Origin: Promethearchaeati archaeon
GTDB taxonomy: Archaea > Asgardarchaeota > Heimdallarchaeia > Heimdallarchaeales > Heimdallarchaeaceae
Assembly: GCA_013166775.1 (NCBI GenBank)
Contig: JABLTJ010000038.1
Coordinates: 1-27,993, forward strand
Direction: 5' to 3'
DNA: 27,993 bases
Part shown: piece after piece, positions 1 to 27,993 of the stretch
Layout of the letters: every line of letters starts with the position of its first letter
Position numbering within the stretch: the stretch's first letter is position 1
Translations under genes and position numbers: made by a program
Notes under the pieces: generated by a model
Databases searched by the model: none
The model's input: only the letters and a program-made list of their open reading frames with translations
Told to the model about the DNA's origin: nothing

Positions 1-2
1 AA

Positions 3-179
3 TATGCAGGAACTTACTCCAATTGGTTGAAAGTCATAGAAGGAGCACTTGATCCGATTAAAGGAATCCTAACTAGAAAATTCAAGTTAGTTGGAGATAA
101 AGGAAAGGTAATGAGAGCTACTAAAGCAGCTAAAGAATTAGTTAATTCAGCTCAAAAAATACCAACTGAATTTGTATAA
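3..179 (+). CDS. SCP2 sterol/lipid-binding domain protein, C-terminal part (truncated by window edge; not in ORF track)
   Basis: My translation from base 3: YAGTYSNWLKVIEGALDPIKGILTRKFKLVGDKGKVMRATKAAKELVNSAQKIPTEFV* (TAA 177-179). The W..vi.G.LDP....l..k.kl.GD...vMR pattern matches the C-terminal half of SCP2 domains. Confidence 0.75.
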   Translation, partial: YAGTYSNWLKVIEGALDPIKGILTRKFKLVGDKGKVMRATKAAKELVNSAQKIPTEFV

Positions 180-213
180 CTTTTTATTCTACTATTTTTT
201 TTATTTGAACATC

Positions 214-3204
214 ATGTGGTTCTATTGTGCTCCACGCAAAATTATTTTTGGAGAAGATTCTCTAGAGGAATTAAATGAAATTAAAGGAAGAAGTGCTCTT
301 GTAGTCACAGATAAAGTACTCATCGATATTGGAATACCTCAAAGAGTAGCTAGTATATTAGAAGCTAATGGTTTTAAAATCACAGTCTTTGATCGAGTAG
401 ACTATGAACCTTCTATTCCTATGGCAAAATCTGGTGCAGAAATTGCCGAGAAGGAAGAAGTAGACTGGATTGTTGCTATTGGTGGAGGATCAGTGATTGA
501 TTGTGCTAAGGCAATTTGGGTATTTTACGAAAATCCAGATATGAGTATAGACAGCGTTTTTCCTGAGGATCCTTTACCTTTAAGGAATAAAGCAAGATTG
601 ATTACAATTCCAACTACAAGCGGAACAGGTTCCGACGCTAATTGGGCAATCGTCATTACAGATCCTGAGACAAAACAGAAACTAAGTGTAGGGCATAGGG
701 ATCTAATTCCGGATATTGATATAGTTGACCCTTCTTTTACTGTGAAGCTTCCTCCTAGGTTAACCGCTTCAACTGGGATGGATGTACTAGCACATGCAAT
801 TGAAGCTTATACAATTCAATGGAAAAATGATTTTTCTGATGCTATGGCTTTACAATCAATCAAGATGGTTTTTGAATATCTTCCAAAGGCATACAAAGAT
901 GGGGAAAACTTAGAAAATCGTGAAAAGATGCATAATGCAGCAACTATGGCTGGCATAGCTATTGGCAATAGTCAAATAGGTGGAGCTCATGCACTTGCTC
1001 ATTCTGCTGGTGCAGTTTTTAAGATTCCTCATGGAGAGATTATAGCAGTAGTTTTACCTCATATGATGCGATTCTGTCTTGAAGTTGAAGAAACAGTAAA
1101 ACACTATTCAGAAATAGCTCATGCAATAGGGCTCTCTTTCGAAACAGAAAGAGAAGGAGCTGAAGAATTAATTCTCAAAGTTGAGGAACTTATTCAAGAT
1201 ATAGGATTGAGAACAGAGTTAAGTGAATTTGGAATCTCAAAAAGAATGCTAGATGAAAATATGGAAATGCTTACTGATTTTGCTCTGAATGATACAGGAT
1301 CTCTTGTTAATCCAAGAGATATTTCTGGAGAAGCTCTTAAGGGATTATATTATGAAATGCTTGGAGAACCGTTTGGAGGGTACAGAGGAGAAATAGTGAA
1401 AGTCAACCTTACATCTAAAGCAGTTTCTGTTGATCCGTTAGATTCCCAAGCAGCGCTGAAATTCGTTGGAGGAAGTGGACTAGGAGCTTATTATTATTAT
1501 CAATTAATGAAAGACAAAGTAGCAGCACCATTGTCTCCTGATAATGTTTTGATTTTCATGACTGGACCAATGACTGGATTACCAACTTCATGTTCAGGAA
1601 GGTTTACTGTATGTTCTCGTTCTCCGCTTACAGGTTTTTGGGGAGAAGCTAATTCAGGAGGTCATTTTGGTCCAGAACTGAAATTTGCAGGATATGATGG
1701 ATTAATCATCGAAGGAGCATCAGAAAATCCTGTTTATCTTTTAATTGAAGATGACAAAATTGAGATTAAAGATGCTTCGAACTATTGGGGAAAGGGTGTT
1801 TATGAAACCCAAGAATTGCTGTTAGAAGAGTTGAATGATGATTCTTACAAGATTGCATGTATTGGTCAAGCAGGAGAAAATCTAGTAAAATACGCAGCAA
1901 TTATGAATGATGGTGACAGAGCAGCAGGTAGAACAGGTTTAGGAGCAGTAATGGGATCCAAGAATCTGAAAGCTATTGCTATTAAAGGTTCAAATCGAAA
2001 ATTCAGACTTCCTGAAATTTTCAAGAAGAAATCTCAAGAAGCTTACGAATTTATCAAAGAAGATTTCTCAGTTGAACTCACTAAGGAACTAGGAACATCA
2101 GGATTTGTTGATACTGCAGTGGAACTATATGGTGATATGCCAATTCGTAATTGGTCAGAAAGCAGTTTTGAGGGAGCTTTCAACATCTCTGGGGCAACTA
2201 TGAAAGAGACAATTCTGGTAGGCAGAAAAGCCTGTTATCGTTGTCCTATAGGCTGCGGAAGAGTTATCGAAATACCTGAAGGTGAATATAAACTTGAAAA
2301 AACTAAAGGACCGGAATATGAAACTCTTGCTGCTTTCGGAACAAATTTGCTGATTGATAATCTTGAAGCTCTTGCCAAAGCAAACTTTATAGCTAATGAT
2401 TTTGGTATGGATACAATTTCTGCAGGAGCTACGATTGGAGTGTTCCTTGATTTAGTATCTAAAGGCTTTGTTCCCCTAGGTGAGCTAAATGAGGACATAG
2501 AATATGAGTTTGGTAAACCTAAAACTTTGTTAAAACTACTAGAGATGATAGCATTTAGGAAAGGGATAGGAAATTTCCTTGCAGAAGGAAGTAAGCTTCT
2601 TGCAGAAAGATACCATTACTTAGCATTAGCTCCTCAAGTTGCAGGATTAGAAACGCCTTATCATGACCCTAGAGCATTCAGTGGAATGGCTATTCAGTAT
2701 CTAACCAGTCCCCGAGGAGCTTGTCATAATAACGGTGATGCATACCTGATACAGCAAGGTATTGAATATCCAGAGATAGGCATAGATAATCTACCTGAGG
2801 ATAGATTTGAAAGTAAAGGAATAGCAAAACAAATGGTAAAATTACAGAGTTATAGACAACTCTACAACTCAATGACTATTTGCATTTTCTACAATCCACC
2901 AGCACCACTGATAGCTGAACTTCTTGGTTTTTCAATGGGAGAATCTTTGAAAACTGATGATTTAATCCTTTTTGGAGATAGAATATTTGCACTGAAACGA
3001 ATGATAAATTTAAAACTTGGTTGGACACCTGATTTACAAAAATTACCAAATGTTATGATGCAAAGATTAGAAGGACCTACGGAAGGAAATGTTCCTGATT
3101 ATAAAACACAATTAGCAGAATATTATGAATATAGAAATTATGATCTTCAAACAGGTGAACCAGATCAAGAAGAACTGCAAAGAGTAGGATTGGATACAAT
3201 ATAG
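214..3204 (+). CDS. Fusion: iron-containing alcohol dehydrogenase (N-term, ~214-1356) + tungsten/molybdenum aldehyde:ferredoxin oxidoreductase (C-term, ~1357-3204)
   Basis: Fe-ADH motifs: GGGSVIDCAK, PTTSGTGS, GMDVLAHAIEAY, AHALAH, PHG. AOR motifs: GYRGEIVKVNLT, SPLTG, ELKFAGYDG, IGQAGENLVKYA, RAAGRTGLGAVMGSKNLKAI, CYRCPIGC, GPEYET, GMDTIS, DPR, RGACH and the distal Cys in ICIF. No stop between domains. ATG 214 preferred over TTG 172, which overlaps the upstream gene and a T-tract. Confidence 0.95.
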   Translation: MWFYCAPRKIIFGEDSLEELNEIKGRSALVVTDKVLIDIGIPQRVASILEANGFKITVFDRVDYEPSIPMAKSGAEIAEKEEVDWIVAIGGGSVIDCAKAIWVFYENPDMSIDSVFPEDPLPLRNKARLITIPTTSGTGSDANWAIVITDPETKQKLSVGHRDLIPDIDIVDPSFTVKLPPRLTASTGMDVLAHAIEAYTIQWKNDFSDAMALQSIKMVFEYLPKAYKDGENLENREKMHNAATMAGIAIGNSQIGGAHALAHSAGAVFKIPHGEIIAVVLPHMMRFCLEVEETVKHYSEIAHAIGLSFETEREGAEELILKVEELIQDIGLRTELSEFGISKRMLDENMEMLTDFALNDTGSLVNPRDISGEALKGLYYEMLGEPFGGYRGEIVKVNLTSKAVSVDPLDSQAALKFVGGSGLGAYYYYQLMKDKVAAPLSPDNVLIFMTGPMTGLPTSCSGRFTVCSRSPLTGFWGEANSGGHFGPELKFAGYDGLIIEGASENPVYLLIEDDKIEIKDASNYWGKGVYETQELLLEELNDDSYKIACIGQAGENLVKYAAIMNDGDRAAGRTGLGAVMGSKNLKAIAIKGSNRKFRLPEIFKKKSQEAYEFIKEDFSVELTKELGTSGFVDTAVELYGDMPIRNWSESSFEGAFNISGATMKETILVGRKACYRCPIGCGRVIEIPEGEYKLEKTKGPEYETLAAFGTNLLIDNLEALAKANFIANDFGMDTISAGATIGVFLDLVSKGFVPLGELNEDIEYEFGKPKTLLKLLEMIAFRKGIGNFLAEGSKLLAERYHYLALAPQVAGLETPYHDPRAFSGMAIQYLTSPRGACHNNGDAYLIQQGIEYPEIGIDNLPEDRFESKGIAKQMVKLQSYRQLYNSMTICIFYNPPAPLIAELLGFSMGESLKTDDLILFGDRIFALKRMINLKLGWTPDLQKLPNVMMQRLEGPTEGNVPDYKTQLAEYYEYRNYDLQTGEPDQEELQRVGLDTI

Positions 3205-3272
3205 ATCTCTGTAATTATTTTTGGTAATAGTGAACATCTAAATACCATAAAATTAGAAATAGTTCGTGAAAT

Positions 3273-4109
3273 ATGTCAGATGATACTCAGCTCAAAATGG
3301 AATTATTTTCAGCTCTTTCTCACCCAATAAGACGTCAAATGTTGGAATTTATAGCGAAAGAGAAAGAAGTATCATATACTCAGTTAACCGACACTTTTGA
3401 GCTTAAATCAGGACCTCTTTACCATCATCTACGAAAAGTAAGTCAATTTGTATATCAGAGAGAGGATAAGAAATACTGTTTAACAGAAGAAGGTTTGAAA
3501 GCGATAGCTATTCTTCAAGGTGTAGATGCACCATCTTTTGAGGAACTTGATACACTATTGAAACCTAAGATTATTCAAATAGGCAAAGTATCTTTAGCAC
3601 CTTTCATTAGATTCTTCTCAAACAATCCATATCATGTTTATATTGAATTCATCATTCTTGCAGTAATTAGTGGATATCTTGGAGTAACAAACAAGATCAT
3701 AATTGTAGGGAATTTCGTATTGAATTTCGAAATAAGCTTAGTTTTAGCTTATGTCAGCATGTTTGCTAGCTGGATCTTCCTTGCGATTGTTTCTGAAGTG
3801 TTGAGTAGAGTATTCTATAAGAAGAAGGAAAATACTATTGCCATATTTGGGGTAACTAGTTTAATCTTTCTCCCTTCATTCATATTCATTTTAGTTGTAT
3901 GGCTAACAGGATTAATAATGGGAACAACAATTGTAGTACCTACAATTGCACTACTGATTCTTCATGGTATCTTCCAAATATGGAGCTTCTTAGTAATTGC
4001 TACTGCTTTAGGAGTACTCAAGGATTTATCTCTCGAAAAATCAGCAATCATTGCTCTAATTGGAAATTATATTCAAATTTTCAGCGTAATATTCATCATG
4101 CTTACTTAA
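3273..4109 (+). CDS. ArsR-like winged helix-turn-helix protein with C-terminal multi-pass membrane domain
   Basis: N-term LFSALSHPIRRQMLEFI...SYTQL...GPLYHHLRK...YCLTEEG is a typical ArsR/wHTH pattern, followed by about five hydrophobic segments. Confidence 0.85.
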   Translation: MSDDTQLKMELFSALSHPIRRQMLEFIAKEKEVSYTQLTDTFELKSGPLYHHLRKVSQFVYQREDKKYCLTEEGLKAIAILQGVDAPSFEELDTLLKPKIIQIGKVSLAPFIRFFSNNPYHVYIEFIILAVISGYLGVTNKIIIVGNFVLNFEISLVLAYVSMFASWIFLAIVSEVLSRVFYKKKENTIAIFGVTSLIFLPSFIFILVVWLTGLIMGTTIVVPTIALLILHGIFQIWSFLVIATALGVLKDLSLEKSAIIALIGNYIQIFSVIFIMLT

Positions 4110-4147
4110 AATATTTACAGAAAACAATCAGAAAGTGTAAAACAACG

Positions 4148-4242
4148 AACTTACAGAAACGTGTAGTAAAACTTACATCAAATTGTAACAAAAACTACTT
4201 AATTGTGTAAGTGAAACTATAATTGAACATAAGTGAAACTAT
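4148..4242. promoter_or_regulatory. Array of degenerate 22-bp-period repeats, consensus about YTAC(A)-N6-TGTAA; putative operator array
   Basis: Units start at 4148 AACTTACAGAAACGTGTAGTAA, 4170 AACTTACATCAAATTGTAACAA, 4192 AAACTACTTAATTGTGTAAGTG, 4214 AAACTATAATTGAACATAAGTG and 4236 AAACTAT. Exact direct repeat TAAGTGAAACTAT at 4208-4220 and 4230-4242. Confidence 0.6.
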
Positions 4243-4293
4243 TTAATTAGAAAAAACGAACGGTAAAGTAACCATTAATTTGGGGTTAACACA

Positions 4294-5427
4294 ATGAAGT
4301 CAAAAATGATAAACAAACAAACATTGCTTTTGGGCGGCCTACTGTTTATACTAGTTTTTTCTAGTTTAATGTATATACCAGTAGTTGCTAGTGATGACGA
4401 CGATGAAAATGGAGTACCCACTGATGACGAGGACGATGACGGCATTCCTGATGATGAAGAAGATGAAGATGACGACGGGGTTCATGACCACGACGAAGAG
4501 GATAATAAACGAAAGCTACAGATAGAAGTTTCTGACTACGAAGCGCACATTGAATCTAGTTTACAAACTGGTGATGTTCATAACGAATTTGGTGTTGAAA
4601 TGCATGCTGAAGATGAAGGCTTAAAATTTCAATTTGAATTCGAAAGAGACAATGATACAGTTGAAACCGAGCTTGAGTTTCAAGTAGTACTTTCAGAGAT
4701 CATAGAATATATTGATGATCCAATGGATGGTTACTATAATGAATCGATTGATGAGGTTGTACAAGTTGTAGAACTTAATGATTGGAACCCAATAGTGTAT
4801 ACAATAGAAACCATAGGAAATGATACTGTACATGTTTTCTCAATTGAAACAGACGATAGTGTTTTTTCAGCAACAATTTACATAACAGGTGAGTTTACTG
4901 TTGTGAATGAGGTTTTAGTTGCTCCAACTCAATTAAAAATTGATGTAGGTATTCATAATTTCAATTATACTGAACCAGATTCAGTTCTTGCTTTAAAGGT
5001 TAAGCTAGATTCTGAAGAAGAAGTAGATTATGAAGACGATGAAGAAACTGAAGATGAAGAATATGAAAATGCAACAAATGAGCATGAAGTAGAAGTTACA
5101 CTTGGTGATTATAGTGGATTCTTCTCATGGATTGAAACAGCAACTATTGATGGCGTCGAACAAGAAGTTAAAGCTACTCCTATTGATGTAGGCGCAGAAG
5201 AAAATAAACTATATCTGAACTATCCCAGAGGTAATGAAATTATTCATGATCCAAAGATAGGTATTGCAGGTGTTCTACAGATAACTAGTCCAACAGGGTT
5301 CTTAGGCATAAGGTCCAGGATCGAGCTTCCTGATCTGTCTAGAAACGAACTCTTGATTGTATCTGCAGCAGCACTTCTGACAATTACTGGTCTAGTTATG
5401 GTCTTCAGAAGAAAACGTAGGCGATAA
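4294..5427 (+). CDS. Very acidic secreted/cell-surface protein with thrombospondin-type-3-like Asp repeats and C-terminal TM anchor
   Basis: Signal peptide ending about VVA|S; DDDENGVPTDDEDDDGIPDDEEDEDDDGVHD; beta-rich acidic body; C-terminal hydrophobic helix followed by RRKRRR. Confidence 0.8.
   Translation: MKSKMINKQTLLLGGLLFILVFSSLMYIPVVASDDDDENGVPTDDEDDDGIPDDEEDEDDDGVHDHDEEDNKRKLQIEVSDYEAHIESSLQTGDVHNEFGVEMHAEDEGLKFQFEFERDNDTVETELEFQVVLSEIIEYIDDPMDGYYNESIDEVVQVVELNDWNPIVYTIETIGNDTVHVFSIETDDSVFSATIYITGEFTVVNEVLVAPTQLKIDVGIHNFNYTEPDSVLALKVKLDSEEEVDYEDDEETEDEEYENATNEHEVEVTLGDYSGFFSWIETATIDGVEQEVKATPIDVGAEENKLYLNYPRGNEIIHDPKIGIAGVLQITSPTGFLGIRSRIELPDLSRNELLIVSAAALLTITGLVMVFRRKRRR
4393..4503 (+). 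repeat. Asp/Glu-rich DxDDDG(I/V)PD-type coding repeats (putative Ca2+-binding)
   Basis: Three imperfect copies: DDDENGVPTD, DEDDDGIPDD, DEDDDGVHDH. Confidence 0.7.
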
Positions 5428-5429
5428 AA

Positions 5430-5648
5430 ATGATTGTCAGGTATGATAAGGAAAGATTAGAAAGGACAATCCAATTCCTTCAATGGGATTTTATCAATGG
5501 AAATGTAAAAATGGAAGTTGATAAAAGAGGAAATCTACACTTCTATAGTGAAGATCAAAAACTGATTACAATTGAGAATAAGGCTAGTCGGAAATATGAG
5601 ATTGCAGCAGAAATAGATAATACAATTCAAGTGTTCTCAAGCTTCTGA
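5430..5648 (+). CDS. Small hypothetical protein (72 aa), probably co-transcribed with the upstream surface protein
   Basis: ATG 2 nt after the upstream stop; natural amino-acid composition; fills the gap to the convergent gene. Confidence 0.65.
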   Translation: MIVRYDKERLERTIQFLQWDFINGNVKMEVDKRGNLHFYSEDQKLITIENKASRKYEIAAEIDNTIQVFSSF

Positions 5649-5660
5649 AATCTAATTGCC

Positions 5661-6515
5661 TTATCCTACCTCAACTTTTCTTTTTTTACAGTAAACATTC
5701 AGAATCCCATGTGAGTGCCCATTTTTTTCAGGAAATTCATCCCAAATGTGTCTCGATTCTTTTTCAATAATAAATCCAGTGTCCCTTATATGTATTTCAA
5801 GGTTTTGAAGCCAGAATAAGGAACGTGAGCATTTTTCACCTTCAGGGATTCTTGTAACAGGAGAGGAAAGAACTAGATGTCCATCTTCAGATAGCATAGA
5901 ACTAATAGTTTGGAGAGAAATCTTAACTGCTTGATCGTTCAGTTTTTTCATCAATTTGAAAAATTCAATATTTTTATGCATAAATTTCTGACAATATTGA
6001 GTAAAAAGAGGCATAAAATAATAATCCATTAAACCCATATGTAGAACAAAATCATATCTTTGATCATTATATTCTTTGTAAGCATAATCAGGATATTCAA
6101 GCTTTTGAAATATTTCCTCTTCGTTAAGTCTTTTATCATCATATTTTTGAAAACATGTTACAATTGAATCAACAAAACCTAGAGTTACATCAAGAGTTTT
6201 CAAATGAACAATTTCATAACCAAACGTTGATTTTAGATGTTCTTTGGCTTTAAGCATACCTTCCTCATAAATATCCAATAAAGTAATTTCATCAATCTTA
6301 TTTAATATGTCTAAATCCATTTCTGGTATTTTACTTGTAACGCCTATGAATCCAAGTGTCTTTATCTGATCAGATATGCAAGATTTTAGGAATCGTCTAA
6401 CGCTTTGGTAGTGAAAATCCCACTGTGGTTTGTATTTCAGATAGGTTATTTCGTAATCGTCCATCCAATCTTTGTTTATCTCATTGAACATCTCTGATAA
6501 TTGAATTCTATACAC
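5661..6515 (-). CDS. Hypothetical protein, probable divergent class I SAM-dependent methyltransferase fold
   Basis: Ordered elements TLGFIG (degenerate motif I), ITLLDI (acidic end of beta2), LDVT, YDFVLHMGLMDY and LSEDGHLVLS. Start GTG 6515 or ATG 6491. Confidence 0.55.
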   Translation of the reverse strand: MYRIQLSEMFNEINKDWMDDYEITYLKYKPQWDFHYQSVRRFLKSCISDQIKTLGFIGVTSKIPEMDLDILNKIDEITLLDIYEEGMLKAKEHLKSTFGYEIVHLKTLDVTLGFVDSIVTCFQKYDDKRLNEEEIFQKLEYPDYAYKEYNDQRYDFVLHMGLMDYYFMPLFTQYCQKFMHKNIEFFKLMKKLNDQAVKISLQTISSMLSEDGHLVLSSPVTRIPEGEKCSRSLFWLQNLEIHIRDTGFIIEKESRHIWDEFPEKNGHSHGILNVYCKKRKVEVG

Positions 6516-6558
6516 AAATAAATTTTTATTGGATATCTACTAATTCAGATGATTAATC

Positions 6559-7179
6559 ATGAACATTTACATTGTGAGACATGGAGAAACAGCTTTCAAC
6601 GTCGGAGAACCGAGAGTTAGAGGGAGAAGGGATGTCCCCTTATCTGAGCTTGGGATAGAGAATGCAGCAAAAACTGGAATTAATCTCTCTACAATACCCA
6701 TTGAAAAGATATACTATAGTAAACTCTCTAGAGCAAAAGACACTGCAGAAAAAATAAAAGAGCATCAACCTTCTGCTGAATTGATAGAAGAACCGTTTTT
6801 ACTAGATATTTCTTTTGGAGATTGGGAAGGGAAGACAGCTGATGAAGCGTTCTCTCCAGAAGTGAAAGAGAAATGGTTTTCAAATCCTCACGATATTTTG
6901 ATACCTAATGGTGAAACTTTTTATCAAGTCCTGGACAGATTACACCGTCTTTTTCTGAGATTAAGAACTCAAGAAGAAGAAAATGTTGTTTTAGTCACCC
7001 ATGGTGCTGTCATCAATCTGATATTTGTATACCTTACTGAAACGCATCCATCTCACTATTGGAATTTTTATGTTGACCCCTGTTCCATATCCCAGATAAA
7101 ATTACAAAAAGATGGTAGAGTCTCAATAATCAGCTTTAATAAGATTGAACATAAAAATAAAATTCTAAACCAAAAGTAA
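6559..7179 (+). CDS. Histidine phosphatase family protein (phosphoglycerate mutase/CobC-like)
   Basis: IVRHGET catalytic motif, S.LSRA.DTA, FGDWEG, PNGET, VTHG. Confidence 0.93.
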   Translation: MNIYIVRHGETAFNVGEPRVRGRRDVPLSELGIENAAKTGINLSTIPIEKIYYSKLSRAKDTAEKIKEHQPSAELIEEPFLLDISFGDWEGKTADEAFSPEVKEKWFSNPHDILIPNGETFYQVLDRLHRLFLRLRTQEEENVVLVTHGAVINLIFVYLTETHPSHYWNFYVDPCSISQIKLQKDGRVSIISFNKIEHKNKILNQK

Positions 7180-7198
7180 AAGGAAAAAAAAGAGAAAA

Positions 7199-8374
7199 TT
7201 AAATCTCTTGTGCAGTTACACTTCCAGTATCTGTGTCCATAGTAAAAGAGTATGTATTCAAAGCTGTCAAGTAGTTTGGAGATTCATAGAGATCATCTTC
7301 ACCGAGAAGATCAACTGAACCGGTGTCTGTTGAACCAATAAATATATATCCGATAGTATTATTGAAACTGAAATTAAGAGTGATACTTCCTGTATCTGTA
7401 ATAGCATCAAAAACACTTTCTACGCTATAGGGATAAACCAGATTCTGTGTTATGAACATATTTATTGATCCTGTATCAGTCTCAATTAACCAGGTTATGT
7501 CATCAAGAACAATCAGATCAGCATATGTAAATGTTATACTACCTGTATTAGTATGGATATCAACTAATGTTGTGCTTAGAGTTGTTCTTTCACCTAAATC
7601 TACATTAACTCTTCCTGTATTTGTACCTAAATCTAAAGCTTGAATTGTTGAATTAACGCTTCCGCTAAGATCTAGAGTCACTCTACCTGTATTAGATGTT
7701 AGAAGGATATCATTGAATTCAATATTATCTATTTTATCAGTTGTTAATGTAACAGAACCTGTATCTGCATCTACAAAATGATTAACGGTAGCTGTTGGAT
7801 GGAGTTTAACAAATATATTATATGTGAATGCTTTCTTATTCCAGAAGAAGAAACTATATTCTTCACCAGAATTAAATTCTATTACTAGCGTATCAGGATC
7901 TATCCTCATTCCGAAAGTTTTGGCTTCATCAATATTACCACCAGGCCTTCCTCTAACTTCTACAGTTGTTTCTATTAGTTTTGTCATACTACTATCGTAT
8001 TCGATATCTACACTTCCAACATTATTATCAATACTCAAATCGATATTAGTTATTGCAAATGAATCAACATCTAATTCAATGGTACCAAGATGTGTAAAGT
8101 TAATTGATCCAAAAACAGCAATTAATATTATAGGTACTATAACTGCAAGAATGATACCAATTGAAACACCAGTAATCACTTTTCTTCGTTTAGGGGAATA
8201 AGGTTGTGCAAGTACATGATGTTTTGCTGGAGCAGTTACCACTTCAGTTTTTGGAATTGCTGTCGGAACTCCTTTAACTAGCTCAATTTTCGAACCACAT
8301 ATATGACAGAATACAGCAGCATCTGATAATTGTGATCCACATTGAGTACAAAATTGTTCACTAATTTTTTTCAC
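7199..8374 (-). CDS. Zinc-ribbon + single TM + DUF4097-like (adhesin) beta-repeat protein
   Basis: FCTQCG...FCHICG zinc ribbon, TM helix GVSIGIILAVIVPIILIAVFG, then about nine repeats of [TS]-[DN]-TG[SR]-[VI]. Start probably GTG 8374 or ATT 8365 rather than ATG 8434. Confidence 0.8.
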   Translation of the reverse strand: MKKISEQFCTQCGSQLSDAAVFCHICGSKIELVKGVPTAIPKTEVVTAPAKHHVLAQPYSPKRRKVITGVSIGIILAVIVPIILIAVFGSINFTHLGTIELDVDSFAITNIDLSIDNNVGSVDIEYDSSMTKLIETTVEVRGRPGGNIDEAKTFGMRIDPDTLVIEFNSGEEYSFFFWNKKAFTYNIFVKLHPTATVNHFVDADTGSVTLTTDKIDNIEFNDILLTSNTGRVTLDLSGSVNSTIQALDLGTNTGRVNVDLGERTTLSTTLVDIHTNTGSITFTYADLIVLDDITWLIETDTGSINMFITQNLVYPYSVESVFDAITDTGSITLNFSFNNTIGYIFIGSTDTGSVDLLGEDDLYESPNYLTALNTYSFTMDTDTGSVTAQEI

Positions 8375-8473
8375 CTCAAATTCTTTAATGTTCTGAAGGA
8401 GAATTAGTACAGAGCTTATTATAAATATATGCAATCACCAAGTTTTTCAATAAAAAGGAAAAGAATAAAGAAC

Positions 8474-9442
8474 TTAAAGTAGACTTAAAATTTCATCTCC
8501 TATCAAACTTAGGGTTGTATAATCATACATATCCGGAACAATAAGAACACAGTATTGCATACCTGCATCTAGATACTCTGAGATTTTTTCAACACATTGC
8601 TCTGGAGTGCCAATCAATCTATCTGAAGCATATTCTTCCCAAGATTTCATCTTAACTTCATTTCTTGGGTGCTTATTTTTGTAAGCTCTTGCTTTCTTGA
8701 TAGCTCTTTCTTCATTCTTAGAAACGTGCATTAGCAAACCAGAAGTTCTTTGAATTTCTTGGGGTTTTCTTCCATACTCTATACAATAGTTATCTAAAAT
8801 ACCATTTAATCGTTTTACATCCTCTGGACTCCCACCGAAATTACTTGCATCAGCATGTTGAGCTACAACACGTAGAGTTTTTTTCTCCCCTTTTCCACCA
8901 ATCCAAATAGGAGGCCAAGGTTTCTGCAAGGGTTTGGGTTCATGAATAGCATCCTCAATTTTGAAATGTTTCCCAACATAGTGAGCCTTATCTTGTGTCC
9001 ACAAATTCTTGATGTATTCCACTGCCTCTTTGAGCTGTTCTATTCTTTCCCCTGCCTTAGGATAAGTGATACCATGCATGTAGTACTCTTCAATATACCA
9101 TCCTGCACCAATACCAAAAATAAGCCTGCCATTACTTACATGATCTATTGTTGTTCCGATTTTCGCTAAAACACTTGGATGTCTATAACCTATCGAAGAA
9201 ACCATTGTTCCTAATCTGATCTTATATGTCAAGGGTGCTAGAGCACTCATTAAAGTCCAACAATCAAATACTTTTGTTGGTTCAGGACTGGGGAAAGGAA
9301 CAAAATGATCATTGAAAAAGGCCGCATCAAATCCAAGTTCTTCAGCATTAGTAACTATTTCCACATAATCTTTGAAGGAGTGAATTTCTGTTAATGGAAA
9401 GGTAAAGGAAACCAATAGTCCAAAATCCACTTTTCCTGACAT
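8474..9442 (-). CDS. LLM class (luciferase-like) flavin/F420-dependent oxidoreductase
   Basis: AEELGFD...NDHF, W.LMSALA, IRLGTMV, RHPSVLAK...DHVSNGRLIFGIGAGW, PKPLQKPWPPIWIGGKGEKKTLR. Confidence 0.93.
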   Translation of the reverse strand: MSGKVDFGLLVSFTFPLTEIHSFKDYVEIVTNAEELGFDAAFFNDHFVPFPSPEPTKVFDCWTLMSALAPLTYKIRLGTMVSSIGYRHPSVLAKIGTTIDHVSNGRLIFGIGAGWYIEEYYMHGITYPKAGERIEQLKEAVEYIKNLWTQDKAHYVGKHFKIEDAIHEPKPLQKPWPPIWIGGKGEKKTLRVVAQHADASNFGGSPEDVKRLNGILDNYCIEYGRKPQEIQRTSGLLMHVSKNEERAIKKARAYKNKHPRNEVKMKSWEEYASDRLIGTPEQCVEKISEYLDAGMQYCVLIVPDMYDYTTLSLIGDEILSLL

Positions 9443-9448
9443 AGTATA

Positions 9449-10744
9449 CTATTCAACATTATTCAATTTAACAGTTTCCCATTCTTGTGAAAATTCACCT
9501 GGTTCTCTTAAAAACAGAAAGCCCAGAGAGGAAATGAATCTTGCTCCTGTAATTATCCAAAGAAAAAGTGCAATAGTCTCCCATTCACCAAGTATAGGAA
9601 GAACTTGGTCTGCTAATATGCCAGAAATAAGAGAACCTGCGAATGTACTTATACCTAGAAAGAGATAAAATAATCCAGTATATGTCCCTTTTTCTTTCTC
9701 AGACGCACTATCTAATGCATAAGCACTTTCTGCAACCATGTAAAATGAATTTCCAAAACCACTCACGGCTGCACCTATTGCCATATGCCACCAATAAGGT
9801 ACCCAAAGGACTGTAATAGCCAGGTTCAAAGGAATGAAGAACATAAATGCTCTCCCTACAAAAAGAGCCCATTTCCTTTTTATTTTATCTATTATCGGTT
9901 TTGTAACAACTAGTGTTATGATCATAGCTATGCTGAAAGATGCCCAAATCCAAGTATTTTCTTGAGCTGTTGCGAAATTTCCTCTTACTTGAGGGAAAAT
10001 AGGCCAACCTAAAGACATCGAAAAACCCATTATCGAACCAACTATAACAAAGGTTCTGAAATTTTTATTTTTACGTAGAGGAGTTAAGCTAAGTACGCTT
10101 CTTTCTTCTAGTTTCTCTGTTTGAGGATTTGTAAGTAAAACTGCAAAGAATCCTGTGATTATAAATAATCCAGCAGCAATTTCTAGGATAATAGTATATT
10201 GCATATACTCTGTTTTTCCAATATTACTCATTGCTCCAACAACTAATAAACCAATAAAAGATGCAATTGCACCTATAAGCGTAACTAGACTCAATAAACC
10301 TGCTCTATTCTTTCTATTAGTTATATCTCCAAGAAGAGCTGTGAAAGCTGGGCTATAGCATGCAAAGCAGATTGAGAAAATAATCACTCCACCCACTAAA
10401 ATCCATTGATTATGAATTAATGGAAACAGAGAAAGTGATATCCCACCCCCAAACAAGCCAAAAAGAATCAAAGCTTTTCTACCTACAAAATCTGATATTC
10501 TCCCAAAAGAGGATTGTAAAGCTAGCTGGATTAGATTTCGCATTGAGGTGATTAAAGCAAGAGCAGTTGAGGAGGAGTCAATAATTACAGCATAGAGTTC
10601 TATAAACATCCGAGAAACAAATCTAGCTGCGGTTCCAAAAGCAGATATTGCATAAATTAGAAATCTTAATCTTGGTGTTAAATGTGGATGTGAAATTCCA
10701 TTGGAATCTTTTAAGGATTGAACGATTTTACCTAATCTACTCAA
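9449..10744 (-). CDS. MFS transporter
   Basis: MFS motif A GRISDFVGRK; about 12 TM segments; TTG start; 6 nt from the LLM gene, so likely an operon. Confidence 0.92.
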   Translation of the reverse strand: MSRLGKIVQSLKDSNGISHPHLTPRLRFLIYAISAFGTAARFVSRMFIELYAVIIDSSSTALALITSMRNLIQLALQSSFGRISDFVGRKALILFGLFGGGISLSLFPLIHNQWILVGGVIIFSICFACYSPAFTALLGDITNRKNRAGLLSLVTLIGAIASFIGLLVVGAMSNIGKTEYMQYTIILEIAAGLFIITGFFAVLLTNPQTEKLEERSVLSLTPLRKNKNFRTFVIVGSIMGFSMSLGWPIFPQVRGNFATAQENTWIWASFSIAMIITLVVTKPIIDKIKRKWALFVGRAFMFFIPLNLAITVLWVPYWWHMAIGAAVSGFGNSFYMVAESAYALDSASEKEKGTYTGLFYLFLGISTFAGSLISGILADQVLPILGEWETIALFLWIITGARFISSLGFLFLREPGEFSQEWETVKLNNVE

Positions 10745-10840
10745 GAATTATCACACTCAAATTTAAGAATACAATTAGGATGTTAATAACTTCAAAATAA
10801 CTTTTTGCATACTGATATACCTTACTAGAAAGAAATTATG

Positions 10841-11500
10841 TTAAGGTTTTAGTCTTTCCACTAATCTTTCAAGAGTTTCTTGTTCAAGTTCACAACTCTT
10901 TAAGTATTCCATAATTCCCCCTTGCTCCTCGACTTGTTGAACGATATATTCTATATCTTCGCTTTGAGTATACTCATCTGTAGCAAGATAATCTTGTATG
11001 ATGTTTGGTTCAGGTGCATTTAGTAGCAGAAGAATTAAACTAGATATTACTCCAGTCCTATCTCTTCCAGCGTGACAGTGTATAACAATGGAATAGTTCT
11101 CAGGTCTTGAAAGAATGTCAAATATTCTTCTTATCTGTGGTTTGTTATAGAAAAGTGTATACCAGCAAAACTGTTGATAGAAGGATAATTCGCTTTGCAT
11201 TTCCCTTATCAATACTTCATGGGGCATTGAAATATCTATATGTACCCAGAAATAATTGAAAACATTAATGAAATCATCGTTATATGAAGAGTGACCAATT
11301 TCTACAGCAGATCGAAGATCAACTAAACTACCAATTCCAAGTTCTTTCAAATCTTGAAGAAGTTCAGGAGATTGAGCTTCAATAGGAGAGGAAGAACGAT
11401 AGATCAAATCTGGTTTAATGTAAGTTTGATTAAATTCAGCTAAATCTCTAAAATTATGCACTTTAGCTCTTATCTTCTCCAATAGTAAATCACAATCCAT
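10841..11500 (-). CDS. Tyrosine-protein phosphatase family (Y_phosphatase3 / IphP-PtpB-like)
   Basis: NFRDL, IYRSS, LVDLRS, P-loop HCHAGRDRTG, I.QDYLAT. ATG 11500 has a GAGGA element upstream and is preferred over 11596. Confidence 0.92.
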   Translation of the reverse strand: MDCDLLLEKIRAKVHNFRDLAEFNQTYIKPDLIYRSSSPIEAQSPELLQDLKELGIGSLVDLRSAVEIGHSSYNDDFINVFNYFWVHIDISMPHEVLIREMQSELSFYQQFCWYTLFYNKPQIRRIFDILSRPENYSIVIHCHAGRDRTGVISSLILLLLNAPEPNIIQDYLATDEYTQSEDIEYIVQQVEEQGGIMEYLKSCELEQETLERLVERLKP

Positions 11501-11611
11501 GAGAAGTTCCTCTAAATAGCTGTTTCCTTCTTTACTATTTACTCTTACTATAATTCTAATATTTGTATTGATGTATTTCTTACACATTATCCACACAAAT
11601 AGATAATCCTG

Positions 11612-11640
11612 TAAAAAAAAGTTAGAAAAAAGAAAAAAAG
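11612..11640 (-). terminator. Oligo-T tract after the DUF3160 gene (archaeal-type intrinsic terminator candidate)
   Basis: The minus strand reads CTTTTTTCTTTTTCTAACTTTTTTTTA right after the stop. Similar minus-strand tracts lie at 7178-7198, 8448-8472, 13896-13918 and 17412-17440. Confidence 0.45.
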
Positions 11641-11641
11641 A

Positions 11642-13825
11642 CTACTCATCCTTCTTTCGTAAAAACATAGGGGTTACAATAATATTTTCAGTAATGGGAA
11701 GAATATTATTCATCCATTCAGGTATGTCAGGTGGATTGTTATCAATCATATCTTGCCATTGTTCATCTGTTAGTCGATCATTCATTGGATGTTTGAATTC
11801 AAAATAGGAGAAAGTTCCTCCTTTTGTTAATCTCAGTTTTCCTTTATGATCTTGAACGATAACGTATATTGTGTAAGGATCTCCTGACCCAACTTCCAAC
11901 ACTCGACCTGAGTTGGGATCTGTATGAACATCAGCTATAACAGCCATTCTTTCATCAGTTTCACTTACCCAAGGATCAGCTTCTGGATCATTAAATGTAG
12001 CAAAGCCAGCAATACGAAAACCAGCCCAATTAATGAAATTAATATCATCATCAGTAAGTGGTTCGTTTTCTAATTCTTTGATGCTGATAACTGTAAGGTT
12101 ATCGAATATATCACCTAATCCTAGCAATTTAGATTCAAATCTATCTAAAAGAAGTCCTCTTGAATTAAGACCTTCGCTCATTAACCTAACCAAGCTTGAT
12201 AGTCTTGAATATACTTCAGGATAGGGTTCTACATATCCATTCATCAATGGTGGTGCACTTGTCTCATATGTATATGATTGCTTAGCATATAGGATAGTGT
12301 CATGTCGTAATTCTGCCCAAGATGCAAGTGATGTCATCAGAGCTTTATCTGTCCAAGCATCATTCTTCATGAATCCAGGATAACCTTCTGTTGCAGGTCT
12401 AAGAAGCGGGAAGAAGGAGTATAACCACAACCAGTAGAGATTCTGGGTCCAATCATATTCAGTTAAATCTCCAAACTCATCTCGTAGTTTATGAATCTGG
12501 TCATTGTAATCAGGATAGGAATCGTTTTCAGATTGCATATAGTATGCAGCTCTTGAACTTCCAAAAACAGAGAAGATATCTAGACCATTTGGGAAAAACC
12601 TTCCTCCTACTTTATTATGTACTAGCTGTTGAAATATGTAAGAATCTGGTATGAATCTTTGACCCATTAATCTAAAACCTTGTGTGACATTTTCATGTTC
12701 ATAAGCATCATAAATGAACATTGAATTAATCTGGGGTTTTCTATAAGTTTTAGCTTCATCAATAAAGGAAGTAATGACACTTTCTTCTGCAAGATTATCA
12801 CCTTCAGGACTCCCTTGGTTCTGCCATATTTCATAATATTCTGCAGCTGTTAAATCATCACTTGCTCCAACGTAGAAGACTGTAGGTTCATAGACTTTAT
12901 CCCAATAATCCCATACAGTATTAGGACCAATACTTGTGTCAAAACTAGAGATTAGAAGCAATGCCATTCTTGTGTGCTCAATTCCCATGGCTGGATCATC
13001 AGTAGGGCTTTGAAGAAGATAACTGATTCTTCCTGCATACATCATAGCCTTGAAGTAATTTCCTAAAAGATCATTTCTTGTATAATGGCCTCTTATTGTA
13101 TATTGAGTATAATCCTCTTCATATCCAAATATAGCAGAATCATCTCTTTCGCCTGCATCTATTTTAGCTAATTCAGCATTTGTGAGTGATTCCACTTCTG
13201 AAGGAATCACATTTGTATCATTTAACAAGTAGAGCATAACTGAAAGATAAGCTACATTTTTGTTAATTGCATCATGAACAATTGATTCAGAAATAGTAGC
13301 ATTGAGAGAGATTTGTGCATTTCGTAAAGCAATGAGCATTTGCTCGAAATCATAAAAGAAACTTTCTCCTTCAAGAATTCTAAGTGTAATATCATAAAGA
13401 ACATGATAAGCATGTAAACAAAGATCTGCAGTGACAAACTTTGGTGTGCCTTCTTGTGGATCTTCATACAATTGATATATGTCATCATACCCTTCATCAA
13501 CTAGAGCAAAACCATATTGTTCTAGCATCCCCCTTACATCTTGTGGAATATCCATCCCCTGTAAATCAACATTAGCTAAATTACTCTTTATTTCTGTAAC
13601 TTTTATTGATGGAGTATAGTCAAGCTGTGAAGGTGTATAAGAACCAAAAGCAGTATTCACAGCACCATCTATCTGGAAAGCAGCAGCAGTTCCAGGGATT
13701 ATCAACCCATCAGGAATTTCATGATGAGGAGCTTTCCTTGTTAGTAAAGGTATTGAGATAGCAAGGCTACTCACTATTAGGAACGTAATTATTCCCATAC
13801 TTAATTTTGATTTAATGAAACTCAT
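11642..13825 (-). CDS. DUF3160 domain-containing protein, N-terminally anchored/secreted
   Basis: FVTADLCLHAYH, DYTQY.IRGHYT, FRLMGQRFIPDSYIFQ, WTQNLYWLWL, SWAELRHDTILYAKQSY, GYVEPYPE, VIADVHTDP, RLTDEQW. Confidence 0.9.
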   Translation of the reverse strand: MSFIKSKLSMGIITFLIVSSLAISIPLLTRKAPHHEIPDGLIIPGTAAAFQIDGAVNTAFGSYTPSQLDYTPSIKVTEIKSNLANVDLQGMDIPQDVRGMLEQYGFALVDEGYDDIYQLYEDPQEGTPKFVTADLCLHAYHVLYDITLRILEGESFFYDFEQMLIALRNAQISLNATISESIVHDAINKNVAYLSVMLYLLNDTNVIPSEVESLTNAELAKIDAGERDDSAIFGYEEDYTQYTIRGHYTRNDLLGNYFKAMMYAGRISYLLQSPTDDPAMGIEHTRMALLLISSFDTSIGPNTVWDYWDKVYEPTVFYVGASDDLTAAEYYEIWQNQGSPEGDNLAEESVITSFIDEAKTYRKPQINSMFIYDAYEHENVTQGFRLMGQRFIPDSYIFQQLVHNKVGGRFFPNGLDIFSVFGSSRAAYYMQSENDSYPDYNDQIHKLRDEFGDLTEYDWTQNLYWLWLYSFFPLLRPATEGYPGFMKNDAWTDKALMTSLASWAELRHDTILYAKQSYTYETSAPPLMNGYVEPYPEVYSRLSSLVRLMSEGLNSRGLLLDRFESKLLGLGDIFDNLTVISIKELENEPLTDDDINFINWAGFRIAGFATFNDPEADPWVSETDERMAVIADVHTDPNSGRVLEVGSGDPYTIYVIVQDHKGKLRLTKGGTFSYFEFKHPMNDRLTDEQWQDMIDNNPPDIPEWMNNILPITENIIVTPMFLRKKDE

Positions 13826-13918
13826 ATTAATCTAACCTGACTAGACTAGTATATATGCACAAATATTGTTTCTTGTGCTAGTAATGACACATCTTAAAAT
13901 AAAGAGAAAAAGAAGGAA

Positions 13919-15154
13919 TTAAAATCTTCTATCTTTTTTTCTTTTAGTTATGATAGGCAAAATAACCATTGTGATTATTACTAAACCTAAGAATAATGTC
14001 ATTCTGAGTCTGCTATATTCTATTATTAGTGGGTAAGTTCTATTATATACCTCTAATACAGCTGCTGTAGCATTCAATAAACCGTATCCAGTTAATGGAT
14101 CGACTCCTGGAGCATCTAAATCAAAAGCTGTTGTTTGAAGAATAGTTCTGAAATCATTAACAGACATAGTAGAATTGATAGTTCTCATTAAAGCAATTAC
14201 TGCAGCGACTTGAGGAGCTGCAAAAGATGTTCCAACTGCATTACCATATGGACTATAAGGTGGTGGATAAGTGCTATTTATTATTTGGCTGGGAATCCAA
14301 GGTTCTACATCTCCAACGGGAGCCATGATTTCTGTCCATGGAAGACCAAAATTACTATAATCAGCTTTTTGGTAGAAATAATTAGTAGCACCTACAGAGA
14401 TTACTTCATCATAAGCACCAGGATATGAAGCATATTCTATTCCTCCAGCCCATGTGTTACCAGTCACAGATACAACAGGCACGTTATTTGTAATAGCATA
14501 TTGTATATCATCAAGATATAGATTGCTTGGAGCATAATATTGAAGACTAAGATTTATTACATCCGCTCCATTATCGACTGCATATTTTATTGCTTCCCCC
14601 AAACCTTCAAGGGAGGTATCCTGATAATTGGATGCATCTAATACACGTATATCCATAACTGTTACATTAGGCGCTGTACCTGCAACACCAATATTATCAA
14701 GCGCTGCGCATATTATCCCAGTTATAAAAGTTGCATGCCAATGGATAGGATCAGTTGCTTCAGGTCCAGGTTCACTATCATTTGCTGTGAAATCCCAACC
14801 GTGTGTATCATCAATATATCCATTTGCATCATCATCGATACCATCACCAGGAAGTTCATCCACATTTTTCCATGAATTATTTATCTGAGTATGAGACCAA
14901 TCAATACCTGAATCTATAACAGCTATCACAATATCTTCTGAACCAACTGTAATATCCCAAGCTCCTGTAATATTAATCTGATTTAGATGCCATCCTATAT
15001 CAGTAAAACTGCTATAATTCGAAAGTAGGTAATTGTGTTTGGTATTTGATTTACCAACTGCGTACGTAGTAGAAAGTAAGAGCATTAGTGTCATTACTAA
15101 AACTAATATATTACTTCTAATTTTCATACTAGTACTAGTTAGTATTCTATGCAT
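13919..15154 (-). CDS. S8 subtilisin-like serine peptidase with signal peptide and C-terminal TM anchor
   Basis: Catalytic triad VIDSG / WHAT / GTSFAAP; oxyanion NLS...GN; insertion DGIDDDANGYIDDTHGWDF; GYGLLNA; C-terminal TM followed by KRKK. Confidence 0.95.
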   Translation of the reverse strand: MHRILTSTSMKIRSNILVLVMTLMLLLSTTYAVGKSNTKHNYLLSNYSSFTDIGWHLNQINITGAWDITVGSEDIVIAVIDSGIDWSHTQINNSWKNVDELPGDGIDDDANGYIDDTHGWDFTANDSEPGPEATDPIHWHATFITGIICAALDNIGVAGTAPNVTVMDIRVLDASNYQDTSLEGLGEAIKYAVDNGADVINLSLQYYAPSNLYLDDIQYAITNNVPVVSVTGNTWAGGIEYASYPGAYDEVISVGATNYFYQKADYSNFGLPWTEIMAPVGDVEPWIPSQIINSTYPPPYSPYGNAVGTSFAAPQVAAVIALMRTINSTMSVNDFRTILQTTAFDLDAPGVDPLTGYGLLNATAAVLEVYNRTYPLIIEYSRLRMTLFLGLVIITMVILPIITKRKKDRRF

Positions 15155-15171
15155 ATAAATCTAGCATGGTT

Positions 15172-15930
15172 TCAAGTTTTACTGTGAATTTCTAAGGATT
15201 GATCATTTTTTGATTTTATTATAAATAGAAGTCTTATAGCTACATAACCAAAAACAATTATGAAAACGTATGCCAACATCTTTTGGTAAAATGCCATGGT
15301 TAATTTCTGAACAAAGAATTCATGTAAGTTAAATAATCCTGTATTGATCATGCCTATTAACATAGCAAGGACGCTAGCAATGGGATCTATTAACCAGATT
15401 TTTGATTGTTTGTATGGAGATTCTTTTTCTAGAGATATTACTCCTATTCCCCAAAGAAGACTAGTTATTATCATACAGTAGTATAAGCCTAATGCTGATA
15501 TAACGTGAGGTTCAAGAAACATACCAGCATCGAAAATTCCTACACAAATAATAAAACAACTTGTAGTTAGACCACTTAACATAATGAGAAACTGGATTGA
15601 TTTTCTGAAGTATCCTTTTGGTTTCAATATTGAGTAAATAGAGGGAAAGAACAATAAAAGAAATACTCCTGCAAATATTAATGAAATATTAAATATTTCA
15701 GGATGAGGTGCTCTAATTAGAGTTTCTCCACTACTAAAAAAGGCAGTTACCCTTACTCCTAATTCTGAGAGAAATTGTTCCATAAAAGAGTAATCTGGAT
15801 AAACTAACATTGCAATAGTAGTGCCTACAGCAAAAATTACAATTGCAGCAAATGCAGAGATTATACTAATTTTCTGTAGATTTATGAGCATTTGTTCCTT
15901 TTCCATCAATAATAAAAATTTTCTGCTCAT
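15172..15930 (-). CDS. DUF998-like multi-pass membrane protein
   Basis: YPDYSFMEQFLSELG, IFN.SLI, VGIF and a conserved His (PH) pattern; about six TM helices. Confidence 0.7.
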   Translation of the reverse strand: MSRKFLLLMEKEQMLINLQKISIISAFAAIVIFAVGTTIAMLVYPDYSFMEQFLSELGVRVTAFFSSGETLIRAPHPEIFNISLIFAGVFLLLFFPSIYSILKPKGYFRKSIQFLIMLSGLTTSCFIICVGIFDAGMFLEPHVISALGLYYCMIITSLLWGIGVISLEKESPYKQSKIWLIDPIASVLAMLIGMINTGLFNLHEFFVQKLTMAFYQKMLAYVFIIVFGYVAIRLLFIIKSKNDQSLEIHSKT

Positions 15931-16012
15931 ATAAAAACTACAACATTAACTAGTACAGATTTGTATATTTCATATAATTTTTAATTCCAGAAAATTCTCT
16001 ACTCTTGAAATC

Positions 16013-16807
16013 ATGAACAATACCAAAGCAAAAATCTTTCAAGAAAAGATATTCAAATGGTGGGAGAATAATAAACGAGATTTTCCATGGAGAGAAACTA
16101 CTAACCCTTATTTTATCATGATTTCAGAAATAATGCTACAACAAACTCAAGCACCTAGAGTCGTTCAGAAATATCTAGACTTCATAACAAAATATCCAAC
16201 TATGGAAAACTTAGCAGAAGCATCCCAAGTTGAGCTTCTTAGACTATGGTCAGGTCTTGGATACAACAGAAGAGCACTATGGTTACAAGAAGCAGCAAGA
16301 GAGATTCTAAATCGTGGTTCATTTCCTCAAGTACCAGAAGAATTACAGAAGCTAAAAGGTATCGGTCCCTATTCTGCTAGATCAATACTCATTTTTGCAT
16401 TTAATATGGATATAGCAACTGTTGATACTAACATTAGAAGAATATTGATCGCAGAGGGATTTGCAAAGAAAACTACTCCAGAGAAAAAATTAATAAAAAC
16501 AGCAGAACAACTTCTACCTAAAGGAAAGTCTCGAGATTGGCATAACGCACTAATGGATTATGGTTCTTTAGTTCTTACTGCAAGAAAAACAAGTATTAGA
16601 CCTACTAGTCAACAAAGCAAATTCAAAGGATCTGAAAGAGAAAAAAGAGGTCAAATTCTCAAGTTTCTACTAGATAATAGAAGTGCAACAATTGATAAGA
16701 TAAGCAATTTTCTAAATTCCTCAAAAGAGCAGCTAGAACCAATTTTGGACAAAATGATTAAGGAGGGATTAATAATTAAATCCAGAGATAGATATAAAGT
16801 AGAGTAG
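16013..16807 (+). CDS. mutY: MutY-like A/G-specific adenine glycosylase (HhH-GPD), short form without Fe-S cysteines
   Basis: RDFPWR, SEIMLQQTQ, WSGLGYNRRA, LKGIGPYSA, VDTNIRR, ALMDYG. The protein contains no Cys. Confidence 0.85.
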   Translation: MNNTKAKIFQEKIFKWWENNKRDFPWRETTNPYFIMISEIMLQQTQAPRVVQKYLDFITKYPTMENLAEASQVELLRLWSGLGYNRRALWLQEAAREILNRGSFPQVPEELQKLKGIGPYSARSILIFAFNMDIATVDTNIRRILIAEGFAKKTTPEKKLIKTAEQLLPKGKSRDWHNALMDYGSLVLTARKTSIRPTSQQSKFKGSEREKRGQILKFLLDNRSATIDKISNFLNSSKEQLEPILDKMIKEGLIIKSRDRYKVE

Positions 16808-16863
16808 GAAAATCTTTCCTTTAGCAAAAACATATATTAGAAAAGAAATTAGAGTGATATGAA

Positions 16864-17412
16864 ATGAGAGCTTTATACTTAGGACGTTTTAATCCTCCTC
16901 ATAAAGGGCATATACATGCAATCGAATATATTTTAGATCAGCCTGATATAGATGAAATCATTATTTTGATAGGCAGTGGAGAAAAGGCTTATTCTCTAAA
17001 AAATCCATTTACTGGAGGAGAAAGGTTGGAAATGTTGACTACCATTGTGAGGAAAAATTTTAAGATTGTACAATTCTATATTTCAGCTATATCAGATATA
17101 AACAGAAACACCATATGGCCGGCGAATGTTGCAGACCTGGTTCCTTCGTTTGAGGTTGTTTTTACAAATAATCCTCTAGTTAAGCAGTTGTTTATTGATT
17201 TAGGAAATAAAGAAGTAAGAGAGATTCCACATGTTAATAGAAAGCAGTATAGTGGTAAAGAAATAAGAGAAAAGATGGTTAAAGGAAAAGACTGGGAATC
17301 TTCTATTCCTGAAGAAATTTTACTATTAATTAAGAAATACAAAGGACTTGAGAGAATTCAGGCAGTTAGTAAAACTGATGAAGTAGAGGAAATAGAACAC
17401 AATAAAATTTGA
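16864..17412 (+). CDS. nadM: Archaeal nicotinamide-nucleotide adenylyltransferase (NMNAT)
   Basis: GRFNPPHKGH (HxGH), IGS, NPFTGGERLEM, NNPLV, SGKEIR. Confidence 0.93.
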   Translation: MRALYLGRFNPPHKGHIHAIEYILDQPDIDEIIILIGSGEKAYSLKNPFTGGERLEMLTTIVRKNFKIVQFYISAISDINRNTIWPANVADLVPSFEVVFTNNPLVKQLFIDLGNKEVREIPHVNRKQYSGKEIREKMVKGKDWESSIPEEILLLIKKYKGLERIQAVSKTDEVEEIEHNKI

Positions 17413-17466
17413 ACAAAAAGAAGAAAAAAGAAAAAGAAACTAAGATTCTTCAAAATCATCTATTTT

Positions 17467-18171
17467 TTAAACTGCTTTGATTCTATTTATTCCTTGTTTT
17501 AACTCACCATTATTCAGAATTAAAACAACAGAAGCAATCAAATTGAACAAACCTGCGATACTTGTTAAGAATGCATATAATGGAGAAATCCAAACAAAAC
17601 CAAGTAAATTAAAGTACATTATACTCATTAAAATATTAGAAATTAGAACAAATATTCCAAGAAGTAAGAAACTCAGATTAAATTTCTTAATGTAAACATG
17701 GTTTACTATTTTTCTGAATAGTCTCCAAGAGAGATAATAGAGAGAAAATGATGTTAATCCATGCAGAATTGACAAAACACCCATCGCTATAGCTATCCAC
17801 TCTAATCCAATAAAACGAAGTACTAAGATAGTTGCTATAGTTATCAATAGAATGAAAAATATCAATAAACCAGCAATTATAGATATAATGGAGATTGCTG
17901 AAGTATTATTGAGATCGCTTCGAGATTTCAGATTCTGCATTCCAAGTATATAGAAAACTAAGAATGTAATATTCAATACAGCACTAATTACTGAGAGTGC
18001 AAGTACTTCTTTTAAAGCAGAATCAAATCCTAATCCTCCGTAGATTAGTAAATAGAAGAAAATCATACTAATCAAGGCAGTTATAACTACAATTCCTAGA
18101 TTTATGAAACCAGAAATAAAAAATGAATTTTCTTGAATTTTACCTTTCGTGTACATACGGGTAAAATACAA
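17467..18171 (-). CDS. Hypothetical multi-pass membrane protein (about six TM)
   Basis: Long hydrophobic ORF with no recognisable motif. Start TTG 18171 or ATG 18156, just downstream of the pepA remnant's stop. Confidence 0.75.
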   Translation of the reverse strand: MYFTRMYTKGKIQENSFFISGFINLGIVVITALISMIFFYLLIYGGLGFDSALKEVLALSVISAVLNITFLVFYILGMQNLKSRSDLNNTSAISIISIIAGLLIFFILLITIATILVLRFIGLEWIAIAMGVLSILHGLTSFSLYYLSWRLFRKIVNHVYIKKFNLSFLLLGIFVLISNILMSIMYFNLLGFVWISPLYAFLTSIAGLFNLIASVVLILNNGELKQGINRIKAV

Positions 18172-18196
18172 GATGAATTAATAAATTCTTTGCATG

Positions 18197-18384
18197 CTAC
18201 TTATTTCTAAGTACATCTATAATTAGCCTAACACCTGGTCTTCCACCTGTATGTTTTACATCAGCAACATCACTTTTTAGTTGCTCATCATAAACTTCCC
18301 AGAGAGGCATTCACCAAATTTTTTCACCTCTGGAATTAGATGCTGCTTCTAATTTTTCCACAACAAAATCATAGTTAGAGAAAT
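18197..18384 (-). pseudogene. pepA: Diverged 3' remnant of a leucyl aminopeptidase (pepA) gene with an internal stop and a 44-codon in-frame deletion
   Basis: Translates as FSNYDFVVEKLEAASNSRGEKIW*MPLWEVYDEQLKSDVADVKHTGGRPG/VRLIIDVLRNK*. Intact copy: FSNHDFVVKKLEEASESCGERIWRMPLWKEYDEQIKSDIADVKHSGGRLG[44 aa]VRLIIEVLRNWSS*. TGA at 18311-18313, TAG at 18197-18199. Confidence 0.93.
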
Positions 18385-18559
18385 TCCACTAGTTAAAAGA
18401 GAACAATACAGTGGTAAAGAAATCCGAGAGAGAATGATTAAGGGGGAGGAATGGGAATCCTATATCCCAGAAGAGAGTATACCCTTAATTAAGAAATATA
18501 AAGGGATTGAAAGAATTCAAGCACTCGCAAGAACAGATGATAAGCAAGAAGGAGAATAA
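18374..18559 (+). pseudogene. nadM: Diverged 3' remnant of nadM (last ~61 codons, no 5' part)
   Basis: Translates as VREIPLVKREQYSGKEIRERMIKGEEWESYIPEESIPLIKKYKGIERIQALARTDDKQEGE*. Intact copy (17215-17412): VREIPHVNRKQYSGKEIREKMVKGKDWESSIPEEILLLIKKYKGLERIQAVSKTD...; 40 of the first 55 aa identical by my count. Confidence 0.93.
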
Positions 18560-18593
18560 TTTTTTATAAAAGAGAATTTATGTATTTCTTAAC

Positions 18594-19211
18594 ATGGATT
18601 TAGATGATGCGATTAGAAATAGAAGATCTATAAGGAAATTTAAGGATAAACAAGTAACAAAAGCTCAAATTTTGGAAATTTTGGATTCAGGGAATAGAGC
18701 ACCTTCAGCAAAAAACAGAGTTCAATGGAGGTTCCACATTTTTCAAGGAGAAGCAAAAAAAAGATTAGTGAAGGTTTGTAGAGAAGCAATTGATAAAATG
18801 CCAAAGATTCCTTTGATGGCTTCTACTCACAACTCTTATAATATCATGGAGCAAGCACCTGTAGTTATTTTAGTTCTACAAACTTGTGAGTGGGGAGGAA
18901 TTAGTCCTGAGATTCAATCAGTATCTGCTGCTATTCAAAACATGCTCCTTAAAGCATATAGTTTGGGGTTGGGAACAGTGTGGATAAACGATGTTTTGTT
19001 TGTGGAACCAGCAATCATGGAAATTCTCAATTCTGAAAAACTTGAATCCGAAACTCAAACAATTCTGCTTGAGTCTAGCAAACAATTAGGTATTGAGATT
19101 GGTTTTTCTGGACCATTAATAGCTGCAATTGCTTTAGGTTATCCTGATGAGGATCCTAAAAGAGAACCAAGATTCAAAATAGATGAATTAATAACTTGGT
19201 ATAATAAATAG
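18594..19211 (+). CDS. Nitroreductase family protein
   Basis: RRSIRKF, RAPSAKNRVQWRF, APV, AAIQNMLLKAYSLGLGTVW, ALGYP. Confidence 0.93.
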   Translation: MDLDDAIRNRRSIRKFKDKQVTKAQILEILDSGNRAPSAKNRVQWRFHIFQGEAKKRLVKVCREAIDKMPKIPLMASTHNSYNIMEQAPVVILVLQTCEWGGISPEIQSVSAAIQNMLLKAYSLGLGTVWINDVLFVEPAIMEILNSEKLESETQTILLESSKQLGIEIGFSGPLIAAIALGYPDEDPKREPRFKIDELITWYNK

Positions 19212-19221
19212 AAAGGGGAAG

Positions 19222-20709
19222 TTAACTAGACCAATTTCGTAATACCTCAATAATTAGTCTAACTGCAGGACCTTTGCTACCTTTAGGATTATAATTCTTG
19301 TCCACTTTTTGGTCCATAGCACCTGCAATATCTAGATGAGCCCAAGGAACATCAAGTGTAAATTTGCTTAGGAAACGAGCTGCTGTAATTGCTCCACCTA
19401 GTCTTCCACCTGAATGTTTTACATCAGCGATATCACTTTTTATTTGTTCATCGTACTCTTTCCATAGTGGCATTCTCCAGATTCTTTCACCACAGGATTC
19501 AGATGCTTCTTCTAATTTTTTAACAACAAAATCATGGTTAGAAAAATAACCTATAGCATGTTCTCCCAAAGCGATCATCATTGCACCAGTTAATGTAGCA
19601 AAGTCAAACATAGCTTTTGGTTCGTAATGTTTTGCTGCATAAGTTAATGCATCATTCAGAATCATTCGGCCTTCAGCATCAGTACTAATAACTTCAATAG
19701 TCAAACCGCTATAGCTAGTGATGACATCACCAGGGTGGTAAGCAGTACCTGAAGGCATATTGTCTGTTGCAGGTACAATTCCAACTACATGAAGATTCAA
19801 ATCTAGTTTGGCAATAGCTTCCATTGCAGCAATAACAACCGCACCTCCTGTCATATCTGCTTTCATTAGTTCCATGCCTTGACCTGGTTTAAGAGAAATT
19901 CCACCAGAATCGAATGTTATTGCTTTACCAATTAGTGCAACTGTATCAACATTTTCTTTTTCTGCACCGTGCTCCATTATTATGAATTTAGGAGGTTCTT
20001 TGGTTCCCTGAGCAACAGCTAGAAAGCTTGTCAAGCCTATCTCTTTAGCTTTTTCACGATCAAATATTGTTGTCTTGATTTTGTGTTCTTTCTCTAATCG
20101 TTTAGCTTCTTCAGCTAATTTAGTTGGTGTAATATAATTTGCAGGCCCCCAAGCTAGTTTTCTACAGAAGTTGACAGAATCTGCGATAATCTTGCCACTT
20201 TCAACTCCCTTTTGCATTTCTTCTTTGTTAGCTTTTTGACTAAAGATAATAGTTTCTTCAATGAATTTATACTTCTCTAAATCTTTTGTCCTATAATCTA
20301 CGTTCTGAAAACTTCCTAGTATTATTCCTTGTATGATTGCTTCAACAGTTTCAGCTACATCGAGTTTTTCCCTAGAGAAGTGATCAAGACTTATGCCAAC
20401 AGCTTTCACACCTAGATCTCTTATCTTTCGAGAAGTATTCCCAAGTATCTTTCTGACAGCTTCAACTGTCAGTTTCTCTTCTTTACCTAAACCTACTAGC
20501 ATTATTCTTTTTGGAGAAATTGATCCCTTAGTATATGTAACCGAGATATCATTCTTTTTTCCTTTAAAATCCCCAAGTTCTAATTGCTCATTTACATATT
20601 CTTTAATTTCTTGGATGTAAGAATCTTCTTTTGCATCCTCAAACAATCCTATAACCACAAGAGGAACATCAAATTGCTGAAGAGATGTTACTTTTACGTC
20701 AATCTTCAT
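19222..20709 (-). CDS. pepA: Leucyl aminopeptidase (M17)
   Basis: GKAITFDSGGISLK, MKADMTG, TDAEGRM.L.DAL, ATLTGA, WAHLDIAG. Start ATG 20709 or GTG 20718. Confidence 0.96.
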   Translation of the reverse strand: MKIDVKVTSLQQFDVPLVVIGLFEDAKEDSYIQEIKEYVNEQLELGDFKGKKNDISVTYTKGSISPKRIMLVGLGKEEKLTVEAVRKILGNTSRKIRDLGVKAVGISLDHFSREKLDVAETVEAIIQGIILGSFQNVDYRTKDLEKYKFIEETIIFSQKANKEEMQKGVESGKIIADSVNFCRKLAWGPANYITPTKLAEEAKRLEKEHKIKTTIFDREKAKEIGLTSFLAVAQGTKEPPKFIIMEHGAEKENVDTVALIGKAITFDSGGISLKPGQGMELMKADMTGGAVVIAAMEAIAKLDLNLHVVGIVPATDNMPSGTAYHPGDVITSYSGLTIEVISTDAEGRMILNDALTYAAKHYEPKAMFDFATLTGAMMIALGEHAIGYFSNHDFVVKKLEEASESCGERIWRMPLWKEYDEQIKSDIADVKHSGGRLGGAITAARFLSKFTLDVPWAHLDIAGAMDQKVDKNYNPKGSKGPAVRLIIEVLRNWSS

Positions 20710-20764
20710 TTCAATCACTAAATTCAGGTAAAAAGAGGATTAAATATACTTTTGTATCTGAAGA

Positions 20765-20864
20765 TTGTACAAAACCTTGTACATTCCTAAGTCAGTAATG
20801 TACAAAGCCTTTTATTATAAGAGTTCATTATCTTAAATTGACTGAAGTGATATAACACTTCGGT
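20765..20864. promoter_or_regulatory. Operator-like palindromes in the divergent pepA / 20872 promoter region
   Basis: TGTACA at 20766, 20778 and 20799. Perfect inverted repeat TTGTACATT (20777-20785) N11 AATGTACAA (20797-20805). Second inverted repeat ACTGAAGTG-ATATAA-CACTTCGGT (20841-20864) overlaps the GGTGA ribosome-binding site. Confidence 0.6.
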
Positions 20865-20871
20865 GAAAAAA

Positions 20872-21576
20872 ATGAGTAAAGAGAATATATTTAGTAAAAC
20901 AATAGCACGATATATGAGAAACAATTTTGTGAAAGGTTTAGCTATTGGTATCAGTAGTGCTATTGTCATTGGTACAGTTGTAGGAGTTAGTATCTACTTC
21001 GGTACACTCCAAGTTTCTGAACCCAATGGAAATGGATCTGAAATTCCTTTTTCAACGAACTTAGCTCAAGAAATCCAAAGCGTCATTCCTGACGTAGTTC
21101 ATGTAGAAATTTTAGGTAATGGTACAGCTTCCATCCATCCTAATCTTATTTCAGCTGAAATAAATAGATTGGGAGATAATATAACATATTCTTGGAGTGT
21201 TAGCGCATTCTCAATTGCTTTACTAGATTTTGTCAGTTTCGAATTCTCGCAAAGTGAAGTAAATCAGATTGCACAAGGATTATTTGATTCGATAAATAAT
21301 ACTGAAAGAGTGGGGACATATGGTGAAGATCCTTATCCAGGCACAGGAGACCTTGCAAGCATTAAATGGGTCACCGAAATCTACCTAGCAAATCATACTG
21401 CAATCTTTCTTTATATCAACCAAGATAGTTTGATATTATATAAATCAACAGAGTGGACTGGAGATTTCGATGCAATGCAAAATCTAATTGGAGCTGATGT
21501 GCTTCTTCCTGAAAGTGCTTTTGATGACTATGTGCAGGTTCTTCAGGATTTATTCACACCCTATATGGAAACTTAG
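20872..21576 (+). CDS. Hypothetical membrane-anchored extracellular protein
   Basis: GGTGA element upstream of ATG 20872; basic N-terminus, TM GLAIGISSAIVIGTVVGVSIYFG, acidic ectodomain with several NxS/T sequons. Confidence 0.8.
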   Translation: MSKENIFSKTIARYMRNNFVKGLAIGISSAIVIGTVVGVSIYFGTLQVSEPNGNGSEIPFSTNLAQEIQSVIPDVVHVEILGNGTASIHPNLISAEINRLGDNITYSWSVSAFSIALLDFVSFEFSQSEVNQIAQGLFDSINNTERVGTYGEDPYPGTGDLASIKWVTEIYLANHTAIFLYINQDSLILYKSTEWTGDFDAMQNLIGADVLLPESAFDDYVQVLQDLFTPYMET

Positions 21577-21588
21577 GAGAAATAAAGA

Positions 21589-22062
21589 ATGACTGAACAA
21601 CCAAACGAAGACATTATTTCTTCCCTATCAGGAACAGCTTTGCGAGTCTTTGTTTATACTGTTAAGAAAGGTAAAAACATAGGTATTAGGGAAACGCAAA
21701 GAGATTTGGGATTAAAGACAGCTAGTCATTCACAATACCACCTTCAGCGCCTTGAACAACTCAAATTAATTGGAAGAACAAAGAACAACAAATACTTCTT
21801 AGAAGAAAAATATGAGAATCTTCGAAGTTTGAAAGTAGGTATTTTGACAGAAATTTATGTCTTTAGAGGATGGTTGATTCCTTCTCTAGGAATCTTTGCA
21901 GGATTTCTAGGAATGAGTACAGTCATATTAGCGGTTTTTTATACTCTTATTAATCCTTTAGCAGCTTTAGTATTTGGAGTTATTGTCTTCAGTCTAGCAG
22001 CGCTTTATTCAGGATGGAGAGCATATCAAATAGTACAATCATTTAAACAAGAAGAGGAATAA
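21589..22062 (+). CDS. Winged helix-turn-helix protein with two C-terminal TM helices
   Basis: GTALRVFVY...IGIRETQRDLGLKTASHSQYHLQRLEQLKLI.R...KY is a wHTH pattern, followed by two hydrophobic helices. AGGAG upstream; 12 nt after the previous gene. Confidence 0.85.
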   Translation: MTEQPNEDIISSLSGTALRVFVYTVKKGKNIGIRETQRDLGLKTASHSQYHLQRLEQLKLIGRTKNNKYFLEEKYENLRSLKVGILTEIYVFRGWLIPSLGIFAGFLGMSTVILAVFYTLINPLAALVFGVIVFSLAALYSGWRAYQIVQSFKQEEE

Positions 22063-22126
22063 TTTCCTCAATATTTTTTTTTGCATAGCTCACAATCTTT
22101 TTTAAATGAAGTTTGAAGTGCAAACC

Positions 22127-23779
22127 ATGAACTGGAAAAAAACTCTCCCGATTGTCATAGCTATTTTGATAACATTAAGCCAAGTAGGCTTTCAAGCAAA
22201 CCTAAAAAATACCCATGCTTGGGGAATGCTCACTCATCAATTTCTTGTAGAATCAGCTGATGATTTAGTTGCTAGTGAATGGTTGGAAGTTTTTGATTAT
22301 TATTTACCTGAACTTCTTGCAGGAAGCACTTACCCAGATCAAGTTTTGCAAGATTGGGAGAATCATCTTTATTATCCAGTAGGAGGAGAGCATAACGCAC
22401 CATGGAAGATTAATGACACCATCAATGATATCAGAGTCTTAGCAGCAGATGAGGATTGGGGAACTGTTTTCTTCTACTTAGGGATTCTCGCACATTATAC
22501 ATCAGATATAAACATCCCAGTTCATACATATGACTATTGGGCAGGTCATCCAGCATATGAACATGATATTAATAATCATCTGAATGATTTTGTTATCTCA
22601 CCAGAAAATTACAGTACTATAGTAGATCCAGTTCAATTCATAATTGATTGTGCAATCTATGCTTATGGATACTATTGGGATGTCTATAATGCTTATCCAA
22701 CTGGTGATGAATATGACGTTGTTATCACAAATTCAACCGTAAGGGCATTAACTGAAGATCAATTAGGCAGAGCAATAGGAGCAACTAATTCTGTTTGGGA
22801 ATTCACACTAGAAGGTATCACTCCACCCGAAATACAAATTCTAGAAGATGTAGCCAAAGTACTTGTCGATCGTTATCACAATAATGATTATGTAAGAGAA
22901 GGTACAATATCAGGCTTTGTTAGTGCTTTGGATAGAGATGTTTTGGAAGTTAACTACAATGATGCTGAAATTACAGCTTTGTCTCTACTTGGAGTGGATT
23001 TACTAGTTATTACTCAACCTATGGAGGGCACAAATCTAACACTTGAAGAAGTAAATGCAGTAAATAACTGGTTTCAAGCAGGGGGGAAGATTATGTTGAC
23101 TGGGAAAACAGATTTCTATGATACATCTTATTATGCTATTGAAGAAATCTTAGAGGGATTAGGAACCAAAATCAGAATAAACGATGATAGTGTTTATACT
23201 AATCAAAATGATCCAGAATATTACCAGGATTGGTATTGTAACACAGATGAGTATGGAACAGATACAGTAGCAACAGAAATTACAGAGATACTCACGAGAA
23301 AGATTCAATTTTACTCCCCATGTTCTCTTTATAGTACAACAAGTTCTGCAGATGTTCATTGGTTATTGTATGGAGAAGAAATGTTCTATCAAGCTGATAG
23401 AAATCCACCAGCACCTGTAGTAATTCATGATGACTCGAACAACAATCAAGGGGGAACTTCTATTCCCTTAGTTGGAATTGAAACTACAAGTACCTCAGCT
23501 ATAGCAGTTTTTGCTGCAACAATTTGGTCAGATTACGATTTTGCCTTAAGTAATAGAGATAATACCTATTTCACTTGGAACGTAATAGAATATTTGCTAG
23601 ATATAGATTTGGAAGCTAATGATGATTACACTCCTGCAACCCCTACAACGCCTACTACTCCAACAACTCCAAACGATACTGAAACAACATCTTTTCCAGT
23701 AATAAGCTTGATAATGATTCTTTCAGGACTGATTGTAGTAAGAGCAATAAAACGAATCAAAGCAAGTAAATCAGAATAA
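22127..23779 (+). CDS. Cell-surface Zn-dependent phospholipase C / S1-P1 nuclease family protein with a second alpha/beta (DUF4350/GIFT-like) domain, PT linker and TM anchor
   Basis: Signal peptide cleaving to give N-terminal W (A|WGMLTH), GSTYPD, HYTSD...PVH and HPAYE Zn-ligand pattern. Second domain: VLVDRYHNN...VDLLVITQP...EEV.AV..WF..GGKIML.G. Start ATG 22127 or 22106. Confidence 0.82.
   Translation: MNWKKTLPIVIAILITLSQVGFQANLKNTHAWGMLTHQFLVESADDLVASEWLEVFDYYLPELLAGSTYPDQVLQDWENHLYYPVGGEHNAPWKINDTINDIRVLAADEDWGTVFFYLGILAHYTSDINIPVHTYDYWAGHPAYEHDINNHLNDFVISPENYSTIVDPVQFIIDCAIYAYGYYWDVYNAYPTGDEYDVVITNSTVRALTEDQLGRAIGATNSVWEFTLEGITPPEIQILEDVAKVLVDRYHNNDYVREGTISGFVSALDRDVLEVNYNDAEITALSLLGVDLLVITQPMEGTNLTLEEVNAVNNWFQAGGKIMLTGKTDFYDTSYYAIEEILEGLGTKIRINDDSVYTNQNDPEYYQDWYCNTDEYGTDTVATEITEILTRKIQFYSPCSLYSTTSSADVHWLLYGEEMFYQADRNPPAPVVIHDDSNNNQGGTSIPLVGIETTSTSAIAVFAATIWSDYDFALSNRDNTYFTWNVIEYLLDIDLEANDDYTPATPTTPTTPTTPNDTETTSFPVISLIMILSGLIVVRAIKRIKASKSE
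23630..23671 (+). repeat. Thr/Pro linker repeat TPATPTTPTTPTTP (coding)
   Basis: Synonymously varied 9-bp units just before the membrane anchor. Confidence 0.85.
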
Positions 23780-23793
23780 GACTAAGGATTATT

Positions 23794-24240
23794 TCATTCT
23801 TCAATCAGAAACTCATATACCTTTTTCAATGCATCTTTGTTATTTGGCCAATGAAGTAATTCATAAGCTTCTTCAAAGCTGCACCATTTCCAAGCTACAT
23901 GTTCATCTAATCTAATTGTTGGGTCTTCTTGTTGCTCAATACGAGCTATGAAAAGAAATTCAGTCCATTCTGTTGTACCTTCAGGAAATAGATGCAAACT
24001 TTTTTCCTTAATAGGTAGTTTATAAGAATCTTCCATCTGAAAGATAAACTGAGGAATATAGCTAGTTTCTTCTAGGAGTTCTCGTTTAGCGCAATTGATT
24101 AGTGGCTCTCCCTCATCTACATTTCCTGTTACTCCTTGCCAAAACCCTCCAGTTTCTTCAGTTCGTTTTAAAAGTAGAAACTCCCAATCATTTTCAACTT
24201 GACGAACAGGATATACTAGTGCGATATGTGGAATTCTCAT
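23794..24240 (-). CDS. NUDIX hydrolase (NudB/dihydroneopterin triphosphate pyrophosphatase-like)
   Basis: FLLLKR, GFWQGVTGNVDEGE...CAKRELLEET Nudix box, EH.AWKW. Confidence 0.92.
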   Translation of the reverse strand: MRIPHIALVYPVRQVENDWEFLLLKRTEETGGFWQGVTGNVDEGEPLINCAKRELLEETSYIPQFIFQMEDSYKLPIKEKSLHLFPEGTTEWTEFLFIARIEQQEDPTIRLDEHVAWKWCSFEEAYELLHWPNNKDALKKVYEFLIEE

Positions 24241-24337
24241 TAATGCAGTGAGAGAAGTATGTGTTAAAATAACTTTCTTTGTAAGTTAGGTTACTTCATG
24301 GAAGATTCAGATATTTTTTGAGTTCAGCCAGAGTGTT

Positions 24338-25204
24338 TTATTTTTTTTCTTCTTTCCTCTTCTCTATATAACGATACACCGAACCCCACATGAAATTATC
24401 TTCTCGCTCTTTCACTTCGAAATTATTTGTATGCATCCATTTTGTAAGTGATATTTTGGTTTGTTCATCATATTTATCATCAATCTCTCCATCATAGAAT
24501 CCATCGAGTTTTAGAACTTCTTTGATTGTTTTCATTACATCTTTTTCGAGCTTAACCTTATCATCTGGATCATCTCTATTAAGCAAAGAAAGGTCATAGA
24601 GCTCAAACACTCTTCTGAGTTCTTTTATTGGATATTCATGCTCATCTACTCTAACATCAACGTACCTATCAGTTCCCCCATCATACGCACCGTGTTCTTT
24701 TACTATTAAGATTGCAGAAGATTGTTTTCCTCTACTGTCTCCACCAGCAGCTTGACCTTCTTCTAAAGCAACTAGAAGTTTATCTACTAAATCTCCCTTT
24801 GCTTCTCTAAAACCTTGAGACATGGCAAAAACTGTATCTTCAGAAACAAGAATGTTCCCTTGACAACTATAGTATTCTCCTATAACGTGTCCTGCCCATT
24901 CGAAGCATTTCTTTCCAGTGAAAGATGCAACGTTTCCATAAGAATCAACTATACCTACTTGTCTATGTTCTCGCTTAGCATCATGTTTGGTTAATAATGA
25001 AATAGTTTCTTCAGCCGTTAGTCCTTGTTCAAGAAGAGCTAGTCCAGTTGGACCATAAGTTGTGTTACACCAAGCTTGTGTTGCGATTGCTCCAACATTT
25101 GCTTTTGCAAATGGAACTATACTTCCAACTGCAATGAATTTTGATTGTACTGCTACTCCCCACTCTTTGTTTTTTGGATCATAAGCTACGATTGAAAATG
25201 TCAT
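24338..25204 (-). CDS. DUF1028 (Ntn-hydrolase-like) protein with C-terminal putative peptidoglycan-binding-like domain
   Basis: MTFSIVA start (ATG 25204), GVAVQSKF.AVG, GAIATQA, RQVGIVD, QGNIL, AGGDSRGKQSSA, DVRVD; C-term L...GFY.G...W...NFE. Confidence 0.92.
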   Translation of the reverse strand: MTFSIVAYDPKNKEWGVAVQSKFIAVGSIVPFAKANVGAIATQAWCNTTYGPTGLALLEQGLTAEETISLLTKHDAKREHRQVGIVDSYGNVASFTGKKCFEWAGHVIGEYYSCQGNILVSEDTVFAMSQGFREAKGDLVDKLLVALEEGQAAGGDSRGKQSSAILIVKEHGAYDGGTDRYVDVRVDEHEYPIKELRRVFELYDLSLLNRDDPDDKVKLEKDVMKTIKEVLKLDGFYDGEIDDKYDEQTKISLTKWMHTNNFEVKEREDNFMWGSVYRYIEKRKEEKK

Positions 25205-25426
25205 GCTTATCAATGTAAAATTCCAATCATCAATAATAAGTTTTATCGCAAGTTATATTTCAAGATGAGAAAATTTTACGGGAATAATACGCAAGTAATT
25301 CGCATTTTGTCGGAAGAATTCTTTATTTTAAGGCGTTCTTACAGCTTAAGAACTAGAATTATAAAAAAATGACTAGTTATCTAGAGGTTTTTATCTTAAT
25401 CTAGATTGAGTAACCAATACGAATTA

Positions 25427-25822
25427 TTATTTTATTCTTGGTTCACCAATAATCTGTAATGAATTTCCTTCAGAATCTTTCATTTGAAAATATGAAACCA
25501 TTTTAGGAACATCAACGATATCAGTTGTCTCAATATCCTTTTCTTCTAAATATTTCTTAGTATCTTCAAGATCAGGAACATCGAAAGTGAGAACACCAGA
25601 GTTAGGTAAGTATTCATGATTTTGCTCGACAGGATTCAACCCAAGTCTAGCAATACGTCCAGGTAAATAAAATTCACACCACCCACCATCAGGACCATTA
25701 TACCAAGAAATCTCAAAATTGAAAATTTCTTCATAGAACTTCTTAGCTCTTTCTAGATTTGTTACTTTGAGCTGAAAGTATATGTTTCTTATTGAGATTG
25801 GATACTCTCTATAATCAATCAT
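25427..25822 (-). CDS. VOC (glyoxalase/bleomycin resistance) family protein, paralog 1
   Basis: V.NLERAKKFYEEIF, F.V.DL, F.MKDSEGN. Start ATG 25822 by alignment with the paralog at 26361-26759. Confidence 0.92.
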   Translation of the reverse strand: MIDYREYPISIRNIYFQLKVTNLERAKKFYEEIFNFEISWYNGPDGGWCEFYLPGRIARLGLNPVEQNHEYLPNSGVLTFDVPDLEDTKKYLEEKDIETTDIVDVPKMVSYFQMKDSEGNSLQIIGEPRIK

Positions 25823-25906
25823 GAATTTATATTTGTGCTTCTTTTGAAAAATACTGTTGTCAGACAAAAGAAAAAGACATATTAGTGCATAATATCCAAG
25901 AAACTT

Positions 25907-26350
25907 ATGAAACTTGAAGATATTACTGATTACTTCAAACAACAGCCACTAATGTATCTAGCAACATCTGAGGGCAATCAACCAAGAGTCAGACCGATGG
26001 CTCTTATTTATCACAAAGATACTTGTTGGTGCTGTTCTATTTCTGGGAGACCAAAAATCAACCAAATACTTGAAAACAATAAAATTGAGTTTGCTATTAA
26101 TGCTCACGATAAAGAGGAATTTAGCACAGTAAGAGGAACAGGAATTGCTACTTTAGTTGAAGATAAAGAAACAAAGAAGGATGTATCTGAAGCGATCAAT
26201 TGGTTTAGTGGTTATTGGAAATCATACGATGATCCAGAGTTTACTCTTTTTCGATTAGACCTAGATAGAATAGAGGTCCAAATACCAGTTATTCGAGAAT
26301 TTCACATATTTGATCTAAAAGAAGGCACAGTAAAAATAGAGAAAAAATAG
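25907..26350 (+). CDS. Pyridoxamine 5'-phosphate oxidase-like (FMN/F420 split-barrel) protein
   Basis: YLATSEGNQPRVRPM, K..QI.EN..IE, VRGTG.A, W...DDP.F. Confidence 0.9.
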   Translation: MKLEDITDYFKQQPLMYLATSEGNQPRVRPMALIYHKDTCWCCSISGRPKINQILENNKIEFAINAHDKEEFSTVRGTGIATLVEDKETKKDVSEAINWFSGYWKSYDDPEFTLFRLDLDRIEVQIPVIREFHIFDLKEGTVKIEKK

Positions 26351-26360
26351 AAGAAGGATT

Positions 26361-26759
26361 TTATTCAGTAACTCTGGGATCTGCAACAATCTGAATTGTA
26401 TTTCCTTCTGAGTCTTTCATGTTAAAATATGAAACCATATTTGGGACATCAGTTATTTCAGTAACCTCGATTTTCTTGCCTTCCAAGTAATTTTTAGTAG
26501 CTTCTAAATCCTCAACATCAAAAGTAAGTGTCCCCCAGAAAGGTTTGTATTCTTCATCTTTTCCATAGGAGTTTAAACCTAATCTTGGTGAATCACCCGG
26601 TAAGTTTAATTCACACCATCCTACTTCTGGAGACATGTACCAAGAGATATCAAAATTGAAAATTTCTTCGTAGAATTTCTTTGCTCTTTCAATATCCTTC
26701 ACTTTTATTTGAAAATACATTCTTTTGAATTTTATAGGATACTCTCGCTTTTCGGTCAT
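26361..26759 (-). CDS. VOC family protein, paralog 2
   Basis: VKDIERAKKFYEEIF, FDVEDL, KDSEGN. Confidence 0.93.
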   Translation of the reverse strand: MTEKREYPIKFKRMYFQIKVKDIERAKKFYEEIFNFDISWYMSPEVGWCELNLPGDSPRLGLNSYGKDEEYKPFWGTLTFDVEDLEATKNYLEGKKIEVTEITDVPNMVSYFNMKDSEGNTIQIVADPRVTE

Positions 26760-26797
26760 GATCCGATTAGAATCTTTTCAATATATAAGGATGAATT

Positions 26798-27715
26798 TTA
26801 CTCAATCCATTCGACTTTCAATGGTCTTCGAGGAGGTCCAGCTAGAAATTCTAAATCAGTATAACCTAATACAAATACACCAAACACACCATGTTTGGGA
26901 GGAATTCCCCATTTCTTTCTTGCTTGTTTAGTCCTTGAAAAATATTCTTGAGCAAAACCTATCCAACATGTTCCCAAACCTAAAGAAAGGGCTGCAAACA
27001 TTCCATGATTTATTGCTAATCCCGCATCCGAAGGGGACATTTTTGAATAAATTGGAGAGTGAACAATAATCACACAAGGAGCATTAAATAACATCAAATC
27101 ATCTCCTTTTTGAGTTCTTTCAAAATAATTATCCAAAGCAAATTTGGTACTTTTGCTTAAAATCCTCTTTTTTAAAACACCTCTGATGAATGGTGCAATT
27201 AAATATTTAAACTTCAAATACCGTCTTGCTCTAATCAGTAAAGTTCCTATATCTTTGGAGAGTTCGGAAATTTTTTTCTTGTTTGTTATGACAATATATT
27301 CTCGTTTTTGACGATTGCTTGCACTAGGAGAATATCTCATTGCCTCTAGTATTGATTCGATTTTTTCTTTTTCAACAGCTTTGTCAAGATAAACTCTTGT
27401 TGATTTTCTGCTTCTGATAAGTTTCATTAAATCCTCATGGGAGATAATACTCGCAGGATTCTTAGCTTCTTCAAAGAAATAGGGAGGTTCCGCGTTCTCA
27501 TAATTAATAGCATCAGTTGGGCATATGGACAGACAATGACCGCATCTGAAACATCTGCTAAAAGGATCAGTGAACTCTATGTGCTTTTCCATATTTTCTT
27601 TTCTGATAGTTTGAAAAAGTTGAACTGAACAAGCACTTATGCACTTTTCGCATTTAATGCATTTTTCTCTATTAACGCCTAATATTTCTAATCTAGTCAT
27701 CTGTTTTAGAAACAA
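26798..27715 (-). CDS. Nitroreductase with N-terminal 2x[4Fe-4S] ferredoxin domain
   Basis: CIKCEKCISAC and CFRCGHCLSICP; RKSTRVY, SPSASNRQ, LGLGTCWIG. AGGAG lies 5 nt before TTG 27715. Confidence 0.93.
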   Translation of the reverse strand: MFLKQMTRLEILGVNREKCIKCEKCISACSVQLFQTIRKENMEKHIEFTDPFSRCFRCGHCLSICPTDAINYENAEPPYFFEEAKNPASIISHEDLMKLIRSRKSTRVYLDKAVEKEKIESILEAMRYSPSASNRQKREYIVITNKKKISELSKDIGTLLIRARRYLKFKYLIAPFIRGVLKKRILSKSTKFALDNYFERTQKGDDLMLFNAPCVIIVHSPIYSKMSPSDAGLAINHGMFAALSLGLGTCWIGFAQEYFSRTKQARKKWGIPPKHGVFGVFVLGYTDLEFLAGPPRRPLKVEWIE

Positions 27716-27870
27716 TATTACTCCTATATAATCTTTAACGATGGTTAGAAATCAGCAAAATTTCAATTAAGGGAGATGTTGTTTTCCGCTTTTATTATAG
27801 AATTTCTACTTTCCTAAAACTTTATGAGTTAATCAACTTAAAAGATTTTATCATTTAGATGGGAAAAAAT

Positions 27871-27993
27871 ATGAAAGAGAAATACGATGAACTTCTAAGA
27901 AGATTTAGAGAGATCAGTGTCATTAGTCAAATTTCAATGCTTACTGGCTGGGATACAGAAGTAATGATGCCAAAAGGGGGAATAGAACAAAGA
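27871..27993 (+). CDS. Carboxypeptidase M32 (Taq-type), N-terminal part (truncated by window edge; not in ORF track)
   Basis: MKEKYDELLRRFREISVISQISMLTGWDTEVMMPKGGIEQR; L.WD.E..MP.GG...R is the characteristic M32 N-terminal motif. Alternative in-frame ATG at 27859. Confidence 0.8.
   Translation, partial: MKEKYDELLRRFREISVISQISMLTGWDTEVMMPKGGIEQR

Follow-up and report, generated by a model that had tools for sequence, protein, structure and literature searches.

The window, i.e., the whole stretch of 27,993 nucleotides that was analysed, comes from a marine-sediment genus of Heimdall-group Asgard archaea and carries a gene in which an iron alcohol dehydrogenase (Fe-ADH, hereafter ADH) is joined to an aldehyde:ferredoxin oxidoreductase (AOR). 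The features at this end of the window are:

3..179, + strand: 3' portion of a gene for an SCP2-like lipid carrier, truncated at the contig edge to its last 58 codons (tblastn)
180..213, + strand: short AT-rich spacer, from the SCP2 stop to the start of ADH-AOR (read directly)
214..3204, + strand: Fe-ADH::AOR fusion gene of 996 codons and a TAG stop
214..1368, + strand: iron alcohol dehydrogenase domain, residues 1-385 (Pfam Fe-ADH and ADH_Fe_C)
1369..1377, + strand: three-codon linker P386-F387-G388, the sole variable positions at the join
1378..3201, + strand: aldehyde:ferredoxin oxidoreductase domain, residues 389-996 (Pfam AFOR_N and AFOR_C)
3233..3244, + strand: conserved motif AACATCTAAATA in the intergenic region that follows the fusion gene (12-mer comparison)
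3273..4109, + strand: putative transcription regulator, DUF7347/HTH_20 (Pfam)
4294..5427, + strand: conserved 377-aa protein of unassigned family, next in the genus-level synteny (no Pfam match)

The frame runs uninterrupted on the + strand from the ATG at 214 to the TAG ending at 3204 and encodes 996 aa. Every sequence in the alignment of fused homologues begins with MWFY, so the start codon was placed at ATG 214 and not at the upstream TTG 172. A full ADH and a full AOR in this one frame had been proposed by the first-pass annotation, and this was borne out by four Pfam domains with complete profile coverage and by the presence of the motifs; metal, cluster and active-site residues are all intact in both halves. 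Pairs with unsaturated synonymous sites gave dN/dS values of 0.05-0.14 in both halves (for ADH and AOR, respectively, 0.063 and 0.069 in L018-L019, 0.050 and 0.066 in L020-L022, and 0.125 and 0.143 in L023-L024), i.e., strong purifying selection acts on the two halves alike.

In the ADH half, Pfam Fe-ADH (PF00465) matched residues 7-173 (E 3e-45, 154 bits against a cut-off of 31, profile 1-168) and ADH_Fe_C (PF25137) residues 184-380 (E 2e-54, 182 bits against a cut-off of 27, profile 1-191). The iron ligands are D190, H194, H259 and H273, and the dinucleotide loop GGGS occupies residues 90-93; D190, H259, H273 and the loop are invariant both in the 16 fused homologues and in a broader set of 51 sequences, and H194 is invariant in the former (16/16) and nearly so in the latter. 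The D/H/H/H metal site and the GGGS loop all align with the AdhE ADH domain 3zdr. AdhE ADH domains are the closest solved relatives of this half (3zdr at 255 bits), and its structural model reached TM 0.91-0.93 to 6sci, 8zwd, 3owo and 1rrm (6sci 0.91). Use of NAD(H) is probable, because the conserved Asp33, invariant in the ADH half, sits at the NAD-favouring position of the family. None of the NCBIfam equivalog cut-offs was reached (the best model was that of AdhE, NF010378, with 320 against 951 bits), so the substrate cannot be read from the sequence. The fusion is the only strong Fe-ADH in the window's genome.

The AOR half covers the whole profiles of AFOR_N (PF02730; residues 393-592, E 1e-80, 267 bits) and AFOR_C (PF01314; residues 608-993, E 1e-104, 348 bits), with the cysteine motif C674-x2-C677-x3-C681 and GPEYET at 699-704. 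In the alignment to 1AOR, C674, C677, C681 and C890 correspond to Cys288, 291, 295 and 494 of the Pyrococcus furiosus AOR, which identifies C890 as the distal cluster cysteine predicted earlier; these four [4Fe-4S] ligands do not vary in either the fused set (16 sequences) or the broader one (55 sequences). C837, in a conserved GACH just before H838, does not hold the cluster. On the P. furiosus enzyme Y702 maps to Tyr312, E703 to Glu313, H838 to His448 and D733 to Asp343; E703, H838, Y702 and the pterin-contact residue D733 are invariant in the 16 fused homologues. H838 also stays unchanged throughout the 55-sequence set, where E703 is nearly invariant. The first pterin motif (DxxGLD) reads N728-D-F-G-M-D733, Asn replacing Asp338, and Asn is found at this first position also in the solved 9MQX. 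The second (DxxGxC) reads N885-S-M-T-I-C890, with Asn for Asp489 and Thr for Gly492; Asn885 is common to the entire Asgard ADH-linked clade and to many other AOR-family sequences. Compared with solved structures, the AOR half scored best with 9MQX (436 bits; 415 bits with 1AOR), and its model reached TM 0.94 to 1aor, 9mqx and 9g7j. It is only 33-37% identical to the other AOR paralogues of the same genome.

A first full-length AlphaFold model, for which 16 close homologues were the input, was unusable (pLDDT 58). The second, from a 94-row alignment, reached a pLDDT of 93.7 with confident domains and a pTM of only 0.72, its confidence falling to 81 at the ADH/AOR join. When the two halves were modelled as a complex from separate alignments, the score was 0.00, which is no answer and carries no weight either way. 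These predictions lend no support to the aldehyde channelling proposed by the first-pass annotation. No chain spanning both halves was found in a Foldseek search of the PDB.

The SCP2 fragment matches the SCP2 protein (138 aa) encoded upstream of the unfused L011 pair with 81% identity over residues 81-138 of the latter (tblastn); Pfam SCP2 was matched at E 1e-6 in L011 and 4e-11 in L015. It is the first gene of a conserved SCP2-adh-aor cluster and lies upstream in every fused locus with enough flank, and also in g2, f7 and f31. Within the spacer, the stretch 'ttttattctac' is common to 4/9 fused loci. Downstream, AACATCTAAATA recurs as the same or nearly the same 12-mer 5-30 nt past the stop in L017-L020, L022 and L023 and may be a promoter or operator of the regulator gene. 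The regulator itself is conserved within the genus directly after the fusion, with matches in this place in L018-L025, L030, L032 and L129 (50-90% identity, tblastn), and is absent downstream of the unfused g2 pair. Stretches homologous to the 377-aa protein come after the regulator in L018-L023, L030 and L129, with one in L130, and an Atlas search for this protein gave unnamed archaeal clusters only. Other neighbours of the fusion gene include a histidine phosphatase.

Junction, origin and distribution

The join reads ...YYEML-GE-PFG-GYRGEIV, and homologues vary there only at residues 386-388, in agreement with the earlier description of two domains with essentially no linker between them. 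Linker length is constant in 16/16 aligned homologues, and no gap at the junction was seen in homologues of 67-84% identity; the gapless architecture is shared by 17 protein clusters besides that of the window (NCBI, JGI, ENA, Logan). The contig ends 214 nt away from the gene, and the metagenome-assembled genome is 88.7% complete, which would fit an assembly or sequencing error, or else a read-through of the pseudogene kind that arose recently in this genome alone. Such an artefact is vanishingly unlikely given that the open junction recurs in 14 of the 25 species-level genomes of the window's genus (9 full-length and 5 contig-cut copies) as well as in the 17 clusters, across four data sources, and given dN/dS values of about 0.05-0.14. 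A check of the junction had been recommended by the first-pass annotation, and Logan contigs from two further samples, spanning nt 1309-1884 and 1029-1900, bridge it with no differences and no indels (they come from the same main marine-sediment study as the window, and one may be from the window's source sample). For practical purposes the artefact is refuted and the gene is real.

The three-gene SCP2-adh-aor cluster is widespread in Asgard archaea (e.g., L011, L014, L015, L130), and a limited literature search found no description of it in its unfused form. The adh stop and the aor start abut in L011-L013, L026, L027 and L130, in frame in the nearest unfused relatives, and in-frame adh/aor pairs separated by one to three stops occur in at least six family-level groups. 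In the unfused sister L130 the join reads ...MLGE-TAA-ATG-AGT-GGA-TAT... and in the window, at equal length, ...MLGE-CCG-TTT-GGA-GGG-TAC..., so codon 386 stands in the place of the former ADH stop and codon 387 in that of the former AOR start. According to this codon alignment, the fusion arose by replacement of exactly the abutting stop and start codons. Read-through of an in-frame TAG in the sister genus was also considered and not adopted.

Separate trees of the ADH and AOR domains are congruent, and the fused clade is nested among paired genes. Among Asgard archaea the fusion is confined to the window's genus. In L129, which lies inside the fused clade, the gene is split again, with a new ribosome-binding site and ATG, and most Asgard lineages keep adh and aor apart, so the fused state in itself is dispensable. 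With the window protein as query, the gene is missing altogether in 8/25 genomes of the genus, and P0010, another of the homologues, is a mosaic in which the AOR half was swapped at the domain boundary.

Fusions of the two families were also found in bacteria, in the same order (ADH-AOR, about 1010-1030 aa, in Anaerovoracaceae and relatives: P0133, and P0153 with the Anaerovoracaceae L047-L049) and in the reverse order (AOR-ADH, about 977 aa: the P0246 set of about 23 clusters, Desulfobacterota). This comparison gives at least three independent origins of ADH/AOR fusions, with both domain orders represented, and such recurrence argues for some benefit. The first-pass annotation knew of no characterised example, and this still holds, as a limited literature search found no paper on a natural ADH/AOR fusion in any lineage, nor is one in a 2025 review of tungsten enzymes; the architecture itself, found across genomes in uncharacterised form, is not unique, other lineages carrying similar fusions.

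Proposed function and cofactor supply

We think it probable that the fusion encodes a genuine bifunctional enzyme, maintained by selection, that runs the AOR-ADH route on one chain. The N-terminal half would interconvert alcohol and aldehyde, probably with NAD(H). In the C-terminal half, a site with tungsto- or molybdopterin would interconvert aldehyde and carboxylic acid, and the [4Fe-4S] cluster would exchange electrons with ferredoxin. These are predicted activities and cofactors, and together they would make up a CoA- and ATP-independent route on a single chain. The fusion arose from an ancestral cluster of SCP2-like carrier, adh and aor when, in the ancestor of the genus, the stop and start codons turned to sense, and it fixes a 1:1 ratio and the close proximity of two proteins that were already paired. 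A kinetic gain from this proximity may follow. The conserved SCP2 neighbour, the one basis for such a reading, suggests a preference for hydrophobic (e.g., long-chain) substrates. The route could run towards alcohol oxidation, supplying NADH and reduced ferredoxin to the hydrogenases of a syntroph, or towards acid reduction as an electron sink. Functional coupling of the halves is supported by the recurrence of such fusions in bacteria and by the fusion being the genome's only strong Fe-ADH, with an AOR half distant from the other AOR paralogues. Weighing against the bifunctional-enzyme reading are the pterin genes missing from the genus, the re-split gene of L129, Asn885 in the second pterin motif, and the unreached equivalog cut-offs.

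The fusion might instead be a neutral accident in which a stop was lost between paired genes and the tethered domains act like separate enzymes, with no gain in channelling, regulation or assembly. We regard this as a possible, rather unlikely outcome. It would be consistent with a fusion found in one genus only while the unfused pair is widespread, with substitutions in just two abutting codons having sufficed, with the return of a nested lineage to two genes, with the 8/25 genus genomes that lack the gene (this query), and with the exchange of the AOR half at the domain boundary in P0010, by which the halves behave as modules; it is less easily reconciled with at least three independent ADH/AOR fusions in both orders and with a linker of invariant length in the 16 aligned homologues. 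The bifunctional-enzyme reading has itself been toned down from its earlier form, because across Asgard archaea adh and aor stood directly side by side as a conserved pair before they were fused, because the fusion is limited to one genus and was undone at least once, and because similar fusions sit unremarked in databases in at least three other lineages.

Profile searches found the MoaA C-terminal domain, MoaC and MoeA_N in 0/25 genomes of the window's genus, and MoaA, MoaC and MoeA in two closed genomes of the sister genus (the blank for MoaE, PF02391, was discounted, as it is also unseen in these sister-genus genomes). ModA, WtpA and PBP_like_2/TupA-type binding proteins were not found in the window's genome, and its sole MoCF_biosynth-domain protein is CinA-like; it retains 6-7 AOR-family genes, MobA-like genes and a formate dehydrogenase alpha subunit (FdhA, 869 bits against a cut-off of 666). 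Because the genus is without MoaA, MoaC and MoeA, the pterin source of the AOR half is unexplained, and activity of the AOR half is a prediction in a host genus that lacks this canonical pathway. These absences, set against the presence of the pathway in the sister genus, might mean that the AOR half serves as an iron-sulfur or structural module and that the protein is effectively only an alcohol dehydrogenase. We give this a slim chance, considering that the AOR half is constrained as strongly as the ADH half (dN/dS), that the equivalents of Glu313, His448, Tyr312 and Asp343 are invariant across the 16 homologues, that salvage or an unrecognised pathway fits better with the AORs, FdhA and MobA-like genes that are kept, and that about half of the Asgard genomes of ≥90% completeness lack MoaC, while nearly all of them carry AORs. 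A bolder form of the bifunctional-enzyme reading, in which the fusion and its SCP2 partner form a self-contained CoA/ATP-free module for alcohol-to-acid (or acid-to-alcohol) conversion that channels the aldehyde, with a tungstopterin that the archaeon cannot make itself and would acquire from syntrophs or sediment, has in our view a small chance of being correct.

AOR and ADH together convert acids into alcohols without ATP cost in anaerobes and engineered strains and are of interest for biofuels and fine chemicals. A natural single-chain version offers a test case of proximity against the hard acid-to-aldehyde step and aldehyde toxicity, with three natural controls: the two-protein pair of the sister genus, the re-split lineage, and the independent bacterial fusions in both orders. 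Conservation of the SCP2-adh-aor cluster suggests that sediment archaea have an alcohol/aldehyde/acid metabolism so far unrecognised, possibly of lipid-like substrates. With the pterin pathway missing, one may also ask how these archaea, relatives of eukaryotes, supply their many tungsten-type enzymes with cofactor.

Comparison with known systems

The two-enzyme AOR-ADH pathway is established biochemistry, with Moorella, Clostridium autoethanogenum, Thermoanaerobacter sp. X514 and engineered Pyrococcus furiosus as hosts (PMC10816221, PMC12096430). The same families act there in series, a W-pterin AOR with ferredoxin and an NAD(P)H-dependent ADH, with no CoA or ATP; the proteins are separate and often encoded apart, whereas the Asgard protein, a predicted enzyme, is one polypeptide with an SCP2-like gene adjoining.

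Single-subunit tungsten AORs (1AOR; C. autoethanogenum 9G7J) match the AOR half with 375-415 bits and TM 0.94; in it the four cysteines of the cluster are all present, as are counterparts of Glu313, His448 and Tyr312. The Asgard protein differs from them in bearing an extra 385-residue N-terminal ADH, in having Asn for Asp338 and Asp489, and in a host without canonical pterin synthesis genes. The tungstopterin aldehyde oxidoreductase 9MQX (released in 2025; electron-bifurcating according to its PDB title) is a known link of aldehyde oxidation to the NAD and ferredoxin pools. It bifurcates electrons, whereas in the fusion the link to NAD(H) would go through a second substrate-level redox step. 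Genes for accessory flavin or iron-sulfur subunits, which the 9MQX enzyme presumably has in addition, were not among the neighbours of the fusion gene (Pfam).

Like the fusion, AdhE combines on one chain an aldehyde-forming enzyme and a closely similar iron-ADH, with a toxic aldehyde as intermediate. Its N-terminal domain is a CoA-acylating ALDH (PF00171) and its ADH is C-terminal, whereas the Asgard fusion has an N-terminal ADH with a pterin/[4Fe-4S] partner that would use ferredoxin; Pfam gave no PF00171 match in the fusion, the non-ADH part of which is AFOR_N and AFOR_C, and NF010378 (AdhE) aligns with it only over model positions 458-862. With the CoA-acylating ALDH domain absent, the earlier view of the fusion as an AdhE analogue is upheld; the two are not relatives. 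AdhE forms spirosomes (6AHC, 6TQH, 8UHW), an assembly that the first-pass annotation put forward as a possibility for the fusion too.

The bacterial ADH/AOR fusions, which come from metagenome-assembled genomes, carry, like the Asgard protein, all four Pfam domains in a single polypeptide. Their identity to it is only 29-34%, and in the ADH tree as well as the AOR tree they branch at a great distance from the Asgard sequences. The linker spans about 12-23 residues in these proteins, longer than the three-residue Asgard join, and they have no adjoining SCP2 gene, unlike the Asgard loci. The proteins of the unfused Asgard pair are orthologous to the halves of the fusion (56-66% and 57-70% identity); their genes keep its order, again with SCP2 upstream. 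They are made as two polypeptides, and the window's genus has P386 and F387 in place of the stop and start.

Reading frame, domains and predicted structure

The fusion occupies a single open frame of 996 codons at window positions 214-3204 (+), the start of which we place at ATG 214 rather than at the upstream TTG 172, because MWFY opens all homologues. Four Pfam domains were matched, each over its whole profile:

Residues 7-173, Fe-ADH
Residues 184-380, ADH_Fe_C
Residues 393-592, AFOR_N
Residues 608-993, AFOR_C

This frame and its four full domains confirm the single-frame Fe-ADH::AOR fusion proposed in the first-pass annotation, and the metal, GGGS and cluster motifs that it had listed are present in the alignments to homologues, to the AdhE ADH domain 3zdr and to Pyrococcus furiosus AOR. 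None of the NCBIfam equivalog models reached its cut-off for the fusion.

At the GGGS loop (residues 90-93) and at its metal ligands D190, H194, H259 and H273, the ADH half shows no variation across 16 fused homologues and none or almost none across 51 broader sequences; all of these residues align with those of 3zdr. D33 is also invariant, at a position that we take to favour NAD over NADP in the Fe-ADH family. Residues of the AOR half were transferred to the P. furiosus numbering by pairwise alignment: the cluster ligands C674, C677, C681 and C890 correspond to Cys288, 291, 295 and 494, Y702, E703 and H838 to Tyr312, Glu313 and His448, and D733 to Asp343. N728 stands in place of Asp338 (the solved enzyme 9MQX likewise has Asn) and N885 in place of Asp489; the latter substitution is common to the whole Asgard clade and to many other AOR-family sequences and is therefore unlikely to be a sign of decay.

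An AlphaFold model built with a deeper alignment (pLDDT 93.7) matched 1aor, 9g7j and 9mqx in its AOR half (TM 0.94) and AdhE ADH domains in its ADH half (TM 0.91), and a structure search with the model found no solved chain spanning both halves. Because the pTM is 0.72 and the confidence dips at the join, a fixed ADH/AOR interface is not established by the model.

Conservation and origin of the junction

The search for this architecture across genomes that the first-pass annotation had proposed yielded 17 further clusters among 5.8 billion proteins (word-indexed search), 15 of full length (997-1007 aa) and 2 truncated, with 67-84% identity. They come from NCBI, JGI, ENA and Logan, those with names being Heimdall- or Thor-labelled Asgard MAGs, and the alignment of fused homologues is gap-free around the join. 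In 399 genomes of the phylum, searched in six frames, the uninterrupted frame turned up only in the window's genus, where the junction is crossed in 14 of the 25 species-level genomes (9 full-length copies and 5 cut by a contig end). In two more samples from the same marine-sediment study, Logan contigs match the window exactly over nt 1309-1884 and 1029-1900, with no indel. The stop or frameshift at the junction that could have undone the proposal was seen neither in these 14 genomes nor in the contigs of the other samples. Gene pairs with unsaturated synonymous sites gave dN/dS values of 0.05-0.14, with little difference between the halves. An assembly artefact or a pseudogene is, for practical purposes, excluded by the homologue clusters, the 14 genomes, the Logan contigs and the dN/dS values.

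The nearest free-standing counterparts of the two halves, ADHs of 383 aa (65-66% identity) and AORs of 612 aa (68-70% identity), are neighbouring genes on shared contigs, preceded by a 138-aa SCP2-like gene. This SCP2 gene lies upstream of the pair or the fusion in every locus with enough flank, including the window:

Window, first 179 bases: 3' end of the SCP2-like gene (last 58 codons; 81% identity to the protein of the unfused locus L011)

In the sister genus, the ADH gene closes with ...NEMF-TAG, and GTG, the AOR start, is the very next codon. The unfused locus L130, which adjoins the fused clade in the AOR-domain tree (FastTree), reads ...SMLGE-TAA-ATG-AGT-GGA-TAT where the window reads ...EMLGE-CCG-TTT-GGA-GGG-TAC; the two joins are of equal length, and the fusion thus replaced the abutting stop and start codons in frame. 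P386 and F387 occupy the former places of these codons, and only residues 386-388 vary at the join. The adh-aor pair also occurs in more distant Asgard families, where the two genes often share a frame broken by one to three stops. Separate domain trees, also proposed at first pass, gave matching subclades for ADH and AOR, the fused sequences lying inside the paired-gene clade in both (FastTree). The concatenated tree (IQ-TREE) required at least two state changes, one fusion and one later fission, two being a minimum with the base of the ingroup not resolved.

That fission is represented by L129, a locus that groups with a fused sequence (support 100/98), its two genes, for an ADH of 392 aa and an AOR of 621 aa, being nested in the fused clade. 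The duplication at its re-split site introduces a TAG, a GGAGG box and a new ATG:

L129:1140-1240, tandem duplication of about 25 nt, with CTAAAGGAGGATATC occurring twice, about 25 nt apart

Several side observations concern these loci. Unfused adh and aor genes in Asgard genomes (e.g., the family-level and genus-level groups f31 g78, f20 g53 and g54) are very often in the same frame with a single stop between them, an arrangement that may mean translational coupling only, or now and then read-through into a fused protein; the genomes are related, and such counts are therefore not independent. Stop-free frames of 1231-1237 aa hold more distant ADH-AOR matches (36-38% identity, one in-frame TAG). 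An AOR is about half that long, and one of the partners there may therefore have an additional domain:

G087:C199:3439-6384, distant ADH-AOR match
G084:C55:165681-168635, distant ADH-AOR match
G083:C37:34421-37357, distant ADH-AOR match
G131:C15:4405-7389, distant ADH-AOR match

The fused protein P0010 (probably the G026 copy at L024:1501-4479) is encoded by a mosaic gene: residues 1 to ~390 show 93-98% identity to P0006, residues ~400 to 900 show 83-92% identity to P0009, and the last ~100 are again nearer P0006. The two domain trees conflict over its placement in the same pattern; the identity blocks and the tree conflict thus indicate that its AOR half was swapped by recombination, with the breakpoint at the boundary between the domains. 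Shortly after the stop codon of the fusion, at window 3233-3244, there is a conserved 12-mer, AACATCTAAATA, found at the same place in the fused loci L018-L020, L022 and L023, ~30-45 nt ahead of the start of a DUF7347/HTH regulator gene, of which it may be a promoter or operator.

Supply of the pterin cofactor

The chief caveat on the function of the fusion concerns its pterin cofactor. MoaC, MoeA_N and the MoaA C-terminal domain were found in none of the 25 genomes of the genus (the window's genome and 24 others) and are absent too from three neighbouring genera; another genus of the same family has them, in a cluster, in two closed genomes. The only protein with a MoCF_biosynth domain in the window's genome is CinA-like, and no ModA-, WtpA- or TupA-type (molybdate/tungstate) binding proteins were found there:

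G000:C72:23964-24755 (-), CinA-like gene
G000:C22:3200-5914 (-), FdhA, formate dehydrogenase alpha subunit (well over the equivalog cut-off)

The missing synthesis genes would fit a dead AOR domain. Against this, the AOR half is under strong constraint (dN/dS 0.05-0.14, as in the ADH half), and the genome retains 6-7 AOR genes, MobA-like genes and the formate dehydrogenase subunit. Given the constraint, cofactor salvage or an unrecognised pathway seems likelier to us than a dead domain, and the retained genes suggest the same. Across the phylum, 390 of 399 genomes have AOR-family matches, and MoaC was found in only 98 of the 189 Asgard genomes with completeness >=90%, its spread being patchy among family-level groups (e.g., f20 49/88, f31 13/40, f5 2/11, f7 0/3). 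We found no paper on this mismatch between MoaC and AOR in Asgard.

Other fusions, likely function and comparison with AdhE

Among 1.84 billion cluster representatives, an exhaustive HMMER search brought up three more fused proteins, of which P0133 (1026 aa) and P0153 (1029 aa) are ADH-AOR forms and P0246 (977 aa) has the reverse order, AOR-ADH. Relatives of P0153 were found in Anaerovoracaceae MAGs, P0133 is flanked by bacterial genes (e.g., mraZ, uvrC), and the P0246 set comprises ~23 clusters named Deltaproteobacteria or Ca. Tharpellaceae. In both domain trees all three are widely separated from the Asgard clade by many unfused sequences, and the ADH half of the fused Anaerovoracaceae protein has unfused Anaerovoracaceae ADHs as nearest relatives. 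The distant branching and the intervening unfused sequences make at least three origins of ADH/AOR fusion likely, as judged from the FastTree trees. Automatic annotation names these proteins 'iron-containing alcohol dehydrogenase' or 'aldehyde:ferredoxin oxidoreductase'. The first annotator knew of no characterised example; likewise, we found no description of a natural ADH/AOR fusion in the literature searched, and a 2025 tungsten-enzyme review contains neither 'fusion' nor 'fused'.

The search also returned AORs that share a chain with a domain of the OMP-decarboxylase/HUMPS family, from MAGs labelled Aenigmarchaeota and Nanohaloarchaeota, and, as another type, with a GNAT acetyltransferase; these other AOR fusion proteins include:

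P0260, 992 aa
P0194, 832 aa
P0125, 776 aa

A large set of Fe-ADHs (P0482, P0487-P0498 and many more, ~546-570 aa) carries ferredoxin-type domains with multiple [4Fe-4S] clusters on the same chain, another tie of iron ADH to iron-sulfur electron carriers.

In the established AOR-ADH route, acids are reduced to aldehydes by reduced ferredoxin and the aldehydes to alcohols by NAD(P)H; the route can also run in the oxidative direction (PMC10816221). As both catalysts are intact in the fusion, the simplest reading of its residues is that both steps are performed on one chain, where the AOR half would carry out the acid/aldehyde step with ferredoxin and the ADH half the aldehyde/alcohol step with NAD(P)H. 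The fusion contributes the only strong Fe-ADH of its genome, and its AOR half belongs to a distinct ADH-linked subfamily with only 33-37% identity to the other AOR paralogues there. The SCP2 neighbour suggests that the substrates may be hydrophobic.

The fusion is of interest chiefly as an experiment of nature that comes with its own controls, and for Asgard metabolism. The first-pass interpretation holds in part: the fusion is an analogue of AdhE (CoA-acylating ALDH joined to iron-ADH) in layout, but in evolutionary terms it is a joining, within one genus and reversible, of a gene pair that already existed.
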